This document shows, in pieces, positions 1-64,000 of a DNA stretch of 64,000 nucleotides. The stretch is from the NCBI RefSeq assembly GCF_016026235.1, contig NZ_CP065613.1; one strand, written 5' to 3'. How positions within the stretch are numbered: the stretch's first letter is position 1; each line of letters begins with the position of its first letter. Position numbers and translations under genes: made by a program. Source of the stretch: Escherichia coli. GTDB taxonomy: Bacteria > Pseudomonadota > Gammaproteobacteria > Enterobacterales > Enterobacteriaceae. The notes beneath the pieces were generated by a model, which saw only the letters and a list, made by a program, of their open reading frames with translations, had not been told where the DNA came from and ran no database searches.

Positions 1-724
1 GACGCTTAAACATATTGCCGAACGATTCAGCTGAGGCATAGCCCAGACGATGGGCAATTTTGGTCAACGAATATCCATCATCAAGAAGCGTCACTGCAGA
101 AATAACGTGCATTTGCTGAACCCAGTGGCGAAATGTTAATCCCGTCTCTTTAACAAATAAGCGCATGAGTGTACGGCTACTGACGTTAATTTTATCCGCT
201 AGATTATCCAGTGTTGGCAGATACCCTTGGTTGTTTAGCAAATTCTCACAAAGCTGCTGTAGCCGCTCATCATTTGGCCAAGGGAGTTCAAGTGACATTT
301 TCACCCCCATTTTTATTTCCTGAAGTATCAGTGTCTCGAGGGCTGAAAAACGTAACTGTTGTTTATCTGTGGTACTTTGCGACGGTGGAAGTTGGTTAAT
401 TGCAATTAGTAATTCCCTTAACAGGGGTGAAATACCCGTCATGAAGCAAACTGTTCCCAGCGTTTCACTTTCCGCTTCTGAAACCAGTACGGTTTTTAAA
501 AGTACGTTGCCTGTCGCAACAAACTTATGCGGCATTTGTGGGGGCAGCCAAAGCGCGCTGCTGGCATGGACTCCAGCCCATACACGAACGACTCCTTCAG
601 CCGGGTAAAGCAACTGGGCATAGAGATGTTTATGCCAGGGAACTGTACCTCCATTCAGATGTTCCGAATCCAGTCCGATAATGTGATGCCCTGGTGATGC
701 TTTGGGTTGCAGTATAATTGTCAT
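1..724 (-). CDS. AraC/XylS-family transcriptional regulator (3' end runs off the window start)
   Basis: Continuous minus-strand frame from ATG at 724..722 to position 1, absent from the ORF track because it reaches the window edge; C-terminal part reads like an AraC-type HTH (…SRTLMRLFVKETGLTFRHWVQQMHV…GYASAESFGNMFKR). Confidence 0.7.
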   Translation of the reverse strand, partial: MTIILQPKASPGHHIIGLDSEHLNGGTVPWHKHLYAQLLYPAEGVVRVWAGVHASSALWLPPQMPHKFVATGNVLLKTVLVSEAESETLGTVCFMTGISPLLRELLIAINQLPPSQSTTDKQQLRFSALETLILQEIKMGVKMSLELPWPNDERLQQLCENLLNNQGYLPTLDNLADKINVSSRTLMRLFVKETGLTFRHWVQQMHVISAVTLLDDGYSLTKIAHRLGYASAESFGNMFKR

Positions 725-820
725 TTACAGTAGGTATTTTGTCAGAAATCATCAAATAAGCCATGTTAAATTTTAAATATGACGTATGCAAGTTTCCGGA
801 TATATACGGTGTAAAGAGTG

Positions 821-1849
821 ATGATAATTTCTAAAAAACAGCTTATTGGGGTGGTAGCGATCGGTATTCTTTTGACTGGCGTTGTCTTTTTTATCTGGTG
901 GGTAAGCAAAGGAAGATTTATACAGACGACGGATGATGCTTACATTGGTGGTAATATCACCACGGTGGCAAGTAAAGTTTCTGGTTATATTTCTGCTATA
1001 GAGGTGCGCGATAATCAGAGCGTAAAAAAAGGCGATATTATCCTGCGTCTCGATGATCGGGATTATCGTGCAAATGTCGCCAGGCTTGAGGCAAAAATAA
1101 AAAGTAGCAAAGCCAATCTCGAAGGCATTCAAGCCACTATTGCGATGCAGCAGTCGATAATTCAAAGTGCCAGTGAAACATGGCAGGCAGTAAAACATGA
1201 GGAGCAAAAGCGCCTGCGAGATACTGAACGTTATGAAAAACTCGCACAATCAGCGGCAATATCGCAACAAATTATTGATAACGCCAGGTTTGACTACCAG
1301 CAGGTCGCAGCAAAGGAGCGCAAAGCCGCGAACGATTTCCTGGTGGAGAAGCAACGGCTGGCAGTTTTATCTGCTCAGGAAGAAAACGTACGTGCGAGTA
1401 TCGAAGAAGTTCAGGCCGCTTTGACTCAGGCACTACTGGATCTGGAATATACCCTTGTGCGTGCGCCGATTGATGGCATTGTCGCAAACCGCAGCGCCCA
1501 TACAGGCAGTTGGGTGGAAGGCGGCACATCGTTAGTTTCACTAGTACCAGTCAGTGAGTTGTGGGTTGATGCAAATTATAAAGAAAACCAAATAGCGGGA
1601 ATGAAGCCAGGAATGAAGGCTGAGATCCGTGCTGATATTCTCAAAGGGGAAGTGTTTCACGGTCACATTGAAAGCCTTTCCCCAGCGACAGGAGCCAGTT
1701 TCAGCTTGATTCCGATAGAAAATGCCACTGGCAATTTCACCAAAATTGTTCAGCGTGTCCCGGTACGGATTGCATTTGACGACGCAAAGGAATTAAAGCA
1801 ACTTCTTCGCCCGGGACTGTCCGTCACCGTCAGTGTTGATGAGAGATGA
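821..1849 (+). CDS. EmrA/HlyD-family membrane fusion protein of a multidrug efflux pump
   Basis: 343-aa ORF with N-terminal TM helix and EmrA-like blocks (TDDAYIGGN, WVDANYKENQI, TGNFTKIVQRVPVRI); 4-nt overlap with the downstream transporter gene. Confidence 0.8.
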   Translation: MIISKKQLIGVVAIGILLTGVVFFIWWVSKGRFIQTTDDAYIGGNITTVASKVSGYISAIEVRDNQSVKKGDIILRLDDRDYRANVARLEAKIKSSKANLEGIQATIAMQQSIIQSASETWQAVKHEEQKRLRDTERYEKLAQSAAISQQIIDNARFDYQQVAAKERKAANDFLVEKQRLAVLSAQEENVRASIEEVQAALTQALLDLEYTLVRAPIDGIVANRSAHTGSWVEGGTSLVSLVPVSELWVDANYKENQIAGMKPGMKAEIRADILKGEVFHGHIESLSPATGASFSLIPIENATGNFTKIVQRVPVRIAFDDAKELKQLLRPGLSVTVSVDER

Positions 1850-3359
1850 TGTCTATGCGTAAACATATTGCTTTCGCCAGTATGTGTATGGGATTATTTA
1901 TTGCTCAGCTTGATATTCAAATTGTATCGTCATCCCTAAATGAAATAGGTGGTGGTTTGTCCGCAGGTAAAGACGAAATGGCCTGGCTTCAGACCAGCTA
2001 TTTAATTGCTGAGATTATTGTTATTCCGCTCTCTGGGTGGCTGTCACGGGTATTTTCCACTCGTTGGCTTTTTACTCTATCCGCGGGAATATTTACTTTA
2101 ATGAGTATCGCGTGTGGACTTGCATGGAATATTCAGATCATGATTTTGTTTCGTGCTTTACAGGGAGCTGCTGGCGCATCCATGATCCCTTTAGTTTTCA
2201 CGACGGCGTTTATTTATTACCAGGGTAAAGAGTTGGGGTTGGCTGCTGCGGTAGTCAGTGCGCTGGCCTCACTGTCACCGACGCTAGGGCCAACTCTGGG
2301 GGGCTGGATCACTGATAACCTCGACTGGCGATGGCTATTTTATATCAATATATTACCTGGCATATATTTAGTTTTGAGTATTCCTTTTCTGGTTAATTTT
2401 GATAAACCTGATCTCTCTTTACTGAAAGTTGCTGATTATCCGAGTATTATCCTGTTGGCCATGACTCTGGGATGTCTGGAATATACCCTTGAAGAAGGAG
2501 CGCGCTGGGGATGGCTGGATGATAATACTATTTTGCTGACATCAGTTCTGGCATTGGTGAGTTTTATTTTATTTGCTGCGCGTACACTTACAATATCCAA
2601 TCCGATAATGGATCTTCATGCTTTTAAGGATAAAAATTTCACTCTGGGATGTTTTTTTTCTTTTTCTGGAGGGGTTGGGATATTCTCTACTGTATATTTA
2701 ATACCTGTGTTTTTGGGGCAGATTCGCGGATTAAATGCCGAAGAGATAGGTTTTGCCGTTTGCACAACAGGTATTTTCCAGTTATTTTCTGTTCCCTTTT
2801 ACTTCTGGTTAAGTAAAAAAATAAATCTGCGATGGCTGTTGATGGCGGGGCTGGGCGGATTTGTGTTTTCAATGTATCTTTTTACCCCTATAACCCACGA
2901 ATGGGGATGGCAGGAATTACTGTTTCCACAGGCAATTAGAGGGATTTCGCAGCAGTTTGCGATGGCCCCATCGTAACATTAACGCTAGGGGGAATTCCAA
3001 AAGAACGGCTGAAGTTAGCCTCTGGTGTATTTAATTTAACACGTAATCTTGGGGGCGCGATTGGTATTGCCCTGTGTGGCTCTATTCTCAATAATCGAAC
3101 TAATTTTCATTTTTCGCGAATGGGTGAAAAAATGGTTTCTGTTCCCCATACGGTGAATGACTTCATTTCCAGAAGTGCTTTATTTTTTAATCGCAGTGGA
3201 AGTGACCAGACATCGGAAATACTGGCTTCAACCAAATTATTGAGTCAATTGATGCTGAGGGAGGCGCAAACTATGGCATTTTCGGATACCTTTCTGCTAA
3301 TCAGTGGTCTGTTATTTATCGCATTTTTGTTGGTTCCTGCTATGAATAAATCATCCTGA
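1846..3359 (+). CDS. EmrB-like MFS (DHA2) efflux transporter, reading frame broken once
   Basis: 376-aa ORF ends at 2976; the C-terminal ~125 aa continue in the -1 frame from 2979 (…LTLGGIPKERL…). Adding one C to the C4 run at 2966..2969 restores a ~504-aa protein. Confidence 0.7.
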
Positions 3360-3553
3360 TCGGAGCCTGTGCTGAATTAAACTCGGGCTAAACTGTTCGA
3401 TACTGCTAACAGGCTAGTATAAAATGCCCCGCCTGCGCAGATACTCACAGGTATGAAGTAGAGTATTGTTTCAATCTGTGAAGGGAACGATGCAGTAAGT
3501 ATGAACAATTAACCCGTCTGAATCACGACGTGTGAAGGTGCATAGGAGGTTAC

Positions 3554-4117
3554 ATGAACCTTGACGACAAATCGCTGTTTCTTGACGCCATGGAAGATGT
3601 CCAGCCGCTGAAACGAGCTACAGATGTCCACTGGCATCCAACGCGTAACCAACGTGCGCCGCAGCGTATCGACACGCTGCAGCTTGATAATTTCCTCACC
3701 ACCGGATTTCTCGACATCATCCCGCTAAGTCAGCCGCTGGAGTTTCGGCGGGAAGGGTTGCAACATGGGGTGCTGGATAAGCTGCGCAGTGGTAAATATC
3801 CGCAACAGGCGAGCCTGAATCTTTTGCGCCAGCCGGTGGAAGAGTGCCGCAAAATGGTGTTCAGTTTCATTCAACAAGCCCTGGCGGATGGTTTGCGTAA
3901 TGTGCTGATTATTCATGGTAAAGGGCGGGAAGATAAATCGCATGCCAATATTGTCCGCAGCTATGTGGCGCGCTGGCTGACCGAATTTGATGATGTTCAG
4001 GCATATTGCACCGCGCTACCGCATCATGGCGGCAGCGGGGCGTGTTACGTCGCACTACGTAAAACGGCGCAGGCGAAGCAAGAAAACTGGGAGCGCCACG
4101 CTAAGCGCAGTCGTTGA
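3554..4117 (+). CDS. smrA: Smr-domain DNA endonuclease SmrA
   Basis: 187-aa ORF with good SD (aggagg); recognised as E. coli SmrA/YdaL. Confidence 0.85.
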   Translation: MNLDDKSLFLDAMEDVQPLKRATDVHWHPTRNQRAPQRIDTLQLDNFLTTGFLDIIPLSQPLEFRREGLQHGVLDKLRSGKYPQQASLNLLRQPVEECRKMVFSFIQQALADGLRNVLIIHGKGREDKSHANIVRSYVARWLTEFDDVQAYCTALPHHGGSGACYVALRKTAQAKQENWERHAKRSR

Positions 4118-4137
4118 TCTCGAGACGCATCCGCGGC

Positions 4138-5370
4138 TTATGCCGCCAGCACGCGGTTGCGTCCATCATTTTTCGCCCGATACAAAGCATCATCAACGCG
4201 TTTAAACAGTTCATCGATGCTTTCATTTCCTTCGTGATGCGCCACACCAATGCTGACGGTAAAGCGTGGTAAGCCCGAAATACTCACTTTTGCCACGCTT
4301 ACGCGGATAGTTTCAGCCAGCGAAAGCGCGGTATCCAGTGGGGTTCTTGGTAGCAATAAGACAAACTCTTCGCCTCCCCAACGAAACACCAAATCGCCTT
4401 TGCGAGCGCAACTTTCGAGGGTGCGGGCGAGGGCGCATAACACCTCATCACCTTTAGAATGCCCATAGAGATCGTTAATGTGTTTAAAACGATCGGTGTC
4501 GATGAGCAACAAGCTGTAATCCTGAGCGATGGCGAGATGCTGCATTTGGCCTGGCTCGGTAATGTGATAAAACTGTCGCCGATTCAGTAATCCGGTCATC
4601 GCGTCATGGTGAGCAGCATGTTCCAGCTGCTCCTCCAGCCGTTTTTGCTCAGTAATATCATGCACAATACATAACATGAGCTTGTCGCCATAAATTTCAA
4701 TCGGTCCGGCATAGGTCTGCACATGACGAGTAGATCCATCCGCCAGTTTATGAACAAAATTCAAAGGTTTATGACCGCCGGGTAAATGCGAAATTTCATG
4801 CATGATAGGCATGACGCGACGCCCGAGCATATTTATTTCCCAGGTATGTTTCTGGCACATCGTTTCATGGTTATAACCATAGAAATTGAGCGCGGCGAGG
4901 TTAGCATCGACGATTTGTCCATCTCGTGACGGGTCAATCAACAACATTGGTGCAGAGTTAGTCAGAAAAAAGCGCGCATAAAAACCTTGTTTTTTGCGCT
5001 GATAATTTGCCGAGCGACTGGCTTTTAAACCCAGCGTTGCCGGCGCTTCGATACCTTCGAAAATAATCACCGGTTCTGTTTCTGTCAGCTCTCGCAAAAC
5101 AAGCCGACAGCTTAATGCTGTTTCCTCTTCTTTACGCTGAACAGTGAGGATTTCGATAATATCGTGTTGGTTTTGCAGATCGGAGAGGTATTTCGGCAGT
5201 TCTTTTTGTGAGGAGACGGAATAGGGACCGGTTCGTAGCTGACTAAACGTGAGGTCTTGCATCAACAGTCGCGCCGCGCTATTGGCATAAATTAACTGTT
5301 CCTCAAAGGGCGAAACGATCCAGACAGGACTGGTGAGTAAGTCCAGGGTATTGAAGTTGTGCGTAATCAT
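4138..5370 (-). CDS. dgcM: Diguanylate cyclase DgcM (PAS-GGDEF)
   Basis: GGEEF motif (RWGGEEF) and PAS-like N-terminus; ORF extends to 5430 but the start is probably the Met at 5370 (410 aa). Confidence 0.8.
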   Translation of the reverse strand: MITHNFNTLDLLTSPVWIVSPFEEQLIYANSAARLLMQDLTFSQLRTGPYSVSSQKELPKYLSDLQNQHDIIEILTVQRKEEETALSCRLVLRELTETEPVIIFEGIEAPATLGLKASRSANYQRKKQGFYARFFLTNSAPMLLIDPSRDGQIVDANLAALNFYGYNHETMCQKHTWEINMLGRRVMPIMHEISHLPGGHKPLNFVHKLADGSTRHVQTYAGPIEIYGDKLMLCIVHDITEQKRLEEQLEHAAHHDAMTGLLNRRQFYHITEPGQMQHLAIAQDYSLLLIDTDRFKHINDLYGHSKGDEVLCALARTLESCARKGDLVFRWGGEEFVLLLPRTPLDTALSLAETIRVSVAKVSISGLPRFTVSIGVAHHEGNESIDELFKRVDDALYRAKNDGRNRVLAA

Positions 5371-5603
5371 TGAGATCCCATTATTTTTATCAATTTTTGT
5401 TGCTATCCGATCGCAAAAAAGCCACGTCATATGATCAGATAATTCTGATAATGATAGACGCTATTTAACACTTCACACGGTTTGTATACGGAAAAGCATT
5501 TTGCTTTTTGTATTCAATTTAGACAGAATTTTATTAATCATTTCAGGGTAATGGGGTGATGAGATGTTGCGTAACAGGGCCAGAAGGCTAGACTACAAAA
5601 TAA

Positions 5604-6608
<1,005 letters not shown>

Positions 6609-6654
6609 CAAAAGCAATTTTTCCGGCTATCTGTATACAAAAACGCCGCAAAGT

Positions 6655-6668
6655 TTGAGCGAAGTCAA
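6655..6668 (+). promoter_or_regulatory. FNR box (TTGAG-N4-GTCAA) centred about 42 bp upstream of fnrS
   Basis: Near-consensus FNR half-sites with class II spacing relative to the FnrS 5' end. Confidence 0.5.
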
Positions 6669-6703
6669 TAAACTCTCTACCCATTCAGGGCAATATCTCT
6701 CTT

Positions 6704-6825
6704 GCAGGTGAATGCAACGTCAAGCGATGGGCGTTGCGCTCCATATTGTCTTACTTCCTTTTTTGAATTACTGCATAGCACAATTGATTCGTACGACGCC
6801 GACTTTGATGAGTCGGCTTTTTTTT
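6704..6825 (+). ncRNA. fnrS: FnrS small regulatory RNA
   Basis: Sequence GCAGGTGAATGCAACGTCAAGCGATGGGCG… ending in hairpin GCCGACTTTGATGAGTCGGC plus T8 matches my memory of FnrS; lies between zntB and dbpA as in K-12. Confidence 0.8.
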
Positions 6826-6882
6826 GCCTGTTATTTATCAGCGTCTACCCTTTAAGAGTCCACCCAATGACCGGAGGGAAAT

Positions 6883-7053
6883 ATGACGACACTTATTTAT
6901 TTGCAAATTCCTGTCCCTGAACCGATTCCTGGCGATCCTGTTCCAGTGCCCGATCCGATCCCTCGCCCGCAACCCATGCCTGACCCACCACCCGATGAAG
7001 AACCGATTAAATTGTCGCATCGTGAGCGTAGATCTGCGAGGATACGCGCCTGA
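6883..7053 (+). CDS. Candidate 56-aa proline-rich small protein
   Basis: ATG 7 nt after GGAGGG; sequence MTTLIYLQIPVPEPIPGDPVPVPDPIPRPQPMPDPPPDEEP…; below the ORF-track length cut-off. Confidence 0.35.
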   Translation: MTTLIYLQIPVPEPIPGDPVPVPDPIPRPQPMPDPPPDEEPIKLSHRERRSARIRA

Positions 7054-7085
7054 TGACTTTGCGTCGATGACCACGAGAATAGATT

Positions 7086-8459
7086 GTGACCGCTTTTTCT
7101 ACCCTGAATGTTTTGCCTCCCGCCCAACTCACGAACCTTAATGAGTTGGGTTATTTAACCATGACGCCGGTGCAGGCCGCCGCGCTTCCGGCGATCCTTG
7201 CCGGAAAAGATGTTCGCGTGCAGGCGAAAACTGGCAGCGGCAAAACGGCGGCTTTTGGCCTCGGCTTGTTACAGCAAATTGATGCGTCGCTATTTCAAAC
7301 CCAGGCTTTAGTGCTGTGTCCTACGCGTGAACTGGCGGATCAGGTGGCAGGTGAATTGCGTCGGCTGGCGCGTTTTCTGCCAAATACCAAAATTTTGACG
7401 TTGTGCGGTGGTCAACCGTTCGGTATGCAGCGTGATTCGTTGCAACATGCGCCGCATATTATCGTGGCAACGCCGGGGCGTTTGCTGGATCACCTGCAAA
7501 AAGGCACGGTATCACTGGATGCGTTGAATACGCTGGTGATGGATGAGGCCGACCGCATGCTGGATATGGGATTTAGCGATGCCATTGATGATGTCATCCG
7601 TTTTGCGCCAGCATCTCGACAGACGCTTCTGTTTTCGGCAACCTGGCCGGAAGCCATCGCTGCAATCAGCGGACGAGTGCAACGCGATCCTTTGGCGATT
7701 GAAATTGACTCAACAGATGCTTTGCCACCCATTGAACAACAATTTTATGAGACATCCAGCAAAGGCAAAATTCCTCTGTTGCAACGGTTATTAAGCTTGC
7801 ATCAGCCATCCTCTTGCGTGGTGTTTTGCAATACCAAAAAAGATTGTCAGGCTGTCTGCGACGCGCTGAATGAAGTAGGGCAAAGTGCATTGTCGTTACA
7901 CGGCGATCTGGAGCAACGCGATCGCGATCAGACCCTGGTACGTTTTGCTAACGGTAGCGCCCGTGTACTGGTCGCGACTGATGTTGCTGCGCGTGGTCTG
8001 GATATAAAATCGCTTGAGCTGGTGGTGAACTTTGAGCTGGCGTGGGACCCTGAAGTTCATGTACATCGCATCGGCCGTACAGCTCGTGCAGGAAATAGCG
8101 GTCTGGCGATCAGTTTCTGTGCTCCGGAAGAAGCACAGCGGGCCAATATCATTTCTGACATGTTGCAGATAAAACTTAACTGGCAAACACCGCCAGTTAA
8201 TAGTTCCATTGTGCCGCTGGAAGCAGAAATGGCAACGTTGTGTATCGATGGCGGGAAAAAAGCCAAAATGCGCCCGGGTGATGTATTAGGTGCACTGACA
8301 GGAGATATCGGGCTTGATGGCGCAGATATTGGCAAAATCGCCGTGCATCCGGCGCATGTCTATGTCGCGGTCCGTCAGGCTGTTGCTCATAAAGCATGGA
8401 AACAGTTACAGGGCGGGAAGATTAAAGGAAAAACGTGCCGGGTGCGGTTATTAAAATAA
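7086..8459 (+). CDS. dbpA: ATP-dependent RNA helicase DbpA (DEAD-box)
   Basis: 457 aa; AKTGSGKT Walker A, VMDEAD box, SAT, HRIGRTAR motifs. Confidence 0.9.
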   Translation: MTAFSTLNVLPPAQLTNLNELGYLTMTPVQAAALPAILAGKDVRVQAKTGSGKTAAFGLGLLQQIDASLFQTQALVLCPTRELADQVAGELRRLARFLPNTKILTLCGGQPFGMQRDSLQHAPHIIVATPGRLLDHLQKGTVSLDALNTLVMDEADRMLDMGFSDAIDDVIRFAPASRQTLLFSATWPEAIAAISGRVQRDPLAIEIDSTDALPPIEQQFYETSSKGKIPLLQRLLSLHQPSSCVVFCNTKKDCQAVCDALNEVGQSALSLHGDLEQRDRDQTLVRFANGSARVLVATDVAARGLDIKSLELVVNFELAWDPEVHVHRIGRTARAGNSGLAISFCAPEEAQRANIISDMLQIKLNWQTPPVNSSIVPLEAEMATLCIDGGKKAKMRPGDVLGALTGDIGLDGADIGKIAVHPAHVYVAVRQAVAHKAWKQLQGGKIKGKTCRVRLLK

Positions 8460-8507
8460 TGAAATGTTGAATTGCCGGGTGCAAGAGTAAACATCTTATT
8501 CGGGATT

Positions 8508-8577
8508 GCCGGATGCGACGCTGGCCGCGTCTTATCCGGCCTCCATAAGAGTAGCCCGATACGCTTGCGCATCGGGC
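8508..8577. repeat. REP/BIME-like palindromic units
   Basis: GCCGGATGCGACGCTGGCCGCGTCTTATCCGGC followed by GCCCGATACGCTTGCGCATCGGGC between convergent dbpA and ttcA. Confidence 0.5.
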
Positions 8578-8587
8578 GCTATCCTGG

Positions 8588-9523
8588 TTATTTCACTTCA
8601 ACCACATTCAGCCGTAACTCATCCAACTGATTTTCATCTTCTTCTGGCTGCCAGCCCGCCGGTTGTAGTGGGATCTCTTCGCGATCAAACGCCAGATCAC
8701 CCCCGTTAACCACTTCAGAACCGTGGGTGATGCCTTTGAAATCGAACAGGTTGGTATCGCACAGATGCGACGGCACCACATTCTGCATCGCGCTGAACAT
8801 CGTCTCGATACGCCCTGGATAACGTTTATCCCAGTCCCGCAACATGTCAGCAATCACCTGACGTTGCAGGTTAGGCTGTGAACCGCACAGGTTGCACGGA
8901 ATAATCGGGAACGCTTTTGCATCGGCAAATCGCTGAATATCTTTCTCGCGGCAGTAGGCCAGCGGACGAATAACGATATGTTTGCCATCATCGCTCATCA
9001 GTTTCGGAGGCATACCTTTCATCTTGCCGCCGTAGAACATATTTAAGAACAACGTTTGCAGGATATCGTCACGATGGTGGCCCAACGCGATCTTCGTCGC
9101 CCCCAGTTCCGTTGCGGTGCGATAAAGGATACCGCGACGTAGCCGAGAACACAGTGAGCAAGTGGTTTTGCCCTCTGGAATCTTCTCTTTCACGATACCG
9201 TAAGTGTTCTCTTCAACAATCTTGTACTCAACGCCCAGCTTTTCAAGATACTCGGGCAGAACGTGTTCCGGGAAGCCCGGTTGCTTTTGATCGAGGTTAA
9301 CAGCCACCAGCGAAAAATTGATTGGCGCGCTTTGCTGCAAATTGCGCAGAATCTCCAGCATGGTATAGCTGTCTTTACCCCCGGAGAGGCAAACCATGAT
9401 GCGATCGCCTTCTTCAATCATATTGAAGTCAGCAATGGCTTCGCCCACGTTACGACGCAGACGTTTTTGTAATTTGTTCAGATTGTATTGTTCTTTCTTT
9501 GTAATTTGTTGATTTTCTTGCAT
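8588..9523 (-). CDS. ttcA: tRNA 2-thiocytidine synthase TtcA; its 5' end is supplied by the prophage junction
   Basis: 311 aa with SGGKDS PP-loop and Cys motifs; start [17 protein letters not shown] overlaps the att core. Confidence 0.9.
9474..9499. other. Prophage att core, left copy (TTGTTCAGATTGTATTGTTCTTTCTT)
   Basis: 26-bp sequence identical to 57929..57954; sits in the first codons of ttcA next to the integrase gene. Confidence 0.65.
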
Positions 9524-9574
9524 TATTTCAGTTCTCTGGTACTAAATGGGGCAAATTGGGGGCAAACTTTGCAA

Positions 9575-10810
9575 CTACGATAACCGCGCATTCAACATGG
9601 CTATCTGTTCGTCGTTCATGTCATCAATCCACATACCGTAAATTTCATACACCATTTGCGCAGTTTCATGCCCCATCTGGCTGGCTATAAATGCCGGGTT
9701 CGCTCCTGCCGTCAACAGCCAGCAGGCAAAAGTATGTCGCGTATGGTACGGATTACGGCGGCGAATACCAGCACGTTTTACTGCTGCATTCCATCTCGCA
9801 CCCAAACTGCTTACCGAGTAATAAGGTTTCTGTTTTCCGTTACACATCCTGGGCATGAAAACAAAATGCAGTTTTTGCTTTTCGGTTCTGCCGTACTCCC
9901 GATGATAAAAAGTGATTTCGCTTTTGCGATGATGCCCGGTCAGTTTGTATTGCTCCTTCAGTGCTTCAAGAGCTGGCTGTAGTAATGTTACCGTCCGGAT
10001 CCCGGCATTTGTTTTTGGGGGACCGAACATATCAAGTATCGTCAGGTTTCTTCTGACATTCACAATTCCCTTCTCGAAATCCACATCCTCCCACGCCAGA
10101 GCTGCCAGTTCCCCGTGACGAAGCCCGGAGTAAACGGCAAATTTCCACAAGTTTTGGCTCTGTCCTTTTTCACTTTCCATTAATGCATTGAATTCTGTTT
10201 TAGATAACGGGTCAGGCTTTATTCTGTTTCGCTGTAATTTTTTTACTCCTTCAAATGGTTTGGTTGATATAAATCCCGACTGATACGCAAAACGTAACAG
10301 CGAACAGAGCAGGGCGATATAGTTATCAACTGTGCGCACGGTTCTTCCTTTTTTGTTGGATCTTGGATTATCCAGGTAAAGCGTTTCTCCATGCAGCAGT
10401 TCATTCCGGTAGTTTAAGATATCGCTATAACGAATATATGATATCGGGGTACTTTCACAAATTATTATTCTGAGTGTTTTTAATTGTGATTTCGTTTTCT
10501 TCATTGTGTTTGTTGTTAACTCTGTCTCTTTAATTTTTGTCCAGATATCACAAAGCTCCCCGAACGTTTTTATGACTCTCGTTGTCACCATTTTTGCCCC
10601 AGTGCTGGACTGGGGAAAACGTCTTAAATACTCAAATTCACCGGAGTTTATTTCATGAACTATCAGCGCTCTTAAATTTCCGGCCTTTTTAATATTACTG
10701 TTTGTAATCTCCCAGCCTTTTAATGTTTCCCGACATCGTTTTCCTCGAAACATGAACCAGATGCGAATGTTTCTACCTCTAATCTCGACACCTGTTGGTA
10801 ATTTAGACAT
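9575..10810 (-). CDS. Phage integrase (tyrosine recombinase), IntR-like
   Basis: 411 aa; C-terminal catalytic region (…HTRHTFACWLLTAGANPAFIASQMGHE…YGMW) typical of lambda-family integrases; adjacent to the att site. Confidence 0.85.
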   Translation of the reverse strand: MSKLPTGVEIRGRNIRIWFMFRGKRCRETLKGWEITNSNIKKAGNLRALIVHEINSGEFEYLRRFPQSSTGAKMVTTRVIKTFGELCDIWTKIKETELTTNTMKKTKSQLKTLRIIICESTPISYIRYSDILNYRNELLHGETLYLDNPRSNKKGRTVRTVDNYIALLCSLLRFAYQSGFISTKPFEGVKKLQRNRIKPDPLSKTEFNALMESEKGQSQNLWKFAVYSGLRHGELAALAWEDVDFEKGIVNVRRNLTILDMFGPPKTNAGIRTVTLLQPALEALKEQYKLTGHHRKSEITFYHREYGRTEKQKLHFVFMPRMCNGKQKPYYSVSSLGARWNAAVKRAGIRRRNPYHTRHTFACWLLTAGANPAFIASQMGHETAQMVYEIYGMWIDDMNDEQIAMLNARLS

Positions 10811-10811
10811 A

Positions 10812-11027
10812 TCATGAGTCTTTGATAAACTGATTTATCTTTGGATAGTTGTACCAGATAATCCCTCGTTTGCTGTCTGGCTTACCTAAAGGAGATACTC
10901 GTTTGAAGTGGAAGCCCTCCACCCAACAGTTCTGGCGGTATGCTTCAATTTGTCTGGCCCCCAGACCAGTGCGAAGCATCAGGCCGTATTCAACCATCCA
11001 CTCTTCATTAAAGATTACTTGTGCCAT
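10812..11027 (-). CDS. Excisionase-like protein
   Basis: Small basic protein directly upstream of int ([16 protein letters not shown]…); ORF extends to 11051 but the start is probably the internal Met. Confidence 0.6.
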
Positions 11028-11126
11028 CGCATCACCTCTGGCAGGCGCCAATGTTAGACTGAAATTGACGCCTGATGTTGATTATTAATAATCAGCTATG
11101 AAGTTCTAATCTGGATATAATGAAAT

Positions 11127-11315
11127 TCACGAGGACTGAAGTTTCTCGCAATTAAAATTTATCAGTTTTACTTTCTGCTCTCTGGAAACGCCTGCTTCTT
11201 TTTCCCCTGAGAGCATTTTTTCGCATTCTGATTTCGTTAGTTTTGTCTTTGAGTATCTTGTCCAGCTGGCAGGAGAACCACCTTCCTTTTCAATAGTGGC
11301 TGTAATTTTATACAT
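11127..11315 (-). CDS. Hypothetical phage protein (62 aa)
   Basis: ATG preceded by GGAGGTG; no recognisable motif. Confidence 0.4.
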   Translation of the reverse strand: MYKITATIEKEGGSPASWTRYSKTKLTKSECEKMLSGEKEAGVSREQKVKLINFNCEKLQSS

Positions 11316-11354
11316 GAACACCTCCATTAATATTTTCCCAAAATGCACTTGGTT

Positions 11355-12452
11355 TTACACCGGAATATTCTCATCGTATCCTGCTTGTTGCGTTTCGTTT
11401 TGTGTTTGTGGATCCGGGAATGCATATTCAACGCCTTCCAGTTCAATCCATAGTGCATTACGACCAGCTTTGATTGTCGGCCAGTCCATACCTTTGATTC
11501 TTTCCCATGAGCGGGAGGTGAATGTTTTTTCCAGCAAATCAGCTTTTGCGCGTTTGGCGTCGTTACTGGTGCCCCCATGGTGCTTGTTGAGCAACTCGAT
11601 AATTTCATCAAGTGCGATTTCTTTTGCACGCTTTTCTTTTAGCCATGTCGGTGTACCGTCGTTGGCAAATAATTCACTGTTATCCCGTGAGGTATCGATG
11701 CCGAGGTGTTCACCTCCCAGGTTAAGAAACTCGATATGAGGAAGAAAGTTTTTAAATGTTGGGTTTGAAAATACCTGTCCATCAATACGGGTGGAGCGAT
11801 CTTTTAGTATTCTGGCGGTGCGCCACACCTGACCGGTTTCTATGTTCATTTGCTTCTCCATCTGGATCAGGATGGAGGGTTCATAACCGGTTTCTGTTTC
11901 TGCTTTCATTTTTATACCGGTTTTTGCCAACTGGCGTTTGCCATCATCACCTTCGAAAAAGTCATACTCATATCCTGCACGCCCGCACATAATAATGTGC
12001 GCCTGACTGTTAACAAATCGATCGGTAAAGCGTCGCCACTCCTGTTTGAGCCACGCCCAGTCTGAAAATTCCAGTCCTCGTTTACGGTTTCGGCGTCTGG
12101 CATACTCGTCGCATAATCCGGTCCAGAAGTGACTGATGGAGTCGATGATCATTACGGAACCGCTGCTTTCCGCTTCATTAATGGCTTCAAGCAGATCAAC
12201 AAACGAGCGGGTTTTTGCCGTAAATAATTCGATATTTTCCGCATCAAAGCGGGGTTTAACCCAGTCAGAGCCTGTTTCTGTGTCCAGAAACATTACCGGG
12301 CGGTTACCAGCTTCAATTCCCCGTTGCCGCATAAGCATTACCAGACCAATAGCCAGTTCGCTTGCTGTGTAGGTTTTGCCGTCGCCAGCAAACCCCATAA
12401 TTCCTGCTTTTAGATAGGCCTGTGTGTTTATTGCTCGTTGAAAAAGCGCCAT
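11355..12452 (-). CDS. RecA-fold P-loop ATPase, Sak4-like
   Basis: 365 aa; Walker A GFAGDGKTYTA and Walker-B-like VMIIDSISHFW; strong SD; sits in the recombination-module position next to int/xis. Confidence 0.55.
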   Translation of the reverse strand: MALFQRAINTQAYLKAGIMGFAGDGKTYTASELAIGLVMLMRQRGIEAGNRPVMFLDTETGSDWVKPRFDAENIELFTAKTRSFVDLLEAINEAESSGSVMIIDSISHFWTGLCDEYARRRNRKRGLEFSDWAWLKQEWRRFTDRFVNSQAHIIMCGRAGYEYDFFEGDDGKRQLAKTGIKMKAETETGYEPSILIQMEKQMNIETGQVWRTARILKDRSTRIDGQVFSNPTFKNFLPHIEFLNLGGEHLGIDTSRDNSELFANDGTPTWLKEKRAKEIALDEIIELLNKHHGGTSNDAKRAKADLLEKTFTSRSWERIKGMDWPTIKAGRNALWIELEGVEYAFPDPQTQNETQQAGYDENIPV

Positions 12453-12457
12453 AGATT

Positions 12458-12757
12458 TTAGTCCTCCAAATCAATATCAACCTGGTGGTGGGCAATGGTT
12501 TCAGCCATGTACCGGATGTGTTCTGCCATGCGCTCCTGAAACTCAACATCATCATCAAATGCGTGGCTGATTGCCTGTTTATTGGCACCGTGGCGTTGCA
12601 AATGGTCGATGCAGAGCGATTCAAACAGGTGCTGAGGCAGACCTTTTTCCAGGTCGTCCGCCAGTTCCGTTTCTTTTTCTTCACGAACGATCTGCTGGTA
12701 GTGGCGAGCCCATGCCATTTCTTCAATACGATCAAAAATCGGGTAAGCGCTCATCAC
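12458..12757 (-). CDS. Hypothetical acidic phage protein (99 aa)
   Basis: ORF only; translationally packed between the large early gene and the ATPase gene. Confidence 0.4.
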
Positions 12758-13106
12758 TGGTCACTCCAAAATTTTCAAGCTTGTTGGCAATCATCATTGC
12801 GATGTCAGGGATTGCAGGCGCATAGGCTATGCACGCAGGATTCGCACATAAACCGTAAACCGCCGCAATCAACACCTGTTTTTTCCAGTTGAGTTCATCT
12901 TCGCCAGTTTCATTATTGCTATCATTATGCTGATCGCTGCCAGCGTTCTCCGGTAACAAATCATCAGCTTTTCCGTTTTCTTCGGCTCTTCTTCCTGTGC
13001 TTCATCTGGTTTTTTTTCGTCAAAAGTTTCCTGATAAGTTGCGTCTCCCATCACCGCGCCACAGTCAGGGCAGTTATCCTCGCCAGTCTGATTGCAGGGT
13101 GTTCCC
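12732..13106 (-). pseudogene. C-terminal remnant of the large early-left gene, cut off by the IS10-like insertion and carrying a further frame break
   Basis: Reading from the target duplication at 13106 continues the 14401..15975 frame (…[16 protein letters not shown]…); switches to the -1 frame at a T4/A4 run near 12969..12979 and ends at 12732. Confidence 0.5.
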
Positions 13107-14400
13107 CTGAGGGATCCCCAGAAAATTTAGTAAACCATTATCATATTGGTATACCGTTGCTGTAGAACTTTCAGCCCTGCGTCAAGTGACAGTGTGTTTA
13201 GTATGAGTGGAGAATGTCGAATCACATTCTCCGCCAGTTTTAATAACGAGATGACTCGCCTGTGCTTCACTGTATTTGCCTGATATTTATGATGTATCCC
13301 TTTGTTTTCCAGGCTGAAACCGCTTAACCACATAATGATACTGGCTAATGTTGCGATCAGACTCAATACCGTGACCCGCCCGGATGAATGACTGGCACCA
13401 AACCGTAGTCCAAATCCCCAGCGAGGATTTTTTTCATCCCTGAAATTTTGCTCAATTTGCATTCTACGGCTGTATAATTTCATTACCTGTTTTGGCGAGA
13501 ACTCAGTACTGTTTGTGAAAATAAACCATGGTGATTTCCCGGCAGTACGAGCTTTAGCCGTCACCGATGGTCTGGTTGCTCTTTCCTTCGAGCGTTTAAA
13601 TCTACGACCTTTAGGCTTACTTTTATAAAGATAAAAATGCCCTTCATGTTGTGCATTTTTATCTCGACCCAGCAGGCCTTCACCTAAATAAATTGCTGTC
13701 GTTGATGCTTTTGTGCCTGAGTCCGACACCTTTTCCCAGCCATTACCAACATTGTAATAATGATTGCCCAGTACCCGGCAAATATAGGTCCAGCCACGGG
13801 AGCGGAGCTGTTGGAACCATCGCCCCTGAAAACCGGCATCTGTAATAACAATGACATCAGTCCCGGGGGAAAAGCACTCAGCAAGCGATTCCAGAAAACG
13901 CTCATGTACATCTGCATTCGCTGTCTGTGATGATGGAACGACACAACTCATCAACGGTAAAGAACGCCCGTCACATGCCAGGCTTGCCCGCAAAAGCTGA
14001 AAACGAGAGGCATGATAAGCACTCCAGTCAATGAGTATCACAACACGAGACATTCCCCGCGTAATCTTTTGGGTAATTCGCTGAAAAATGGTGGAAACCT
14101 CATTTTGCAAATGTCGATTCCCCAACAGTCGATCCACCCGCTTTATTTTGTTTTTAACTGATGCCGTACCGGTTAAATGACGCCCGATACTGGTAAGTGT
14201 GAGGGAAGCGCCATTTATTACAGCATTAGTTGCGTCAATCAGTGATTTTTGACGGTAAAGATGCAAAGGGGCCAGTATGTTGTTAAGGAAATTTTGGCAT
14301 AATGAACGTGCAGGCATAGTGGTGATCTCCTTGAAATTGTTAGCACAATCAATTAGATCACATCTCACTATGCCTGTCTTGTTTTCTGGGGATTCCTCAG
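13107..14400. mobile_element. IS10-like insertion sequence (IS4 family), 1294 bp
   Basis: Ends CTGAGGGATCCCCAGAAAA / TTTTCTGGGGATTCCTCAG (about 22-bp imperfect inverted repeats, IS10-like CTGA termini); flanked by direct repeat GGGTGTTCCC at 13097..13106 and 14401..14410. Confidence 0.8.
13127..14317 (-). CDS. IS10-like transposase (DDE, IS4 family)
   Basis: Blocks resembling IS10 transposase as I recall it: KRVDRLLGNRHL, VILIDWS, ITDAGFQGRWF, YSRRMQIEQNFRDEK, QANTVKHRRV; ORF extends to 14368. Confidence 0.8.
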   Translation of the reverse strand: MPARSLCQNFLNNILAPLHLYRQKSLIDATNAVINGASLTLTSIGRHLTGTASVKNKIKRVDRLLGNRHLQNEVSTIFQRITQKITRGMSRVVILIDWSAYHASRFQLLRASLACDGRSLPLMSCVVPSSQTANADVHERFLESLAECFSPGTDVIVITDAGFQGRWFQQLRSRGWTYICRVLGNHYYNVGNGWEKVSDSGTKASTTAIYLGEGLLGRDKNAQHEGHFYLYKSKPKGRRFKRSKERATRPSVTAKARTAGKSPWFIFTNSTEFSPKQVMKLYSRRMQIEQNFRDEKNPRWGFGLRFGASHSSGRVTVLSLIATLASIIMWLSGFSLENKGIHHKYQANTVKHRRVISLLKLAENVIRHSPLILNTLSLDAGLKVLQQRYTNMIMVY

Positions 14401-15975
14401 GGGTGTTCCCTCCTCCGGTTCGCTGTTCTGGTGCTGTTTATCTTCAGTCTGTCGCACTTCATTTTCCGTTTTTTTGACTTCATTTGAGGAGATATGATGA
14501 CCGGGAATCCATTTCGGATCATTCGGGTCGCTAATCCCTTCAACAAATTCTCCGCGAGAGGCAGCCAGTAATTTGTCTGCATCGACAGGATTTTTGGGCG
14601 GAATGTTTTTCCGGGCTTCATGGAGTTCTGCCCGCAGTTCCTGATATTTCTCATCAACAGCATTTACCTGTGACTGAGCATCCAGCGGCTGCGTGTCCTG
14701 ATGATGTTCAGTTGCATCCGGTTCCACTGTTTCAGCCGTTGCCTGTTCATCTGCCATTGCGCAAGATGGTTGCGGTTTTTCTTCATCATCCTGTTTTCCT
14801 TCTTCTGTTACTCGCTGCGGCATCGGGGCAGAGGAGCGACCGCAGGCAATATCCACGATTTCCGGATCAGGGTTGGCATGATCGGTTTCAGTCAGTACCT
14901 TGTTCAGATATTCAGTGACGTGCGCGGGGATGACCTCGATACCAATCGGTGCTTCTTTCACTGACGCAACCACGATGGCGCGGGAATAATCCATCCCGCC
15001 AGGCATGGTGATGAATTTGTCGCGGAAAACAGAAAAGGGCGGTTTATTTTCAGTGATAATTTCCTCAATGCGTTTAGCGTGTGCCGGATGAAGATTATAA
15101 ATATCCACGTCCATTGAACGGGCCAGTACGCCAGTGGCTACGTCGCGCGCCAGCGACGTCAGATCGTGGACGAAACCTTCGCCGCGATCGGTGAGGTTCC
15201 CGCCGCCAGCATTAGCACCGGAAGCCGTGCGAGTGATACGCGAAACACGATTTCCTTTCATCCACTCTTTTGTCAGCAGACCGCGATCGGTGTAGTTGGC
15301 ATCCAGATATGCTTCGAAAAAAGCAGTCATCAGTCCCAGATTTGAATTGCCAGGATTAGGGAAAACTTTGTCAGTATCACGCACGAGTTTGTGGAGGTCG
15401 CGAATCTCCAGCGGGTCGAGCAGACTGGTTTTATGCGAAACAGCCAGAGCAGTAACAGCCGGTAGTTCTTCATCCCGAGCAATGTGTAATGCCTGGAGTT
15501 CGTCGCGTGAAACGTGCGTTACCGGTTTTTCGCTGCCGTGTTGCGCAAGCCAACGAATGGGCAGTTCCTGACCGGAAACTGGCAGGAGCATGTTCTCCTC
15601 AATTTCTGTCATGTCTTCGCCGTTGACGTTGGTATTGTCAGTGCTGGCTGGTTTGTCCTGAACAGAGGGAGAAGATGCGATAAATACCATTGTGATGCCA
15701 TCTTCCCCGCCTTTTTCGTAACGGTTGCAGAATTCCGTATCAAACACGCCTTCTGGTGGGAGGTCATCAACAACGGGCAAATTGACGCGAACAGGTTTTT
15801 TAAAGTCATCTTCATCGTAGCCAGCATCGTCAATCGCAACAGCACCACGGGAGATGGCAATGGATAATTTTTTCGCTTCAGCCCAGTAAAAACCGCCTTT
15901 AATACCGAGGCGTTTTCTTACTTTGTCATTTTTTGCTTCGTAATACAGTGGGTAAACTTGTTTATCGGTGCTCAT
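14401..15975 (-). CDS. Large acidic early-left phage protein, 3' end truncated by the IS insertion
   Basis: 535-aa ORF whose last 10 codons plus stop (14368..14400) are IS-derived; original product about 650 aa; no P-loop or other motif recognised. Confidence 0.5.
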
Positions 15976-15998
15976 TGTTTTTTAACCTCAACTCATAT

Positions 15999-16295
15999 TC
16001 AGATTGCATAAAAGAAACGAACTGATGATGCGATATGAGAGAGTTCTTTCAGTCGTTGATAACTGATACCGTATTTCTTGTCAGCCTCTTCAATGCGAGC
16101 TGTGAGTAATGCAATTTCTTTAATGGCACATACACAACAATCAAATGTTCCCAGAACGTAACCGTCATCAATAATTACCGTGACGTTTTCTTTTTGGGAA
16201 ATCTGAATGAAACTATGTAATGTATTCCCACATTTAAATTCGGCGAGAGAATCGTTAATAACATCAAGTTCAATTTCACATTCAATAATGCTCAT
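15999..16295 (-). CDS. Hypothetical phage protein (98 aa)
   Basis: ATG preceded by AGGAAACA; ORF-track version begins upstream at 16343. Confidence 0.4.
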   Translation of the reverse strand: MSIIECEIELDVINDSLAEFKCGNTLHSFIQISQKENVTVIIDDGYVLGTFDCCVCAIKEIALLTARIEEADKKYGISYQRLKELSHIASSVRFFYAI

Positions 16296-16369
16296 TGCTG
16301 TTTCCTTTTTTAAGGTTGAGTGAATCCCTGCCATTGCTGGCATAAATTCAGTTTCGAATATTCAGTTAA

Positions 16370-16657
16370 TTAAAGTTCGTGTGCCATCTTGTCTTTTTCG
16401 GCACAAGCTGCACTGCAATATTTTCGTTTCTTTCTGGCAATCATGTTTCCATGCATATAAATAAGCTCGCCAGTAAAAGCTTTTTCAGGTAAAAACTGTT
16501 TATTGCAGAGATGGTAATCACATTGTATTAAATCCAGGTCACCTTTTTGCTGGAGAATTTTTCTGATTCTCCACAGCCATTTTTTAATCCCGGTATGACT
16601 GATGGTCTGCCTGAGGGCAGGTGTAAAACAATAATCAAGCATGGGGTTCATATCCAT
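16370..16657 (-). CDS. Hypothetical Cys-rich phage protein (95 aa)
   Basis: ORF with several Cys pairs (CDYHLC…CSAAC). Confidence 0.35.
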   Translation of the reverse strand: MDMNPMLDYCFTPALRQTISHTGIKKWLWRIRKILQQKGDLDLIQCDYHLCNKQFLPEKAFTGELIYMHGNMIARKKRKYCSAACAEKDKMAHEL

Positions 16658-16667
16658 AGCTCCATTT

Positions 16668-17213
16668 TTATTTTAAGGAAAGCAACTGCTCTACGGTCAT
16701 GTTTTTAATTGCGCCCCGGTTTACAAGAGTCCAGCCCTGTTTTTCCAGATAAAACCGGAAAGTCTCCAGGGTACAGACCAGTGCGCCATCAGGAACGGTT
16801 TCGGTGAATTCGACATTGCCGAATTTGTCGAAGTGAACAACCAGAGTGCGACCATCACCCGGAATCATCTTGTCAGCAGGTGGGGTGTTATTCTGGCGCA
16901 GTTCGGCCTCCATGCGGTCGAACTCAGCAATGTAGGCTTCCTTGAATGTGGCGGCTTTTTTGCCCGTGAAGCCCATCACCAGGAAAACGAAGCCGTTTTT
17001 GGTGATTTGGTAGGCGTTATAAGAATTGCCGCGGTGTTCGAATTTAACCCGCGAAAAGTTGCTGGTTAAAAATAGTTCAGAACATTCGAGGGATTCTATT
17101 TTTTGAACAACATGGTGATGCTGCTTGCCAAAAAACTCAGCAATCGAAATAGAAGTAGTGACGGCGCGACCATTTTCGATGGTTACGTCAGGGTGAGAAA
17201 GGGTAGTAGCCAT
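16668..17213 (-). CDS. Rha-family phage regulatory protein / antirepressor-like
   Basis: MATTLSHPDVTIENGRAVTTSISIAEFFGKQHHHVVQKIESL… resembles the Rha N-terminal domain; GAGGA 7 nt upstream of this Met; the ORF extension to 17507 contains a terminator. Confidence 0.55.
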   Translation of the reverse strand: MATTLSHPDVTIENGRAVTTSISIAEFFGKQHHHVVQKIESLECSELFLTSNFSRVKFEHRGNSYNAYQITKNGFVFLVMGFTGKKAATFKEAYIAEFDRMEAELRQNNTPPADKMIPGDGRTLVVHFDKFGNVEFTETVPDGALVCTLETFRFYLEKQGWTLVNRGAIKNMTVEQLLSLK

Positions 17214-17378
17214 AATGACATCCTCAAGTGATAAGTTAATTAACTCACCAGCAGAGGTGCTAATCTCATGGGTGGTGAGACGCACAGGGTTAGCACTACC
17301 GGTCACTCGAGAACCCGGCCAGCCTTGCGGCTGCCCCGCACGCCTCACCATAATTTGAATGTGGCTGTGCATTACGCA

Positions 17379-17402
17379 TAAAAAAACCGCTTCAGCGCGG
17401 TT
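17379..17402 (-). terminator. Rho-independent terminator (minus strand)
   Basis: Minus-strand read AACCGCGCTGAAGCGGTTTTTTT; lies inside the upstream extension of the Rha ORF. Confidence 0.45.
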
Positions 17403-17529
17403 ATGCGCTCGAGTAACTTTCGGGGTGCTAATCCCGGCACCCGTTTTATGAGGTGCAGGTGCACTATAATTCCACCCGTTCTGGTTTTCAATAGCTACAT
17501 TCAACATTTTCTCTTTCCTTTCATCACCG

Positions 17530-17684
17530 AAGTGAATTTTGTGATGCGGTGCCTGGTGCCTCCAGGTGACGTTAACCAGTTAACAATTACAGTCGGCTTT
17601 CCCACCCAAAACAATAAGGACTAACATGACTTTTAACTGTGCCGCGTGCGCTTAGCCGCATTCACCGCATCACAAAATTCACTT
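17530..17684. repeat. 22-bp perfect inverted repeats flanking a 111-bp spacer
   Basis: AAGTGAATTTTGTGATGCGGTG at 17530..17551 and its exact reverse complement at 17663..17684; the spacer holds its own palindrome GTTAACCAGTTAAC. Confidence 0.6.
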
Positions 17685-17920
17685 TAAAAAGGGCGGACAT
17701 CAGCCAGCAATTAAACCGATGCCGCCAACTGGTACTTCACACAGCAATGTCGTTATTTACAACCGGAAGCGCACTCCCACCATTTAAATTTCACAGACAA
17801 GACCGACTCTTTATGAATACCGGAAATGCGCCTTCGTGTTGTGCCCGGTTTTATTTCACCACCTCCGGGCTTTGGTGGTATCTTTACTGAAGTTCTCACA
17901 CAACCAGTAAGGAAATGAAT

Positions 17921-18238
17921 ATGCCAACGTATCTCGCCAGAGTAGAACTATATAATGCTGAGCCAGAGGATTACGAAGGGCTTCATAAATATATGCTCTC
18001 ACTAGGATTCAGGAGAACGATCCCCCATGGAGATGGTTCGTATAATCAACTCCCGGACGGAACTTATGTTTCCGAAAAGGGCGGTGATATTTATCAAATT
18101 CGCAGCCAGATATCTGACTATGCAGACCGACTATCCGGGTATCGCGCGTCTGTTTTGTTTGCGAATTCAGTCAATGCGCATGGTATTTATACCCCGCCAA
18201 GACCCGGTGAATATCCTGCACGGCCTTCTGCTTTGTAG
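17921..18238 (+). CDS. Hypothetical 105-aa protein encoded against the direction of the early-left operon
   Basis: AAGGA SD 7 nt before ATG at 17921; MPTYLARVELYNAEPEDYEGLHKYMLSLGF…; converges on the ydaF-like gene. Confidence 0.5.
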   Translation: MPTYLARVELYNAEPEDYEGLHKYMLSLGFRRTIPHGDGSYNQLPDGTYVSEKGGDIYQIRSQISDYADRLSGYRASVLFANSVNAHGIYTPPRPGEYPARPSAL

Positions 18239-18390
18239 AAGGCTTCTTCGCTATCATAATCGCCAGATTCCAGCGCTTCTTTAGCCAGCCAGATGCGTGC
18301 CCCAGTGCCTGCATTTGGCTCCAGTTGCTGGAGGCGTTTTGCATCTTCTAGGAGTAGAGCGATAACGTGTTTTAATTCTGTCTCGTTCAT
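18187..18390 (-). CDS. Small phage protein, YdaF-like by position
   Basis: 67-aa ORF from the internal ATG with SD GGTGAG; sits where Rac has ydaF; family assignment is by position only. Confidence 0.4.
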   Translation of the reverse strand: MNETELKHVIALLLEDAKRLQQLEPNAGTGARIWLAKEALESGDYDSEEAFYKAEGRAGYSPGLGGV

Positions 18391-18391
18391 T

Positions 18392-18547
18392 TTACTCACC
18401 TGAATGTCTTCCCAACCAACGACGTGCGCCAGCTTCGGTTTTAAACGTTTTGCTTTTGGTATACGTCATGGCGGTGAATGTGCCGTCTTGATTGGGAAAC
18501 ACGCCACATACCAGAGATTCGTTGTTGCCAAGATCGATAGTATTCAT
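18392..18547 (-). CDS. Small phage protein, YdaG/YdfA-like
   Basis: 51 aa MNTIDLGNNESLVCGVFPNQDGTFTAMTYTKSKTFKTEAGARRWLGRHSGE, resembling small early-left proteins of Rac/Qin as I recall them. Confidence 0.45.
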   Translation of the reverse strand: MNTIDLGNNESLVCGVFPNQDGTFTAMTYTKSKTFKTEAGARRWLGRHSGE

Positions 18548-18744
18548 GTTGACCCCATTTCCCCTTAACGCCGGGTGGCGGAACGTTTTATCTACTGCGC
18601 TTTGTATCAATCAACAACTGCCGTCATGTTCGTATGCCTCAGGCTGGCTACTTAGCCCTGTTCAGTGACTGGATAACTCGAGGTATTGTCCTGCCGTTCT
18701 CTGGTGGGGCGTTGTTTGGATATGCTTATTAAACACAATTTGTT

Positions 18745-18775
18745 TTCTTATGTCAACACGTAATGTGTTTTATGG
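18745..18775 (-). promoter_or_regulatory. Candidate early-left (pL-like) promoter with operator AACAC-N5-GTGTT
   Basis: Minus-strand TTGACA, 17-bp spacer, TTTAAT; overlapping half-sites at 18755..18769. Confidence 0.4.
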
Positions 18776-18799
18776 TGGGTGTCATATGATGATGCTACA

Positions 18800-18830
18800 A
18801 AAAAGCCCGCTGATAGCGGGCTGATTGGCA
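18800..18830 (-). terminator. Rho-independent terminator downstream of the repressor gene (minus strand)
   Basis: Minus-strand hairpin CAGCCCGCTATCAGCGGGCT followed by TTTTTT. Confidence 0.45.
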
Positions 18831-18852
18831 TATTACTGTGATAGCAAGATCA

Positions 18853-19272
18853 TTATTCCGGTGGGGGATTATCTTTAATCCTGCCTCTCAAATATTTTTC
18901 TACATACTCATCGATTTCTTTTAGCCGGACTTCAAATAGCTCAATCATTCGTTGTTGTTCTGAGCCCGGTAGCTGGTTAAACAACTCAAGAAGTTTTCGT
19001 TGGGATTCATTTAACCACAATTCAGAAGATTCCTGTTCTCCAAAGAGGAGCTCAGGAGGAGATATGCCAAGTGCCTTTCCCAATACGACAGCGTCATGTA
19101 CTCCAACATTTCTGCTGCCCGCCTCATAGTTACCTATACGCGATTGCGTCCATCCGCAGATTTCAGCAAGTTTTCCTTGAGATAAACCAAGCTTCTGCCT
19201 GCGCTCTTTAAGACGCATTGCAATTTTGTCATTGAGCCTACTAGCGGCAATTTTTTCGTTTTCTTTTTCCAT
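18853..19272 (-). CDS. Prophage repressor (HTH, CI/RacR-like)
   Basis: 139 aa; N-terminal XRE-type HTH (LGLSQGKLAEICGWTQSRIGNYEAG); divergent from a Cro-like gene. Confidence 0.7.
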   Translation of the reverse strand: MEKENEKIAASRLNDKIAMRLKERRQKLGLSQGKLAEICGWTQSRIGNYEAGSRNVGVHDAVVLGKALGISPPELLFGEQESSELWLNESQRKLLELFNQLPGSEQQRMIELFEVRLKEIDEYVEKYLRGRIKDNPPPE

Positions 19273-19283
19273 TGCATCCTTGT

Positions 19284-19298
19284 ATCACGAATCGTGAT
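19284..19298. promoter_or_regulatory. Perfect 15-bp palindrome ATCACGAATCGTGAT in the repressor/cro intergenic region
   Basis: Directly upstream of the repressor start codon. Confidence 0.35.
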
Positions 19299-19318
19299 TT
19301 ACATAAAACACAAAACAG

Positions 19319-19351
19319 CTTGACTATATAACACAAGGTGTGTTTAAAATT
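19319..19351 (+). promoter_or_regulatory. Candidate pR-like promoter with operator AACAC-N5-GTGTT
   Basis: TTGACT, 17-bp spacer containing AACACAAGGTGTGTT (19330..19344), then TAAAAT; same half-sites as at 18755..18769. Confidence 0.45.
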
Positions 19352-19368
19352 GTCATCGGAGGTTTTCA

Positions 19369-19611
19369 ATGAACAAAATTTCAACATATCGAAAACAGCT
19401 TGGGCTGTCTCAAAGACAACTTGCTGTTCAGTTAGGGTGGATACAAAGCCGACTGGCAAATTACGAAGCAAATTTTCGTACCCCTGGACTAGAGGAGTGC
19501 AGAAAAATTGTTTCTACCCTTAATCGGCTTGGCGCTCATTGTGGACTTGACGATGTATTCCCCCCAGACGGTAAGCATAGCGAAAACAGCATAGGAGCGG
19601 TTGATTCATGA
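19369..19611 (+). CDS. Cro-like HTH regulator (YdaS-like position)
   Basis: 80 aa with HTH (LGLSQRQLAVQLGWIQSRLANYE); first gene of the rightward operon. Confidence 0.6.
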   Translation: MNKISTYRKQLGLSQRQLAVQLGWIQSRLANYEANFRTPGLEECRKIVSTLNRLGAHCGLDDVFPPDGKHSENSIGAVDS

Positions 19612-20030
19612 AAATCAGGCATGAGCACATCGAATCAGTGTTGTTAGCCCTGGCAGCCGAAAAAGGGCAGGCGTGGGTCGCTAACGCAATTACTGAAGAA
19701 TATCTGCGCCAGGGGGGAGGTGAATTGTCTCTGACACCAGGCAAGGACTGGAATAATCAGCAGAACATCTATCATCGTTGGTTAAAAGGTGAAACGAAAG
19801 CGCAAAGGGAAAAAATTCAGAAACTGATCCCTGCGGTTCTGGCAATTCTTCCGCGCGAGCTGCGTCACCGACTCTGCATCTTCGATACCCTGGAACGCCG
19901 TGCATTACTGGCGGCGCAGGAAGCGTTGAGTACGGCAATTGATGCGCATGATGATGCAGTCCAGGCCGTTTACCGGAAAGCGCATTTCAGCGGCGGCGGG
20001 TCTTCCGACGATTCTGTCATTGTTCATTAA
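19608..20030 (+). CDS. YdaT-like protein (CII-position regulator)
   Basis: 140 aa, same length and position as Rac YdaT; 4-nt overlap with the cro-like gene. Confidence 0.55.
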   Translation: MKIRHEHIESVLLALAAEKGQAWVANAITEEYLRQGGGELSLTPGKDWNNQQNIYHRWLKGETKAQREKIQKLIPAVLAILPRELRHRLCIFDTLERRALLAAQEALSTAIDAHDDAVQAVYRKAHFSGGGSSDDSVIVH

Positions 20031-20093
20031 GCAAAAGTTTCCATGCTGTTTGTGCTTATTCTAAGCAACCGGGCAGCATCATACGGGGCAATT

Positions 20094-21242
20094 ATGGCCG
20101 CATTACCATACATGCAACTGTACATAGCTGATTACCTGGCTGACACCATGCATTTGTCAGCAGAGGAGCACGGCGCGTATTTGTTGCTGATGTTCAATTA
20201 CTGGCAAACAGGAAAGCCAATACCCAAAAACAGGTTGGCAAAAATTGCCCGTCTGACTAACGAGCGATGGGTTGATGTTGAACCATCCTTGCGGGAGTTT
20301 TTTTGTGATAACGGCGACGAATGGATGCATCTTCGGATTGAGGAAGATCTGGCATCTGTCAGAGAAAAATTAACCAAAAAATCAGCCGCAGGAAAAGCAT
20401 CTGTTCAGGCCAGAAGAAGCAGAAAGGAAGCAGATGTTCAAACAAAACAAGAGAGAAATTTAACAGGTGTTCAAACAGATGTTGGAGTGATGTTCGAACA
20501 TGATGCCAACACAAAGGCAACTAATAAAGATACAGATAAAGATCTAAAAACAGATCTAACCCATCCCAAACCCTTCCCTTCCGGAAGGGAGTTTCGGGAT
20601 TTTGTGGCTGGAGTGCTTGAGGGGAGATTATCTGGCGGTACTGCAGCGGAATTTTGTAATTCTGCGGTGGTTGCGTTGCAGGCTGCTGGCCTGGATGTCT
20701 GTCGTGAGTATCCGGTGCCAGAGCGTGGTGACGGTTGCGGAGGGCGGATTGATATCGTCGTGACTGACAGGAACGGTGTCCGGTGTGGGATCGAGCTTGA
20801 CCGAAATTCTCCGCGACAGAAATCACTGCTCAAAATCGGTGCTGTTGAAACCGGGATATGTGTCTTGCGGCGCAGTGATATCGCAAGGCACACCGAGCAG
20901 GGAATTCTGGTTATCGGTGGGGCTGTTCGCCAGAAAAAATTTGACCCGTTGTCAGTTGATCTGCCCGACTGGTTGCCAGAAACACTCTGGCATGAGTGGG
21001 TCCAGTTCAGGCAGGCATTGCGAAAACCGATTCGAACGGAGCAGGGCGCTAACGGGGCGATACGGGAACTGGAAAAATTCCGTCAGCAGGGTTTTACACC
21101 TGAGCAGGTGATTCGACACAGCATCGCCAATGAATACCAGGGTCTGTTCGCGCCGAAAGGTGTTCGGCCTGAGACGTTGCTCCGACAGGTTAACACCGTC
21201 TCGTTGCCGGACAGTGCGATCCCGCCAGGCTTCAGGGGGTAA
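20094..21242 (+). CDS. Replication initiation protein (O-position, YdaU-like)
   Basis: About 382 aa from the Met at 20094; directly precedes the DnaC-like loader; ORF extends to 20043. Confidence 0.5.
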   Translation: MAALPYMQLYIADYLADTMHLSAEEHGAYLLLMFNYWQTGKPIPKNRLAKIARLTNERWVDVEPSLREFFCDNGDEWMHLRIEEDLASVREKLTKKSAAGKASVQARRSRKEADVQTKQERNLTGVQTDVGVMFEHDANTKATNKDTDKDLKTDLTHPKPFPSGREFRDFVAGVLEGRLSGGTAAEFCNSAVVALQAAGLDVCREYPVPERGDGCGGRIDIVVTDRNGVRCGIELDRNSPRQKSLLKIGAVETGICVLRRSDIARHTEQGILVIGGAVRQKKFDPLSVDLPDWLPETLWHEWVQFRQALRKPIRTEQGANGAIRELEKFRQQGFTPEQVIRHSIANEYQGLFAPKGVRPETLLRQVNTVSLPDSAIPPGFRG

Positions 21243-21248
21243 CAGACC

Positions 21249-21995
21249 ATGAAAAATATTGCGACAGGAGGCGTTCTGGAGCGTATCCGCAGACTGACCC
21301 CACCACATGTAACCGCCCCATTCAGAACGGTTGCGGAGTGGCGCGAGTGGCAACTTGCTGAAGGCCAGAAACGTTGCGAGGAGATCAACCGCCTGAATCG
21401 TCAGTTGCGGGTGGAAAAAATCCTGAACCGCTCCGGCATCCAGCCGTTGCACCGGAAGTGTTCGTTTGCGAATTACCGGGCGCAGAACGACGGTCAGCGA
21501 CATGCACTGAGTCAGGCGAAATCCATAGCTGACGAACTGATGACAGGCTGTACGAATTTTGTGTTCAGCGGTAAGCCCGGCACCGGAAAAAATCATCTTG
21601 CAGCCGCGATTGGCAACCGGCTGATGGCGAAGGGGCGTAGCGTGATTATCGTCACCGTGTCCGATGTCATGAGCGTGTTGCATGAGAGCTACGACAACGG
21701 CAAATCCGGTGAAAAATTTTTACAGGAGCTTTGTGGTGTTGACCTGCTGGTCCTGGATGAAATTGGCATGCAGCGGGATACGAAAAACGAGCAGGTGGTA
21801 CTGAACCAGATTGTTGATCGCCGGACGGCATCGTTACGCGGTGTGGGGATGCTGACAAATATTAACCATGCAGCGATGAATACACTTCTCGGCGAGCGGG
21901 TGATGGATCGCATGGTCATGAACGGCGGGCGCTGGGTGAATTTTAACTGGGAGAGCTGGCGTCCGAATGTTAGCCATTCGAGGGTTGTTAAGTAG
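21249..21995 (+). CDS. DnaC-like helicase loader / replication protein (YdaV-like)
   Basis: 248 aa; Walker A GKPGTGKNHLA and Walker B LLVLDEIG. Confidence 0.8.
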   Translation: MKNIATGGVLERIRRLTPPHVTAPFRTVAEWREWQLAEGQKRCEEINRLNRQLRVEKILNRSGIQPLHRKCSFANYRAQNDGQRHALSQAKSIADELMTGCTNFVFSGKPGTGKNHLAAAIGNRLMAKGRSVIIVTVSDVMSVLHESYDNGKSGEKFLQELCGVDLLVLDEIGMQRDTKNEQVVLNQIVDRRTASLRGVGMLTNINHAAMNTLLGERVMDRMVMNGGRWVNFNWESWRPNVSHSRVVK

Positions 21996-22009
21996 TTTCA
22001 GGAGGATTT

Positions 22010-22432
22010 ATGGCGAAACCTTTTACTCCCGAACAGCGGGAAGAACTGAAGACGCGAATTGTGGAACTCGTGCATCAGGACGGTCGGGTCACGATTCGGC
22101 AGTTGTCAGATGAAACAGGTATCAGTCGTGCGTCTGTCGGTCGCTTATGCATGGAACTGGTCGCAAGTGGTGATGTATATAATTCTGGCTACGGGGTATT
22201 TCCCTCTGAACAGGCTCATAAAGACTGGCAAAACGCCCGCAAAAAGCTATCGAGGGTAAAGGTGAAGAAACCGGTTGTGGTTGATCCTGACCTTATCTGG
22301 TCATTACCAGACGGAGAAATACGCCGCTACGACAGGCGCCTGAATATAATCTGTCGCGAGTGCCGGAAGAGCGAAGCTATGCAGCGCGTGCTGGCGTTTT
22401 ATCAGGGGAAATTTCAGGAGGCGGTACTGTGA
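22010..22432 (+). CDS. Hypothetical HTH-containing phage protein (YdaW-position)
   Basis: 140 aa; SD present; IS911 lies 11 bp past its stop codon. Confidence 0.45.
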   Translation: MAKPFTPEQREELKTRIVELVHQDGRVTIRQLSDETGISRASVGRLCMELVASGDVYNSGYGVFPSEQAHKDWQNARKKLSRVKVKKPVVVDPDLIWSLPDGEIRRYDRRLNIICRECRKSEAMQRVLAFYQGKFQEAVL

Positions 22433-22475
22433 GTAAAATTAGCTATGAAGTGGTCAACAAAAACTGGCCACCGAG

Positions 22476-23659
<1,184 letters not shown>

Positions 23660-23742
23660 CTCTGTTCAGGTGGCCAAATTCAGTAAACCACTTCACTATC
23701 AGGCTTCAATTACCGCTGGTATTCGCATCAAAGGAGAGGAGC

Positions 23743-24099
23743 ATGGAAATAAAACCAGAAGATGAGTTAAGCAATATCGTTTTATTTCCGGTAAAAGAGG
23801 ATGACCCACGTAATCAGGTTAATTTTCTTTATGAACCATCGGAAAGACCATATTGCCATCACGCCTCTGTCCGGGTTGACGAAAAAGAGCGTCAGGTCCG
23901 CTGTAAAATCTGCGGTGCGGTTGTGGAGCCGTTTGACTGGATGCTCTCTGTGGCAAAAAGAGAAACCAGACTGGCAGATGATGTAAGGCTATTGCGCCAG
24001 GAGGAACAGGAAAGGCGGAGAAATATAGAAAAGCTGATACAGATTGAGCGTAACGCGAAAGCGCGGATACGCAGGGCGACAAAATCCAGAACTGAATAA
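23743..24099 (+). CDS. Hypothetical zinc-ribbon-like phage protein (118 aa)
   Basis: CHH…CKIC motif; SD GGAGAGGAG before ATG at 23743. Confidence 0.4.
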   Translation: MEIKPEDELSNIVLFPVKEDDPRNQVNFLYEPSERPYCHHASVRVDEKERQVRCKICGAVVEPFDWMLSVAKRETRLADDVRLLRQEEQERRRNIEKLIQIERNAKARIRRATKSRTE

Positions 24100-24411
24100 T
24101 TAAATTTAGCACTGTTAAAAATTTAATCCTTAACCGGAGGGATTTCTGCACCCTCAAATCATCAGGAGACCGCCCGAAAGGGCGGTAATGAATGGTTACA
24201 TTATTTAGAAAAAAATATCCGCGAAAGAGTAGAACAACAGAATTCCTGTTTCTCATTCTGTTTATCGTGTTGATGACACCGATATCCCCACTAATTTTTG
24301 TCTGGATAATCGGAAAAATAATTGAGCCAGTTATTGAATTGTATAACGACGTGGTATGGGCGTCATTCAACACACTGCACAATAAAATTAATCCGTATAA
24401 GGAAAGCTGAT

Positions 24412-24777
24412 ATGGCACTGACGAAAAAACAACGTGCAGAACTGCGCATGAAGTTCGGTGGTCGCTGCGCTTATTGCGGCTGCGAACTTGGCGAAAAGTG
24501 GCATGCAGACCATGTAAAACCGGTCATTCGTTTTGATGGAAATATGCTTCACCAGGAACGTGACGATATATCCAACATGGTACCAGCATGCCACCCATGC
24601 AATCTGCACAAGCATTGCAGTAGCCTGGAAGATTATCGACGAATTATCAGTGATGGTCGTCGTGAATTCCTTGCGTCCGGGAAAGGCAAAGCGCTGGTTC
24701 GTATGGGATTGGTTGAAATGAAATCTGACCCGGTTGTGTTCTGGTTTGAAAAATATCAAGAAGGGGCTACGGCATGA
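24412..24777 (+). CDS. HNH endonuclease
   Basis: CAYCGC…HADHVKP…ACHPCNLHK HNH signature; SD AAGGAAAG; 4-nt overlap with the next gene. Confidence 0.6.
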   Translation: MALTKKQRAELRMKFGGRCAYCGCELGEKWHADHVKPVIRFDGNMLHQERDDISNMVPACHPCNLHKHCSSLEDYRRIISDGRREFLASGKGKALVRMGLVEMKSDPVVFWFEKYQEGATA

Positions 24778-25439
24778 CCACTATTACCAAAGAGCGACTG
24801 CAATGGCTGGCTAACATTTCTGGCCGCGATGATATTGACGATATAGACGGCGGTGAAATTCGTGAACTGGCGCTTATCGCTCTGGCATCACTGGAAGCAG
24901 AGCCTGTAGCGGAATGCATTGTTGAAGATGGGGGCATGTGTATTGACGGGTTCGGTGAGTATGTGGGTCACTCGCTGCCTGATGGAATGCATGAGCTTTA
25001 TGCTGCCCCGCGAATGCGACAACCTGATGGATGGAAAGCCGTAGCTGTAGCGTGGAAGGTGACGTTTACTCAAGTTGACCAGGAATCTAATACGTTCACT
25101 GCTATATATTTTGACAAAGCGGAAGTTGAGCGTTGGGTACGACTGCATAAAGCATGTGATTTTCGGGCAGATATAACACCGCTTTACGCAGCGCCGGCAG
25201 TGCCGGTTGCAGTAAACGACGACATGGCTTACGCATTCCATCACGCACTGTCAGATTCATCGCTTGGCTCTGATGAAATCGAAGAAATTAAAACCGGTTT
25301 GCGTGCTGCCTTTGCCAACGTCACTATCCAACCAGAGCCGATAGTGCCGGATGAAATCGGGCCAAACGATAGTAATACGTTTGATTATGTTGATGGCTGG
25401 AACGCCTGCCGCGCTGCCATGCTTAAGGGAGATAAATAA
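24774..25439 (+). CDS. Hypothetical phage protein (221 aa) with repeated LYAAP motif
   Basis: ORF translationally coupled on both sides. Confidence 0.4.
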   Translation: MTTITKERLQWLANISGRDDIDDIDGGEIRELALIALASLEAEPVAECIVEDGGMCIDGFGEYVGHSLPDGMHELYAAPRMRQPDGWKAVAVAWKVTFTQVDQESNTFTAIYFDKAEVERWVRLHKACDFRADITPLYAAPAVPVAVNDDMAYAFHHALSDSSLGSDEIEEIKTGLRAAFANVTIQPEPIVPDEIGPNDSNTFDYVDGWNACRAAMLKGDK

Positions 25440-25804
25440 TGATTAATCGAACCAAACTGGAGCACATTCTCGAATATGCCAGGCAGCAGAAATGTATTGG
25501 GCAACTTTGTAAAATTCCACCAGGAGATATGGTTGAAATCGTGGAAATGGCCATGCGTAAGGCTGGCAACTCTCCGGTAACTCCGGCTGGCTGGATAAGC
25601 TGTAGTGATGCAGTTCCTGCTGAATATTGCGATGTGATTCTTCTCGATGATCTCGGGAATGTATTCCCCGGTTCCTGGGATAAGGTTTTTTGCCCCACTC
25701 GTGGCGGGAATAAGATGGCTTTTGTGGACAAAGACGGCGTTGAAGTAGAGAGCTCAACTCACTGGATGCCGCTACCGGAACCACCGCAGGAGGTGAATCA
25801 ATGA
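25439..25804 (+). CDS. Hypothetical phage protein (121 aa), resembles the DUF551 family
   Basis: ORF; family call is from memory and weak. Confidence 0.35.
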   Translation: MINRTKLEHILEYARQQKCIGQLCKIPPGDMVEIVEMAMRKAGNSPVTPAGWISCSDAVPAEYCDVILLDDLGNVFPGSWDKVFCPTRGGNKMAFVDKDGVEVESSTHWMPLPEPPQEVNQ

Positions 25805-25883
25805 CCTGGCCTGAGGCATTCACCACGGTAGGAATTGCGATGGCGGTGGCGCTGGTGGTGTATTCGATTTGCCGTTGGGGTTA
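25801..25883 (+). CDS. Candidate 27-aa single-TM peptide
   Basis: ATGA overlap with the upstream stop; MTWPEAFTTVGIAMAVALVVYSICRWG; followed by a strong terminator. Confidence 0.25.
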
Positions 25884-25890
25884 ACAAACA

Positions 25891-25921
25891 AAAACCCCGG
25901 ATTGATGGTCCGGGGTTTTTG
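25891..25921 (+). terminator. Rho-independent terminator
   Basis: AAAACCCCGGATTGATGGTCCGGGGTTTTTG. Confidence 0.6.
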
Positions 25922-26258
25922 AAGGAAACAAAACAGAAACAGCAATTGCCGTTACCTGTTGTTACCATGGCAAGTAAACGTATCTCAGGCGAGCGCATTG
26001 CGCCGTTCTGACGCAGATAAACTAGCCTGGATAGATGGTGCTGGCAATAAAAAATAGCGTTTTCTTATCGGTGTCGGTAAGATTGCTGCGGGTGCTTGAG
26101 GCTGTCTGCCTCGGGCATGTCACTGTAAGGCAGACAGAGAAAAGCCCCAGTTAACATTACGCGTCCTGCAAGACGCTTAACATTAATCTGAGGCCCAATC
26201 TATGTCTCACAAATGTAGGTTAGCCTCTTACGTGCCGAAAGGCAAGGAGAAGCAGGCT

Positions 26259-26414
26259 ATGAAGCAGCAAAAGGCGATGTTAATCGCCCTGATCGTCATC
26301 TGTTTAACCGTCATTGTGACGGCACTGGTAACGAGGAAAGACCTCTGCGAGGTACGAATCCGAACCGGCCAGACGGAGGTCGCTGTCTTCGTAGACTACG
26401 AATCTAGAGAGTAA
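26259..26414 (+). CDS. Hok/Gef-family type I toxin
   Basis: 51 aa MKQQKAMLIALIVICLTVIVTALVTRKDLCEVRIRTGQTEVAVFVDYESRE; an in-frame upstream extension (26202) resembles a mok-like leader. Confidence 0.75.
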   Translation: MKQQKAMLIALIVICLTVIVTALVTRKDLCEVRIRTGQTEVAVFVDYESRE

Positions 26415-26692
26415 GAGTGACCAGGCGGGAGAGTAATCTCCCGCCACCTTTGATGTGTCAGGCATCCTCAACGCACCCGCACTTAACCCGTTTCGGCGGT
26501 TTTTTTTGTTGCGTGCTGAATACGCAGGGTGAAAAATAACCATATATTTGATTATATACACAACAAAAAATAAAAGTCATTGTACTTGCACATTAAACAA
26601 TCAAATATACGGCGTGAAATAAATGTTTTTCAGATTAATATTTTTGTCTCTATGTGGATATAACCGTTTGTACTTATAAACCTGGAGGCATC

Positions 26693-26905
26693 GTGGAAAA
26701 AATAAAGAAACTATTTAGTAGCAAATACGCAGTCATACGTCGTGATGACCTGTCAGTTATAGTCGAAATGGATTACTTCCCTGAAACCCCAAAATCAATA
26801 ATGTATCGTAATGGTCGAAAGGCAATTTTTTTACCGATGAGGGTAAGTGACATTATGGGAAATGATAAACTGCTGGATGAATTGCGAGTCAGAGCATCCT
26901 GTTAG
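26693..26905 (+). CDS. Hypothetical small phage protein
   Basis: GTG start after GGAGG; AT-rich promoter-like region upstream (26520..26680). Confidence 0.3.
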   Translation: MEKIKKLFSSKYAVIRRDDLSVIVEMDYFPETPKSIMYRNGRKAIFLPMRVSDIMGNDKLLDELRVRASC

Positions 26906-26976
26906 TATTGGCATTAATTCTGGTATACTACATAACGGGCTGAACACCCATTCTACTGCGCCAGCGGAGAACTACG

Positions 26977-27576
26977 ATGGCGCATATACAACTGGTCAAA
27001 CAAACCTCTTCCGGATTACTTCTCCCGGCGACGCCGGAGAGTTGCGATTTTTTGCATCAAATCAAAATAGGTGAGTGGATACACGCAGACTTTAAGCGTG
27101 TGCGTAACTACGCATTCCACAAGCGTTTTTTCAAACTCCTGCAACTGGGATTTGATTACTGGACTCCGGTCGGTGGGGCGATCACGCCTCGCGAACGAAA
27201 ACTGGTATCAGGCTTCGTTGATTACCTGTGCGAATCAGTAGGTCGGGAACACACTCCAGCCCTGAGTGATGCCGCAGAGCAATACCTTAATACAGTTGCG
27301 ACATGCAGAACCCGGGATACGGCATTGCTAAAGTCGTTTGACGCTTTCCGCGAGTGGGTAACCATTCAGGCCGGATTTTACACCGAGCATATTTATCCTG
27401 ATGGTAGTCGTGGGCGCAGGGCAAAATCTATCGCATTTGCGAACATGGACGAAACCGAGTTTCAGCAGGTTTATAAATCTGTACTGAATGTGCTGTGGAA
27501 CTGGATCCTGTTCCGTAAATTTTCCTCTCCGGAACAAGTCGAAAATGTGGCCGCGCAGCTACTGGAGTTTGCGTAA
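26977..27576 (+). CDS. Hypothetical nin-region protein (199 aa), resembles DUF1367
   Basis: ORF; 1-nt-coupled to the downstream gene. Confidence 0.45.
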   Translation: MAHIQLVKQTSSGLLLPATPESCDFLHQIKIGEWIHADFKRVRNYAFHKRFFKLLQLGFDYWTPVGGAITPRERKLVSGFVDYLCESVGREHTPALSDAAEQYLNTVATCRTRDTALLKSFDAFREWVTIQAGFYTEHIYPDGSRGRRAKSIAFANMDETEFQQVYKSVLNVLWNWILFRKFSSPEQVENVAAQLLEFA

Positions 27577-27866
27577 TGGTGGATTTACGTAAAGCGGCGC
27601 GGGGGCAGATGTGCACCGTCAGAATTCCTGGCTACTGCAATCACGATCCGGAAACGTCTGTGCTGGCGCATTACCGACTGGCGGGAACGTGCGGAACAGC
27701 GACAAAACCACACGATATGCAGGCGGCGATTGCCTGTAGCTCATGCCACGATTTAATCGACGGGCGGGTAAAAACAAGCGATTACACCAAAGAAGAATTA
27801 CGCCTGATACATGCAGAAGGTGTTTTTCGCACGCAAGAAATCTGGAGAAAGGAAGGTTATTTATGA
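27576..27866 (+). CDS. Hypothetical nin-region protein (96 aa), resembles DUF1364/YbcO
   Basis: Cys/His-rich (CTVRIPGYCNHD…CSSCHD). Confidence 0.45.
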   Translation: MVDLRKAARGQMCTVRIPGYCNHDPETSVLAHYRLAGTCGTATKPHDMQAAIACSSCHDLIDGRVKTSDYTKEELRLIHAEGVFRTQEIWRKEGYL

Positions 27867-28417
27867 TTTACCCAACAAATACAGGCAAAAGCGGGGAACA
27901 CCTTCGTCTCACCACGCTGGAAAGTGTCTGGATTCAGGGAAAACTGCGCATGTGGGGGCGCTGGTCGTATATTGGCGGCGGTAAGACGGGGAATATGTTC
28001 AACCAGTTGTTGGCCTCTAAAAAGCTGACAAAAACGGCAATTAACGAGGCGCTCCGGAGGATGAAAAAAGCAGGTCTGGACAAACCTGAACTTGAGGCTT
28101 TTTTGCGGGATATGATCAACGGCAAGCAAAAAAGCTGGCTGGTGCATTGTACTGACGCAGAGGCGTTATGCATTGATCGGGTGATTAGTGAAGTGCTGGC
28201 AGAACACCCAGGATTGATTTGTATCCTCCGGCAACGATATGAAGGGAGTGGGATGACTAAGCGAAAAATGGCTGAATTGCTGAATGATTCACACCCTGAG
28301 TGGTGTTATCGGACGTGTTGCAGTCGGGTTGATGTATGGCTAAATCTTGCTGAATATATGCTCTATCTACCGATGCGTGATGCATTCTCTTCCGGGGATC
28401 TAAAAACCGTCTGTTGA
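27863..28417 (+). CDS. Putative late-gene antiterminator (Q-like)
   Basis: 184 aa from ATG at 27863 with SD AGGAAGG; position upstream of pR'-like promoter, tRNAs and lysis genes; Cys-rich C-terminus. Confidence 0.45.
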   Translation: MIYPTNTGKSGEHLRLTTLESVWIQGKLRMWGRWSYIGGGKTGNMFNQLLASKKLTKTAINEALRRMKKAGLDKPELEAFLRDMINGKQKSWLVHCTDAEALCIDRVISEVLAEHPGLICILRQRYEGSGMTKRKMAELLNDSHPEWCYRTCCSRVDVWLNLAEYMLYLPMRDAFSSGDLKTVC

Positions 28418-28689
28418 CTCAATCTGTTATCCGGGGCTATATTCCTCACGCGCCAGCAAAATCTGGCGTCGGGATTGGCGTCCCGGATGTTTACGGAGCG
28501 ATATGAGACGCGCCCGCGTCTTTTTTCATATCGTTTGCACAGTCTCATTCGCGATTTATGGCGGGCTGTGTGGGGGAGCCGAAAGGCTCGCCGGTTTCCG
28601 TACCCGGTTACGCCAACCCTGCACAGTTCGCCACCAGTTCGATTGGCGTCGTCGGTGGCGATAATTTCCAAATGTACGGAGTTATCGTT

Positions 28690-29247
28690 ATGACCACTCA
28701 AATCTCTGTTGAAACTCTCTCCCCGATCACCCATAACCAGATTCCTGTTATTACCACCGAACTTTTGGCGCAGCTTTACGGCACTGAGCCGGTGCGTATT
28801 CGCCAGAATCATCATGAGAACAAAGTACGCTTCGTTGAAGGGAAACACTTTTTCAAAGTTGTTGGTAATGACCTTAAAGAATTGCGGGTAGCTTTAAACT
28901 ACTCACAAAATCCCATCTCTCCCAAAGCCCGCTCCCTCATCCTCTGGACAGAACGAGGCGCAGCACGCCACGCCAAAATGCTCGAAACCGATCAGGCGTG
29001 GGATGTGTTCGAAAAACTGGAAGACTGCTATTTCAGTCAAAAGGATCCGTCAACGCCAGTTTCATGCCAGAAAAGTTACGACACGCGAGTTCTCTGTTAT
29101 CAGAGAGGCGGTGTCACTGTTTCCACAATTCAGTTACGGGATGATGATATTGTTATTTCCCTTGAGTCATGGCTGGAACTGGCGAGAGCCAATGGTTGGT
29201 TTGTTGTTCGCAGAGATAAACTGGTGGAAAGGTTGATGCAGCTTTAA
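28690..29247 (+). CDS. KilA-N/Bro-N-type antirepressor-like protein
   Basis: MTTQISVETLSPITHNQIPVITTELLAQLYGTEPVRIRQNHHENKVRFVEGKHFF… resembles phage antirepressor N-terminal domains. Confidence 0.5.
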   Translation: MTTQISVETLSPITHNQIPVITTELLAQLYGTEPVRIRQNHHENKVRFVEGKHFFKVVGNDLKELRVALNYSQNPISPKARSLILWTERGAARHAKMLETDQAWDVFEKLEDCYFSQKDPSTPVSCQKSYDTRVLCYQRGGVTVSTIQLRDDDIVISLESWLELARANGWFVVRRDKLVERLMQL

Positions 29248-29256
29248 AAAAGTTCT

Positions 29257-29290
29257 TGCATTTTTGCACATAAACTGCTTCAATTCCGGT
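29257..29290 (+). promoter_or_regulatory. Candidate late promoter (pR'-like)
   Basis: TTGCAT, about 17 bp, TAAACT just before a terminator and the tRNA/lysis region. Confidence 0.3.
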
Positions 29291-29338
29291 AAGCTTCGCA
29301 AAGCTGTATCGCGAGGCGAATAGCAGACATGGACATTT

Positions 29339-29368
29339 GAAAGAGCCCGCTTTATGCGGGTTTTTTTA
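29339..29368 (+). terminator. Rho-independent terminator (tR'-like)
   Basis: AAAGAGCCCGCTTTATGCGGGTTTTTTTA. Confidence 0.55.
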
Positions 29369-29455
29369 TACCTGAAAAACGGCACAGGACGTTAAACGTG
29401 CTGGTGGTCAGATGAGTTTGCAGATGTGATGACATATGGTTATTATTCTGCCTCC

Positions 29456-29532
29456 GGCCCTTTAGCTCAGTTGGTCAGAGCGAGCGACTCATAATCGCCA
29501 GGTCGCTGGTTCAAGTCCAGCAAGGGCCACCA
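29456..29532 (+). tRNA. tRNA with anticodon CAU (Ile2/Met-like, ileZ-type)
   Basis: Cloverleaf by eye: acceptor GGCCCTT/AAGGGCC, anticodon loop CTCATAA, T-arm GCTGGTTCAAGTCCAGC, 3' CCA encoded. Confidence 0.8.
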
Positions 29533-29533
29533 A

Positions 29534-29610
29534 CCACCACTAGCTCATCCGGATAGAGCATCAACCTTCTAAGTTGACGGTGCGAGGTTCGAGTCCTCGG
29601 TGGTGGGCCA
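29534..29610 (+). tRNA. tRNA-Arg (anticodon UCU) with atypical 5' C-start acceptor stem
   Basis: Acceptor CCACCAC/GTGGTGG, anticodon loop CTTCTAA, T-arm CGAGGTTCGAGTCCTCG, CCA encoded. Confidence 0.65.
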
Positions 29611-29612
29611 GC

Positions 29613-29688
<76 letters not shown>

Positions 29689-29691
29689 TAT

Positions 29692-29766
<75 letters not shown>

Positions 29767-30058
29767 GTCAGAGTCTTTCAGTCTGCGATGATGGGAAATC
29801 CCGGAGTGACTGAAAGACGTTTAAGTTATGAATGATCGCCTTTTTTTGCAAAATTGCTGTGCAGAAATACTAACCTTCGGGCGTGCGATCATTCATAAGC
29901 ACTCTGCTTTTATTCCGATTAACTGTGGGTGGTTTGTTGGATAGAGTGCTTTCCTTACTGTATATATCGTTTCGCCCGCTTTTGCGTTTTTTTCTTTTCA
30001 AATCCCTTTCATTTCTCAGTGTAAAACTACGCCATCCGTTATTTGCGGAGGTGAGGCT

Positions 30059-30274
30059 ATGAAATCCATGGACAAAATTTCAACGGGCATTGCCTACGGC
30101 ACCTCCGCCGGCAGTGCCGGCTACTGGTTTTTGCAGTGGTTGGATCAGGTCAGTCCATCACAGTGGGCTGCGATTGGTGTGCTGGGAAGTCTGCTTCTGG
30201 GGCTTCTGACTTATCTGACGAATCTGTATTTCAAAATAAGAGAAGACAAGCGTAAGGCTGCACGGGGAGAGTAA
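30059..30274 (+). CDS. Class II holin / pinholin (phage 21 S-like)
   Basis: 71 aa; [28 protein letters not shown]… two TM helices and charged C-terminus; SD GGAGGTGAGG. Confidence 0.85.
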
Positions 30275-30277
30275 ATA

Positions 30278-30907
30278 ATGAAGCATGAAGAAATGAATCA
30301 GCGATTCAATCACCTGGAAAATGAAATCACTGAGCTTAATAAAAAATTGTCGGCGTTGGTGAGTTCTGAAGATGAAAACAAACGCCGCGATGAGCATTAT
30401 GCGGCGATTTACGATTACTGCCACAAAGTCGCTCACGAGACTTTTATGAAGTTTTTGCAGGAAAAGTTTTTACCGGCCGCATTGTCAGAAAAAGAGGCGG
30501 CTTACCTGCGGCCTGAGTACGTCATTACGGTTAACAGTGCCGGAGAGGAAGAGCATAAAAGTGATTTTATTGCGTCTGCACCGGATAAAGACCAGGAACC
30601 CCGTCGGCCTTTCAGGGTTTCCTGTGAAGAGGGTGAGTTCGTCGTTTATGAGAACGGAAAACCTGTCCGGGCATCGCATCATCACTGCCTGAAAATTATT
30701 AATCTCGCTATCAGATGCCTGAAAGACGAAAACACCAGAGTTATGAAACGCATTGGCCGTTGCATGGGGTATTTGCAGGTGGCGGCAGAGATTGAAGCAC
30801 TTGCCAGTGGTGCAGACATGGATGCTGCGGTGCGGGAGGCTCTTCTTCGTGATTTCAATACTCCCCCTTTAAGAAAGAGCCTGATGACTGGATCCAGCCG
30901 GGGCTGA
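30278..30907 (+). CDS. Unknown 209-aa protein inserted between holin and endolysin
   Basis: ATG 3 nt after the holin stop, SD GGGGAGAG; N-terminal coiled-coil-like segment, several Cys/His; no family recognised. Confidence 0.5.
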   Translation: MKHEEMNQRFNHLENEITELNKKLSALVSSEDENKRRDEHYAAIYDYCHKVAHETFMKFLQEKFLPAALSEKEAAYLRPEYVITVNSAGEEEHKSDFIASAPDKDQEPRRPFRVSCEEGEFVVYENGKPVRASHHHCLKIINLAIRCLKDENTRVMKRIGRCMGYLQVAAEIEALASGADMDAAVREALLRDFNTPPLRKSLMTGSSRG

Positions 30908-30972
30908 CTTATCTTAAAAGGCGTATATAAGTTGGCTCGTTATTTGTTGCCGATAAATCCTGATAAATATCC

Positions 30973-31506
30973 ATGAGCGCAAAAATCAAATACGGCCTGT
31001 CGGCTGCTGTTCTGGCGCTGATTGCCGCAGGCGCGTCTGCTCCCCAGATACTTGACCAGTTTCTGAACGAAAAAGAGGGTAATCACACAACGGCATACCG
31101 TGATGGTTCTGGCATATGGACCATCTGTCGTGGTGCCACAATGGTGGATGGTAAGCCTGTCATACCGGGAATGAAGCTGTCGAAGGAAAAATGTGACCAG
31201 GTTAACGCTATTGAACGTGATAAGGCGCTGGCATGGGTGGAGCGCAATATTAAAGTACCTCTGACCGAACCACAAAAAGCGGGTATAGCGTCATTTTGCC
31301 CCTATAACATTGGCCCCGGTAAGTGTTTCCCGTCGACGTTTTATAAGCGGCTGAATGCCGGTGATCGTAAGGGCGCATGCGAGGCGATTCGCTGGTGGAT
31401 AAAAGATGTTGGGCGCGATTGCCGCATACGTTCAAATAACTGCTATGGACAGGTTATTCGTCGTGACCAGGAAAGCGCATTAGCCTGTTGGGGGATAGAT
31501 CAATGA
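30973..31506 (+). CDS. SAR endolysin (T4-lysozyme-like muramidase)
   Basis: 177 aa; N-terminal hydrophobic signal-anchor-release segment ([16 protein letters not shown]) followed by E…D…T catalytic triad region. Confidence 0.8.
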
Positions 31507-31970
31507 GCAGAGTCACCGCGATTATCTCCGCTCTGGTTATCTGCATCATCGTCTGCCTGTCATGGGCTGTTAATCATTACCGTGATAACGCCATTACCTA
31601 CAAAGAGCAGCGCGACAAAAACGCAAGAGAACTGAAGCTGGCGAACGCAACCATTACTGACATGCAGCAGCGCCAGCGTTCTGTTGATGCACTCGATGCT
31701 AAATACACGAAGGAGTTAGCTGATGCGAAAGCTGAAAATGATGCTCTTCGGCGCAAGCTTGATAATGGTGGTCGGGTGCTCGTCAAAGGAAAATGCCCTG
31801 TGCCAGCCTCAGCCAAAACCTCCAGCGCCTCCGGCATGGGCAATGATGCCACCGTCGAACTCTCTTCAGTTGCTGGACGAAACGTTCTCGGTATCCGGGA
31901 CGGAATTATCCGCGACCAAACAGCACTGAGAACGCTTCAGGAATACATCAATACGCAATGCCTGAATTAA
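31503..31970 (+). CDS. Rz i-spanin
   Basis: ATGA overlap with the endolysin stop; N-terminal TM helix and coiled-coil periplasmic domain. Confidence 0.7.
31723..31929 (+). CDS. Rz1 o-spanin lipoprotein, embedded in Rz in the +1 frame
   Basis: Signal peptide with lipobox (MVVGCSS) and proline-rich mature part. Confidence 0.65.
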
Positions 31971-32011
31971 TCCCTCTGTATCAAAAACGAACTCAATTTG
32001 TTGGATAGTGA

Positions 32012-32323
32012 ATGAAAATTTATATTGCCGGGCCAATGACGGGATATGAGAACTTTAATCGTGACGCCTTTAATAAAGAGGCAGATCGTTTGTCACGACA
32101 TGGTCACTCTGTCTTGAATCCAGCCACTTTGCCTAATGGTCTGACACAACGTGAATACATGGATATTTGCTTTGCAATGCTTCGTTGTGCGGATGCTATT
32201 TTGATGCTTCCTGGCTGGAAAGCGTCTGCTGGAGCAACTGCTGAGTATCATTACGCATACAAGATGGAGATGCCGGTATTCACTACGCTGAATTACCCGC
32301 CAGCTTGTTCCTCTGCAGTATAA
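32012..32323 (+). CDS. Small protein with a nucleoside 2-deoxyribosyltransferase-like N-terminus (DUF4406-like)
   Basis: 103 aa beginning MKIYIAGPMTGYENFN…VLNPATLP…; sits between the lysis and packaging modules. Confidence 0.45.
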   Translation: MKIYIAGPMTGYENFNRDAFNKEADRLSRHGHSVLNPATLPNGLTQREYMDICFAMLRCADAILMLPGWKASAGATAEYHYAYKMEMPVFTTLNYPPACSSAV

Positions 32324-32869
32324 AAATCTCTTTGTTTCTCGTGTGCGATCGTGGTCGCTCGCTAAATTCCGCGCTGCATCGTCGCCGTATTTCCGCATTA
32401 ACTATGACCGTAGCCCGACGGGGAACTCCTTCTGCGCGAGTGTGCGGGAATAATCAAAAACGATGCACACCGGGTTTTTACCGCGTTTATGGTTCGCGGG
32501 TTTGTCCCTCATGCTCGCCAGTCCTGTGCGGGGGTGGAAGAAACAGGACACTTACACTGATTCTTGTGGGTACGATGCTATTCCTTTCTGGATTATCCCG
32601 ATGTCATTCATGCAGGGCGCTGTATCAGACGTTCGTCATGGCTGTCAGGCTGACGGGTCCTCCCGGTGGGGTGGCCTGCCACGGGGCGGGAGCGGCGCGG
32701 AAAAAGGCTAGTTTTTGAAATTTCATTCGTCATCACCACTACTGTAATGTATTGATATTACAGTGGTTTTATTTTTGTGCTGTCGGTTTTGATTGTTTTT
32801 TGTTCATCACTAACACCGTTTGCCTAAAGTTGTTCGCAAGATGCATGTTTAAAACATTCTGGAGCGGGT

Positions 32870-33363
32870 ATGGATCGAGAGTTAAAAAATCTGACGCTGA
32901 ATATCAGTCAACTGGCGGCACTGTCAGGTGTACATCGCCAGACTGCTGCGGCAAGGCTGCAAAATCTACCCGTTGCAGGGGGCATGAAAGCAACCTCAAG
33001 CTTTATCGGGTGGTTGATATTGTGTCGGCATTTCTGGCATTACCACCGCCGGTTGCAGAAGGCGAAATGGACGCGCATGAGCGCAAAGCCTGGTATCAGT
33101 CTGAACGTGAGCGTCTTAAGTTCGAACAGGAAACGGCACAACTCATTCCGGCCAGTGATGTCAGACGGGAGTTTGCCATCTGGGCAAAAGCGGTCGTGCA
33201 GGTGCTGGAGACATTACCGGATATTCTTGAACGTGACTGCGGTCTGCAGCCTGCCGCTGTGAGCCGTGTTCAGTCCATTATTGATGATCTGCGCGATCAG
33301 ATAGCCCTGCGGGTGACTGAAGCAGGTGCGGATGATGAGGAGGAATTACAGCAGGAGGAGTAA
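32870..33363 (+). CDS. Terminase small subunit, reading frame broken once
   Basis: N-terminal HTH-like segment (MDRELKNLTLNISQLAALSGVHRQTAAARL) in one frame, C-terminal part (…NLKLYRVVDIV…EEELQQEE) in the -1 frame; bridged by adding one G to the G5 run at 32978..32982. Confidence 0.6.
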
Positions 33364-35443
33364 TGCTGAATCAGGAAACCGCAAAGGCAGCACGAACCGA
33401 TTCAGGTTATATCCTTCGCGCACCAAGACGAATGCGGGTTGCTGATGCCGTTGCTCAGTATATGCGGGTGCCCATGGGGCAGGGAACTCAGTCCCGTGGG
33501 ATCCGCTGGTGGCACCGTATGTTATTGAGCCGATGAACTGCCTGGCCTCGCGTGAATACGACGCAGTGATATTTGTTGGCCCGGCACGAACCGGCAAGAC
33601 TATCGGCCTGATTGACGGCTGGGTGATTTACAACGTGATTTGCGATCCTGCTGATATGCTGATCATTCAGATGACGGAGGAAAAAGCCCGCGAACACTCC
33701 AAAAAACGACTCGCCAGAACGTTTCGCGTCAGCCCGGAAGTGGTCAGTCGCCTGAGTCCGAACAAAAATGACAACAACGTTTATGACAGAACATTCCTTG
33801 CTGGCAACTACCTGAAAATCGGCTGGCCGTCAGTCAATATCATGTCCTCATCAGATTATAAATGCGTCGCGCTGACGGATTATGACCGTTTTCCGGAAGA
33901 TATTGATGGTGAGGGGGATGCTTTCTCTCTTGCCTCAAAACGTACCACAACATTTATGTCCAGTGGTATGACGCTGGTGGAGAGTTCCCCCGGCAGGGAT
34001 GTGAAGGATGTGAAATGGCGACGGACTTCACCGCATGAGGCTCCACCAACCACGGGGATACTGTCGCTCTATAACCGTGGCGATCGCCGTCGCTGGTACT
34101 GGCCCTGTCCACACTGTGGTGAGTATTTTCAGCCCTGCGGCGATGTGGTTGCTGGTTTCCGTGATATTGCCGATCCCGTGCTGGCAAGTGAGGCGGCTTA
34201 TATTCAGTGTCCTTCCTGTTCAGGACGGATTATGCCTGAACAAAAACGTGAGCTGAACGGACGTGGGGTCTGGTTGCGGGATGGTGAATCCATCAATGCG
34301 GATGGCAGTCGTTATGGTGATCCCAGGCGTTCACGTATTGCGTCATTCTGGATGGAGGGTCCGGCAGCTGCTTACCAGACACTCTCGCAACTCGTTTACA
34401 AACTGCTTACTGCAGAACAGGAATACGAGACAACCGGAAGTGAAGAAACACTCAGGGCGGTTATCAACACCGACTGGGGATTACCTTATCTTCCCCGCGC
34501 CAGCATGGAGCAACGAAAAAGTGAACTGCTTGAGCAGCGGGCAGAGCCTGTTCCTCCCCGCTGCGTGCCGGATGGTGTTAATTTCCTGGCGGCGACAGTG
34601 GATGTGCAGGCGGGACGTCATCGCCGTTTTGTGGTTCAGGTAACGGGTTATGGTTGCCGTGGCGAACGCTGGATTATTGATCGTTACAACATCACGCAGT
34701 CATTGCGTTGTGACAACAACGGAGAAAGCCTGCGAATTGATCCTGCTGGTTATCCTGAGGACTGGGATGTCCTGCTGACGGATGTTTTTCATAAAAGCTG
34801 GCCGTTGGCCTCCGATCCTTCTCAACAAATGCGACTGATGGCAATGGCGGTGGACTCCGGCGGTGAAGACGGGGTCACTGATAATGCCTATAAATTCTGG
34901 CGTCGTTGCCGTCGTGATGGCCTTGGTAAACGTATTTACCTGTTTAAGGGCGACAGCATCCGGCGCGCAAAACTGATCACCCGTACATTCCCTGATAACA
35001 CCGGACGAACGGGCCGACGGGCGCAGGCCGCAGGTGATGTGCCGCTCTGGCTTCTTCAGACGGATGCCCTGAAAGACCGGGTGAATAACGCGTTATGGCG
35101 TGACTCGCCAGGTCCCGGCTATGTGCATTTCCCTGACTGGCTGGGGAGCTGGTTTTACGACGAACTGACGTATGAAGAGCGGAGCAGTGACGGGAAATGG
35201 AGTAAGCCGGGTCGAGGTGCCAACGAAGCTTTTGACCTGATGGTGTATGCCGAGGCTCTGGTCATTCTGCATGGTTACGAGAAAATTCAGTGGCCGGATG
35301 CGCCGGAATGGGCATGCAGGGAAACCTGGCTGGAGCGTGTCAGGGACGATGCCGGACTGTCAGCCTCGCCGGAGCCGGTATCCGTGTCCGTTAAAAAAAG
35401 AAACGAAAAAAAGTGGTGCCTGATGAAGAAAACCCATGGGTGA
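33363..35443 (+). CDS. Terminase large subunit (lambda gpA-like)
   Basis: Walker A VGPARTGKT and CPHCG zinc-finger-like motif; TAATG coupling with SD GAGGAG at 33363, but the frame then needs +1 C near 33493..33495; alternative in-frame ATG at 33446. Confidence 0.75.
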
Positions 35444-35672
35444 CTTCCGGAGGATGGTTGTGAACCAGAATGATATTGAAGCCATGATCCATCGTTATAT
35501 CAATGCGGAAATGGCAGTGCTGGACGGAAAGTCCATTACTTTTAATGGTCAGCAGATGACCATGGAAAACTTATCCGAGATCCGACAGGGGCGGCAGGAG
35601 TGGGAACGTCGCCTTGCGACTCTGGCTGCGCGGCGACGGGGGACGCCGGGCTATAAACTGGCGAGGTTCTGA
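35436..35672 (+). CDS. Head-tail joining protein (gpW-like)
   Basis: 78 aa with C-terminal RRRGTPGY resembling lambda W; sits between terminase and portal. Confidence 0.45.
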   Translation: MGDFRRMVVNQNDIEAMIHRYINAEMAVLDGKSITFNGQQMTMENLSEIRQGRQEWERRLATLAARRRGTPGYKLARF

Positions 35673-37176
35673 TGGCAATTCTTGATGATGTGATTGGTGT
35701 TTTTTCACCTGGCTGGAAAGCTGCGAGATTGCGCTCAAGGGCATTAATTCGTGCCTATGAGGCAGTGAAGCCTACTCGTACACATAAAGCCCGGCGGGAA
35801 AATCGTTCTGCCGACCAGCTCAGTAAGTACGGTGCAGTTTCCCTGCGGGAGCAGGCTCGTTTTCTGGACATCAATCATGATCTGGTAATCGGTGTTTTCG
35901 ACAAACTTGAGGAACGGGTGATTGGTGCAAAAGGGATCGTTGTCGAACCCCAGCCATTACTGAAGAACGGTGATATAGCCACAGAGCTGGCAATGATTAT
36001 CCGTCGCTTGTGGGTGGAATGGTCTGTCAGTCCGGATGTGACCGGGCAGTATACGCGCCCCATGCTCGAGCGTCTGCTGCTGCGTACCTGGTTACGTGAT
36101 GGTGAAGTGTTTGCCCAGCTGGTTCGTGGTGCCGGCGGCGGGCTGGTGCGGACTGCTGGCGTGCCTTTCTGGATCGAGGCAATGGAGCCGGATTTTGTGC
36201 CCATGCTCAGTGATGAATCTGTGGGGTTGAATCAGGGTGTTTTTCTGGATGACTGGGGCAGACCGAAAAAATACCTGGTTTATAAAAATCATCCGACTAC
36301 CGGGCGGCTGAGTGATACCAAAGAGATCGTTGCCGAAAATATGGTGCATCTGAAATTTACCCGTCGTCTGCATCAGACGCGTGGTACATCCATGTTGTCA
36401 GGTGTGCTGATGCGGATCAGTGCGCTTAAGGAATATGAAGATGCTGAGCTGACAGCGGCGCGTGTTGCTGCGGCTCTGGGGCTGTATATCCGTAAAGGAG
36501 ATGGGCAGGATTATGAAGACGCCACGATAAATAAAGATAATGACCGGGAACTGCATATCACCCCTGGCATTATTTATGACGATTTGCGCAAGGGGAAGAT
36601 ATTGGCATGGTCAAATCTGATCGGCCCAATCCTAACCTTGAAACTTTTCGTAACGGGCAGCTGCGTGCGGTGGCCGCAGGCAGTCGTATGAGTTTTTCCA
36701 GTGCGGCGCGCAATTACAACGGTACCTACAGCGCTCAGCGACAGGAGCTGGTCGAGTCCACTGACGGGTATCTGATCCTGCAGGACTGCTTTATTGGTGC
36801 TGTAACCCGTCCCGTGTACCGGACGTGGCTGAACATGGTGGTAGCAGCAGGTCTGCTGAAAATCCCGTCGGATGTGGATATGAAAACGTTGTGTAACGCA
36901 ACATATTCCGGTCCGGTCATGCCGTGGATTGATCCGGTTAAGGAGGCTGAGGCCTGGAAAATCCAGATTCGCGGTGGAGCGGCGACAGAATCAGACTGGG
37001 TGCGAGCAGGTGGGCGTAATCCGGATGATGTCAAACGTCGGCGCAAGGCTGAAATTGATGAAAACCGCAAGCTGGGTCTGATATTTGATACCGATCCGGC
37101 CAGTGATAAAGGAGGCAGCAGTGTCGCAACGAAACGACAGGAGCCGCAGCACACCGACGGCCAGTCCGAAGAATAA
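35672..37176 (+). CDS. Portal protein, reading frame broken once
   Basis: 339-aa N-terminal ORF and 189-aa C-terminal ORF in the -1 frame; adding one G to the G4 run at 36592..36595 joins them (…LRKGEDIGMVKSDRPNPN…). Confidence 0.75.
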
Positions 37177-39180
37177 TTCCTGGTTCAGGATGCAGGCAGG
37201 TCACCAGAGTGACGCGGATATTTATATTTATGACGAGATTGGTTTCTGGGGTGTTACGGCGAAGCAGTTTATCAGCGATCTGAATGCACTGGGCGATATC
37301 ACCCACATTAATCTCCATATCAATTCACCGGGTGGCGATGTCTTTGAAGGCATCGCCATTTTTAATGCACTGAAAACACATGGTGCGTCCATTACCGTTT
37401 ATGTCGACGGTGTGGCGGCATCAATGGCGTCGGTCATTGCGATGGTGGGAAACCCGGTCATTATGCCGGAAAACACCTTCATGATGATTCATAAACCATT
37501 TGGCTTTACGGGCGGTGATGCGGAGGACATGCGCACCTATGCCGACCTGCTCGATAAAGTTGAGGCGGTTCTGTTACCCGCTTATGCACAGAAAACCGGG
37601 AAAACCACCGATGAAGTTGCTGCCATGCTGGCGGATGAGACCTGGATGTCCGGTGCCGAATGTCTGGCACATGGATTTGCTGATCAGGTGACGCCAGCCG
37701 TTAAGGCAATGGCATGTATTCAGTCAAAACGTACAGAGGAATTTAAAAAGATGCCGGAATCCATTCGAAACATGATTACTCCGCCACGCAACAGTGCAAC
37801 GCGTGAACCTGAAAACAAAAATACTGCATCTCAGACACAGGAGCAGACTACGGCTCAGGTTGCCACAACCGCGACCACCACAAATGCACCTTCCGCAGAT
37901 GAAAGCAGTATCCGTGCGCAGGTACTGGCAGAGCAAAAAGCACGTGTGAGTGGTATTAATGAACTGTTTGGTATGTTTGGCGGGCGTTATCAGACATTGC
38001 AGGCCAGTTGTCTTTCCGATCCGGAGTGCTCGCTTGAGCAGGCCCGTGAGAAATTACTTAACGAAATGGGTAAGGAATTTTCACCATCAAATAAAAATAC
38101 CCCGGCCCATATTTATGCCGGAAACGGTAATTTTGTGGGGGACGGGATCCGCCAGGCGCTGATGGCGCGTGCCGGGTTTGAAAAAACTGAACGTGATAAT
38201 GTCTACAACGGGATGACCCTGCGTGAATATGCCCGTATGTCACTGACTGAACGGGGTATTGGGGTTTCCGGTTATAACCCGATGCAGATGGTCGGGGCAG
38301 CGTTCACACACAGTACGTCTGACTTCGGTAATATTCTGCTGGATGTTGCGAACAAAGCCATTCTGCAGGGCTGGGAAGATGCCCCTGAAACCTATGAACA
38401 GTGGACGCGGAAAGGTCAGCTGTCTGATTTTAAAATTGCCCATCGTGTGGGTATGGGGGCTTCAGTGCTCTGCGTCAGGTGCGTGAAGGAGCGGAATATA
38501 AATACGTTACTACCGGAGATAAACAGGCCACGATTGCACTGGCGACCTATGGTGAACTGTTCAGTATCACCCGTCAGGCCATTATCAACGATGATCTGAA
38601 TATGCTGACCGATGTCCCGATGAAACTGGGCCGTGCGGCAAAATCCACTATTGCCGATCTGGTTTATGCCATTCTGACGTCTAACCCGAAAATCTCCACA
38701 GATAATGTAAGTCTGTTCGATAAAGCGAAACATGCAAACGTACTGGAGAGCGCTGCAATGGACGTGGCATCGCTGGATAAAGCCCGCCAGTTGATGCGTG
38801 TTCAGAAAGAGGGTGAGCGTCATCTGAATATTCGTCCTGCGTTCGTACTGGTACCGACGGCGATGGAGTCTGTTGCTAACCAGGTCATTCGCTCCTCAAG
38901 TGTCAAGGGGGCTGACATTAACGCCGGTATTATTAACCCGGTGAAAGATTTTGCGACCGTTATTGCAGAGCCTCGTCTTGATGATAACAGCCAGACCACC
39001 TTCTACCTGGCTGCGTCCAAAGGCTCCGATACGATTGAAGTGGCTTATCTCAACGGTGTGGATACGCCATATATTGATCAGATGGAGGGCTTCAGTGTGG
39101 ATGGCGTGACAACGAAAGTGCGTATTGACGCTGGTGTCGCGCCAGTTGATCACCGCGGTCTGGTGAAATGTACGGCGTAA
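37121..39180 (+). CDS. Prohead protease (ClpP-like) fused to scaffold and major capsid protein, reading frame broken once
   Basis: N-terminal ClpP-like block (DIYIYDEIGFWGV…INSPGGDV…MIHKP); capsid-like C-terminus in the -1 frame from 38479; bridged by adding one G to the G5 run at 38455..38459; GTG start with SD GGAGG. Confidence 0.65.
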
Positions 39181-39266
39181 ACGTCGCAGATAACAACTCT
39201 GATGGCCCGTAAGGGCTTTTTTTGTACCTGAAATCAGCCCCTGAACGGGGCTGTGCGGAGACAGTT

Positions 39267-39590
39267 ATGGCAAAGAATTTTGTAGAAGAAGGGAAAACGG
39301 TGGCGATTGTTGCCAGTGCAGCCATCAGCAGCGGAGATCTGGTGCAGGTGGGTGATGTTTTTGCGGTGGCGCTGACCGATATTCCACAGGGTGAAACAGG
39401 CGACGGCCTGACCGAAGGTGTGTTTATGCTGCCTAAGCTGAAAACGGATGACATGAAAACGGGTAAGAAGGTTTTTCTGAAGTCCGGAAAAGTTCAGCTG
39501 ACTAACAGCGGCTCTGATCCGCTGGTCGGGGTTGTCTGGGCAGATGCCGGAGCTGGTGCAGAAGAAGTGCCGGTAAAACTCAATGTCTGA
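39267..39590 (+). CDS. Small head protein (108 aa), resembles DUF2190; decoration-protein position
   Basis: ORF with SD; role inferred from position. Confidence 0.4.
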   Translation: MAKNFVEEGKTVAIVASAAISSGDLVQVGDVFAVALTDIPQGETGDGLTEGVFMLPKLKTDDMKTGKKVFLKSGKVQLTNSGSDPLVGVVWADAGAGAEEVPVKLNV

Positions 39591-39858
39591 TCCCTTTTCC
39601 CGGCTGGCAGCGCGTATGGATGCGATCACGGTCAGAAAGATGGGAAAGATGGCCTCGATTAATGATGTTTATATGCCTGTGCTCCCGGGAGAAACTCTGG
39701 CAGAGCTGAACGCTCTGTCCGGACCGGCGGTCTCTCTGGTGGTGTTTTCTTCGGGATACCGCCCACGGCGCGGGGACCGCGTTGTTTATGACGGACAACA
39801 ATGGACGGTCACACGGCATGAACGCTTTAACGGTAAACCAATGATCTTTATTGAGTAA
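39583..39858 (+). CDS. Head-tail connector/adaptor-like protein
   Basis: 91-aa ORF in the head-completion gene position. Confidence 0.35.
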   Translation: MSDPFSRLAARMDAITVRKMGKMASINDVYMPVLPGETLAELNALSGPAVSLVVFSSGYRPRRGDRVVYDGQQWTVTRHERFNGKPMIFIE

Positions 39859-39869
39859 AGAGGTGTGGG

Positions 39870-40454
39870 ATGAAGGGGCTTGAGAATGCCATCCGTAATC
39901 TGAACAGCCTCGATACCCGCATGGTGCCACAGGCCAGCGCATGGGCGGTAAACCGTGTGGCGGCAAAGATTATTTCTGTCGCCACACGGCAGGTTGCGCA
40001 GAATACCGTTGCCGGGGATAACCAGGTGAAAGGTATTCCCCTGAAAACGGTCAGGGAGCGTGTCAGGCTGCTTAAAGCCAGCCCCTCAGGAAAAATGTAT
40101 GCCCGCATGCGTGTTAACCGGGGTAACCTGCCCGCCATTAAGCTGGGTACCGCACAGGTCAGACTGGCCCGCTCCCGGCATGGCAGCAACTCACGTCATC
40201 GTGGCAGCGTACTGAAAGTGGGGAAATACCTTTTCCGGGATGCGTTTATTCAGCAACTGGCGAATGGTCGCTGGCATGTGATGCGGCGTATTGACGGCAA
40301 AAATCGTTACCCCATTGATGTGGTGAAAATCCCGCTGTCCGGACCGCTGACACAGGCATTTGAAGATGCCCGCGACCGCATCATTGCTGCGGAAATGCCG
40401 AAACAGCTGGGGTATGCACTGAAACAACAACTGAGGTTATGGCTGACCCGATGA
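39870..40454 (+). CDS. Head-tail joining / tail completion protein
   Basis: 194-aa ORF; role from position. Confidence 0.35.
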   Translation: MKGLENAIRNLNSLDTRMVPQASAWAVNRVAAKIISVATRQVAQNTVAGDNQVKGIPLKTVRERVRLLKASPSGKMYARMRVNRGNLPAIKLGTAQVRLARSRHGSNSRHRGSVLKVGKYLFRDAFIQQLANGRWHVMRRIDGKNRYPIDVVKIPLSGPLTQAFEDARDRIIAAEMPKQLGYALKQQLRLWLTR

Positions 40455-40852
40455 ACCGACATACACAGATCCGCCAGGTCGTACTGGCACGCCTTCGGGA
40501 ACAGTGTGGAGACAGCGCCACGTTTTTTGACGGGCTTCCGGCATTTGTTGATGCGCAGGAACTGCCTGCCGTGGCGGTGTGGCTGAGTGATGCTCAGTAC
40601 ACCGGAAAAATGACGGATGAAGATGACTGGCAGGCTGTTCTGCATATTGCTGTCTTCATCCGGGCACAGGCACCGGATTCAGAGCTGGATATGTGGATGG
40701 AGAGCACCATTTTCCCGGCCCTGAATGATGTACCGGCACTTTCCGGACTCATCGACACCATGAACCCACTCGGTTTTAACTATCAACGTGATAATGAGAT
40801 GGCCACCTGGGCGATGGCGGAAATCACGTACCAGATCACGTACACGAATTAA
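40439..40852 (+). CDS. Tail terminator protein (gpU-like position)
   Basis: 137-aa ORF immediately before the major tail gene. Confidence 0.4.
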   Translation: MADPMNRHTQIRQVVLARLREQCGDSATFFDGLPAFVDAQELPAVAVWLSDAQYTGKMTDEDDWQAVLHIAVFIRAQAPDSELDMWMESTIFPALNDVPALSGLIDTMNPLGFNYQRDNEMATWAMAEITYQITYTN

Positions 40853-40862
40853 GGAGGTGGCA

Positions 40863-41603
40863 ATGACCACACCAAATCCACTGGCAAAAACGAAAGGTGC
40901 GGGAACGACGTTCTGGATGTACACCGGCAAGGGCGATGCGTTTGCGAACCCTTTGTCGGACACTGACTGGCTGCGTCTTGCGATGGTGAAGGATCTGCAA
41001 CCTGGCGAAATGACCGCTGATGCAGAAGATGACACTTATCTCGATGATGAAGATGCAGACTGGAAAACGACAACCCAGGGGCAGAAATCCGTCGGTGATA
41101 CTTTGGCGACGCTGGCCTGGCGTCCGGGTGACAGCGGGCAGAAAAAACTGGTTCAGTTGTTCGATTCCGGTGAAGTCTGCGCGTTTCGTATCAAATACCC
41201 CAACGGTACGGTTGATGTTTTCCGTGGCTGGCTGAGTTCACTGGGTAAAACCATTACCTCAAAAGAGGTGATGACCCGTACTGTAAAAATCAGCGGTGTG
41301 GGGCGTCCGTATCTGGCAGAGGAGGGCGCTGAAACCGTGGGTGTTACCGGACTGACGGTGGCACCGGCATCTGTCAGTGTCAAAGCGGGAGCAACCACCA
41401 CACTGACCTTTACAGTAAAACCTGACGGGGCCAGTGACAAAGCGATCAGTGTGCATTCGTCAGATCCTCAGACTGCTTCGGTGACCCTGAGCGGGCTTGT
41501 GGCCACGGTGAAAGGCGTGAAGCAGGGCAGTGTCAGCATCGTGGGCATGACCTCTGACGGAGAGTTTGTGGCAGTGGCTGCGGTGACCGTCAGCGCACCA
41601 TAA
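40863..41603 (+). CDS. Major tail protein (lambda gpV-like with C-terminal Ig-like domain)
   Basis: MTTPNPLAKTKGAGTTFWMYTGKGD…VDVFRGWLSS… closely resembles lambda V as I recall it. Confidence 0.8.
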   Translation: MTTPNPLAKTKGAGTTFWMYTGKGDAFANPLSDTDWLRLAMVKDLQPGEMTADAEDDTYLDDEDADWKTTTQGQKSVGDTLATLAWRPGDSGQKKLVQLFDSGEVCAFRIKYPNGTVDVFRGWLSSLGKTITSKEVMTRTVKISGVGRPYLAEEGAETVGVTGLTVAPASVSVKAGATTTLTFTVKPDGASDKAISVHSSDPQTASVTLSGLVATVKGVKQGSVSIVGMTSDGEFVAVAAVTVSAP

Positions 41604-41624
41604 CAGGACGATACTCATCATTGC

Positions 41625-41646
41625 CCCGGTTATCCGGGGCTTTTTG
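41625..41646 (+). terminator. Hairpin plus T-run after the major tail gene
   Basis: CCCCGGTTATCCGGGGCTTTTTG. Confidence 0.4.
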
Positions 41647-41658
41647 CATCCGGAGAAC

Positions 41659-42048
41659 ATGATGTTTCTGAAACAGGATACGTTTAATTATGAAAAACAG
41701 TCCGTGGTGCTCAGTGAGCTGTCCGGGCTGCAGAGAATTGAATATCTGACGTTTGTTCAGCAGCGAACGGCAAAGTTTGATGCACAGGAGGGAGAACTGC
41801 CGGAGGCTGAACGACAGATTGCTTTTCTGCGTATGGGAATGGATATCAATGCCTGGCTGGTTTCCCGCTCACTGTGGAATGCTGAGCAGTCTCAGGATGT
41901 TGAGACGCTTTGCGCATCCATTATGACAACATGGTCGTATGATGCGCTGGGCGCGGGGGCGGAGAGGGTTCTGTCGCTGAGCGGTATGGGGACCATTGAG
42001 AATGCCGGGGATGATGATCATGAGGCGCTGACGCCGGAAAAGTCCTGA
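41659..42048 (+). CDS. Tail assembly chaperone (gpG-like)
   Basis: Acidic about 130-aa protein preceding the tape-measure gene; ends at a Lys-codon slippery run. Confidence 0.6.
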   Translation: MMFLKQDTFNYEKQSVVLSELSGLQRIEYLTFVQQRTAKFDAQEGELPEAERQIAFLRMGMDINAWLVSRSLWNAEQSQDVETLCASIMTTWSYDALGAGAERVLSLSGMGTIENAGDDDHEALTPEKS

Positions 42049-42056
42049 CGCGGGAA

Positions 42057-42386
42057 ATGCAGTTTGTCATGCGGCTTGCCCGGGAGTTCCGGCGGGCAGA
42101 CTGGCGGCGGATGCTGTCGGAAATGTCGGCCACTGAGCTTGGTGAGTGGGGCGATTATTTCCGGATGCAGAGCTTCAGTGATGTGTGGATGGATGCGCAG
42201 TTTGCCTCGCTGAAGGCATTGATCGTGAGAATGGTGTCCGGCAGCAGCGATGCTGCGGTGGCTGATTTCAGCCTTTTACCGGAAGAGAACGGGATACCGG
42301 AGCGAACGGACGAAGAACTGATGCATCTTGGGGAAGGTATTTCCGGAGGTGTGCGTTATGGACCAGATAGCCAACCTGGTCATTGA
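42057..42386 (+). CDS. gpT-like segment, probably expressed as G-T fusion by programmed -1 frameshift
   Basis: ORF in the -1 frame relative to G, with no plausible start of its own; GAAAAG run at the end of G. Confidence 0.5.
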   Translation: MQFVMRLAREFRRADWRRMLSEMSATELGEWGDYFRMQSFSDVWMDAQFASLKALIVRMVSGSSDAAVADFSLLPEENGIPERTDEELMHLGEGISGGVRYGPDSQPGH

Positions 42387-45300
42387 TTTGGGGATTGATG
42401 CGGCAGAGTTTAAAAATGAAATTCCCCGTATCAAAAACCTTCTGAATGGTGCAGCCAGCGATGCAGAACGGTCTTCTGCCCGTATGCAGCGTTTTATGGA
42501 GCGTCAGACTCAGGCCGCCCGGCAGACAACGCAGGCGGCTTCTTCGGCTGCAACAGCCGCATCCGTCCATGCGCAGACGGTGGAGAAGAACGCACAGGCT
42601 CATGAACGCATGGCCCGCGAGGTGGAGAAAACCCGCCAGCGCATGGAGGCGCTGAGCCAGAAAATGCGCGAGGAACAGGCGCAGGCCAGGGCACTGGCGG
42701 AGGCGCAGGATAAAGCGGCTGCCGCCTTTTATCGCCAGATTGACAGTGTGAAACAGGCCGGTGCGGGGCTTCAGGAATTACAGCGTATTCAGCAGCAGAT
42801 CCGACAGGCCAGAAACAGTGGCGGGGTTGGTCAGCAGGATTATCTGGCGCTGATTTCGGAGATCACGGCGAAAACCCGTGCCCTGACGCAGGCAGAGGAA
42901 CAGGCCACCCGGCAGAAAGCGGCGTTTATCCGCCAGCTTAAAGAGCAGGCAACCCGCCAGAATCTGTCGTCTTCTGAGTTGCTTCGCGCCAGGGCGGCTC
43001 AGCTGGGGGTAAGCAGTGCTGCAGAAGTGTATATCCGCAAAATGGAGCGGGCAGGAAAAGCCACACATTCGCTGGGGCTGAAAAGTGCGGCAGCCCGGCG
43101 GGAGCTGGGGGTGTTAATCAGTCAGATGGCGCGCGGCAATTTTGGTGCGCTGAGGGGATCCGGGATAACGCTGGCTAACCGTGCCGGATGGACAGGCGCA
43201 CTGATGTCGCCGAAAGGCATGATGACTGGCGGCGTTATTGGCGGACTTGTCGCGGCGGTCCTGGGTCTGGGTAAAGCCTGGCATGACGGCCGGAAGGAGG
43301 GCGAGGAATTTAACCGTCAGCTGGCGCTGACGGGACATTATGCCGGTGTCACTGTCGGGCAGTTGTGGAAACTCAGCCGGGCCATATCCGGGAATGGTAT
43401 CACGCAACATGCGGCAGCCGGTGCGCTGGCACAGGTGGTGGGCAGTGGGGCATTTCATGGAAACGATATTGGTATGGTGGCGAAAGCTGCCGCACAGATG
43501 GAGCGATCGGTTGGCCAGTCGGTCAGCGATACCATAAATCAGTTTAAGCGGCTGAAGGATGATCCTGTAAATGCCGCGAAGGCGCTGGACAATGCGCTGC
43601 ATTTTTTGACTGCCACTCAGCTTGAGCAGATACGCGTCCTTGGGGAGCAGGGGCGGTCCAGTGATGCGGCCCGGATCGCCATGTCTGCGCTGGCAGAGGA
43701 AACCGGTAAACGCACATCTGATATTGATAATAATCTCAATGCGCTGGGTAGTACGCTGCAAACCTTGTCTGACTGGTGGAAGCAGTTCTGGGATGCGGCC
43801 ATGAATATTGGTCGTGAAGACTCGCTGGATGCGCAGATTGATGCGTTACAGGAAAAAATTCAGCGCGCGAAAAAATATCCGTGGACAAACGCCTCCACAC
43901 AGGTGGAGTACGATCAGCAGCGTCTTAACGATCTTCAGGAGAAAAAACGCCGGAAGGATTTGCAGGATGCAAAAGCGCAGGCAGAACGGAATTACCAGGA
44001 GCAACAGAAACGCCGGAATGCTGAAAATGCCGCGCTGAACCGGATGAATGAAACGGAAGCTGCACGACATCAGCGGGAAATTGCGCGTATTAATGCCATG
44101 CAGTACGCCGACCAGGCTGTCAGGGATGCGGCGATACAGCGTGAAAATGAACGTTACGAAAAAGCCATTAAGAAAAATACACGGGCAACCCGTAATGATG
44201 AGGCCACCCGGTTATTGCTGCAGTACAGTCAGCAGCAGGCACAGGTGGAAGGGCAGATTGCTGCTGCCAGACAGTCAGCAGGCATTGCCACTGAAAGGAT
44301 GACTGAAGCGCATAAACAGCTTCTGGCCCTGCAGCAGCGCATCAGCGACCTGGGCGGGAAAAAGCTGACGGCAGATGAAAAGAGTGTGCTGGCCCGTAAG
44401 AATGAGCTGATTCAGGCGCTGACGCTGCTGGATGTGAAACAGCAGGAGCTGCAGAAACAGACAGCGCTTAACGACCTGAGAAAAAAAACGGTTCAGCTGA
44501 CCAGCCAGCTGGCAGACAAAGAACGTGCACTGCGTGAGCAGCACAATCTGGATATTGCCACTGCAGGTATGGGGATAAGCAGCGGCAGCGCTACCAGGCA
44601 CAGTTGCGCATCCGGCAGGAATACCGGCAACAGTTGCAACAGCTTGAGAATGACAGTCGCCAGAAAGGCACTTACGGGACGGAGGACTACCGGAGGGCTG
44701 AGGAGGTGCTGAAGGGGAGCCTGAAGCGACAACTGAATGAAAACAAACGCTACTGGCAGGAACTGGAAGTGGCGCAGGGCGACTGGAAAAACGGTGCCAT
44801 GCGGGCGTTTCAGAATTTTACGGCGGATGCGGATAATGCGGCGGGAACGGCAGAACAGATGTTTACAGTGGCATTCAGCAGTGCCGGTAATGCACTGGCG
44901 ACATTCTGTACCACCGGTAAGCTGAATTTTAAATCCTTTACCTCTTCCCTGTTGTCAGATATGGCCAGAATTATGGCACAGATGGCCATGATGCAGGCGG
45001 TAAAGGGCGTCGGTTCTTTATTCGGCTTCACGACTAATGCTGATGGCGGTGTTTACCAGTCTGCTGATTTGAGTCGCTACAGTGGCACGGTGGTTAACCG
45101 TCCGACGTTTTTTGCTTTTGCAAAAGGCGCGGGTGTGATGGGGGAAGCGGGACCTGAAGCCATTCTGCCACTGCGTCGCGGTGCTGATGGTAAGCTGGGG
45201 GTTGTGGCGGATACTGGTGGTTCAGGCATGGTGATGTTTGCCCCGCAGTACAACATTGAGATCAATAACGATGGCACGAACGGGCAGATAGGTCCGGCTG

Positions 45301-45398
45301 CCCTGAAGGTGGTTTATGACCTCGGGAAAAAAGCGGCCGCGGACTTTATGCAACAGCAGGCCCGTGATGGTGGCCGGTTAAGTGGAGCATACCGGTAA
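42358..45398 (+). CDS. Tail tape measure protein (gpH-like), reading frame broken once
   Basis: Long Ala/Gln-rich coiled-coil protein; 794-aa ORF continues in the -1 frame as a 264-aa ORF; adding one G to the G4 run at 44571..44574 gives about 1013 aa. Confidence 0.8.
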
Positions 45399-45727
45399 TG
45401 GAGACGTTTCACTGGAAAGTGCGCCCGGATATGAATGTGGTATCAGAGCCGAAAGTGGTGACAGTGAAGCTGGGCGATGGTTATGAACAGCGTCGTGCGG
45501 CGGGACTGAATAACCAGTTGTCGACTTACAGCGTGACGATACGTGTTCGTAAAGGTGAACACCCATCTTTAAAAGCCTTTCTGGAACGGCACGGTGGCGT
45601 CCGCGCATTTCAGTGGACGCCACCTTATGACTGGAAGCCGATCAGGGTGGTTTGTCGTAAATGGTCGGCAAGCGTGGGGGCGTTGTGGGTAACCATAACG
45701 GCAGATTTTGAACAGGTCGTGGCATAG
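45398..45727 (+). CDS. Minor tail protein M
   Basis: 109 aa, same length and position as lambda M. Confidence 0.75.
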   Translation: METFHWKVRPDMNVVSEPKVVTVKLGDGYEQRRAAGLNNQLSTYSVTIRVRKGEHPSLKAFLERHGGVRAFQWTPPYDWKPIRVVCRKWSASVGALWVTITADFEQVVA

Positions 45728-45736
45728 GAGTCTCTG

Positions 45737-46435
45737 ATGCAGGATATTCCACAGGAAACACATCATGAGACGACACGCCTCACTCAGTCAGCCCAGGTGG
45801 TGCTCTGGGAAATCGATCTGACAGTGGTCGGTGGAGAACGTTATTTTTTCTGTAATGAGCAGAACGATAAAGGTGAGCCGGTCACCTGGCAGAGGCGACA
45901 GTATCAGGCGTATCCCATTCAGGGGACGGGATTTGAACTGAACGGCAAAGGCAGTGCTGCCCGTCCGACACTGACGGTTTCTAACCTGCACGGCATGGTC
46001 ACCGGGATGGCGGAAGACCTGCAGAGTCTGGTCGGAGGAACGGTGGTCCGGCGTAAGGTTTACGCCCGTTTTCTGGATGCGGTGAACTTCGTCAACGGAA
46101 ACAGTGACGCCGATCCGGAGCAGGAGGTGATCAGCCGCTGGCGCATCGAGCAGTGCAGCGAACTGAGCGCGGTGAGTGCCTCTTTTGTACTGTCCACGCC
46201 GACGGAAACGGACGGCGCTGTTTTTCCGGGGCGCATCATGCTGGCTAATACCTGCACCTGGACCTATCGCGGTGATGAGTGCGGTTATCACGGTCCGGCG
46301 GTCGCGGATGAATATGACCAGCCGACCTCCGATATCACGAAGGATAAATGCAGCAAATGCCTGAGCGGCTGTAAGTTTCGCAATAACGTCGGCAACTTTG
46401 GCGGCTTCCTTTCCATTAACAAACTTTCGCAGTGA
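45737..46435 (+). CDS. Minor tail protein L
   Basis: 232 aa; C-terminal Cys cluster (CSKCLSGCKF) as in lambda L. Confidence 0.8.
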   Translation: MQDIPQETHHETTRLTQSAQVVLWEIDLTVVGGERYFFCNEQNDKGEPVTWQRRQYQAYPIQGTGFELNGKGSAARPTLTVSNLHGMVTGMAEDLQSLVGGTVVRRKVYARFLDAVNFVNGNSDADPEQEVISRWRIEQCSELSAVSASFVLSTPTETDGAVFPGRIMLANTCTWTYRGDECGYHGPAVADEYDQPTSDITKDKCSKCLSGCKFRNNVGNFGGFLSINKLSQ

Positions 46436-47184
46436 ATCCCATGACAGAGACAGAATCAGCGATTCTGGCGCACGCCCGGCGATGTGCGCCAGCGGAGTCG
46501 TGCGGCTTCGTGGTGAGAACACCGGAGGGGGAAAGATATTTTCCCTGCGTGAATATCTCCGGTGAGCCGGAGGAGTATTTCCGGATGTCGCCGGAGGACT
46601 GGCTGCGGGCAGAGATGCAGGGTGAGATTGTGGCGCTGGTCCACAGCCACCCCGGTGGTCTGCCCTGGCTGAGTGAGACCGACCGGCGGCTGCAGGTGCA
46701 GAGTGATTTGCCGTGGTGGCTGGTTTGCCGGGGGGCGATTCACAAGTTCCGCTGTGTGCCACATCTTTCCGGGCGGCGCTTTGAGCACGGGGTGACGGAC
46801 TGTTACACGCTGTTCCGGGATGCTTACCATCTGGCGGGGATTGAGATGCCGGATTTTCATCGCGAGGATGACTGGTGGCGTAACGGTCAGAATCTCTATC
46901 TGGATAATCTGGAGGCCACAGGGCTGTATCAGGTGCCGTTGTCAGCGGCGCAGCCGGGCGATGTGCTGCTGTGCTGTTTTGGTTCATCGGTGCCGAATCA
47001 TGCCGCCATTTACTGTGGTGACGGCGAGCTGCTGCACCATATTCCTGAACAACTGAGCAAACGAGAGAGGTACACCGACAAATGGCAGCGACGCACACAC
47101 TCCCTCTGGCGTCACCGGGCATGGCACGCATCTGCCTTTACGGGGATTTACAACGATTTGGCCGCCGCATCGACCTTCGAGTGA
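46432..47184 (+). CDS. Tail assembly protein K (JAB/MPN plus NlpC/P60-like)
   Basis: HSHPGG JAB motif and a Cys/His peptidase-like C-terminus. Confidence 0.8.
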   Translation: MNPMTETESAILAHARRCAPAESCGFVVRTPEGERYFPCVNISGEPEEYFRMSPEDWLRAEMQGEIVALVHSHPGGLPWLSETDRRLQVQSDLPWWLVCRGAIHKFRCVPHLSGRRFEHGVTDCYTLFRDAYHLAGIEMPDFHREDDWWRNGQNLYLDNLEATGLYQVPLSAAQPGDVLLCCFGSSVPNHAAIYCGDGELLHHIPEQLSKRERYTDKWQRRTHSLWRHRAWHASAFTGIYNDLAAASTFE

Positions 47185-47729
47185 AAACGGGGTCCGAAGC
47201 CATCCGGGCGCTGGCCATGCAGATCCCGGCGTTTCGTCAGAAACTGAGCGACGGCTGGTACCAGGTACGCATTGCCGGGCGTGATGCAGGTGAAACCGAA
47301 TTGTCTGCCCGTCTTAATGAGCCGCTGGCAAATGGTGCCGTGATCCACATCGTGCCGCGTCTGGCGGGAGCTAAAAGTGGCAGTGTGTTTCAGGTGGTGC
47401 TGGGGGTGGCGCTGATTGCGGTGGCATGGTGGAACCCTGTGGGCTGGCTGGGTGCCGCGGCTGTATCGGGCATGTATGCGGCAGGGGCCAGTATGATCCT
47501 GGGCGGAGTGGCGCAGATGCTGGCACCGAAAGCCAGGACGCCCACGGCAGCAAGTACAGATAACGGCAAACAGAACACCTATTTCTCCTCACTGGATAAC
47601 ATGGTTGCCCAGGGCAATGTTCTGCCCGTTCTGTACGGTGAAATGCGCGTGGGGTCGCGGGTGGTCTCTCAGGAGATCCGCACGGCAGACGAAGGGGATG
47701 GTGGTCAGGTTGTGGTGATTGGTCGCTGA
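47082..47729 (+). CDS. Tail assembly protein I
   Basis: 215 aa overlapping the end of K, as in lambda; hydrophobic Gly/Ala-rich C-terminus. Confidence 0.7.
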   Translation: MAATHTLPLASPGMARICLYGDLQRFGRRIDLRVKTGSEAIRALAMQIPAFRQKLSDGWYQVRIAGRDAGETELSARLNEPLANGAVIHIVPRLAGAKSGSVFQVVLGVALIAVAWWNPVGWLGAAAVSGMYAAGASMILGGVAQMLAPKARTPTAASTDNGKQNTYFSSLDNMVAQGNVLPVLYGEMRVGSRVVSQEIRTADEGDGGQVVVIGR

Positions 47730-47786
47730 TGAAAAACGTTTTATGTGAAACCGCCTCCGGGCGGTTTTGTCGTTTATGGAGCGTGA

Positions 47787-51198
<3,412 letters not shown>

Positions 51199-51219
51199 AA
51201 TTGTTATAACCCATATAAG

Positions 51220-51243
51220 GGCACCAGAAATGGTGCCTTTTTT
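51220..51243 (+). terminator. Rho-independent terminator after J
   Basis: GGCACCAGAAATGGTGCC followed by TTTTTT. Confidence 0.5.
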
Positions 51244-51267
51244 ATTGCAGAAAAGCGAGAGGTAATT

Positions 51268-51867
51268 ATGCGTAAACTTTATGCCGCCATTTTGTCCGCA
51301 GCCATTTGTCTGGCCGTATCCGGTGCGCCTGCATGGGCATCTGAACATCAGTCCACGCTGAGCGCGGGGTATCTTCATGCCTCGACGAACGTTCCCGGCA
51401 GCGATGATCTTAACGGGATTAACGTGAAATACCGTTATGAGTTTACGGACACACTGGGGCTGGTGACGTCATTCAGCTATGCAGGAGACAAGAATCGCCA
51501 GCTTACCCGTTACAGCGATACCCGCTGGCATGAAGATTCCGTGCGTAACCGCTGGTTCAGCGTGATGGTGGGGCCGTCTGTGCGCGTGAATGAATGGTTC
51601 AGCGCGTATGCGATGGCGGGTATGGCTTACAGCCGTGTGTCGACTTTCTCCGGGGATTATCTCCGCGTAACTGACAACAAGGGGAAAACGCACGACGTGC
51701 TGACCGGAAGTGATGACGGTCGCCACAGCAACACGTCTCTGGCGTGGGGAGCTGGCGTGCAGTTTAACCCGACCGAATCCGTGGCCATTGACCTTGCTTA
51801 TGAAGGTTCCGGCAGTGGCGACTGGCGCACTGACGGTTTCATCGTGGGTGTCGGTTATAAGTTCTGA
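51268..51867 (+). CDS. lom: Lom/Ail-family outer membrane beta-barrel protein
   Basis: 199 aa with signal peptide and C-terminal …GVGYKF; classic moron position after J. Confidence 0.8.
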
Positions 51868-51930
51868 TTAGCCAGGTAACACAGTGTTATGACAGCCCGC
51901 TGGTTCAGGCGGGCTTTTTGTGGGGTGAAT

Positions 51931-53343
51931 ATGGCAGTAAAGATTTCAGGTGTACTGAAAGATGGGGCGGGTAAACCTGTCGTAAATTGTGCGATTGAAC
52001 TGCGGGCCAGAAGAACCAGTCCGACCGTTGTGGCACACGTTGTTGCCACTTGCGTGACGGACAATAACGGTGCTTATGTGATTGAGGCTGAGCCGGGGTA
52101 TTACGAGGTTGCGCTTCACTGTAACGGCTGGCAGCCAACCCGTGTCGGGGATATTGATGTGGCACCGACTGATGCACCGGGGACACTGAACGCGTTTCTG
52201 AATGCACCAAAGGATGGTGATTTACGTCCGGAGGTGATGAAGCGCTTTGAGGAAATGGTGGCGCAGGCGCAGCAGAGTGCCGGGGCTGCAGCCGGAAACG
52301 CACAGCAGACGGCGCAGAATGTGGCGGCAGCCGCAACGGCCCGTGATGATGCACAACGTTTTGCGGAGAATGCCAGACAGGATGCAGTTGCCACTGCAGA
52401 GGACAGAAAGGCCACTGCGGAAGACGTGAAAAGCACGGGGAAAAACGCCGTCTTATCCGGTCAGCGTGCACAGGCAGCCGCAGGTTATGCCCGCGCAGCA
52501 GAACAGGCCAAAAATGACATTGATGCTGCGCTGACCGGCACTCTGAAAACGGCTAACCATCTGTCAGAAATCGCAGCAGCAGGCGAAAAGGCACAACAGA
52601 AGTCCCGGGATAATCTGGGGCTGAAAAGTGCGGCCACGATGGAAGCACAGAGCGACATTTACGACCGGACAAAAGGCCGTCTGGCGATACCCGGCGCATT
52701 CGGCTTTGGGTGTGCTTTTCTGCCTGAAGATGTTATCCGTTTTGACACTAAGAGTGATTTCCTGGCCTGGGTAAGGAATGCGCTGCCAGGTGAGTATTCC
52801 GTTGCTGGCCGCCTGGGCATCATACCCGACACACGGTTTGAAGGGGTGCTCAGCATCCGGTGGACTGATGCACGCCCTGAGACAACAGAACCGCGGTACA
52901 GAGCCAAATCCCTTACTTTTTACGGCATTAACGGCCCCATTTATCACACCCGCTACTGCTACTGGCCCATATCCAGACTGACTGACTGGGTGAAAATAAA
53001 TATAACCACAGAAGATATTATTTACAGAATCGTGGCGAGCTCTGTCTGCAACAGATGGGGAGACCCTGACATTGGCGGGCTGATTATTGCTGCGTACCAG
53101 GGAGAAGCTGACGGTGATAAAGTCATCAGACTTGTCAGGGGGCAGTCATACAGAGGCTCACGACTGGGACCGGTGGGGATTTCAGTGCCCAGTACTCCCA
53201 CCGGAACGCATATAGCATACCCACAATTTTTCATTACGGGATGTTCAGAGCATTCATTACCGGGGTCATATTGCGCCCTGTCCGGGGTGCCGGATGCACA
53301 TGTCTCTGGCGCAATGCCCGGGCTTTTTATTCGCACATCGTGA
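51931..53343 (+). CDS. Side tail fibre protein (Stf-like)
   Basis: N-terminus MAVKISGVLKDGAGKPV… as in lambdoid Stf; 471 aa from this Met. Confidence 0.7.
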   Translation: MAVKISGVLKDGAGKPVVNCAIELRARRTSPTVVAHVVATCVTDNNGAYVIEAEPGYYEVALHCNGWQPTRVGDIDVAPTDAPGTLNAFLNAPKDGDLRPEVMKRFEEMVAQAQQSAGAAAGNAQQTAQNVAAAATARDDAQRFAENARQDAVATAEDRKATAEDVKSTGKNAVLSGQRAQAAAGYARAAEQAKNDIDAALTGTLKTANHLSEIAAAGEKAQQKSRDNLGLKSAATMEAQSDIYDRTKGRLAIPGAFGFGCAFLPEDVIRFDTKSDFLAWVRNALPGEYSVAGRLGIIPDTRFEGVLSIRWTDARPETTEPRYRAKSLTFYGINGPIYHTRYCYWPISRLTDWVKINITTEDIIYRIVASSVCNRWGDPDIGGLIIAAYQGEADGDKVIRLVRGQSYRGSRLGPVGISVPSTPTGTHIAYPQFFITGCSEHSLPGSYCALSGVPDAHVSGAMPGLFIRTS

Positions 53344-53353
53344 GGAATGCACC

Positions 53354-53917
53354 GTGGAAATTAAAAAAATCATTAATCCCCGTTATACCGAAAGTGGCGC
53401 AGTAGACTGTGACGTTTTTTTTGACGACAGGGACCAGGCAGTTCCCTACACAGCCACCGCTGATGATGTCGCACCGACGGGTCAGCAAATCTGGCAGGAA
53501 CTGCAAAGTGGCAAATGGGGTGAGATAGCCCCATTCACTGTGACACCAGAAATGCTGGAAGCGGCCAGAGAGGCCAGACGTCAGGAAATTGAAGCATGGC
53601 GCGCAGAACAGGAGGCGAAGCCGTTCACGTTTGAATGGAACGGTCGTATCTGGAATGCTGGTCCCGACTCACTGGGCCGCCTGTCCCCGGTAGTCATGCT
53701 GGCAAAATCTGTCACAGCACAAACACATATGGCGTGGAGCGATGCCGATAATCAGCAGGTGAAACTGTCGATGCCGGAACTGGAAGAACTGGCGGCAGCA
53801 ATGGTGCAGGCGCAGGTCGATCGCAACGATGAGATTTATCGCCGTCAGCGGGAGCTGAAGGAAGAGCTGAATAGTCTGAAGGATTTGAATTCGGTTAGGA
53901 ATTTTATCGTGGAATAA
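53354..53917 (+). CDS. Tail fibre assembly protein (Tfa-like)
   Basis: ORF after stf; GTG at 53354 preceded by GAGGAA; ORF-track start at 53294 overlaps the stf 3' end. Confidence 0.55.
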   Translation: MEIKKIINPRYTESGAVDCDVFFDDRDQAVPYTATADDVAPTGQQIWQELQSGKWGEIAPFTVTPEMLEAAREARRQEIEAWRAEQEAKPFTFEWNGRIWNAGPDSLGRLSPVVMLAKSVTAQTHMAWSDADNQQVKLSMPELEELAAAMVQAQVDRNDEIYRRQRELKEELNSLKDLNSVRNFIVE

Positions 53918-54117
53918 CAGAAGCTGCGGCACGTCGTATGCAGGAACGTGCCGCGGTTGGCTGGTAAACTTTCGATAGTGCGAGTATTGAATGATTTCTA
54001 GGCGTTATCGATTTTACGTATTTTTTGCATGATAGAATTCGTACCTCCTCCCAACGACCTTCCATGGCTTTCCGGACTTCTGTAGGCTGGCGGACGATGC
54101 TGTCCTCGGATGTTGTG

Positions 54118-54975
54118 CTAATTGGGTGATAACAGATCCTGTGTATGGGCGTTTCCCTTTGTGCGTGCGTTGATGCTGGTAACGGTAAACGTCATGATGA
54201 ACACGACCGCGAATAAGACGACAATCGTCGGAGCTGGTGCGCTGTCGATAAAAAAGGACAGCCAGACACCAGTCATTGACACTATTACCGATATGCCAGT
54301 CGCCAGTAGGAGCGCAATATGAAAGCGTTGTGTCAGGAGTACTGCAATGGCGCCAGGCGCAATGAGCAGAGAAATAGAGAGAATGATACCTACTGCTTTC
54401 AGCGTCGCCACAATGGTCAGGGAAACCATGCACAGCAGCCCATAATGCAGCCATCTCGTATGCAAACCGCTTACCTGCGCCTGTTGATAATCAAAGCTGA
54501 ACAGCAAAAAATCCCGCCATTTTACGCTAATAACAAGTGTAACCAGCCCGGCAATAATCACCGTCTGGATTATATCGCCGATGGTTATCCCGAGCATGTC
54601 GCCGAAAAGAATATGGTCAAGATGTACGTCTGGTTTGATTGCAATATACAAGATCAGACCTGCGGCAAACATGCCAGAAAAAACAATCCCCATAACTGTA
54701 TCTTGCTTGATTCGGCTGTTGTCTTTCAGGTATCCCGTCGCCACCGCGCAGAATACTCCGGCGACGAATGCCCCTGTAGCCAGAGGTAACCCCAGAATCC
54801 AGGTAAGCACGATGCCAGGAAAAACCGCATGACTCATCGCGTCACCCATCAGTGCCCAACCTTTCAGGACCAGAAAGACCGACAGCAGCGCACAGGGTAT
54901 GGAAACTACCAGTGAAATCAGCAGTGCGTGACTCATAAAGGTGAACTGCAGTGGCTCCAGTAATAATGCCATCAT
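54118..54975 (-). CDS. sitD: Mn/Fe ABC transporter permease SitD
   Basis: 285-aa polytopic membrane protein; last gene of a four-gene operon with overlapping stops and starts. Confidence 0.8.
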   Translation of the reverse strand: MMALLLEPLQFTFMSHALLISLVVSIPCALLSVFLVLKGWALMGDAMSHAVFPGIVLTWILGLPLATGAFVAGVFCAVATGYLKDNSRIKQDTVMGIVFSGMFAAGLILYIAIKPDVHLDHILFGDMLGITIGDIIQTVIIAGLVTLVISVKWRDFLLFSFDYQQAQVSGLHTRWLHYGLLCMVSLTIVATLKAVGIILSISLLIAPGAIAVLLTQRFHIALLLATGISVIVSMTGVWLSFFIDSAPAPTIVVLFAVVFIMTFTVTSINARTKGNAHTQDLLSPN

Positions 54976-55829
54976 GAGCGATCCTCCAGCGCTTTATGCG
55001 CACGCCGACGATTTGCCAAAAGTCCATGGGTGGGCGCAAATACAAATGCTAAAAGAAACAGCAGTGTCTGCGCCACCACGATGATTCCACCTGTCGCGCC
55101 GTCCAGAAAGTAACTGACCCACGCGCCGAGGAAACTGGTTACACTGCCAATAGTTACAGCAATTATGAGCAGGCGGGGAAAACGATCGGTTAACAACCAT
55201 GCTGTTGCACCGGGAGTCACCACCAGACAGATCACCAGAAAGGCACCAACCGTTTGCAGCGCCGCAACGGTCGAAACCGACAGCAGGGTGAAGAAGAGGA
55301 TTTTTAATCTGCCCGGATGTAATCCAATAGCACGGGCGTGATTCTCGTCGAAAAAGGTCACCATAAGATCTTTCCATTTGAAAAAAAGCACGATGATCGA
55401 GAGAATGCCAATGATAGTGAGTTGCAGGATATCCGCCGGATCGATTGCCAGAATATTGCCCAGGACGATGGTCTGAATGTTCACGGATGTCGGGTTCAAT
55501 GACACCATAAACAGCCCCAGGCCAAAAAAGGACGAGAAGATCAGGCCGATGATGGCATCTTCTTTTAAGCGGGTGCGTTGGTTAAGAAACAGCATGCTGC
55601 CCGCTGCCAGTCCGCCGGAAAAGAAGGCTCCCAGAGAAAACGGAAGCCCCAGCATATATGCCCCCGCAACACCCGGGACAATAGAGTGCGACAGCGCATC
55701 GCCAATCAGCGACCAGCCTTTTAGCATCAGATAGCATGACAGGAAAGCGCAGAGACCGCCGACCATTGCCGAGACCCACATCGCATTGAGCATATATTCA
55801 TAGCTGAAGGGTTCCAGTAGCACGTTCAT
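54972..55829 (-). CDS. sitC: Mn/Fe ABC transporter permease SitC
   Basis: 285-aa membrane protein, paralogous to the next permease. Confidence 0.8.
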
Positions 55830-56653
55830 CTTGCTTCCCTCTGCACCGCTGACGGTCGATGTGCCACAAAAGGGCGTTCATCGTCAGTAATAATGCTTTC
55901 TTCCGAGCCGTTAAGTGTGACATGGCGCAGTACGCCGCTAAAAGCCAGCTCCAGGTTCTCGGCTGTAAAAGTGGTGTCTGTCGGCCCGCTTGCCAGGACG
56001 GTGCCTTTGACCATGACCGTATAATCGCAAAATGTCGTGACTGAGCCGAGATTGTGCGTTGAGACAAGCATCGTTTTGCCTTCCGCGCGTAACTCCCTCA
56101 ACAGGCTGATGATTTTCGCTTCGGTTTTCACATCAACGCCGGTAAAAGGTTCATCCAGCAGGATCACATCACCCTGCTGTGCAATCGCTCTCGCCAGAAA
56201 GACGCGTTTCTTTTGTCCACCGGAAAGCTCGCCGATTTGACGATGGCGAAAATCCACCATATCGACACGTTCCAGCGCATCGGTGACAATCTGACGATCC
56301 CTCTTTTTGGCTATACGCAACATACCCATATGCCCATAGCGGCCCATCATCACCACATCTTCCACCAGTACAGGAAATGACCAGTCAACCTCTTCTGACT
56401 GAGGGACGTAGGCAACCAGGTTTTTCTGTAGCGCCTGTCGCGTGGGAATACCCAGAACAGATATCTTTCCGCTGGTCAGACGCACAAATCCCATAATCGC
56501 TTTAAACAACGTCGATTTTCCGGAACCGTTTACCCCAACCAGAGCGGCAATAGATCCACTTGGTACTGTGAAGGATGCATCGCGCAGTGCTGTGTGCCCG
56601 TTACGCCAGGTGACAGTAACATCATTAACGACAATGCCTGCAGATTGCATCAT
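55826..56653 (-). CDS. sitB: Mn/Fe ABC transporter ATP-binding protein SitB
   Basis: GVNGSGKST Walker A, LSGGQ signature, ILLDEP Walker B. Confidence 0.85.
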
Positions 56654-57567
56654 TATTTCTCCCTTTTCCCGGCTTTAATTCCCTGTACCAGCGTACTGGT
56701 AGTAACCTTAAGAAGGTCGATATACGTAGGTACCGGGCCGTTTTCTGTGCTCAGGGAATCGACATAGAGCACACCGCCGTAGTGTGCGCCGGTTTCACGC
56801 GCAACCTGACGCGCTGGTTTATCGGAAATCGTACTCTCGCTAAAGACTGCCGGGATATGATTTTTCTTAACTATATCAACAACCTTACGTACCTGCTGCG
56901 GTGTTCCTTGTTGATCGGCATTAATCGGCCACAGATAAAGCTCTTTTAGCCCCAAATCGCGTGCGAGATAAGAAAAAGCCCCTTCACTGGTGACCATCCA
57001 TCGCTGATTCTCAGGGAGTTCCGTAATCTGCTTACGCAGGGGGGCAAGGGTTTGGGTAATCTTGGCTTTATAAGTATCGGCATTACGTTGGTAGGTTTGT
57101 GCATTTGCCGGATCGTATTTTATCAACGCATCACGAATATTATCGACGTAAATCAGAGCATTATCTGGCGACATCCATGCATGGGGATTAGGTTTGCCCT
57201 CATAGGGTCCTTCGGTGATCCCTACTGGCGTCACACCCGAAGAGACAATTACTTCTGGAACCCCATTGAGATGCTGGTAAAAGCGTTGGAACCACAATTC
57301 CAGATTCATACCATTGGCGAGAATCAGTTGTGCCCCCTGCGCACGTTTAATATCGCCAGGGGTAGGCTGATACTCATGAATTTCTGCACCAGGCTTGGTT
57401 ATGGATGAGACTTCTGCAGCATCTCCAGCCACGTTTTTGGCCATATCCGCGATGATGGTAAATGTTGTAATGACCTTGAATTTTTCAGTTGCACTTGCCT
57501 GAAATGCGATCGAGCAGGTGAGGGCGAGGCACCCCAAGAGCATGGTTACTTTTTTTATTGAGTGCAT
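56653..57567 (-). CDS. sitA: Periplasmic Mn/Fe-binding protein SitA
   Basis: 304 aa with signal peptide; closely resembles SitA as I recall it ([21 protein letters not shown]…). Confidence 0.85.
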
Positions 57568-57600
57568 AATTTAGTACCTATAGTGAGCAAAATTAGAACA

Positions 57601-57620
57601 AACATAGCAACGGCTATGTT
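57601..57620. promoter_or_regulatory. MntR-box-like inverted repeat (AACATAGC-N4-GCTATGTT) upstream of sitA
   Basis: Perfect 8-bp arms. Confidence 0.5.
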
Positions 57621-57641
57621 TTATAGCATAACCTATACAAA

Positions 57642-57662
57642 ATGAAAATAATTATCATTAAC
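57642..57662. promoter_or_regulatory. Fur-box-like site (GAAAATAATTATCATTAAC)
   Basis: Similar to the Fur consensus GATAATGATAATCATTATC. Confidence 0.5.
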
Positions 57663-57928
57663 AGCTTTGAGGCCTAAAACAGGGATTAGGTTGTTTCCTG
57701 CTGGCGACATGATATTGAGGAAAAAAGTAGAGCAGCTATTAGGCTTTGAAATGACTTTATGAGGAAAATTGTTGATGGCAAAAATGGGGCAAAACGCTGT
57801 AGAAGGGGCAAAAAAGGGGCAAAAAAAGAGTGGGTTATCGTAGCTTATTGTTGTCGCTGATAATGTTTAACATATTGAAAAATAAATAAAATACTTATGA
57901 GTCAGATAGTTGTGATTTTTGCCCTTAC

Positions 57929-57954
57929 TTGTTCAGATTGTATTGTTCTTTCTT
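57929..57954. other. Prophage att core, right copy
   Basis: Identical 26 bp to 9474..9499. Confidence 0.65.
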
Positions 57955-57978
57955 GCTAATTTCTTGATTTTGCGACAT
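57929..57978 (-). pseudogene. ttcC-like remnant (original 5' end of ttcA displaced by the prophage)
   Basis: Minus-strand ATG at 57978 encodes [17 protein letters not shown], matching the TtcA N-terminus, then runs into prophage DNA. Confidence 0.55.
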
Positions 57979-58153
57979 TTAAAAGCGACTCAATTCGTTA
58001 TATGGCATCAGAAGAGTATGCGTCATGCCGGAACGCCCAGCATAAGAAATCTGATATAAAAACTGTGGCGTGTATGGTACGGATTAGAGGGGAAAATGTC
58101 AGCACATTTGCGAAATGAATCAAAAAGCCCGCAGCAATGTGCGGGCGTTAGTG

Positions 58154-58669
<516 letters not shown>

Positions 58670-58728
58670 TTAGATCAAAGGAGGAAGAATAAGCAGAAAA
58701 AGCCCGCCATAACAGCGGGCAGGAGGAT

Positions 58729-59862
58729 TTAGAACTGATAAACCAGACCTAAAGCGACAATATCATCGGTAGAGATGCCGTTGGCAGCGTAGAAACTGTC
58801 ATCTTCATCCAACAGGTTGATTTTATAGTCAACATAAGTGGACATGTTTTTATTGAAATAGTAAGTCGCGCCAACATCGGCGTATTTAACCAGATCTTTA
58901 TCATCAACACCTGCCGGGTTGTCTGCACCACCGGCAGCGTGCAGGTCACGGCCTTTAGACATCAGGAAAGAGACTGCCGGACGCAGACCAAAATCAAACT
59001 GGTACTGTGCAGTGACTTCAAAGTTCTGGGTTTTGTTTGCAACAGCATAATCGCTGTCGCCAAACGGGGTCATATTACGCGTTTCTGAATACATGGTTGC
59101 CAAGTAAATATTGTTAGCATCGTATTTTAGCCCAGCAGTCCACGCGTCTGCTTTATCACCACCCGCCGCAGTATGGTTAACCTGGTCATTGGTGCGGTCA
59201 GAAGAGGTGTATGCCGCACCAGCGCTAAAGCCCATGCCTAAATCATATGTTGTGGAAAGACCCCAGCCGTCACCGTTTTCATGGCGAACATCACGTCCGT
59301 TGTTGGTGCCTTCCTGACCATTACTGGCACCTTCGTTGTTACCTTGATACTGCACCGCGAAGTTCAGACCATTTACCAGACCGAAGAAATCAGTATTACG
59401 ATAAGTCGCGACGCCATTGGCACGACCAGTCATAAAGTTGTCTGCATTGGTATAAGAGTCACCGCCAAATTCAGGCAGCATATCGGTCCAGCCTTCGATG
59501 TCGTACATTACGCCATAATTACGTCCGTAATCGAAAGAACCGTAATCTGAAAATTTCAGTCCGGCAAATGCCAGACGGGTCCATGACTGGTTTTTTGAAG
59601 ATTCAGTGTTGTTTGCCTGAATATTGTATTCCCATTGACCGTAGCCAGTAAGTTGATCGTTAATTTGGGTTTCGCCTTTAAAACCCAGACGCGCATAGCT
59701 CTGGTCGCCATCTTTCGCTGAATTATCAGAAAAATAATGCAGGCCATCAACTTTGCCATACAGATCTAATTTGTTGCCGTCTTTATTATAAACTTCGGCT
59801 GCATGTGCAGCACCTGCGCCGAGCAGGGCAGGAATTAAAAGTGCCAGTACTTTGCTTTTCAT
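58729..59862 (-). CDS. ompN: Outer membrane porin OmpN (OmpC/F family)
   Basis: 377 aa with signal peptide and C-terminal …LVYQF. Confidence 0.85.
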
Positions 59863-60089
59863 TGAATAAATCCTTTAGTTATTTTATTTGCCTTTTATCC
59901 CCATTTCGGGGAGTGAAAACATCCTAAAGGAGAAGTTCAGTTAGCCGATAAATATCATTTGTTACGCCTTAAGTAAAACCTTAATCAAAAAATTCCTCTG
60001 AAATGATAATAAGTCTGGTGAATGTATCGAAGATAATACATACAAAATAAAAATTATACTTTTAATTTTCTATACGTTATTCTGCGCGG

Positions 60090-60198
60090 GTTATATGCCT
60101 TTATTGTCACAGATTTTATTTTCTGTTGGGCCATTGCATTGCCACTGATTTTCCAACATATAAAAAGACAAGCCCGAACAGTCGTCTGGGCTTTTTTT
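60090..60198 (+). ncRNA. micC: MicC small regulatory RNA
   Basis: GTTATATGCCTTTATTGTCACAGATTTTATTTTCTGTTGGGCC… with terminal hairpin and T-run matches my memory of MicC; lies between ompN and ydbK. Confidence 0.8.
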
Positions 60199-60227
60199 TA
60201 GAATTGGATAATCCTTATCCAGAGCAT

Positions 60228-63200
60228 TTAATCGGTGTTGCTTTTTTCCGCTTTTCCGGCCATTTGTGCCAGGAAGTCATAGCGTTTTTGCAAATCAGCT
60301 GCAGCATCTTTCCATAACTGTTCTGCCACTTCTGGCTGCTGAGAATTCAGACGACGGAAACGTTGCTCGTGAAGTAACGTTTCTTCCAGTGCTTCTGACG
60401 GCGGGCGTGAATCCAGCGCCAGCGGCAGTTTGCCTTCATCGGCACGACGCGGATCGAAGCGATATAGCGGCCAGAAGCCGGTAGCTGTGAGTTGGCGCAT
60501 CTGGTCATGGCTGAGTGCCAGATCGTAACCATGCTCTTCACACGGGCTATAAGCAATGATCAGCGATGGTCCCGGATACGCTTCCGCTTCCTGAATCGCT
60601 TTCACCGTCTGGTTCAGTTGCGCGCCGAGAGAAATCTGCGCCACATAAACATGACCGTACATCATCATACTGACGCCAAGATCTTTACGCGCTTTACGTT
60701 TGCCGTGCTCGCCAAATTTAGTTACTGCACCCAGCGGTGTCGCTTTCGACGCCTGACCACCGGTGTTGGAATAGCATTGCGTATCCAGCACCAGAATGTT
60801 GACGTTTTCCGTCAAACTCAATACATGATCCAGACCGCCAAAGCCGATATCGTAAGCCCAGCCGTCGCCACCAATCAGCCAGATTGATTTTTCTACCAGT
60901 GCATCTGCGTCACGCAGCAGTTCATGTGCTTCGGCAACATCGTTGAGTTGCTGGCGTAAAGCTGCAACCTGTTCACGACGAACCTCTGGCGTGGCGTCTG
61001 ATTTCAACGCAGTCAGTAATTCCGCCGGGATTTTATCGGCAAATTGATCCAGCAGACGCAGCACGCGGACACGGTGTTGATCGACCGTCAGGCGGAAACC
61101 AAGGCCAAATTCGGCATTATCTTCAAATAGAGAGTTCGCCCATGCCGGCCCACGACCGTTGGCATCGGTGGTATACGGTGTAGAGGGCAGGTTACCGCCA
61201 TAAATTGAAGAACAGCCGGTGGCGTTAGCGATCAACATCCGGTCGCCATAGAGCTGAGTCAGCAATTTAATATACGGCGTCTCGCCACAACCGGAGCAAG
61301 CACCGGAATATTCAAACAGCGGTGTAATCAGCTGCGATGTACGAATATCAATACGTTCCAGTTTGCTACGGTCGATTTCTGGCAGGTTGAGGAAGAAATC
61401 GTAATTGATTTTCTCTTCTTCGACATGTTCCAGGCGCGACATCATATTGATGGCTTTAATCTCTGGATTCTGACGGTCTTTCGCCGGGCAAACTTCGACG
61501 CACAGGTTACAACCGGTGCAATCTTCCGGAGCCACCTGCAAGACATATTTCTGCCCGCGCATATCACGCGATTTCACATCCAGCGAATGCAGGCTGGCAG
61601 GGGCGTTTTCCATCGCTTCAGGCGGTACCACTTTTGCGCGAATAGCTGAGTGTGGGCAAGCGGCGACGCAGTGGTTACATTGGGTACAGAGTTCCTCTTT
61701 CCAGATGGGGATCTCTTCGGCGATATTGCGTTTTTCCCAGCGAGTGGTGCCCATCGGCCAGGTGCCGTCTGGCGGCAGCGCCGAAACGGGGAGGGCATCA
61801 CCAAGCCCGGCGAGCATCGCAGCGGTTACGGTTTTCACGAAATCAGGGGCGGCATCGGAAACCACTGGCGGTCGATTGGCGCTGTGCGGATTTACCGGTT
61901 GCAACGGAACTTCTTCTACGGATTCACGCGCCAGCGCCAGAGCCTGCCAGTTGCGTTCCACCAGATCCTGACCTTTGCTGCTGTAACTTTTGGCAATCGC
62001 ACCCTGCAATTCTGCGAGGGCGCTATCGCCAGGCAGAATTTGTGTCAGATGGAAAAAAGCCATCTGCATGACGGTATTAATACGGGCCGCCAGGCCACAT
62101 TCGCGGGCGATTTTCGCCGCGTTAATCACATAGAAGCGCGCTTTTTTCTGATTTAGCACGGCCTGAACTTCCTGCGGCAAGCGCGACCACACTTCATCTG
62201 CGCTGTACGGCGTGTTGAGCAGGAAAATGCCGCCAGGTTTTAAACGCTCAGCCATCTGATATTTATCGATAAACTGCAACTGGTGGCAGCCAACAAAATC
62301 AGCCTGGGAAATGAGATAAGCGGAACGAATCGGCTGTTCGCTCACGCGAAGGTGAGAAACCGTCAGGCCGCCCGCCTTTTTGGAGTCGTAAACAAAATAG
62401 CCCTGTGCGTACCACGGCGTGGAATTACCGATAATCTTGATATTGTTTTTGGTCGCGGAAACGCTGCCATCACTACCAAGGCCATAAAACAAGGCTTCCA
62501 GTTTCGCCGAGTTTGGCAGGGTGTTTTCCGGCAACGGCAGTGACAGATTGGTCACATCATCGTAAATACCAACCGTAAAGCGCGCTTTCGGTTTAGCCGC
62601 GTTGAGCTCGGCAAATACCGCCAGTACACAGTCCGGGCCAAATTCTTTGGATGAAAGACCATAGCGCCCACCAATGATACGGGGCAGAGTTTCGCGCTCG
62701 CCATTATTAAAGGCTTCTGCCAGTGCGGTCATTACATCCAGATAGAGCGGTTCTGCCTGGGCACTGGGTTCTTTGGTTCTGTCCAGTACCGCCACGCTGC
62801 GTACGGATCCCGGCAGAGCTTGCAGCAAGTGTTTGGCGGAGAAGGGACGGTACAGGCGAACTTTCAGCACGCCAACTTTTTCGCCACGGGTTAGCAATTC
62901 ATCAACCACTTCTTCACAGGTGCCAATGGCAGAGCCCATCAGGATAATCACCCGTTCCGCTTGCGGATGCCCGTAATATTCAAACGGCTGATACTGACGA
63001 CCTGTCGCGGCAGAGAAATCATTCATCGCCTGTTCAACATGGTCATAGACCGCGTTGTACCATGGGTTGGTGGCTTCGCGAGACTGGAAATAAGTGTCAG
63101 GATTCGCGGACGTACCGCGGATCACCGGATGTTCCGGGTTGAGTGCCCGGGCGCGATGAGCATCAATTTCGGCCTGCGGCATGAGATCAAGAATCGTGTC

Positions 63201-63752
63201 ATCGGCCAGCGGGACAATTTTGTTGATTTCGTGGGACGTGCGGAAACCATCAAAGAAATGAATAAATGGCACGCGGCTCTTCAGCGTCGCGATGTGCGAA
63301 ATGAGAGCAAAGTCTTGCGCTTCCTGGACGTTTGCTGCACACAACATCGCGCAACCCGTCTGGCGCACCGCCATGACGTCGGAATGATCGCCAAAAATAG
63401 AGAGTGCATGTGTGGCAACGGTACGTGCCGCTACATGCAGGACAAACGGTGTGAGTTCGCCTGCCAGTTTGTACAGCGTCGGGATCATCAGCAGCAAACC
63501 CTGCGATGACGTAAACGATGTTGAAAGGGCACCCGTCTGCAAAGCGCCATGCACGGTAGCGATAGCACCCGCTTCCGACTGCATTTCAACCACGCGTGGT
63601 GTGTCTCCCCAAACGTTCTTCAAGCCGTTTCCGGCCCAGGCATCAGCCTGTTCTGCCATCGTGGAACTGGGGGTAATAGGGTAGATGGCGATAACTTCAC
63701 TGGTGCGAAACGCCACCGAAGCAACCGCGCCATTACCGTCAATAGTAATCAT
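60228..63752 (-). CDS. ydbK: Pyruvate:flavodoxin/ferredoxin oxidoreductase (PFOR)
   Basis: 1174 aa; two 4Fe-4S ferredoxin motifs (CTQCNHCVAACP, CTGCNLCVEVCP) and a TPP-binding domain. Confidence 0.9.
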   Translation of the reverse strand: MITIDGNGAVASVAFRTSEVIAIYPITPSSTMAEQADAWAGNGLKNVWGDTPRVVEMQSEAGAIATVHGALQTGALSTSFTSSQGLLLMIPTLYKLAGELTPFVLHVAARTVATHALSIFGDHSDVMAVRQTGCAMLCAANVQEAQDFALISHIATLKSRVPFIHFFDGFRTSHEINKIVPLADDTILDLMPQAEIDAHRARALNPEHPVIRGTSANPDTYFQSREATNPWYNAVYDHVEQAMNDFSAATGRQYQPFEYYGHPQAERVIILMGSAIGTCEEVVDELLTRGEKVGVLKVRLYRPFSAKHLLQALPGSVRSVAVLDRTKEPSAQAEPLYLDVMTALAEAFNNGERETLPRIIGGRYGLSSKEFGPDCVLAVFAELNAAKPKARFTVGIYDDVTNLSLPLPENTLPNSAKLEALFYGLGSDGSVSATKNNIKIIGNSTPWYAQGYFVYDSKKAGGLTVSHLRVSEQPIRSAYLISQADFVGCHQLQFIDKYQMAERLKPGGIFLLNTPYSADEVWSRLPQEVQAVLNQKKARFYVINAAKIARECGLAARINTVMQMAFFHLTQILPGDSALAELQGAIAKSYSSKGQDLVERNWQALALARESVEEVPLQPVNPHSANRPPVVSDAAPDFVKTVTAAMLAGLGDALPVSALPPDGTWPMGTTRWEKRNIAEEIPIWKEELCTQCNHCVAACPHSAIRAKVVPPEAMENAPASLHSLDVKSRDMRGQKYVLQVAPEDCTGCNLCVEVCPAKDRQNPEIKAINMMSRLEHVEEEKINYDFFLNLPEIDRSKLERIDIRTSQLITPLFEYSGACSGCGETPYIKLLTQLYGDRMLIANATGCSSIYGGNLPSTPYTTDANGRGPAWANSLFEDNAEFGLGFRLTVDQHRVRVLRLLDQFADKIPAELLTALKSDATPEVRREQVAALRQQLNDVAEAHELLRDADALVEKSIWLIGGDGWAYDIGFGGLDHVLSLTENVNILVLDTQCYSNTGGQASKATPLGAVTKFGEHGKRKARKDLGVSMMMYGHVYVAQISLGAQLNQTVKAIQEAEAYPGPSLIIAYSPCEEHGYDLALSHDQMRQLTATGFWPLYRFDPRRADEGKLPLALDSRPPSEALEETLLHEQRFRRLNSQQPEVAEQLWKDAAADLQKRYDFLAQMAGKAEKSNTD

Positions 63753-64000
63753 ATGACACCCTTACATTGCGCAAATGAGGGGCGCACGAAATTGCTGCGC
63801 GCCCAGTAGTAATCCTTCAATTTTAGCAAATGGCTTTCTTCTGCATTTTCGCTTTTGTGTCCCCCACATCAGCGTAATGAATGTTTTGATCAAACAGAGG
63901 GCAAAAAAATAGCCATAAAAAAGTAAAAATGCGGGGCAACGCGCAGGACAGCTCTCGACGCCGCCCTCTGTGCTGCCTATTATTTATGGCGGTGTCGTTT

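Follow-up and report, generated by a model that had tools for sequence, protein, structure and literature searches.

The 103-residue protein encoded just after the lysis genes of a lambdoid prophage in Escherichia coli is a minimal member, with a core of about 90 residues, of the N-deoxyribosyltransferase/DNPH1 superfamily, and it belongs to the phage-borne DUF4406 family. Its gene lies in a 64,000-nucleotide stretch of contig NZ_CP065613.1, which we refer to as the window and number from its first letter. The alignment of its conserved residues with those of other members of the superfamily suggests that the protein may be a minimal nucleoside 5'-monophosphate N-glycosidase that works on the nucleotide pool during lytic growth, with Glu78 carrying ribosyl- or deoxyribosyl-5-phosphate as a covalent intermediate. 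We give this proposal about an even chance of being correct.

The list of open reading frames (ORFs) places the ATG of the gene at 32012 and the end of its stop codon at 32323 on the plus strand, exactly where the original prediction had put it, and the product reads MKIYIAGPMTGYENFNRDAF...SSAV. The gene begins 41 nt past the stop codon of the Rz-like gene and is present as a single copy within the window, as determined by tblastn. In comparisons with relatives that are 79 to 85% identical in protein, pN was approximately 0.07 to 0.08 against saturated synonymous sites (pS of 0.65 to 0.9), and comparison with a 96% relative gave a dN/dS of 0.07. The DUF4406 gene is under purifying selection and is a genuine gene rather than a chance ORF. 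It is intact despite frame-disturbing indels in the nearby packaging genes.

The Pfam model for DUF4406 (PF14359) matched the protein at an E value of 4.2e-34 (117 bits) over positions 1 to 90 of the 91-position model. Two secondary Pfam matches were weak: Nuc_deoxyrib_tr (PF05014; E = 6.1e-4, 20.4 bits), which scored far below DUF4406, and DUF1937 (1.6e-3). PHROG 355, labeled "nucleoside 2-deoxyribosyltransferase," matched at 2.8e-45. None of the NCBIfam models matched the 103-aa protein, and neither did any entry in a single-sequence search of the PDB (phmmer, E ≤ 10). An AlphaFold2 model built from 88 homologues had a mean pLDDT of 95 and a pTM of 0.87 and contains four strands and four helices. 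When this model was compared with the PDB by Foldseek, the nucleoside 2-deoxyribosyltransferase (NDT) of Trypanosoma brucei (2a0k) ranked first (E = 1.4e-4), followed by bacterial NDTs, MilB, and DNPH1; the NDTs 6evs and 6qai were among the best matches, and PA1492 matched as well. The targets were 135 to 165 aa long, and the TM-score normalized to target length was about 0.5. All of the structural matches in AFDB50 were labeled either DUF4406 or "nucleoside 2-deoxyribosyltransferase." The assignment to DUF4406 with an NDT-like fold that had originally been proposed from the sequence was thus correct, as judged by the full-length Pfam match, the PHROG match, and a confident model that resembles NDTs, MilB, DNPH1, and PA1492.

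Proteins of the DUF4406 type are small, single-domain phage or prophage proteins of about 90 to 150 aa, and here a 103-aa protein is encoded in the late operon of a lambdoid prophage. On each feature compared, the protein is a member of DUF4406. It should not be filed as a PF05014 NDT or as DNPH1, because each of these assignments fails at least one defining feature. The gene has in fact already been annotated: identical DNA and protein are present in RefSeq (WP_000708309.1, "DUF4406 domain-containing protein"), and the family is known, large, and functionally uncharacterized. We found no functional study of, or biochemical data on, any DUF4406 protein in the searchable literature, in which mentions merely list the domain, and searches for literature on PF14359 and DUF1937 returned nothing. 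Pfam analysis of 46 longer relatives for domain fusions was uninformative, revealing DUF4406 plus sporadic helix-turn-helix, DUF551, or ClpX zinc-finger domains in single proteins.

The GenBank labels of DUF4406 genes in actinophages vary. Such genes, for example, Optimus gp161 (locus L008, positions 2474 to 2854) and Shambre1 gp62 (locus L009, positions 2492 to 2821), are named "MazG-like pyrophosphatase," "deoxycytidylate deaminase," "hydrolase," or "nucleoside deoxyribosyltransferase." These inconsistent labels are probably propagated misannotations. We considered and rejected the possibility that they mark "MazG" or "dCMP deaminase" fusions; the genes are mislabeled single-domain DUF4406 genes encoding about 110 to 127 aa.

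Conservation was counted in the alignment of 88 homologues. Five residues (G7, F20, Y49, S72, and G74) are invariant in all 88, and P8, G11, G31, N36, P37, P41, G43, I52, M56, L66, W69, A75, E78, and A82 occupy columns that are at least 90% conserved. The window protein retains every one of these residues and carries the complete DUF4406 motif set (YIAGPM[TS]G, NR, F, LNP, P-x-G, YM, and GW-x-x-S-x-GA-x-x-E). The N-terminal motif, which had been singled out as a hallmark of the family, is a genuine one: besides the invariant G7, the Y4 position is Tyr in 77 and Phe in 9 of the 88 sequences, P8 is kept in 80, M9 in 74, T10 (as Thr or Ser) in 84, and G11 in 83. E78 is kept in 87 of 88. The third residue of the "GWE" element in the Pfam motif is K70 here, which is unremarkable because its column is variable (Glu in 38, Gln in 17, Lys in 11, and Arg in 8 of 88). 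According to the DSSP string of the model, all of the invariant residues except F20 are in the β1-α1, β2-α2, and β3-α3 loops, which share one face of the fold along the sheet's C-terminal edge.

We then mapped these residues onto enzymes of known structure. When the PDB was searched with the profile of the 88 homologues, the NDTs of T. brucei (6e-5) and Leishmania mexicana (8e-3), BlsM (0.02), and PA1492 were recovered. E78 aligns with the conserved catalytic Glu of the two NDTs, which lies in the motif GTAFE(V/L)G, and with the corresponding Glu of BlsM and PA1492. Neither phmmer nor the family profile found DNPH1 in the PDB at E ≤ 10. The human DNPH1 sequence, verified against PDB chains, was aligned to the family profile with hhalign. 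The resulting alignment is weak on its own (E = 0.027) but agrees with the structural matches. The alignment pairs Y4 with Tyr24, G7 with Gly27, M9, T10, and G11 with Ile29, Arg30, and Gly31, S72 with Ser98, G74 with Gly100, and E78 with Glu104.

In DNPH1, Glu104 is the proposed nucleophile and is held by Tyr24, the 3'-hydroxyl is bound by Gly27 and Glu104, and the backbone NH groups of Ile29, Arg30, Gly31, and Gly100, together with the hydroxyl of Ser98, hold the 5'-phosphate (PMC10483697). By alignment, the Tyr-Glu pair of the DNPH1 type is present as Y4 and E78, and the 5'-phosphate site is present as M9/T10/G11, S72, and G74. The residue six positions before the Glu is Ser in DNPH1 and BlsM, both specific for 5'-phosphates, and in PA1492 and DUF4406, whereas it is Asp in the two aligned NDTs (D-C-G-T-A-F-E), which are specific for nucleosides. 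This Asp, equivalent to the sugar hydroxyl ligand Asp92 of the Lactobacillus leichmannii NDT, is absent from the homologues, in which S72 is invariant at that position. Two features of DNPH1 and the NDTs were not found. The general acid/base Asp80 has no conserved counterpart in the aligned region of the 88 homologues, and the nearby acidic residues are variable (E48 is Glu in 33, Gln in 25, and Asp in 13 of 88; D51 is Asp in 45 of 88). The C-terminal segment, through which the partner subunit contacts the base and the phosphate (Ser128' in DNPH1), is absent, the conserved core ending at about residue 91. From these alignments, the active-site core of the protein looks like that of DNPH1 and BlsM.

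The reaction that we infer from this mapping would begin with the binding of a ligand of the nucleoside 5'-monophosphate type at the C-terminal edge of the β-sheet. Its 5'-phosphate would be held by the backbone of the G7-P-M-T-G11 loop, by S72, and by G74, the last two being invariant. Y4 would position E78 for attack on C1' of the ribose or deoxyribose, which would expel the base and form a covalent (deoxy)ribosyl-5-phosphate-enzyme intermediate. This intermediate would be resolved by water, making the protein an N-glycosidase, or, less likely, by another base, making it a transferase. With the general-acid Asp and the base-contacting residues of the partner subunit missing, the base pocket would have to take another form, probably one made up of the family-specific residues F20, N36-P37, P41, G43, Y49, and W69. 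In the window phage, the gene would be expressed as the last of the Q-dependent late lysis operon, and in most relatives it would be expressed alongside replication genes. Because most relatives keep the company of replication genes and the gene lies in the late lysis operon here, a role in editing or sanitizing the nucleotide pool during lytic growth would be expected. The late-operon position in the window phage does not sit neatly with a replication-linked role and counts against this explanation.

Table 1. Features of the window surrounding the DUF4406 gene
Feature	Position in window	Strand	Evidence or note
Q-like antiterminator	27743–28417		PHROG match
Anti-repressor-like gene	28558–29247		PHROG match
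Four tRNAs	29456–29766	+	Anticodons CAT, TCT, TGT, TCC
Holin, first gene of the late-operon lysis cassette	30059–30274	+	phrog_20, phrog_9876
209-aa ORF without assigned function	30278–30907	+	phrog_1085, 3.9e-74
Endolysin	30973–31506	+	phrog_7, 1.3e-62
Rz-like i-spanin, last lysis gene, upstream neighbor	31488–31970	+	phrog_13, 7.7e-75
Rz1-like o-spanin, embedded in Rz	31723–31929	+	phrog_3198, 1.4e-25
Replaceable cassette with DUF4406 gene	31964–32370	+	ORF with flanks of about 48 nt (upstream) and 47 nt (downstream)
DUF4406 gene, 103 aa	32012–32323	+	Pfam 4.2e-34, PHROG 355
Conserved segment, cassette to terminase genes	32371–32844	+	95% identical to mEp460
Small ORF inside conserved segment	32463–32711		phrog_17397, label without function
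Small terminase subunit (TerS), downstream neighbor	32845–33363	+	81% to mEp460 TerS (tblastn); phrog_141 from residue 44 on

The original prediction had described the gene as following the spanins, and PHROG matches and tRNA calls bore this out (Table 1). The large terminase subunit gene comes after that for TerS. Scans of the region around the DUF4406 gene (31900 to 32900) revealed no Rfam matches and no repeats. Farther upstream, the four tRNAs lie in tandem just 5' of the holin gene in the late operon, and the one with the CAT anticodon is annotated by RefSeq as tRNA-Ile in an equivalent prophage. The 209-aa ORF sits between the holin and endolysin genes, and a related prophage has a counterpart annotated as a partial member of the YdfR family. 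Rfam models for c4-a1b1 targets (52 bits), isrK (75.6 bits), and C4 antisense RNA (77.6 bits) all exceeded their gathering scores at 28437 to 28638 on the plus strand, between the Q-like antiterminator and the anti-repressor-like ORF, with the C4 match overlapping the start of the latter. This region looks like the known P1/Gifsy-type module in which an anti-repressor is controlled by c4/isrK antisense RNA.

Relative to mEp460, the packaging genes of the window have gained or lost a single base in homopolymer runs (A or G) at 32884, 32978, 33476, and 38455. Two compensating 1-nt homopolymer indels leave residues ~14 to 45 of TerS out of frame, and homopolymer indels also split the large terminase gene (33363 to 33491 versus 33476 to 35443) and the protease/scaffold gene. 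The frame of the portal gene changes at about 36590 to 36660 (35672 to 36691 versus 36607 to 37176). Either the homopolymers were missequenced or the prophage is decaying. A gross frameshift in a Nu1-type gene was considered and rejected in favor of the TerS assignment in Table 1 with its two compensating indels. We likewise dropped the placement of a cos site at 32844, where the match to the mEp460 record ends, because that record simply begins at the TerS start codon.

Comparison with mEp460 defined a replaceable cassette around the DUF4406 gene. The mEp460 sequence aligns by blastn to 31400 to 31963 and to the conserved segment downstream but not to the interval between them. The flanking lysis and terminase DNA is 93 to 95% identical to that of mEp460, and the cassette is the sole difference in the compared stretch. 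At this junction mEp460 holds an unrelated segment of ~324 bp and lacks the DUF4406 gene. The GC content of the cassette is 43.7%, compared with about 50% in its flanks, and the GC3 of the gene is 39%, compared with 49 to 57% for its neighbors. The cassette thus shows the presence or absence between collinear phages and the atypical composition that characterize morons. A consensus scan, which can miss weak signals, predicted no sigma-70-type promoter or intrinsic terminator between Rz and the DUF4406 gene and, from Rz to TerS, nothing except a weak hairpin at 32738 to 32767, so that a promoter and terminator of its own, a further moron trait, were not found. Cotranscription with the late lysis operon is therefore the simplest reading. 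The claim that the gene occupies a post-lysis moron slot, as bor does in lambda, holds in part: the low GC content and the absence from mEp460 at the same junction agree with it, whereas the gene, unlike bor, shares its strand with the lysis genes and has no predicted promoter or terminator of its own. In composition and in presence or absence the cassette is of the moron type, but its strand is that of the late operon and it has no predicted signals of its own.

Just downstream of the cassette, a segment of ~180 bp (32371 to 32550) is present once in the window but twice, as a direct repeat, in the FDAARGOS_943 prophage, the plasmid pAH01-1, and phage PhiR46_1. The copies, at 9360 to 9539 and 11143 to 11322 in locus L003, flank about 1.6 kb with two to three hypothetical genes that are missing from the window. 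The single copy is consistent with deletion or insertion via recombination between the repeats.

The identical gene is present in 37 of 5,426 complete E. coli genomes. Its 40 places in E. coli genomes comprise 24 in chromosomes and 16 on "plasmids" of 36 to 62 kb. These replicons carry terminase, portal, lysis, RelE/ParE toxin-antitoxin, and DUF977/DUF4752 genes (e.g., NZ_CP055252.1, the 46.9-kb pAH01-1; locus L004) and are phage-plasmids. In pAH01-1, the junction between DUF977 and DUF4752, which is the site used by the gene in early operons (see below), is empty, and the DUF4406 gene follows Rz instead. Among phages, tblastn found relatives in 633 of 50,697 records, with 100% identity in Escherichia phages PhiR46_1 and YDC107_1. 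The proteins of phiKO2 (gp58), N15 (gp57), and PY54 are 84.7%, 83.5%, and 64% identical, respectively, and in all three phages the gene lies at the corresponding position, between the lysis genes and the packaging end. An exhaustive phmmer search recovered 10,851 cluster representatives at E ≤ 1e-3.

To survey genomic context, we used 80 viral loci found with 14 closer sequences; neighboring genes were grouped into clusters whose labels we verified against PHROGs. Where the protein is at least 79% identical to that of the window, the gene follows lysis genes in all 27 viral loci, and in 2 of these a NinG/Rap-type gene lies within 3.5 kb as well. Where it is 57 to 68% identical, 48 of 53 loci have it in the early right operon. 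These early-slot copies directly follow replication genes (DnaB, DnaC, O-like, or CII-like), typically between a Ren-like/DUF977 gene and DUF4752, and more distant members adjoin genes for single-stranded DNA-binding protein, primase, helicase, VRR_NUC, or RusA-type proteins. The window gene belongs to a late-slot subclade, typified by N15 gp57; elsewhere the family accompanies replication and recombination genes.

Several other readings of the protein can be weighed against N-glycosidase activity. The label of PHROG 355 and many GenBank records would make it a true NDT (EC 2.4.2.6) that swaps bases between free deoxynucleosides for salvage. The weak PF05014 match of 6e-4 and the rank of NDTs (2a0k, 6evs, and 6qai) as the best sequence and Foldseek matches point the same way, and there is a precedent in a phage PF05014 NDT with a dA preference that was recently assayed (bioRxiv 10.1101/2025.10.22.683976). 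We nevertheless find a true NDT rather improbable, since the invariant Ser six residues before the nucleophile is that of the phosphate-binding DNPH1 and BlsM rather than the Asp of the two aligned NDTs, the protein lacks the C-terminal part of NDTs and falls about 50 residues short of their length, and the database labels are inconsistent, with MazG, dCMP deaminase, and hydrolase among the names in actinophage records. It had also been suggested that the protein might sequester or modify nucleotide signals, which would make it a counterdefense factor acting as a sponge for, or cleaver of, an immune nucleotide signal or a defense-made nucleotide (cADPR isomers, other TIR products, NAD-derived molecules, or modified dNMPs). 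The accessory nature of the cassette and the kinship of its product's fold to TIR domains leave room for such a function. However, we found no positive evidence for it and think it unlikely. PADLOC-DB v2, which includes retron NDT-like effectors and TIR proteins, yielded 0 families at E ≤ 1, and literature searches linking NDTs with anti-defense or DNPH1 with phage defense found no functional work. We know of no sponge with an NDT-type fold, the conserved nucleophile-type Glu and the Tyr argue for catalysis over pure sequestration, and the commonest context of the family is among replication and recombination genes rather than in known anti-defense loci. The suggestion of signal sequestration or modification is thus unsupported. 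A broader version, in which DUF4406 proteins are widespread, unrecognized phage enzymes that cleave the N-glycosidic bond of an immune-signal, defense-generated, or modified nucleotide (of the NAD/ADPR or modified (d)NMP type), strikes us as similarly doubtful. If it were true, a minimal DNPH1/TIR-like active site would serve a counterdefense or pool-sanitizing function, and the post-lysis subfamily of the N15 gp57 type would act late in infection.

A substrate linked to DNA methylation is suggested by analogy with DNPH1, which acts on 5hm-dUMP, and MilB, which acts on hm-CMP; the protein would then hydrolyze methylated or 5-substituted (deoxy)nucleotides. In N15, gene 57 (locus L106, 3501 to 3833) overlaps by 20 nt the start of gene 58 (3814 to 4809), which encodes a Dcm-type DNA cytosine methyltransferase. 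A cytosine methyltransferase gene lies 15 to 95 nt downstream in 5 of 28 late-slot viral loci (L031, L033, L038, L039, and L046), and an N6-adenine methyltransferase gene lies 5' of the holin gene in 24 of the 28, counts that are not independent because the loci are closely related. A methylase is also three genes away in Pseudomonas phi297 and Klebsiella Kpn74, and an N-6 DNA methylase is listed beside DUF4406 in a Brachyspira prophage (PMC8845278). No homologue of these cytosine or adenine methyltransferases is present in the window, however, and none was found within 5 to 6 kb in early-slot relatives or in Vibrio and metagenomic examples, so that methyltransferase coupling is real in N15-like phages but was rejected as a general trait. 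We consider a methylation-linked role quite improbable. The least likely reading would be a moron expressed from the prophage for the benefit of the lysogen, through superinfection exclusion or as a toxic effector, as are bor and other genes of this slot. The cassette is low in GC and occupies a classic moron slot, and N15 has a putative terminator between its lysis genes and genes 56 to 58. Against this, no promoter or terminator is predicted around the window gene, which is on the late-operon strand; the product has no signal peptide or membrane segment and is modeled as a soluble α/β domain; and no PADLOC model matched. Such a role therefore seems very unlikely to us, and we retain N-glycosidase activity on nucleoside 5'-monophosphates as the preferred reading.

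As an identification, the finding is routine; it would not surprise a specialist and opens no long-standing question. What value remains lies in the DUF4406 family, which is very common in phages, has no assigned activity, and includes a member from a model phage, N15 gp57. The residue mapping suggests N-glycosidase assays on NMPs, dNMPs, and 5-substituted nucleotides as the first to perform, and the protein is a simple target for enzymology. If an activity were found, the annotation of thousands of phage genomes would be improved.

Compared with named systems, the protein shares parts of several. DNPH1/Rcl (2'-deoxynucleoside 5'-phosphate N-hydrolase; 5hm-dUMP hydrolase) has no significant sequence match to it, and the DUF4406 protein differs in lacking an equivalent of Asp80 and roughly 50 C-terminal residues, including the Ser128' region, and in being phage borne. 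MilB, BlsM, and BcmB, which are CMP and hydroxymethyl-CMP N-glycosidases, are about 160 to 190 aa long, function in antibiotic biosynthesis, and are about 20% identical. The NDTs of PF05014 (L. leichmannii, T. brucei, and L. mexicana) align with DUF4406 at the catalytic Glu and the N-terminal Y-x-A-G-P motif, whereas the DUF4406 protein has Ser in place of Asp six residues before the Glu and is shorter by one β-α unit. The sequence alignment with PA1492 (PDB 1T1J; Pfam DUF1937) covers only the C-terminal motif, and PA1492 adds no functional clue because it is likewise uncharacterized. TIR domains and ThsB, which are NAD-cleaving immune proteins, have a related fold but show 7 to 14% identity and no sequence-level relationship.

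At the level of the locus, lambda bor is comparable in being an accessory gene that lies past the spanins and ahead of the packaging end. Bor is a lipoprotein whose gene is on the opposite strand with its own promoter, whereas the DUF4406 product is a soluble α/β protein encoded on the late-operon strand with no predicted promoter. N15 offers the same gene in the same slot, but the window phage is an mEp460-like lambdoid phage, not an N15-like telomere phage, and is without the flanking methyltransferases. From the DUF4406 family itself, the window protein differs in nothing of substance, and it keeps all of the invariant and near-invariant residues.

Follow-up and report, generated by a model that had tools for sequence, protein, structure and literature searches.

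We conclude, with a probability of about 75%, that the 546-bp gap at positions 32324-32869 of the Escherichia coli window (the whole stretch of 64,000 nucleotides that was analysed) holds two independent elements, a lambda-type cos site (32655-32869) and, to its left, a structured RNA (32369-32552), referred to below as the module. The window covers the late region of a lambdoid prophage, with a lysozyme gene (30973-31506), Rz to its right (31488-31970) and a gene for a 103-aa nucleoside 2-deoxyribosyltransferase-like protein (32012-32323; phrog_355) bordering the gap on its left. On the other side of the gap lie the gene for the small terminase, TerS (+ strand; Shine-Dalgarno GGAG at 32861-64, ATG at 32870), and, next to it, that for a gpA-like large terminase, TerL. 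The original prediction described the gap as poor in ORFs, and we likewise found it covered by short or implausible ORFs only; RefSeq/PGAP leaves it without annotation in most E. coli genomes that share the same DNA. It had also been described as GC-rich, which is not the case, the GC content of the whole region being 0.498 vs 0.501 for the window. The region is instead a GC mosaic, with values of 0.565 in the module, 0.81 from cosQ to cosN (32653-32695) and 0.37 in cosB and the TerS leader (32696-32869). The closest phage relatives across the gap are 569R4, mEp460, Ayreon and mEp460_4F5, at 95-97% identity. Between the two elements is a spacer (32553-32654) that is common only to mEp460-type phages and includes a unit, GCTGTCAG (32642-32649), that is repeated in tandem two to four times in some relatives. 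A search with ARAGORN found no tRNA or tmRNA gene within 32200-32900.

We have high confidence that 32655-32869 adds one more, ordinary member to the lambda-type cos family. We joined the two ends of the lambda record, right to left, and aligned the junction with the window: lambda reads ACGGGTCCT-N23-ACG/GGGCGGCGACCT/CGCGG and the window ACGGGTCCT-N22-ACG/GGGCGGGAGCGG/CGCGG (slashes bound the cohesive end). The window therefore has, on the + strand, the same cosQ as lambda, GGGTCCT at 32655-32661, the subsite for packaging termination and a motif that the record of phage 434 annotates as cosQ, with a distance from cosQ to the nick of 22 nt as against 23 nt in lambda. It is followed by a 12-nt cosN cohesive end, GGGCGGGAGCGG (32684-32695, + strand), which we placed by the lambda alignment and by the record of phage cdtI and which stands in the context CACG/GGGCGGGAGCGG/CGCGG. 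Bases 1-6 of the cohesive end are identical to those of lambda, and the differences are confined to bp 7-12 (bp 7, 8, 9, 11 and 12). Variation in precisely this half, which is free to vary, has been described for Gifsy-1 and N15 (PMC4669245), and that the window shows the same pattern argues for a cos site. In addition, the cdtI record ends with CCTGCCACG and starts with GGGCGGGAGCGTCGCGG, and so was opened at exactly the predicted nick base. To the right of cosN is an I2-like segment, CGCGGAAAAAGGCTAGTTTTTGAAATTTCA (32696-32725, + strand), which is homologous to lambda bp 13-42 and invariant among relatives.

Further support came from an alignment of 72 distinct sequences from upstream of this same small terminase. 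Five or more left flanks that are unrelated to one another meet exactly at GGGTCCT, which is invariant in nearly all of these 72 sequences, and homology with phages that have other left flanks ends at cosQ. The spacer between cosQ and cosN is variable across the 72 regions; CACG/GGGCGGGAGCG and the CGCGGAAAAAGGCTAGTTTTTG that follows it, the latter homologous to lambda I2, are invariant. The site sits directly upstream of TerS and the gpA-like TerL, as the cos site of lambda does, and the flanking CG dinucleotides are also shared. The small terminases themselves differ: TerS of the 99.5%-identical phage 569R4 is a Pfam DUF1441 protein (E = 3e-41) with an N-terminal HTH, and not Nu1 as in lambda. 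A further likeness is to the cos sites of the cdtI/Gifsy type, which also go with DUF1441. They have the same cosQ and cosQ-cosN spacer as the window, agree with it in 11 of the 12 cohesive-end bases and begin I2 in the same way; the 12th base is G in the window and T in cdtI and most relatives, and cosB diverges beyond I2. The prophage would, by these comparisons, be a lambda-like one with a small terminase of the DUF1441 (Gifsy/cdtI) type. Its terminase is predicted to nick the top strand between 32683 and 32684 and the bottom strand 12 nt rightward, opposite 32695/32696, which would leave the 5' overhang GGGCGGGAGCGG, and cosQ at 32655-61 would signal the end of packaging. Our literature search did not find experimental end-mapping for this phage group, nor an experimental dissection of a DUF1441-type cosB. 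The record ends of mEp460, Ayreon and mEp460_4F5 were considered as mapped termini and rejected, because they are arbitrary or set by reference (the Ayreon genome was opened arbitrarily and that of mEp460_4F5 is numbered relative to references).

The original prediction had pointed to a palindrome at about 32745-32775, roughly 100 bp upstream of TerS, as marking the expected place of a cos or pac site. The palindrome exists and ends 103 bp before the ATG at 32870, but its position is 32738-32767; likewise, a cos site is present in the gap, but the palindrome is not where it is cut. It lies about 45 bp to the right of the predicted cut, at cos positions 55-84, inside cosB. Its arms, ACTACTGTAAT and ATTACAGTGGT, are complementary at 10 of 11 positions with 8 nt between them, and an alternative pairing gives 13 pairs, including G·T, around a 4-nt loop. 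Such a stem is moderately unusual: when the region was dinucleotide-shuffled 1000 times, an equally good one turned up in 21 cases. At the palindrome's centre (32745-32757) lies a perfect IHF core, the counterpart of lambda I1: on the minus strand TATCAATACATTA matches WATCAANNNNTTR, and the central TAATGTATTGATA is the exact complement of WATCAANNNNTTR. This match is the sole one in the region and one of six in the 64-kb window. Among 49 distinct variants, the core is perfect at cos position 62 in 43; in cdtI it is found at position 64, a nearly equal distance. The palindrome arms, by comparison, are the most variable part of a cosB that is otherwise invariant in the 49 variants, and the group with an 87%-identical TerS has no comparable palindrome. 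A T-tract adjoins the palindrome (32767-32776) and may be read either as the A-tract of an IHF site or as the U-tail of a hairpin terminator. On the consensus strand it is an A-tract about 9 nt 5' of the IHF core. An A-tract in this place is also found at strong IHF sites, attP H' among them.

Short repeats flank the IHF core. A candidate TerS-binding repeat in the R3 position, TCGTCATCACCAC (32727-32739, + strand), is invariant among relatives; it recurs in inverted form at 32777-32786, on the other side of the IHF site, and in direct form at 32802-32811. Lambda R3, too, has TTCGTCAT beside it, and the spacer of the window has a second one at 32632-32639. The partner at 32777-32786 is a candidate R2-like repeat on the minus strand, inverted and reading GTGCTGTCGG (GTGGTGTCGA in most relatives), and GTTCATCACT at 32802-32811 (+ strand), a third and direct copy TTCATCAC, is a candidate R1-like repeat. 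Repeats and core together appear to reproduce the R3-I1-R2-R1 layout of lambda, a likeness that we infer from short repeats only. As in lambda, the IHF site would lie between inverted repeats in cosB; the window differs in that its repeats share no sequence relationship with the R sites of lambda and its IHF core is some 15-20 bp closer to cosN. Because the IHF core is at its centre, between the flanking inverted repeats, we favor, with some reserve, the interpretation of the palindrome as an accessory cosB/IHF feature and not as the cut site. IHF would bind the core and bend the DNA, and the bend would bring the inverted repeats at 32727-39 and 32777-86 to a TerS dimer, the way R3-I1-R2 do in lambda.

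Could the palindrome and the T-run instead be primarily a Rho-independent terminator on the + strand? Such a terminator would block read-through from an upstream moron into the head genes in the lysogen and would be overridden by Q-modified polymerase in the lytic cycle. A terminator scan does flag the site (13-pair stem, 4-nt loop and TTTTATTTTT tail), the hairpin is stable as RNA (-14.6 kcal/mol, z = -3.2), and most close variants retain it, several of them via arm changes that are G·U-compatible (G·T in the DNA) or compensatory, or via shifted pairings, one lineage having a shifted palindrome TAATGCA/TGCATTA. Nonetheless, the stem is AT-rich, with G-C at only 3 of 13 pairs, and several variants no longer have the hairpin, including L159, L182 and L204 with an identical TerS. 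The hairpin is also missing from cdtI and from the group with an 87%-identical TerS, whereas the TTGAT core and the T-tract persist, and the palindrome occupies the position of lambda I1. We therefore regard a primarily terminating role as unlikely, albeit worth keeping in mind. The two roles are not mutually exclusive, and given the stability of the hairpin and its detection by the terminator scan, it is possible that the palindrome serves secondarily as a weak terminator, one that Q-modified polymerase may read through.

The second element is of a different nature. It had been suggested that the ~400 bp upstream of the palindrome could encode a structured RNA, and an RNA-like element is indeed found there, a module of 184 nt on the + strand (32369-32552) for which covariance and a strand test argue. 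We derived eight helices, including an H-type pseudoknot, by RNAalifold and manual inspection. A long irregular 5' hairpin domain is made up of P1 (32376-82/32460-66), P2 (32388-94 and 32396-98 with 32442-44 and 32446-52), P3 (32409-13/32432-36) and P4 (32414-16/32421-23), and is followed by a variable hairpin, P5 (32472-74/32506-08) and P6 (32481-85/32495-99). The 3' domain comprises P7 (32521-27/32543-49) and the pseudoknot, in which the five bases 5' of this last hairpin (CUCGC, 32514-18) pair with the start of the hairpin's loop (GCGGG, 32528-32). The segments AUUAAC, GAGUGUG, AAUAAUCAAAAAC, CACAC and GGAAGAA are conserved and unpaired, and the GGAAGAA loop, in the 3' pseudoknot domain, is invariant.

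Support for this fold comes from comparison of the copies and not from the stability of any one of them; by folding energy the window copy does not do better than shuffled sequences (z = -0.44), and so gives no thermodynamic support. In a MAFFT alignment of 32 diverse copies that was fitted to no structure, 96.3% of cells pair, and 13 of 40 pairs change on both sides as against 3.8±1.5 in column shuffles (a value reached in 0 of 500). When the pairing scheme was slid along this alignment as a control, 36-60% of cells paired, with 3-8 two-sided pairs. With the pseudoknot included there are 45 pairs, 16 of them two-sided vs 5.8±1.8 in shuffles. The pseudoknot is itself 93% paired, three of its five pairs being compensatory: the CUCGC/GCGGG of the window is replaced by GUCGC/GCGAU or GCCGC/GCGGU in other lineages. 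A model-guided alignment of 63 distinct copies, which leans toward the covariance model, gave 97.2% of cells paired and 14 two-sided pairs vs 4.9±1.6, and over both alignments 35-63% of cells paired in the slid controls. Related sequences may beat shuffles even where there is no structure, a caveat that is weakest for the pair-count measure used here, and the module sequences are fairly close (74-97% identity) and many pairs never vary. The strand test compared 96.3% of cells paired on the + strand with 87.4% on the - strand; the fold fits the + strand better because 132 cells are G·U. Taken on these comparisons, the module is probably a real, conserved and structured element on the + strand, that of the late transcript, a conclusion we hold with good confidence.

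The module is also far from peculiar to this prophage. A covariance model (R1) finds one copy in the window, at 32369-32552 with 208 bits, and further copies in lambda (46867-47036), in the DLP12 prophage of K-12 (579008-579178), where it lies unannotated between borD and ybcV, and in Sp10 of strain Sakai. By distant BLAST, positions ~32371-32548 of the window recur in 438 phage records, always downstream of lysis genes; the phages concerned include lambda, 434, 933W, Stx1 and Stx2 phages, BP-4795 and Salmonella ES18. Among complete E. coli genomes, 3993 of 5426 (~74%) have the module. A scan of species-representative genomes with an exact core pattern yielded 11 loci, mostly in Escherichia, and so added little phylogenetic depth. 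The module is sharply delimited at either end. It stands after Rz or bor in 131 copies, with the packaging genes 112-1654 nt further on, and those packaging genes are of the Nu1, DUF1441, 933W and HNH/P27 types; the module thus occurs with at least four unrelated types of small terminase. A leftward DUF3950 gene often stands between it and the packaging genes, as it does between module and terminase in 434, BP-4795 and Stx2-1717; tblastn and Pfam searches found no such gene in the window. Conversely, only 36 of 80 loci with the terminase of the window have the module in full at up to 700 bp, and in about nine it is decayed, from which it follows that the module is not part of cos and that it is dispensable for at least some prophages. 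The module would appear to travel as a self-contained mosaic unit at the junction of lysis and packaging genes of lambdoid phages.

What might such a module do? Upstream of it nothing is conserved, a promoter included, which leaves the late transcript from pR' as the only shared source of the + strand that we can infer. The RNA would most likely be made within that transcript and probably act in cis or after processing, for instance by controlling how the downstream morphogenesis mRNA is processed, how stable it is or how well it is expressed. For the module, we rank a role in cis within the late transcript first, ahead of a small RNA, a DNA-level feature or a protein, although we propose it only tentatively. 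Structured RNAs that act in cis in lambdoid phage transcripts have a precedent in the put RNAs of HK022, which modify RNA polymerase. The put sites are found just downstream of early promoters and consist of two stem-loops. The likeness would extend to a structured RNA within a lambdoid operon transcript that acts in cis; the module differs in having no sequence or Rfam similarity to these RNAs and in being a pseudoknotted 184 nt that lies, in the late operon, between the genes for lysis and those for packaging. Comparison with Rfam 15 gave no match at E <= 1 over 31500-33500, and a permissive scan of the module returned chance matches to miRNA and lncRNA families, at 10-20 bits vs thresholds of 45-70. 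Literature searches by sequence strings and locus names gave nothing relevant, and a paper describing the module was not found in the searchable literature, which does not extend to the lists of a csRNA catalogue (PMC10690425) of about 8,500 candidate structured RNAs from IMG/VR, where a fragment of the module may already be listed. That the module represents a class of pseudoknotted RNA that is functional and undescribed, and that lambda and most lambdoid prophages carry in their late operon, seems to us to fall slightly short of an even chance. It may be of the ribozyme, riboswitch or protein-binding type, and may control the hand-over from lysis to morphogenesis or contact a host factor. 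Two more specific ideas did not hold up. Long-range pairing between the A-rich loop and the TerS leader matches at 15 of 16 positions in the window but is not systematic, the best duplex averaging 12.6/16 downstream vs 11.8/16 in upstream controls over 90 contexts, and a 10-codon mini-ORF from an ATG at the 5' edge of the module was rejected as the ATG is missing in the window, in ES18 and in lambda-type copies.

One alternative to a cis-acting RNA is a trans-acting, Hfq-type prophage small RNA made in lysogens, of the kind of AgvB/AsxR, PreS or EcOnc. In the module, the A-rich loop AAUAAUCAAAAAC, which is conserved, is similar to the A-R-N motifs of Hfq, prophage regions are rich in small RNAs (PMC4104026), and the Hfq-CRAC peaks EcOnc10/11/12 of E. 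coli O157 Sakai (Tree et al., 2014) adjoin the module in Sp12, Sp10 and Sp9, in the same intergenic neighborhood between Rz and terminase. At face value their coordinates even fall inside the module; calibration with AgvB, however, revealed an offset of about +140 in the current RefSeq version, which puts EcOnc10-12 beside the module on the opposite strand. The calibrated EcOnc11 peak lies 20-70 nt beyond the 3' border of the module, at a hairpin plus U7, the terminator of a DUF3950 gene not present in the window. Moreover, the module has neither a conserved promoter in front of it nor a terminator at its 3' end, since homology stops right after P7, and a multi-helix pseudoknotted fold of 184 nt is atypical for base-pairing small RNAs. 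None of the known small RNAs that we considered (PreS/LPR1, LPR2/6S, svsR, Pas, AgvB/AsxR and StxS) is the module, since their positions in the phage genome are different ones: PreS lies between ea10 and ral, LPR2/6S is found at pR', svsR lies within cI, and the anti-sRNAs occupy the moron site of pR'. The Rfam models of AgvB and AsxR did not match the module either. We consider this explanation improbable, and think much the same of the module as a DNA-level feature, whether a recombination "linker" or a promoter or regulatory region of leftward genes such as bor. The sharp mosaic borders on both sides would suit a linker; the record of HK629 places a sigma70-like promoter, facing bor, on the minus strand of a lambda-type copy, and a leftward gene ends with its stop codon right at the module in lambda, 434 and K-12, observations that keep a DNA-level or minus-strand role feasible. 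But neither linker nor promoter predicts compensatory changes in 13-16 pairs, those of the pseudoknot included, or a bias toward G·U on the + strand; the window-type copy lacks conserved promoter hexamers; and in the window, 933W, BP-4795 and ES18 no bor or other leftward gene lies beside the module.

A further explanation of the gap would be that it encodes ordinary small proteins, the candidates being an 82-aa ORF (32463-32711) that is annotated in mEp460, a 137-aa ORF (32305-32718) and the minus-strand ORFs of 569R4. Some phage records do annotate hypothetical proteins here, the 82-aa ORF matches phrog_17397 (unknown function; E = 1.5e-50) and part of the 137-aa ORF matches phrog_6954 ("Rz-like spanin"; E = 4e-12). 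Yet the latter match is limited to residues that overlap the module, and the PHROG matches of the gap ORFs reflect annotation of the same DNA; the 49-aa minus-strand ORF has no Pfam match and the three minus-strand ORFs no PHROG match. The 82-aa ORF crosses the cos cut and is intact in 15 of 28 distinct close relatives, five having stops or a lost start and seven having indels that are not multiples of three. Its substitutions by codon position (12/10/16) show no third-position excess, nor is there a synonymous one, as 12 are synonymous vs 26 non-synonymous, where 23% synonymous would be expected at random. Module copies also differ by indels of 1 nt and 10 nt, so that the module lies in different frames across lineages and no frame is conserved. 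We judge a coding function of the gap to be very improbable. Nor did we find support for the upstream part being a gene wrecked by frame errors, as had been suggested, because against its 95-97%-identical relatives the window has no indels anywhere in 32371-32869. The accompanying suspicion of homopolymer errors is borne out for the adjacent TerS and TerL only and not for the gap itself: TerS (at 32978) and TerL (at 33476) are each short of one homopolymer G relative to a 99.5%-identical phage. As both copies thus carry a 1-nt frame break, the cos site may be inactive in this prophage, if the breaks are real.

The assignment of the cos site is routine but useful, as it provides exact predicted genome ends for the common E. 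coli prophages with a DUF1441 terminase and corrects several database records that were opened arbitrarily or have ORFs annotated across the cut. The RNA module is the weightier of the two elements. If our reading of it is true, lambda itself carries, at 46867-47036, an unannotated folded RNA at a fixed place in its late operon, and the same RNA would be present in DLP12 of K-12, in Shiga-toxin phages and in about three quarters of complete E. coli genomes. It would then pose a testable question about post-transcriptional control of the late genes of lambdoid phages, which include the expression context of Shiga toxin and of the lysis genes, and the genetics with which the module could be tested in lambda already exist.

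Full copies of the 184-nt structured-RNA-like module (window 32369-32552, plus strand) lie unannotated in the reference genomes of both K-12 MG1655 (NC_000913.3 579008-579178, retrieved as sequence L138; 136 bits) and phage lambda (NC_001416 46867-47036, L007; 130 bits). In each of these genomes a leftward gene (ybcV in MG1655 and lambdap78 in lambda) has its stop codon only a few bases away from the right border of the module. The record of phage HK629 (NC_019711, L015) annotates a near-consensus sigma70 promoter on the minus strand (45479-45505) that faces bor and sits inside the lambda-type module, in its 5′ part. In the module variant of the window, which has no bor gene, these promoter hexamers are not conserved.

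The space between the module and the terminase is often occupied by a small leftward DUF3950 (YlcI-like) gene, as in phage 434 (L009, 880-1074), in the retrieved MG1655 sequence (L138, 4252-4446) and in two further retrieved sequences, L012 and L014. The product has a sequence pattern suggestive of a ribbon-helix-helix DNA-binding protein. The Hfq-CRAC peaks EcOnc11, EcOnc12 and EcOnc10, which were reported from the prophages of O157 Sakai (Tree et al., 2014), apparently represent the 3′ end (a hairpin plus U7) of the leftward DUF3950 transcript that adjoins the module. In prophage Sp10 (L230) this end lies at approximately 1946959-1947007 of NC_002695.2, on the minus strand; the published EcOnc coordinates and those of the current RefSeq version differ by an offset of ~140 nt.

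Are the ORFs that cover the module genuine spanin genes? Such ORFs carry the label “Rz-like spanin” in several RefSeq phage records (phage records NC_049920, NC_049925 and PV189403), as well as in PHROG phrog_6954. However, phage 24B has an ORF across the module whose 81-aa product, a hypothetical protein in the record of that phage, shows no obvious spanin features and, therefore, the label looks like an annotation carry-over from the adjoining Rz gene. Between Rz and the module, the window has a 103-aa gene (32012-32323) whose product is similar to nucleoside 2-deoxyribosyltransferase-like phage proteins (phrog_355, E = 3e-45). This gene appears to be a moron-type insertion where the lysis and packaging genes meet, and mEp460-type phages have a small ORF in its place.

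On the packaging side, comparison with phage 569R4 (99.5% identical) revealed that two homopolymers are each one G short in the window, at 32978 in the small terminase gene (G5 versus G6) and at 33476 in the large terminase gene (G4 versus G5), and that both reading frames are broken as a result. These breaks represent either homopolymer sequencing errors or a true inactivation of the prophage packaging genes.

Immediately left of the predicted cosQ (32655-32661), within 32642-32654, is a GCTGTCAG unit, which is present in two to four tandem copies in some relatives (L156 and L185); its expansion is a small variable repeat. At the predicted cohesive end (cosN, 32684-32695), the IMG/VR contig 2778261085_000005 (L189) starts ~1 base to the right (equivalent to window ~32697), possibly because the assembly broke at cos. 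In the record of the related phage Ayreon (MF807953, L003), 141 bp are inserted precisely at cosN, aligned to window ~32687-32696, and this insert holds a partial copy of the phage's own small-terminase gene. Because the Ayreon assembly was made with scaffolding and GapFiller, the insertion looks like an assembly artefact arising at physical DNA ends and, if so, it would be indirect evidence that the virion DNA ends at cosN.

Follow-up and report, generated by a model that had tools for sequence, protein, structure and literature searches.

The fusion gene of this study, coding for a ClpP-like prohead protease, a scaffold-like segment and a major capsid protein, occupies positions 37121..39180 on the plus strand of the window (the whole 64,000-nt stretch of DNA that was analysed), and is frame-broken as written. 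The list of open reading frames contains two overlapping entries on the plus strand and in different frames, 37085..38599 (504 aa) and 38479..39180 (233 aa). They join at ATGGGGGC, with a run of five G residues at 38455-38459. In a three-frame translation, the upstream frame reads "...FKIAHRVGMG" and the downstream frame "GFSALRQVREGAEYKYV...". Addition of one G at 38455-38459 generates a 2061-nt open reading frame for 686 amino acids, which starts with GTG at 37121 and stops with TAA at 39178-39180. A Shine-Dalgarno sequence, AGGAGG (37110..37115, plus strand), can be read in the sequence 5 nt before the GTG start, and the PGAP boundaries of the intact orthologue in NZ_CP065615.1, start included, are the same as those of the repaired frame. 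All three parts of the protein are in a single frame when the G is restored, as they are in the relative L022 (GCA_900449985.1), but not in the G5 version. A database protein (P0016), present on 172 contigs, is identical to the repaired product. The frame correction is justified because of this exact match, and because a relative with otherwise identical DNA carries the extra G. An earlier sequence-only reading of the same DNA had placed the correction at 38455..38459 and predicted one product of about 685 aa, in agreement with the 686 aa found here.

The gene is embedded in the late region of a lambdoid prophage. Upstream are genes for a DUF1441 small terminase, a gpA-type large terminase, a 70-aa protein, and a lambda-family portal protein (35672..37176, plus strand). 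The portal gene is broken as well, by a G-run deletion at 36592, and Pfam finds Phage_portal_2 on both fragments; it overlaps the start of the fusion gene by 56 nt. The fusion gene is directly followed by a hairpin that resembles an intrinsic terminator, GGCCCGTAAGGGC with seven T residues (39204..39227, plus strand), and the record of phage mEp460 has a terminator annotated at the equivalent place. Next in order are a 107-aa head decoration (cement) gene of the DUF2190/Phage_cement_2 family (39267..39590, plus strand; Pfam E=9e-20), which is 60% identical to the Gifsy-2 gene at the same position, a gene of the PF13856 "Gifsy-2" family, and homologues of lambda Z, U, V, G, T and H. The interval from the portal to the first tail gene (the gpZ homologue) thus contains only three genes, namely the fusion gene, Phage_cement_2 and PF13856, and the annotations of close relatives of either prophage half list no other capsid, scaffold or protease gene. 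Both observations bear out the earlier suggestion that there is no separate major capsid gene between portal and tail.

On the chromosome, which is E. coli/Shigella-like, the prophage adjoins ttcA and starts with an intR-type integrase, and its right end abuts sitABCD, uspF, ompN and nifJ. When complete E. coli genomes were searched for this prophage at its present insertion site, the best match had 81% coverage and 97.4% identity, which is too distant for a direct comparison of the homopolymer runs.

Domain architecture and family of the fusion protein

The N-terminal part of the protein is a ClpP-fold serine protease domain (residues ~32-196; 37214..37708, plus strand), according to Pfam, NCBIfam, alignment to ClpP and Foldseek. 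The Pfam search was run with the product from Met24, and its coordinates were converted to the numbering of the 686-aa protein. CLP_protease matches residues 46-191 (E=7e-36), and the NCBIfam head maturation protease model NF045542 matches the N-terminal part. Alignment to ClpP crystal chains assigns the catalytic residues Ser101, in the sequence GVAASMA, and His124, in the sequence MMIHKP, the latter invariant in all 88 diverse homologues of the alignment. The position of the ClpP aspartate is taken by Glu173, which Asp172 adjoins. A full-length AlphaFold model from the 88-homologue alignment has a mean pLDDT of 88.6, with low confidence confined to residues 1-18, 224-257 and a short hinge (333-335). 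Foldseek comparison of the N-terminal domain with ClpP structures gives TM scores of 0.75-0.83, normalised to the target. The ClpP-type protease of the sequence-only reading is thus found by profile and by fold.

The protease is followed by a variable, disordered Thr/Ala/Gln-rich linker (residues ~224-257; 37790..37891, plus strand), the presence of which had also been predicted. It is delimited by pLDDT, composition and divergence from mEp460, and is the sole long low-confidence segment of the AlphaFold model, with pLDDT values below 50. Between linker and capsid part lies a helical segment (residues ~261-318; 37901..38074, plus strand), with AlphaFold helices at 261-284, 291-299 and 305-318 and an E..R...I...F motif that is kept across the 88-sequence alignment. 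By analogy with the Gifsy-2 literature, this segment may have a scaffold role.

The C-terminal half is an HK97-fold major capsid protein domain (residues ~338-686; 38132..39177, plus strand), identified by Pfam, AlphaFold and Foldseek; the frame break falls within it, at codons 446/447. Phage_capsid_4 matches residues 388-683 (E=3e-54). Since Foldseek with the full-length model returned ClpP matches alone, the C-terminal part was modelled separately. The model of the C-terminal 359 residues (pLDDT 92.7, pTM 0.88) matches encapsulins and phage coat proteins with probability 1.00, the latter including HK97 Head I (2fs3), T5 pb8, D3, SaPI1 and phiCD508. A sequence search of the PDB with the capsid part identified no close relative with a solved structure. 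Profile searches and the HK97 fold agree on a capsid domain, and the alternative that the C-terminal half does not have a capsid fold fails.

The architecture is neither new nor rare. The protein matches the NCBIfam model NF045540 (scaf_prot_MCP1), named 'ClpP-like prohead protease/major capsid protein fusion protein', with 983.7 bits against a cut-off of 475 and over model positions 2-651 of 652, and it aligns end to end with PHROG 133 (positions 3-667 of 668). The DNA of the gene is matched in 2077 of 5426 complete E. coli genomes, and also in many isolated phages. With the capsid domain alone, 10,659 representative proteins are found at E<=0.001. Among the best 150 clusters, 113 consist of proteins of at least 600 aa that match at their C-terminal end, which indicates that the fusion prevails among capsid proteins of this type. 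The locus is therefore an unremarkable representative of the Gifsy-2-type 'tripartite capsid gene' family, which is already known, curated and very common.

Relation to Gifsy-2, lambda and HK97

[quoted passage not shown] The Gifsy-2 gene, STM1034.3n (NC_010393 22471..24561), has the same three-part architecture, and its product is 69% identical to the protein in the window over 676 aa. Together with the profile searches, structure prediction and fold search, this identity confirms the three-part reading of the gene. The neighbours are shared as well, with a lambda-family portal upstream, and the 107-aa decoration gene and PF13856 downstream, followed by Z-U-V-G-T-H. The late region is collinear with that of Gifsy-2 from terS through the tail genes, and the rest of it is 41-70% identical. 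The protein in the window differs from its Gifsy-2 counterpart in being 10 aa shorter and in the sequence and length of the linker, and the window copy of the gene is one nucleotide short in the G-run. Phages mEp460, cdtI, phi458, Ayreon and Tritos are closer, with about 96.5% nucleotide identity to the gene in the window. The mEp460 protein is 94% identical, and the differences are nearly all in the hypervariable linker, including an 11-aa indel.

In lambda, the same job is done by C/Nu3/D/E. Protease and scaffold are encoded in one frame (C/Nu3) in lambda, but the coat protein is separate, whereas it is fused to the protease-scaffold here. The decoration protein is of the Phage_cement_2 family and is not a homologue of lambda gpD. 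BLASTP detects no significant similarity of the fusion protein to lambda gpC (E=0.38) or gpE (E=1.4), and the lambda record annotates gpC as an S49 family peptidase. The helical segment aligns with the Nu3 part of lambda gpC weakly and at motif level (E=0.38). The portal and terminase belong to lambda families, with 21% identity for the portal and 24% for terL, compared to 49-56% for the tail proteins Z, U and V. In HK97, the coat protein (gp5) is likewise preceded by a removable scaffold segment, the delta-domain. However, the HK97 protease (gp4) is the product of a separate gene and has a different fold, in contrast to the fused protease in the window. In the literature, crosslinks, and not a cement protein, are described as stabilising the HK97 shell.

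The sequence-only reading had interpreted the head and tail modules as mosaic with respect to lambda. This holds in so far as the head is far from lambda and the tail is close to it. It does not mark a local recombination junction, because the whole late region is collinear with that of Gifsy-2, and the contrast between head and tail is thus an old, lineage-wide trait. Gifsy-2 is listed in PMC6471424 among phages with head and tail modules of different types, and the head/tail contrast of Gifsy-2 is already remarked on in that article and in PMC12315714.

Whereas domain content, folds, catalytic residues, synteny and homology to Gifsy-2 are matters of observation at this locus, an assembly pathway can be proposed by analogy, from the Gifsy-2 work as cited in later papers. 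The 686-aa polyprotein carries the ClpP-fold protease at its N-terminus and the HK97-fold coat protein at its C-terminus, with the flexible linker and the helical scaffold-like segment between them. Procapsids would be built from it on the portal, and their interior would hold the protease and scaffold parts. The protease might then cut away about the N-terminal half of the polyprotein, roughly 320-340 residues. The shell would be expected to expand as DNA is packaged, and the cement protein from the downstream gene would presumably bind to the mature shell.

Origin of the frame break

The shortfall of one nucleotide at 38455..38459 (plus strand), which causes the frame break, is best judged in the context of the surrounding DNA. 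Every intact relative, phage mEp460 included, has G6 where the window has G5. Between 32404 and 47896 (15.5 kb), the window differs from L022 by zero substitutions and six 1-nt deletions, all in homopolymer runs. Five of the deletions are in G runs, at 32978 (in the small terminase), 33476 (large terminase), 36592 (portal), 38455 (fusion gene) and 44571 (tape measure), and one, at 35393, shortens A8 to A7 in the large terminase. All six are also seen against another relative. Further deletions of one nucleotide are found at 50237 (T6 to T5) and 50286 (A5 to A4), both of which break gpJ, in an intergenic T-run at 51915, and in a C-run at 2966, within a gene of the flank that relatives already carry as a pseudogene. 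Comparison with the two closest references, L022 and L028, shows indels of one direction only, always with the loss on the side of the window, and those of 1 nt are all in homopolymers. At least five late genes other than the fusion gene are broken by this kind of lesion, which had gone unnoticed in the first reading.

These data suggest that the G5 run is most probably a technical homopolymer error of sequencing or assembly, written in place of G6, and not a biological feature. Judged by E. coli mutation spectra, a stretch as long as this should have collected more substitutions than homopolymer indels, and the same is expected of mismatch-repair mutants. The combination of zero substitutions and six slippage deletions is unlike neutral decay, and therefore favours a technical error over a real mutation. 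Runs of at least five bases are shortened more often in the late region (6/68, positions 32371-45700) than in the chromosomal flanks (2/104). Repeated prophage DNA that was incompletely polished would account for this enrichment of deletions, and so would real prophage decay. One noisy assembly has G8 at the 38455 site and many other lengthened runs. When the truncated N-terminal product was looked up by exact match, with each of three possible starts, no database entry was found, which indicates that this particular frame-broken allele is unrecorded elsewhere.

The most serious alternative is a real frameshift in a defective prophage, in which capsid, portal, terminase, tape-measure and gpJ would all have been inactivated by slippage deletions. 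The clustering of eight frame-breaking 1-nt deletions in the prophage, compared to one in the ~20 kb of flank coding sequence, could be explained in this way, and genomes related to the host strain are of the Shigella/EIEC type, with many pseudogenes and IS elements. Moreover, G5 at the 38455 site recurs in other assemblies. However, those assemblies contain further indels, mostly 1-nt homopolymer deletions, at sites that vary from assembly to assembly, which is the pattern of technical noise. The six indels in the 15.5 kb are also not accompanied by any substitution, and nonsense mutations and insertions are absent. We therefore regard a real frameshift as unlikely, though not negligible.

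A biological role of the run itself is far less probable still. It would be very surprising if the G6 tract and similar tracts in the late genes formed a slippage-prone switch that reversibly silences virion production, or allowed low-level -1 slippage decoding. Even harder to defend is the idea that the run serves for programmed -1 frameshifting by the ribosome or for slippage in transcription, which would produce a majority of truncated protease-scaffold and a minority of full-length protein, and so set the ratio of protease to coat. On AUG GGG GCU, a tRNA-Gly in the P site could slip back by one base and pair again, which would restore the frame, and the G5 allele is present in several assemblies. 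Nevertheless, intact carriers such as mEp460 have G6 and one open frame, as does the otherwise identical DNA of L022, and the break is located ~60 aa inside the capsid domain, away from a domain boundary. Downstream of the G-run there is no stable RNA structure (z=+0.88), and an X XXY YYZ heptamer is lacking. Lesions of the same type also occur in the terminase, portal, tape-measure and gpJ genes, for which we know of no recoding.

Two separate genes, one for a protease-scaffold protein and a short one for a capsid protein from GTG 38479, can practically be dismissed: the list does give two open reading frames, and gene finders call the 233-aa product in 134 contigs, but this product lacks the N-terminal ~90 residues of the Pfam capsid domain as well as the N-arm and helices of the fold, the upstream frame ends in ~46 out-of-frame residues, and in all eight of the 134 contigs that were examined the upstream part is itself broken, by different frameshifts or a nonsense codon.

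Implications for annotation

Taken together, the locus is best explained as a Gifsy-2-type gene in a lambdoid prophage by ttcA, the product of which would be a polyprotein by analogy with Gifsy-2, and the frame of which is most probably broken for technical reasons. We assign a probability of about 0.88 to this joint reading. As a discovery, the gene is of little value, because the fusion has been described for Gifsy-2, a naming model exists at NCBI, and more than a third of complete E. coli genomes have the gene. Its practical use lies in annotation, where it should be entered as coding for a single 686-aa protein. Anyone inclined to call the prophage defective should first consider that its eight frame breaks in homopolymer runs are probably errors of assembly.

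Homopolymer deletions in the late genes

Over positions 32404..47896 the prophage was aligned with an intact relative (GCA_900449985.1), and by sequence comparison the two are 100% identical across 15.5 kb apart from single-base deletions in G or A runs. Loss of 1 nt from a G run breaks the frame of the small terminase gene (32978), the portal gene (36592), the gene for the fused protease, scaffold-like and capsid parts (38455) and the tape-measure gene (44571), and the large terminase gene is broken twice, first in a G run (33476) and then in an A run (35393). The tail-tip gene gpJ also carries two frame-breaking 1-nt homopolymer deletions, T6 to T5 at 50237 and A5 to A4 at 50286, which lie about 50 nt apart. 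A GTG repeat at 51077 differs with the reading frame kept, and an intergenic T run at 51915 is likewise shortened by homopolymer deletion.

The fusion gene linker and the tRNA cluster

Alleles of the fusion gene hardly differ in their protease and capsid parts, and the Thr/Ala/Gln-rich linker (37790-37891) is the sole hypervariable part, with an 11-aa indel relative to E. coli phage mEp460. Upstream of the lysis genes, the prophage carries four clustered tRNA genes (29456-29766) with the anticodons CAT, Arg-TCT, Thr-TGT and Gly-TCC; the CAT tRNA is called Met by ARAGORN and Ile in the annotation of relatives.

Integration site and host chromosome

The prophage is integrated at the ttcA (Rac) attachment site. 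Its right end adjoins the sitABCD iron/manganese transporter operon (54118-57567, minus strand), which is followed by uspF, ompN and nifJ. In the chromosomal flank, a C5 to C4 deletion at 2966 truncates a DHA2-family efflux gene; the annotations of the two closest genomes already give this gene a frameshift, at another position. Compared with FDAARGOS_943, the most similar chromosome, 15 bp are missing at 571, in or near an AraC-family regulator gene. Both ipaH and IS600/ISSfl3 are present in the host's nearest relatives, which makes these relatives Shigella/EIEC-like.

Follow-up and report, generated by a model that had tools for sequence, protein, structure and literature searches.

In the window analyzed here, a stretch of 64,000 nucleotides from Escherichia coli (contig NZ_CP065613.1), a gene resembling lambda G ends at a stop codon, and a frame resembling lambda T runs past this stop in the −1 frame. 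The question raised by this arrangement is how the T-like frame comes to be translated. We favor, and hold to be very probable, the reading that a lambdoid E. coli prophage here uses programmed −1 ribosomal frameshifting of the lambda type in its tail assembly chaperone gene.

The genes around the junction are laid out as follows.

40863..41603, plus strand: tail tube (lambda V-like) gene, an ORF beginning MTTPNPLAK..., with AAGGAGGTG upstream; genomes that are identical here, or nearly so, list it as 'phage tail tube protein'
41623..41640, plus strand: terminator-like GC hairpin with T5 run, with 7 G-C pairs closing a 4-nt loop, then TTTTT
41662..42048, plus strand: gpG-type tail assembly chaperone gene, 128 aa, 14.4 kDa, with TGA at 42046-42048
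42024..42386, plus strand: gpT-type reading frame, −1 relative to G, 120 open codons; its portion from 42042 onward codes for the T domain of GT
42358..45398, plus strand: tape measure (lambda H-like) gene, sharing 29 nt with the end of T, with GGAGG 6 nt before its ATG

The order tail tube, G, T, tape measure is given by the ORF map together with the annotation of identical and near-identical regions. The hairpin, a strong one, sits between the tube gene and G, and in mEp460 its counterpart carries the annotation of a rho-independent terminator. A pair of ATG codons, at 41659 and 41662, opens the G 0-frame ORF, and GGAG lies 5-6 nt before the second. The start is taken to be 41662, giving MFLKQD..., as in lambda G. 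The G protein is identical to WP_000478927.1. Several E. coli chromosomes match the G/T region as a whole at 100% identity, and the temperate phages mEp460, cdtI, Tritos, and others match it at 96-97%; it occurs in about 1840 of 5426 complete E. coli genomes.

Scored on the conceptual 241-aa GT fusion, the equivalog model TIGR01674 (phage_lambda_G) matches residues 1-128 with 180 bits against a cut-off of 74, and the equivalog TIGR01715 (phage_lam_T) matches residues 132-238 with 134 bits against a cut-off of 77. The Pfam matches are Phage_TAC_2 (PF06894) for G, at 1.2e-39, and Phage_tail_T (PF06223) for T, at 2.1e-14; those in PHROGs are phrog_42 for G, at 2.5e-51, and phrog_39 for T, at 3.8e-42. 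A further family, phrog_32165, covers residues 1-237 of the conceptual fusion as a single, fusion-length family. Judged by its sequence, the G/T pair belongs to the lambda G/GT system of frameshifted tail assembly chaperones: it has a gpG-family protein, a gpT domain, a position between tube and tape measure genes, a −1 overlap, and a conserved in-phase slippery sequence.

The junction itself reads ...GAG GCG CTG ACG CCG GAA AAG TCC TGA CGC GGG AAA TGC... in the G frame. A preliminary description of this DNA had the G-like ORF ending in CCG GAA AAG TCC TGA and the T-like ORF open in the −1 frame across that stop. The codons and coordinates of the first are correct (ACG CCG GAA AAG TCC TGA), and the second is confirmed, with the open frame extending over 42024..42386. 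That open stretch follows directly on a TGA of the −1 frame at 42021-42023. The G and T frames thus overlap over 25 nt only (42024-42048), and any shift joining G to T must fall within this short segment. Seven heptamers lie in phase in the overlap, and only one of them, G_GAA_AAG at 42036-42042, allows re-pairing in the A site. The preliminary interpretation, slippage of tRNA-Lys on the GAAAAG run, is supported. Two further features follow.

42036..42042, plus strand: slippery heptamer G_GAA_AAG, read GGA_AAA_G in the −1 frame, the predicted −1 ribosomal frameshifting site
41662..42042 joined to 42042..42386 (base 42042 read twice), plus strand: predicted GT fusion, 241 aa, 27.2 kDa

The fusion is predicted to read ...ALTPEK|VLTREMQF... 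across the junction.

How does this site compare with that of lambda? In lambda, experiments have established G_GGA_AAG as the site of the G/GT shift, which yields G and GT at about 30:1 (Levin et al. 1993; Xu et al. 2013/2014; reviewed in PMC5009743). The GT fusions of the window, Gifsy-2, φ80, and lambda align end to end, and the column of the slip-site lysine (K127) is invariant among them. At the nucleotide level, 20 diverged relatives, lambda included, align without a gap over 96 nt from the heptamer on, with GGAAAAG placed over GGGAAAG. On the strength of this gapless alignment, the window heptamer is the positional homologue of the lambda site, from which it differs by one substitution, G to A at position 3.

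The likeness to lambda goes further. G and T are homologous to their lambda counterparts, with 34% identity over the whole of GT; gene order, the −1 direction of the shift, the aligned pair of shift codons, and the gapless downstream T frame are shared; there is no conserved downstream structure; and the fusion is longer than the main product. The differences are as follows. The window has G_GAA_AAG with Glu GAA in the P site, which would re-pair with a central G.U, whereas lambda has G_GGA_AAG with Gly GGA. The G stop comes one codon after the heptamer in the window and five codons after it in lambda. The G/T overlap is 25 nt in the window and 64 nt in lambda. GT has 241 aa in the window, with a shorter T domain, and 279 aa in lambda. 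The clade of the window has an early in-frame ATG in T where lambda has CTG.

The heptamer also departs from the canonical X_XXY_YYZ rule: positions 1-3 are G, G, and A, hence not identical, and only positions 4-6 (AAA) comply. It is not a canonical slippery sequence, since the re-pairing from GAA to GGA in the P site is merely near-cognate. The locus had been described at the outset as being arranged as in lambda G/GT. That holds for the homology of the genes and for the aligned position of the shift; it does not hold for the heptamer, which is a non-canonical, one-base variant of the lambda sequence.

How widely this variant is shared was determined from 89 related loci, gathered from phage records and one IMG/VR scan. 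Each locus was tallied under whichever in-phase heptamer with A-site re-pairing lies closest upstream of the G stop. By this rule GGAAAAG is found in 82 of the 89. The remaining seven comprise lambda with GGGAAAG, one contig (L086) with C_GCA_AAG, three loci with a second candidate downstream, and two with disrupted G genes. Those with a second candidate contain GGAAAAG as well but are tallied under the downstream one.

Conservation of the letters, rather than of the encoded residues, was examined in a codon alignment of 60 distinct G genes that are 31-100% identical to that of the window (median 53%). The slip-site codons are frozen: glutamate is GAA in 58 of 58 and lysine is AAG in 59 of 59. 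Conserved codons elsewhere in the gene, taken as controls, drift, with K4 being AAA in 53 and AAG in 6, E19 being GAG in 27 and GAA in 30, and Q24 being CAG in 33 and CAA in 27. In this alignment the base before GAA is always G, across Pro, Leu, Glu, Ala, and Val codons. The pattern indicates that the heptamer is under purifying selection at the level of the nucleotides, in codon phase, and at the positions needed for a tandem −1 slip.

The occurrence of the letters as such carries little weight. Bare GGAAAAG is present in 16 copies in the window against 9.7 expected, and G itself holds a second in-phase A_AAG, at 41769. The expectation of finding the heptamer in phase within the 25-nt overlap is about 5e-4. 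With the bare 7-mer so commonplace, its mere occurrence is uninformative, and support is drawn instead from phase, position, conservation, and homology with the lambda site.

A frame break of this kind might also be damage. That is, a sequencing artefact or a pseudogene lesion, an indel in the A run, could have split one continuous gene. The window invites the suspicion: the capsid and tape measure genes are each split by the loss of a single G from a G run, and the junction holds a run of four A's. Comparison with an intact, near-identical prophage of E. coli FDAARGOS_943 places the deletions at about 38455, where the gene for a ClpP-like protease/major capsid fusion is split, and at about 44571, where the tape measure gene is split. 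However, the two-frame overlap is present in the independent, complete genomes of phages mEp460, cdtI, Tritos, Gifsy-2, φ80, and LLS; the same junction is found in 82 of the 89 loci and in about 1840 E. coli genomes; and lambda shares the two-frame architecture. We give this explanation next to no chance, and, as concerns a sequencing or assembly artefact at the A4 run, the comparative data effectively refute it. The preliminary description had set the junction apart from the homopolymer breaks as expected biology, and the recurrence of the same two-frame junction in independent phages and in lambda bears this out.

The G-run breaks are either real lesions or homopolymer sequencing errors. With the capsid and tape measure genes broken, the shift site may have no phenotypic consequence in this host; should the lesions be genuine, tails could not be built from this prophage copy, and the site would be a conserved relic here. 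The G/T junction serves the window as an internal control, a biological frame break to set against the two G-run lesions or errors.

Frames can also be joined at the level of the transcript, by RNA polymerase slipping on a run of A's. The short A run (AAAA) at the junction is the only point in favor of such an origin for the fusion. Productive slippage by bacterial RNA polymerase needs a run of roughly eight or more A or T residues, and the junction, with four, falls short of it. Moreover, conservation follows the codon phase, with a G held at position 1 and AAG held against AAA, which argues for re-pairing of tRNAs and not for run length. We regard transcriptional slippage as scarcely credible here.

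For the favored reading, ribosomal frameshifting, the following scheme is proposed. Most ribosomes would terminate at the end of G (41662..42048), yielding the 128-aa chaperone. A small minority would slip back one base at G_GAA_AAG (42036-42042) and go on in the T frame to 42386, making the 241-aa GT. In the A site, tRNA-Lys (mnm5s2UUU) would move from AAG to AAA, a cognate re-pairing. In the P site, tRNA-Glu would move from GAA to GGA, keeping two Watson-Crick pairs and a central G.U. Thus read, the G at position 1 would permit tRNA-Glu to sit on GGA, and positions 4-7 (A_AAG) would permit the shift of tRNA-Lys. Following the lambda model, the tape measure protein would be coated by G and by the G portion of GT, and the T portion would recruit the tail tube protein; a low shift rate would set a high G:GT ratio. 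We infer that slippage does take place at the predicted site, and that its efficiency would be low, at the percent level, as in lambda (for the lambda G/GT frameshift, see Levin, Hendrix & Casjens 1993 and Xu, Hendrix & Duda 2004, 2013, 2014, cited through PMC5009743).

The background from E. coli is favorable to such an event. The move of tRNA-Lys from AAG to AAA is the classic shift-prone event in this organism (PMC5009743; PMC4066793), A_AA.G is the most shift-prone tetramer, and X_XX.A_AA.G is the best class of heptamer (PMC4066793). The same background raises the matter of how many tRNAs slip. A real shift could be made by tRNA-Lys alone on A_AAG (42039-42042), either in the P site with the A site empty or in the A site alone, with the upstream G_GA playing no part and the protein product being the same.

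Several observations speak for such single-tRNA slippage. A_AAG alone gives −1 shifting in E. coli, and there are natural sites, G_CGA_AAG of IS1222 and A_CGA_AAG of B. subtilis cdd, at which the P site does not re-pair (PMC5009743; PMC4066793). The contig with C_GCA_AAG, likewise, retains A_AAG only. Against this, a G precedes GAA in every family member but that contig, whatever amino acid its codon encodes, and GAG is never used for the slip-site glutamate (0/58), whereas a pure A_AAG slip needs an A at position 4 and has no need of a G at position 1. In addition, when the stimulator is the same, a tetramer shifts about 10-fold less than a heptamer (PMC4066793). We therefore consider slippage of tRNA-Lys alone to be unlikely, while giving it some weight. 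Tandem slippage of both tRNAs on G_GAA_AAG, as the conserved letters suggest, is the best-supported mode.

Stimulatory elements were sought on both sides of the heptamer. A downstream stimulatory RNA structure was rejected on the outcome of a shuffle test and of a near-empty consensus fold. The fold of 42036-42135 is not distinguishable from those of shuffled sequences (z = −1.77; 14 of 200 shuffles fold equally well). Folded jointly, 20 relatives give −1.27 kcal/mol with 4 pairs and no covariation, hence no conserved downstream structure. This counts against the favored reading, as does the weakness of A_AA.G, which barely exceeds background when no stimulator helps it (PMC4066793). Upstream there is one candidate.

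42022..42025, plus strand: SD-like GAGG, 10 nt upstream of the heptamer, with an anti-SD duplex of −5.6 kcal/mol at a spacing of 9-10

SD-like elements 6-17 nt upstream are known to stimulate −1 shifting in E. coli (PMC4066793). Over 47 distinct junctions, the anti-SD duplex energy averages −0.86 kcal/mol across the gene but dips to a mean of about −4 kcal/mol where the spacing is 7-10 nt. Of 18 representatives, chosen to have differences at no fewer than 6 of 28 upstream positions, 9 carry a tract reaching −4 kcal/mol or lower at a spacing of 5-12, against a background of 22%; the nominal p of about 0.009 is for non-independent sequences. The tract is absent in lambda and φ80. It is possible, on this evidence, that GAGG at 42022-42025 is a weak, non-essential modulator of the shift. 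The region of the tract encodes acidic residues and is purine-rich anyway.

The T frame was initially said to have no start of its own. This is not so, as an in-frame ATG is found 8 nt after the G stop.

42057..42059, plus strand: in-frame ATG from which databases begin a separate 109-aa T; translation probably does not initiate there

T could then be made independently from this ATG as a 109-aa protein, for example by termination-reinitiation, and no frameshift product would be needed. The position of the codon, in frame and close behind the TGA of G, suits that proposal, and the databases follow it. PGAP and all examined phage records of the mEp460/cdtI clade annotate a separate 109-aa T from the equivalent ATG. 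In an exact-sequence look-up, G and the 109-aa T were each found on at least 1000 contigs, and the 241-aa fusion, as an exact sequence, was absent from a collection of 15 billion proteins. Such stand-alone annotation, however, reflects gene-caller defaults and is not evidence.

The sequence around the ATG is less accommodating. The only SD-like match before it is GGGAA (−4.3 kcal/mol), which abuts the ATG with 0 spacing and is poorer than the matches of the flanking genes, that of G being −6.6 kcal/mol at a spacing of 5 and that of the tape measure gene −10.8 at a spacing of 6. The aligned codon is CTG in lambda and φ80, CTT in Gifsy-2, and ATT, ATC, or CGT elsewhere. With codons of this kind at the aligned position, the family as a whole cannot rely on the ATG at 42057. 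Moreover, an independent start would leave the frozen synonymous sites of GAA-AAG and the invariant preceding G unexplained, and the lambda T domain works as part of GT (PMC5009743). Independent synthesis of T is thus very unlikely in our estimation. As the ATG is neither conserved nor provided with a properly spaced SD, the frameshift interpretation is not overturned, and the ATG is probably a clade-specific Met codon seized on by gene callers rather than a genuine start.

The family sequence allows one more proposal, which combines several of the features above. In this family GGAAAAG is the majority form (82 of the 89 sampled loci), and the canonical lambda heptamer is the exception. GGAAAAG might be a deliberately detuned signal, one that sets a G:GT ratio other than that of lambda, possibly with free T as a third product. 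[quoted passage not shown] We offer this as a speculative proposal, with the odds well against it.

That the locus is a G/GT frameshift is a correct assignment, an ordinary one, and one already known: such shifts are textbook knowledge for phages with long tails, and the record of a related phage already marks this heptamer as a −1 site. What the locus adds concerns annotation. The examined records of the clade systematically miss the fusion, and slippage-aware annotation that accepts G_GAA_AAG besides X_XXY_YYZ would correct about 1840 complete E. coli genomes.

The site resembles the A_AAG sites (IS1222, the IS3 family, and B. subtilis cdd) in the move of tRNA-Lys from AAG to AAA and in imperfect or absent P-site re-pairing (PMC5009743; PMC4066793); the IS1222 sequence is one such A_AAG site reviewed in PMC5009743. 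Those sites rely on strong downstream pseudoknots or hairpins, whereas the window site has no conserved one and could re-pair in the P site in near-cognate fashion.

E. coli dnaX, with A_AAA_AAG, shares with the window the AAG in the A site and, possibly, an SD-like tract about 10 nt upstream. The dnaX signal has a strong downstream hairpin and an efficiency of about 50%. The dnaX shift product is shorter than the main product, and the SD-like tract in the window is weak and present in about half of the diverged relatives.

Parallels are also found in other phages. A search of the literature for the heptamer together with tail frameshifting matched only unrelated primer sequences. In the record of phage LLS (PQ299149.1), a misc_feature at the homologous position reads 'minus-one programmed translational frameshift site GGAAAAG'. 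The paper on LLS (PMC12315714) does not discuss the frameshift annotation, and the LLS site appears to be a database annotation and not the outcome of an experiment. LLS, φ80, and mEp213 share GGAAAAG with the window, identical in letters, phase, and homologous position, and the LLS record marks the joined CDS as arising by slippage. They differ from the window in having about 37% protein identity to it, a G tail of 5 codons past the site, and no ATG at the position of 42057.

Gifsy-2 of Salmonella (STM1039/STM1041.1n) is closer, being 53% identical. It has the same local sequence, ACGCCGGAAAAGTCCTGA, and its G stop likewise lies one codon past the heptamer; the T frame has CTT (Leu) at the position of the window's ATG. 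The Gifsy-2 annotation describes T as 'part of G+G' frameshift hybrid protein'.

Between the stop of the tail tube gene and the start of G, the gpG-type tail assembly chaperone gene, lies a strong terminator-like hairpin, and three further features bear on the predicted −1 ribosomal frameshift from G into the gpT-type frame (T) at the heptamer G_GAA_AAG (42036–42042):

41623–41640: strong terminator-like hairpin, GCCCCGG TTAT CCGGGGC, followed by TTTTT
42022–42025: SD-like purine tract, window copy
42043–42048: codon after the heptamer and the G stop
42057–42386: stand-alone "T" of 109 aa, WP_001161009.1

Most family members have their 0-frame stop exactly one codon past the heptamer, although the stop itself may be TGA or TAG and the codon before it also varies. 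The 0-frame stop is five codons past the heptamer in λ and φ80, and four codons past in three loci. The heptamer itself is replaced by C_GCA_AAG at the homologous position (993–999) of one related locus, L086 (IMGVR_UViG_3300036792_000541), in which the A_AAG tetramer is the only part retained.

An SD-like purine tract is found 5–12 nt upstream of the heptamer in 9 of 18 diverged relatives, against a background of 22%; related loci carrying one include L007, L040, L050, and L059. The arrangement recalls the upstream stimulator of dnaX and IS911. λ and φ80 lack such a tract.

The predicted 241-aa GT fusion has no exact-sequence match among about 15 billion proteins, and the 109-aa stand-alone "T" is present on at least 1000 contigs. 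Together, these observations point to a systematic annotation gap in the mEp460/cdtI clade. The hairpin's equivalent, by comparison with the mEp460 record, is annotated there as a rho-independent terminator. The hairpin could hold expression of G, T, and the tape measure gene, H, below that of the tube protein.

Two genes of the prophage are broken, as follows.

37085–38599 and 38479–39180: ORFs of the broken ClpP-like prohead protease/major capsid fusion gene, break at 38445–38465
42358–45398: broken tape measure gene, break at 44560–44580

Each break is the loss of a single G from a G run, and GGTAT precedes both runs. The protease/capsid gene is split by the change of GTATGGGGGG to GTATGGGGG relative to the intact gene of E. 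coli FDAARGOS_943, which carries a near-identical prophage; either a genuine pseudogene lesion or a sequencing error in the homopolymer could account for this break. In the tape measure gene, GTATGGGGG has become GTATGGGG relative to CFSAN029787 and FDAARGOS_943, which splits the gene. E. coli O121 201805972, the G/T region of which is identical to that of the window, has a different deletion in this gene, of 46 nt, and PGAP labels the gene "frameshifted". Further downstream, within 45715–45735, where the gene that follows the tape measure gene meets the next one, the window carries a GCATAGGAGT-like 10-nt segment that is missing from FDAARGOS_943.

Follow-up and report, generated by a model that had tools for sequence, protein, structure and literature searches.

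A sitABCD manganese/iron importer operon as cargo of a lambdoid prophage at ttcA in Escherichia coli

The sitABCD operon and its upstream region

Four co-directional open reading frames, in the order sitA-B-C-D on the minus strand, occupy positions 54118-57567 of the 64,000-nucleotide stretch of Escherichia coli DNA analysed here (the window), as read from the ORF list and its translations (Table 1). The reading frames are coupled: the sitA stop and the sitB start overlap by 1 base, sitB and sitC by 4 bases and sitC and sitD by another 4 bases, and the gene order is binding protein, ATPase, permease, permease. Over its 3450 bp the operon is 100.0% identical to the annotated sitABCD of E. coli O121. 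In addition, RefSeq DNA 99.9% identical to sitA is annotated as SitA, and near-identical RefSeq DNA carries the annotation SitC. These ORFs, the identity to O121 and the equivalog match of SitB described below confirm the complete four-gene ABC importer that had been named in the original prediction.

Table 1. Coordinates of the features in the window
Feature	Position	Strand	Basis
attL core, within ttcA 5' end	9474-9499		26-bp exact direct repeat
Lambdoid prophage, 48,455 bp, ttcA / Rac site	9500-57954		att repeat, empty-site reconstruction, phage gene matches
Tyrosine integrase, 411 aa, Rac IntR type	9575-10810	-	PHROG 1 (integrase), E 5.5e-68
Side tail-fibre gene	51889-53343	+	PHROG 2636 (tail fibre)
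Tail-fibre assembly-like gene	53294-53917	+	PHROG 1141 (tail fibre)
sit cassette	54098-57704	-	blastn, 98.4% identity to phage 4A7, boxes included
sitD, second inner-membrane permease, 285 aa	54118-54975	-	ORF; family matches; RefSeq annotation
sitC, inner-membrane permease, 285 aa	54972-55829	-	SloB/AztB family matches; RefSeq annotation
sitB, ABC ATPase, 275 aa	55826-56653	-	NCBIfam NF011630; motifs
sitA, periplasmic Mn/Fe-binding protein, 304 aa, N-terminal signal peptide	56653-57567	-	ORF; YfeA match; RefSeq annotation
MntR operator (predicted), palindrome AAACATAGC-N4-GCTATGTTT	57600-57621		33 nt upstream of sitA ATG
Putative sigma-70 promoter: -35 TTTTCA 57648-57643, 17-nt spacer, -10 TATAAA 57625-57620	57620-57648	-	By-eye reading
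Fur box (predicted), GTTAATGATAATTATTTTC	57644-57662	- (sit strand)	Consensus match, 16/19
Three GGGGCAAA repeats, candidate integrase arm-type sites (function inferred)	57786-57823	+	Between sit promoter and attR
attR core, TTGTTCAGATTGTATTGTTCTTTCTT	57929-57954		26-bp exact direct repeat of 9474-9499
ttcC remnant, displaced ancestral ttcA 5' end	57955-57978	-	Translation

SitB was the only one of the four proteins to reach an NCBIfam equivalog cut-off. It scored 593.7 bits (cut-off 393) against NF011630, the manganese/iron ABC transporter ATP-binding protein, over residues 1-273 of 275, and a Walker motif, the LSGGQ signature and the Walker B stretch ILLDE are all readable in its translation. 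No specific NCBIfam model was matched by SitA, SitC or SitD. The SloB and AztB models, both for metal ABC permeases, recognised SitC at E 1e-55, under their specific cut-offs. SitA fits a cluster A-I substrate-binding protein. Its best solved relative is Yersinia pestis YfeA (5uxs; E 3.7e-125, residues 24-297), and SitA residues H64, H129, E195 and D270 align with YfeA 76, 141, 207 and 282, which we take to be the metal site of the YfeA structures. These matches support the assignment of 54118-57567 to sitABCD, of the SitABCD/YfeABCD family of Mn-Fe ABC importers. Transport of Mn2+ and Fe2+ has been reported for orthologues (review PMC3852070), and by analogy with those loci the operon would be expected to carry both metals.

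Upstream of sitA we found the two sites that had been proposed, a perfect N4-spaced repeat and a Fur-box-like site, and both fall within 63 bp directly upstream of the gene. The arms of the palindrome are 9 nt long and 100% complementary, and its core repeat, AACATAGC-N4-GCTATGTT at 57601-57620, has 0 mismatches. It is the sole match in the window even with 2 mismatches allowed, where 0.01 would be expected by chance. The Fur box, scored against the consensus GATAATGATAATCATTATC, is likewise the sole match in the window at up to 3 mismatches, again with 0.01 expected by chance. The MntR half-sites of the K-12 mntH promoter are identical to those of the sit palindrome, and the order Fur box, MntR box, start codon is common to the sitA upstream region and K-12 mntH. 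The MntR box does not vary among the close sit copies examined, which came from phages, plasmids, chromosomes and IMG/VR; the Fur box is retained in all of them, with 2-3 mismatches in the other copies, and the bases neighbouring the two boxes vary. A full-text literature search with the MntR box sequence returned nothing relevant, and the identification of this box therefore rests on the comparison with K-12 mntH and on a review (PMC3852070, citing Patzer & Hantke 2001, Ikeda 2005 and Runyen-Janecky 2006) according to which Mn-MntR represses MntH and SitABCD. Mathieu et al. (2020, PMC6969025) describe a fur box in front of each sit operon carried by a phage. The comparisons thus support both the MntR-like and the Fur-like box as real and statistically unexpected, and published work on orthologous loci suggests that Fur and MntR would repress sit.

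Read by eye, the region also contains a putative sigma-70 promoter, on which reading the Fur box would cover the -35 hexamer and the MntR box would start within the -10. A consensus scan misses this promoter because its rule demands T at -10 position 6; the matches of the promoter/terminator scan were no more numerous than in shuffled sequence, and it found no intrinsic terminator 3' of sitD. Rfam placed neither a manganese riboswitch nor any other known RNA within the sit leader, its sole match being MicC at 60087-60207.

These data also bear on a different reading of the operon, in which it imports another metal such as zinc, in the manner of ZnuABC or AztABC, and the boxes are chance look-alikes without regulatory function. 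Although SitA, SitC and SitD do match AztC/AztB and ZnuA/ZnuB models, they do so under the cut-offs in every case, whereas SitB passes the Mn/Fe equivalog. SitA is nearer to YfeA and MntC than to ZnuA (E 3.7e-125 versus about 1e-12) and keeps H/H/E/D at the positions aligned with the four YfeA residues. With each box expected 0.01 times per window, both lying in the same short region and the MntR half-sites being those of mntH, we regard zinc import with meaningless boxes as very improbable.

Boundaries and condition of the carrier prophage

The operon lies inside a prophage, as had been proposed together with a comparison to genomes that lack the element. When 9500-57954 was removed in silico, an uninterrupted ttcA-uspF junction was obtained. 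Of 5,426 complete E. coli genomes, 2,486 (46%) contain this junction as one unbroken alignment, the best of them matching at 100.0% over 1446 bp. Because the rebuilt empty junction occurs naturally, the att repeat is not coincidental and sit is inside the mobile region. The phage provides a substitute 5' end for ttcA, and the remnant of the displaced end is annotated in K-12 as the pseudogene ttcC, adjoining uspF.

Within these boundaries the tail-fibre genes lie on one side of sit and the integrase arm sites on the other. The tail-fibre pair, the last late genes before sit, is on the plus strand and ends 200 bp before the sitD stop, while the operon, in the opposite orientation, lies 362 bp inside attR, in agreement with the predicted arrangement. 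The GGGGCAAA repeat occurs in nine copies in the window versus 3.2 expected, and five of the nine (at 9548, 9559, 57786, 57805 and 57816) lie at most about 145 bp from an att core.

The empty-site reconstruction refutes the alternative of a coincidental att repeat, with sit as a separate island beside the prophage. This alternative draws on the fact that the cassette has a history of its own, with other integrases and on plasmids, and is thus a separable module. However, it was removal of exactly the prophage interval that restored the natural junction found at 100% identity in close to half of the complete genomes; sit is followed on its right by arm-type repeats and a Rac-type P-arm; a search for transposon-like ends found no direct or inverted repeat of at least 9 bp linking 53920-54130 and 57660-57800; and in the deposited genome of phage 4A7 the cassette has tail-fibre genes on one side and int on the other. 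A separate island is in our judgement hardly credible.

The phage genes identified comprise integrase, terminase, protease, tape measure, J, Lom and tail fibres. The late genes are 92% identical to those of phage mEp460, and the homology to mEp460 spans the late genes and does not include sit. The position of sit between the att sites supports its description as a prophage moron, and it is dispensable in the sense that the relatives mEp460 and K-12 Rac are without sit at this place.

Compared with the mEp460 proteins, five late genes (terL, portal, protease/capsid, tape measure H and J) carry -1 frameshifts caused by single-base deletions. Most of the frameshifting indels are homopolymers called one base short: G5 in place of G6 at 38459, G4 in place of G5 at 33479 and 44570, T5 in place of T6 at 50236, and A4 in place of A5 at 50285. 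This carrier copy may be defective or unable to move, or the assembly may be error-prone. Packaging of sit into virions from this copy is doubtful because essential late genes are frameshifted.

One alternative prompted by the frameshifts is that the carrier has become a cryptic prophage, non-inducible and decaying, in which sit is a domesticated chromosomal island, kept under selection while the phage genes rot. Such decay would account for five late genes each being split between frames by single-base deletions while sit matches intact copies elsewhere at 100% identity and the chromosomal flank genes dbpA, ttcA, uspF, ompN and ydbK showed no frameshift. Most of the indels, on the other hand, are under-called homopolymers, of the kind that errors in sequencing or assembly classically leave, and the att sites, the integrase and the arm repeats are intact. 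We see decay as a serious contender whose chances are somewhat below even; it is compatible with the main account of the identity and arrival of sit.

Carriers of the cassette and proposed mechanism

The prediction that sit is carried by phages was borne out by the presence of the same cassette in 28 deposited phage genomes and on IMG/VR viral contigs. In the annotation of phage 4A7, the sole one of the 28 examined, the cassette is found between the tail-fibre genes and int. Among complete E. coli genomes sit is present in 2,383 of 5,426 (44%), with about 1,680 chromosomal and 1,060 plasmid copies; the cassette is carried by about 1,000 plasmids of the ColV type. The ColV-type plasmid pEC244_2 shares 54090-57782, followed by IS1, with the right flank at reduced identity; the shared right flank is too small to show which way the transfer went.

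In plasmid pAPEC-O2-ColV, a complete attP-type junction comes after sit, with P-arm, core, P'-arm and the int 3' end. This stretch leads directly into an N run and then into GAATTCACTAGTGATT, which we take to be pGEM-T polylinker, and an attP-type junction is absent from all other sit plasmids. We considered the junction as a sign of phage origin and rejected it, since the N run, the polylinker and its uniqueness make a gap-closure artefact probable.

A broader scenario is one in which the cassette is a constant-ended module swapped among lambdoid phages of differing integrases, the ColV plasmids obtained it from such a phage, phages are the primary source of chromosomal and plasmid sit, and selection here keeps the cassette while the prophage decays. 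We offer this scenario tentatively and consider it, taken together, rather unlikely.

Our preferred explanation, which we hold as a whole with high confidence, is that sitABCD is a host-regulated Mn/Fe-importer cargo in the b-region of a lambdoid prophage at ttcA. The b-region is the non-essential stretch from the tail-fibre genes to attP. In the proposed mechanism SitA would capture metal in the periplasm via the His/His/Glu/Asp site, SitC and SitD would form the channel, and SitB would provide ATP hydrolysis. The orientation of sit is opposite to that of the phage late genes and host-repressor boxes lie upstream, the promoter hexamers being read by eye only; opposed to the late genes and with a putative promoter of its own, the operon would therefore be expressed from the repressed prophage. 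Of the two host repressors, Fe-Fur would occupy the box that covers the putative -35 hexamer, and Mn-MntR the palindrome across the -10 hexamer and the start region, so that the cassette would be on only when iron and manganese are scarce. Work on orthologous loci suggests that the cassette would be expressed in lysogens and would confer a benefit under metal limitation or oxidative stress.

The phage-borne arrangement of sitABCD is already known and has been in print since about 2010 (PMC2808357, PMC6969025, PMC9928086). Since both the principle and the particular arrangement are in the literature, no open question becomes newly testable, and the main value of the analysis lies in annotating the locus correctly. 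The locus illustrates clearly how a temperate phage spreads a virulence or fitness factor for metal uptake that is already wired into the host Fur and MntR regulons. To the published record we add base-precise att boundaries, the insertion point of the cassette relative to the sit-less Rac, and a warning about the late-gene frameshifts. Corrections to the original prediction concern only novelty and the state of the carrier: the arrangement is published and the late genes are frameshifted.

Comparison with known systems

Several prophages and phages carry sitABCD in a comparable setting. Prophage 042p3 (ROD21) of EAEC 042 also has sitABCD as cargo, at its tail end (Chaudhuri et al. 2010, PMC2808357); its insertion site is listed there as a 15-bp direct repeat, compared with the 26-bp core here, a difference in listed length. 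Of the lambda phages from the infant gut, 70% have sitABCD, in each case accompanied by a fur box (Mathieu et al. 2020, PMC6969025); the temperate phages named in that work include 4A7, 1H12 and ev207. Like the element described here, 4A7 has the cassette in the same place and orientation, from the tail-fibre genes to attP/int, but it integrates at icd (an icd fragment adjoins int), whereas the window has a Rac-type integrase and the ttcA site; furthermore, an IS has inserted between sit and the tail-fibre genes of 4A7. Misson et al. (2023, PMC9928086) found the sit genes of prophage Perceval, from AIEC LF82, transcribed in the lysogen at levels 4-13-fold above those of the prophage background. 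Virion production and host infection have been shown for Perceval (PMC9928086), while the copy described here has frameshifted late genes.

The cryptic prophage Rac of K-12 occupies the attachment site used here, bordered by ttcA to the left and by the ttcC remnant and uspF to the right, and window positions 7000-11075 are 98.8% identical to the K-12 segment dbpA-ttcA-intR-xisR. The P-arm of Rac contains GGGGCAAA repeats as here. Homology to Rac ends at 53960 and resumes at 57776, so that where the window has a 3.8-kb cassette (53961-57775) the sit-less Rac has 37 bp; the Rac genes near that point are pinR, ynaE and ynaM.

ColV/ColBM virulence plasmids such as pAPEC-O2-ColV and pEC244_2 carry the same operon and boxes at about 97-98% identity. 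On these plasmids the cassette is flanked by IS1 and other IS elements, in contrast to the tail-fibre genes and attP that flank it here. In a wider circle, Salmonella SitABCD, Shigella flexneri Sit and Yersinia YfeABCD belong to the same transporter family as the sit operon of the window. The Salmonella sit locus presumably adjoins SPI-1, outside any phage, and the Shigella sit region is reportedly an IS-riddled phage-like island.

Prophage boundaries at ttcA

It had been proposed that a sitABCD manganese/iron uptake operon is carried here as prophage cargo. A 26-bp exact direct repeat, TTGTTCAGATTGTATTGTTCTTTCTT, delimits the element: the left copy falls within the 5' end of ttcA and is directly followed by the integrase gene, and beyond the right copy lie a 24-bp remnant of the ttcA start in its ancestral form and then uspF, ompN, micC and ydbK. 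We rebuilt the empty site in silico by joining 8800-9499 to 57955-58700, and found the uninterrupted ttcA-uspF junction as a single piece in 2,486 of 5,426 complete E. coli genomes, at best with 100.0% identity over 1446 bp. Because the rebuilt junction occurs naturally in these genomes, the reading in which the att repeat is coincidental and sit lies outside the mobile region is ruled out. The operon ends 362 bp inside attR of a prophage of 48,455 bp.

Translation of the remnant allowed its ancestral ttcA start to be compared with the phage-supplied one: the phage integrates inside the 5' end of ttcA and its substitute N-terminus (at 9474-9523) replaces the ancestral one (the ttcC remnant, within 57929-57978), so that ttcA remains intact (311 aa). 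Rac, the cryptic prophage of K-12, has the same substitute-N-terminus arrangement and occupies exactly this site, with ttcA-intR-xisR on its left and ttcC-uspF on its right; its int-xis module is 98.8% identical to that of the window. Of the nine GGGGCAAA copies in the window, five are found no more than about 145 bp from one or other att core (3.2 copies would be expected across the window). These repeats also occur in Rac, and they probably serve as arm-type sites to which the Rac-type integrase binds. The chromosomal context right of the prophage is ordinary: ompN and ydbK flank the MicC sRNA gene (Rfam RF00121, 121 bits), just as they do in K-12.

The carrier has a lambda-like late region (terminase, portal, protease/capsid, tape measure, J, Lom, side tail fibre and tail-fibre assembly by PHROG) that shares 92% identity across 18.5 kb with mEp460, a phage without sit. 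Alongside sit, the prophage has a second moron, the classical lambda gene lom. Compared with the mEp460 proteins, terL, portal, protease/capsid, tape measure H and tail-tip J are split into at least two frames (J reads as 821 aa plus 275 aa), the switches being caused by single-base deletions, mostly in G, T or A homopolymers. Either the prophage is cryptic, having truly decayed while sit stays intact, or the source assembly under-called homopolymers in the late-gene region; we saw no comparable damage in sit or in the flanking chromosomal genes.

Features of the prophage and the sit region (window coordinates)
Feature	Position	Strand	Detail
ttcA	8588-9523	-	311 aa
attL	9474-9499		left repeat copy
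GGGGCAAA repeats	9548-9566		two, beside attL
Integrase	9575-10810		411 aa; PHROG 1
Homopolymer deletion	33479		G4 for G5
Frame-disrupting site	~36553-36588		among the single-base deletions
Homopolymer deletion	38459		G5 for G6
Homopolymer deletion	44570		G4 for G5
Homopolymer deletion	50236		T5 for T6
Homopolymer deletion	50285		A4 for A5
lom	51268-51867		Ail/Lom outer-membrane protein; PHROG 108, E 7e-110; between J and side tail fibre
Hairpin	53926-53954		9-bp stem, GCGGCACGT ... ACGTGCCGC; just past last tail-fibre gene
sitD	54118-54975	-	285 aa
sitC	54972-55829	-	285 aa
sitB	55826-56653	-	275 aa
sitA	56653-57567	-	304 aa
MntR-like palindrome	57600-57621		9-nt arms
MntR-like box	57601-57620		AACATAGC-N4-GCTATGTT
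Putative -10	57625-57620	-	TATAAA
Putative -35	57648-57643	-	TTTTCA
Fur-like box	57644-57662	-	16/19 positions
GGGGCAAA repeats	57786-57823		three, beside attR
attR	57929-57954		right repeat copy
micC	60087-60207		Rfam RF00121

The sit importer and its promoter region

ORF calling on the window gave four ORFs in one direction (54118-57567, minus strand), with stop-start overlaps of 1, 4 and 4 bases at sitA/B, B/C and C/D. SitB scored above the cut-off of the NCBIfam equivalog for a manganese/iron ABC ATP-binding protein (593.7 bits against 393), and SitA, SitC and SitD matched metal ABC binding-protein and permease families with scores under the specific cut-offs. The nearest solved structure to SitA is Yersinia pestis YfeA (E 3.7e-125), and SitA H64, H129, E195 and D270 align with YfeA 76, 141, 207 and 282, which we take to be the metal site. 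Over its 3450 bp the operon shows 100.0% identity to the sitABCD annotated on an E. coli O121 chromosome. The transporter genes are identified as sitABCD and complete. By analogy with orthologues, SitA would capture Mn2+/Fe2+ in the periplasm, and SitCD and SitB would carry out import.

Both predicted regulatory sites are present upstream. The perfect repeat AACATAGC-N4-GCTATGTT is the sole match in 64 kb with up to 2 mismatches (0.01 expected, from shuffles), and the Fur-consensus match is likewise unique in the window (0.01 expected). We tested the MntR-like label directly against the K-12 mntH promoter, which has GAAACATAGCAAAGGCTATGTTTTAG with half-sites identical to those of the sit box. 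In mntH a Fur-like GATAATCATT element precedes the MntR half-sites, so that both promoters share the order Fur box, MntR box, start codon; according to a review, MntH and SitABCD are both repressed by Mn-MntR (PMC3852070). Across all the close sit copies collected, from four loci on E. coli chromosomes or plasmids, the sit-carrying phage 4A7 and five contigs of IMG/VR, the MntR box does not change and the Fur box is kept with 2-3 mismatches, while adjacent bases vary.

A putative promoter with a 17-nt spacer was read by eye on the sit strand; it was absent from the output of a consensus promoter scan. At these hexamers, Fur would cover the -35, and MntR the -10 and the start region. An Rfam search found no riboswitch in the sit leader. 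If the promoter is repressed by Fe-Fur and Mn-MntR, as in orthologues, the lysogen would have one more metal importer at its disposal, but only when metal is limiting, which may aid it during oxidative stress and inside the host.

A discrete cassette in phages and plasmids

Phage 4A7 has exactly 54098-57704 in common with the window (98.4%), likewise between tail-fibre genes and int; it integrates at another site, an icd fragment adjoining its int. The ColV-type plasmid pEC244_2 has 54090-57782 in common, followed by IS1. In the sit-less Rac, homology ends at the conserved hairpin near 53960 and restarts at 57776, with 37 bp in place of about 3.8 kb, and no repeats of at least 9 bp were found flanking the cassette. 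Thus sit forms a discrete insertion, placed after the late operon ends and before the attP P-arm begins, a position equivalent to the non-essential b-region of the lambda map. The hairpin, which lies 37 bp from the P-arm in Rac and is separated from it here by the cassette, is followed by no T run and is therefore not a canonical intrinsic terminator.

We found sit in 2,383 of the 5,426 complete E. coli genomes, at 1,682 chromosomal and 1,060 plasmid places; in 476 genomes it adjoins uspF, as in the window. Further copies are on about 1,065 PLSDB plasmids, in 28 phage genomes on deposit and in several viral contigs of IMG/VR; isolated phages and plasmids share one and the same cassette.

In pAPEC-O2-ColV (NC_007675.1, 7584-8040), another ColV-type plasmid, next to sit comes an entire attP-type junction of a ttcA-type phage (P-arm, core, P'-arm and int 3' end), then an N run and GAATTCACTAGTGATT, which resembles the pGEM-T polylinker. 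Among the sit plasmids of PLSDB this is the only one with the junction, which therefore probably arose as an artefact of gap closure; a genuine junction would record the capture of phage DNA by a plasmid. SitA/YfeA homologues just 60-63% identical to the window SitA are encoded on three other viral contigs. In one of them, IMGVR_UViG_2654588048_000013 (about 5800-6864), a near-perfect Fur box (GATATTGATAATCATTATC, 1 mismatch) and no MntR palindrome lies upstream of the homologue. Given this divergence and the lone Fur box, phages may carry this family of transporters in forms other than the E. coli cassette, under different regulation.

Comparison with known sit loci

The original observation is confirmed and its interpretation supported. 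Regulation of sit by Fur and MntR was reportedly shown in Shigella flexneri by Runyen-Janecky et al. in 2006 and in Salmonella by Ikeda et al. in 2005, and Fisher et al. are said to have called the S. flexneri sit region a phage-like island in 2009. Prophage-borne sitABCD is an arrangement already known and published: in Perceval, a prophage of AIEC LF82 that yields infectious virions, the sit genes are listed as morons and are transcribed 4-13-fold over the prophage background (PMC9928086).

Follow-up and report, generated by a model that had tools for sequence, protein, structure and literature searches.

Arm-type sites are a textbook element of phage attachment sites. In attP of phage lambda they comprise P1, P2 and P'1-P'3, i.e. 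two copies of the arm motif C/AAGTCACTAT in the P arm and three in the P' arm, and their binding by the integrase (Int) has been shown. Integrases of the IntBPP-1 subgroup, among them the putative integrases of BPP-1, of an Stx2a phage and of Gifsy-2, possess the arm-binding domain DUF3596/PF12167 (Smyshlyaev et al. 2021, PMC8138268); the consulted sections of that paper classify the proteins and hold no description of arm sites. In K-12 Rac, binding has been resolved only to fragments of ~290 bp in an excision study (PMC4632033). A literature search that covered few subscription journals returned no arm sites described for Rac IntR, for the Stx-phage integrases treated below or for PF12167 integrases generally; an earlier description may exist.

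The window analysed here, i.e. the whole stretch of 64,000 nucleotides from Escherichia coli contig NZ_CP065613.1, carries a 48-kb Rac-type prophage within ttcA, with sitABCD as cargo at its right end (Table 1). We read three copies of GGGGCAAAA near this right end, with a probability of roughly 80%, as predicted P-arm arm-type (accessory) sites of the Rac-type integrase, and the copies at 9548 and 9559 near the left end as the matching P' set. As in lambda, a short motif unrelated to the core occurs about five times over both arms, in ~250 bp; putative IHF sites (consensus matches) separate the arm sites from the core. As in lambda, Int has an N-terminal arm-binding domain of three strands plus a helix, and a small excisionase gene lies beside int. 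Unlike in lambda, the motif is WWTGGGGCAWAA, the split is mirrored, with three (plus one degenerate) copies in P and two in P', Int carries an arm-binding domain from a different Pfam family (PF12167), and the arm sites are predicted ones. The integrase possesses this N-terminal arm-DNA-binding domain (PF12167, E 6.6e-26) besides a core-binding domain and a tyrosine-recombinase catalytic domain (PF00589, E 2.7e-23). It shares PF12167 with the IntBPP-1 subgroup and is 40-44% identical to Stx-phage integrases whose attPs share the motif. To the arm-binding domains of P4-like and HPI integrases (PDB 3jtz, 3rmp, 3ju0) there is fold-level similarity only, with a modest score; a search of the Int sequence against the PDB returned catalytic-domain matches only, and no detectable relationship to the arm-binding domains of these three entries.

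Table 1. Attachment-site features and neighbouring genes, with positions in the window
Feature	Position	Strand	Remarks
ttcA	8588-9523	-	reads through left core copy
attL core	9474-9499	.	26-bp exact direct repeat with attR (repeat search)
IHF-like site AATCAACAAATTA	9502-9514	-	perfect IHF consensus; between core and P' sites; consensus match only
Predicted P'-arm site ATGGGGCAAAT	9546-9556 (motif GGGGCAAAT from 9548)	+	identical in K-12 Rac
Predicted P'-arm site TGGGGGCAAAC	9557-9567 (motif GGGGCAAAC from 9559)	+	11 bp past the preceding site; 8 bp before int stop
Integrase, 411 aa	9575-10810	-	407/411 (99%) identical to K-12 IntR
Excisionase, 71 aa	10812-11027	-	PF06806; 100% identical to K-12 XisR (YdaQ)
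sitABCD	54118-57567	-	sitA start 57567; followed by uspF, ompN, pyruvate:ferredoxin oxidoreductase gene
Degenerate outermost fourth copy TGGCAAAAA	57776-57784	+	immediately 5' of first copy; outer edge of conserved P arm
Predicted P-arm site 1, ATGGGGCAAAACG	57784-57796 (core motif 57786-57794)	+	kept in K-12 Rac; GGGACAAAA in O157, one substitution
Predicted P-arm site 2, AAGGGGCAAAA	57803-57813 (core motif 57805-57813)	+	invariant across six E. coli P arms
Predicted P-arm site 3, AAGGGGCAAAA	57814-57824 (core motif 57816-57824)	+	11 bp past site 2; invariant across six E. coli P arms
IHF-like site TTTCAATATGTTA	57868-57880	-	differs from WATCAANNNNTTR at one position; separates arm sites from core; consensus match only
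Inverted GGGCAAAAA	57916-57924	-	abuts attR core
Displaced original ttcA 5' end, 17 codons + stop	57925-57978	-	K-12 equivalent is pseudogene ttcC, end of cryptic prophage Rac
attR core TTGTTCAGATTGTATTGTTCTTTCTT	57929-57954	.	26 bp identical to attL; crossover within core

The right-end array (57784-57828) reads ATGGGGCAAAACGctgtagAAGGGGCAAAAAAGGGGCAAAAAAAG, with ATGGGGCAAAACG at 57784-57796 and AAGGGGCAAAAAAGGGGCAAAAAAAG at 57803-57828. Exact copies of GGGGCAAAA start at 57786, 57805 and 57816, all on the plus strand, with spacings of 19 and 11 bp, and are located 105-143 bp from the attR core on its phage side. The two strands of the window together contain six such copies, compared with 1.15 +/- 0.98 in shuffled sequences (six or more in 0 of 100 shuffles). 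The original prediction, which had reported three close copies at 57784-57826 between the sit promoter and attR, is thereby borne out; its placement agrees with the sitA start on one side of the array and the attR core on the other. It had missed the two P'-arm copies, the inverted GGGCAAAAA and the concentration of GGGGCA in the att arms.

At the left end, the stretch from the attL core to the int stop codon reads ATGGGGCAAATTGGGGGCAAAC and contains two further copies of the motif on the same strand, 11 bp apart. These are found 49-68 bp phage-side of the attL core and have the same orientation as in the P arm. The site at 9546-9556 has equivalents in PHB10, Klebsiella phage 2, P14437, BP-4795, Stx1_14040 and the viral contig loci L064 and L081. 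GGGGCA occurs 39 times in the window, and 5 of these 39 lie inside the 320 bp of the phage-side att arms (binomial P ~1.6e-6). The motif is unrelated to the core and is repeated in both arms of attP, at most ~150 bp from the crossover. Replication iterons, in comparison, are clustered at an origin, in or beside the initiator gene. The two sets found here are ~48 kb apart at the prophage ends, and in attP they flank the att core in both arms beside int, and not at a replication origin. Of the suggestion that the copies are iteron-like binding sites, the iterated putative protein-binding sites near a prophage end stand, and the replication sense does not.

The inverted GGGCAAAAA beside the attR core was considered as a sixth arm site and dropped. 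The P arm of O157 (which reads TTTTTACTC there), PHB10, P14437 and BP-4795 do not conserve it, and it is probably a chance match, non-functional as an arm site.

Both IHF-like sites are matches to the consensus WATCAANNNNTTR in AT-rich DNA. The 13-mer TTTCAATATGTTA is present in identical form, again as a consensus match only, at the equivalent place of the P arm in Stx phage P14437, and TAACA(T/C)ATTGAAAAA is kept across all six E. coli P arms. The PHB10 equivalent of the site at 9502-9514 is AATCAACAAAATA. In the joined attP, which spans ~250 bp in total, the order is three (plus one degenerate) copies, ~35 bp, IHF-like site, ~50 bp, core, perfect IHF consensus, ~30 bp, two copies, int stop. 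A contiguous arrangement of P arm, core and P' arm is found naturally in phage PHB10 (downstream of int) and in plasmid pAPEC-O2-ColV (NC_007675.1, L097 ~1501-1960). The latter contains sitA, P arm, core, P' arm with both GGGGCA and the 3' end of int without interruption; this stretch corresponds to window 57560-57954 joined to 9500-9600. This suggests that pAPEC-O2-ColV acquired its sit operon from a Rac-type sit phage in its excised, circular form.

The boundary between the sit cassette and the P arm is visible from both sides. In sit loci of ColV-type plasmids ~84% homology extends from 57560 to ~57782 and stops at an IS1 (pEC244_2). P-arm homology of K-12 Rac (which lacks sit), BL21 and O157 begins at 57769-57776, for K-12 Rac at ~57772. 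Matches likewise start at 57769-57776 in E. coli genomes with differing cargo; of 5426 genomes, 1787 contain 80% or more of 57740-57990. Because the plasmid sit homology ends and the K-12 Rac homology starts at the repeats, the repeats, judged by these limits, are part of att and not of sit, and form the outermost conserved portion of the P arm, which the sit cassette abuts. At the junction itself (57772-57782) a TGGCAAA overlap is common to the window, the plasmid sit locus and K-12 Rac. On the sit side, a perfect palindrome AAACATAGCAACGGCTATGTTT (57600-57621), flagged as terminator-like in the scan, is followed by AT-rich AAATGAAAATAATTATCATTAAC (57640-57663); the two resemble, and may be, sit-promoter operators for MntR and Fur.

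The same boundary bears on the idea that the copies are upstream regulatory sites of sitABCD or part of a small protein-coding gene. They are located ~220 bp upstream of the sitA start, and ORFs of 33-57 codons cross the repeats, annotated by PGAP/RefSeq as a hypothetical protein in some genomes (WP_001157925.1 in BL21, L100 97-270; WP_159140198.1 in ETEC4088, L099 53-208). Regulatory sites of sit would be expected to travel with the operon, but homology to the sit loci of ColV-type plasmids breaks off immediately ahead of the repeats, and Rac prophages without sit retain them. Promoter, terminator and Rfam scans of 57400-58300 detected no Rfam family or convincing promoter over the repeats. 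For a coding function no frame is common to the different contexts: the start region differs, the window has no start codon in the BL21 frame, and copy-number changes of 11 and 31 bp break any frame. The small ORF across the repeats was therefore rejected for want of any conserved frame, and since the frame differs between contexts both RefSeq entries are probably false gene calls. We regard a regulatory or coding role of this kind as extremely unlikely.

The number of copies varies between strains. ETEC4088 (L099) possesses an extra GGGGCAAAA unit of 11 bp relative to window 57797-57803, resulting in four copies, while in pAPEC-O2-ColV a 31-bp deletion has collapsed the three P-arm copies to one. 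Such differences indicate that the array is prone to slippage, and some copies may be dispensable. They also fit the view that slippage in A-rich DNA produced the copies without any function, or that they were left behind by recombination between sit cassette and prophage end: the unit is short and rich in A, an exact 11-bp tandem duplication makes up sites 2 and 3, and the sit/Rac junction lies a few bases to the left. Yet K-12 Rac, BL21 and O157 all possess the repeats without having a sit cassette. The hexamer also reappears, at like number, orientation and core distance, in attPs of integrases that are 43-69% identical, use other cores and have unrelated flanks (see below). Motif positions are, furthermore, better conserved than their neighbours, and the tandem pairs of viral contigs show linkage to the 3' end of int. 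The comparative data thus largely refute a slippage or scar origin, which we consider very unlikely, and argue for arm-type sites.

Relatives were collected by tblastn in phage records. PHB10 (Int 69% identical, ttcA-like core) possesses three copies of TTTTGCCCCTA, given in int orientation, and one degenerate copy in its P arm, and two TGCCCC, 11 bp apart, in its P' arm. The P arm of P14437 (Int 44%, wrbA type) contains TTGGGGCG, TTGGGGCAAAG, TTGGGGCATAT and TTGGGGCAAAAAAG, its P' arm TTGGGGCACGTCTGGGGCACG. BP-4795 (Int 43%, yehV type) has four ATGGGGCAT with an 11-bp period plus ATGGGACAC in P, and ATGGGGCATACATGGGACAC in P'. The attPs of the window and of these three phages represent three different cores and insertion sites, and each contains GGGGCA five to six times, three to four times in P and once or twice in P', in one orientation. 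According to an unbiased k-mer scan GGGGCA is the only 6-mer present at least five times in each of the four (next best minimum 1); any 6-mer present at least four times in all four was obtained in 0 of 2000 shuffles. The P' pair occurs, furthermore, in L064 (~70% Int identity) and Klebsiella phage 2 LV-2017 and, with one copy degenerate (GGGACA), in L081 (~70% Int identity) and Stx1_14040, with unrelated flanks in all of them. The consensus of 26 motif instances is WWTGGGGCAWAA.

Motif and layout therefore follow the integrase lineage irrespective of core and flanks. A search of related prophage ends, proposed with the original prediction as a check, found the motif at every homologous junction examined. 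Its alternative of a recombination remnant is not borne out, as relatives with an Int identity of 43-69% and other insertion sites preserve the motif together with its copy number, orientation and spacing to the core. In the O157 P arm, which is 84% identical, 26 of 27 motif positions are identical, compared with 92 of 126 remaining positions (Fisher P 0.0097). A more distant integrase of the same domain family is that of Pseudomonas phage vB_Pae_BR319a (32% identical, L011 ~2700-2920), where GTTCCCA repeats flank a tRNA-like core on either side; such a switch of motif is expected if the motif tracks the integrase.

Nearly all IMG/VR loci from the integrase alignment end at the int stop, and usable P' arms were provided by L023, L064 and L081 only. 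Citrobacter phage phiNP (30% identity) was uninformative, another gene beginning straight after int. Both P' sites of Stx-phage-type and Klebsiella relatives fall within the 3'-terminal coding sequence of int (L006 59-110, L008 29-110, L010 ~2725-2760, L013 ~2735-2770). The otherwise variable C-terminal tail of Int in those relatives retains P-x-M-P-(H/Q), apparently dictated by the DNA motif.

The association was also followed in the reverse direction. Scanning viral contigs for the pattern TGGGGCA-N4-TGGGGCA yielded at least 128 matches in at least 120 loci. Among the matches listed, 58 of 128 (45%) are located at -53 to +40 bp relative to the int 3' end of a member of the IntR family, the encoded integrases being 23-99% identical to one of four query integrases; a random position would lie that close to an int end in ~1-2% of cases, by our own estimate from phage genome size. 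Orientation relative to int is uniform in 57 of the 58 int-adjoining pairs among the matches listed. Several of the remaining listed matches form multi-copy clusters at opposite contig ends (e.g. L107/L108, L170/L171), as expected for P arms.

The protein most plausible besides Int as a reader of the repeats is the excisionase, which would bend the P arm at three direct repeats and so favour excision, as in lambda (X1, X1.5, X2) and Gifsy-1. The tripartite Xis sites of Gifsy-1 and lambda likewise consist of three direct repeats, imperfect and closely spaced, within the P arm (PMC2603039), a DUF1233 excisionase accompanies Int in every motif-bearing relative, and XisR binds an attR-containing fragment (PMC4632033). 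With all relatives sharing the DUF1233 Xis family, covariation is unable to separate Int from Xis as reader. Unlike the Xis sites of Gifsy-1 and lambda, which would be confined to the P arm between arm sites and core, the motif is paired in the same orientation in the P' arm beside int, where Xis sites are unexpected, and it is present in the P' arm of the window and of all relatives examined. Liu et al. 2015 reported, moreover, that XisR shifts the AttR fragment (294 bp) and leaves AttM (291 bp) unshifted (PMC4632033), and the excisionase of the window is 100% identical to the protein used there. According to our primer mapping on K-12, AttM corresponds to L004 469-759 and contains the direct copies at 618, 637 and 648, far from its ends, as well as the inverted copy at 749; this one published gel shift is negative with all three repeats inside the fragment. 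AttR corresponds to L004 590-883, and beyond AttM it contains only core and host flank. As the motif is also found in the P' arm and AttM is not shifted by XisR, Int is favoured as reader of the repeats over Xis, the other protein named with the original prediction, and binding by XisR appears improbable. By the primer mapping, the shift by XisR itself requires the core or the host-side flank (L004 760-883, window 57929-58052) and not the P arm, which is unusual for an excisionase.

With the repeats read as arm-type sites, binding of Int to them and their role in recombination are inferred by analogy to lambda Int. The N-terminal arm-binding domain of IntR would grip the GGGGCA sites tightly, whereas its core-binding and catalytic domains would work on the 26-bp core, ~110-145 bp away. 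IHF may bend the DNA at 57868-57880 and 9502-9514, which would allow a single integrase molecule to span arm site and core. Which of the five sites are engaged, in combination with XisR, would then decide between integration and excision.

The prophage also alters the context of ttcA. The first 17 codons of ttcA and its upstream region are exchanged for the prophage version (window 9474-9575, 57925-57978). Since the prophage replaces the ttcA 5' end, ttcA is located directly downstream of int in the lysogen, on the same strand, and the P' sites lie 25-45 bp upstream of its start codon. Int bound to the P' pair could modulate ttcA expression in lysogens.

The element itself is ordinary and has otherwise the expected architecture of a lambda-type integration module; the arm motif of this integrase family seems to be undescribed. 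For Rac the analysis provides a concrete map of the attachment site that places the core, two IHF-like sites and five predicted arm sites. The cassette for the sit iron/manganese transporter is inserted exactly at the outer limit of the att site, which leaves the conserved att arm undisturbed. Integrases that share GGGGCA arms have diverged to ~40% identity and use different cores. We put forward, as a tentative and still doubtful proposal, that GGGGCA is an arm-site code common to a whole group of PF12167-type integrases in enterobacteria, among them Rac IntR and those of wrbA- and yehV-targeting Stx phages. Under such a code, the integrase of one prophage could bind the arms of another in the same cell and thereby help or block its excision; roughly one complete E. 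coli genome in three contains Rac, so that co-residence with Stx phages will be frequent. GGGGCA marks both ends of Stx-converting and other prophages of this integrase family, and would thus aid boundary calls and the reconstruction of attP.
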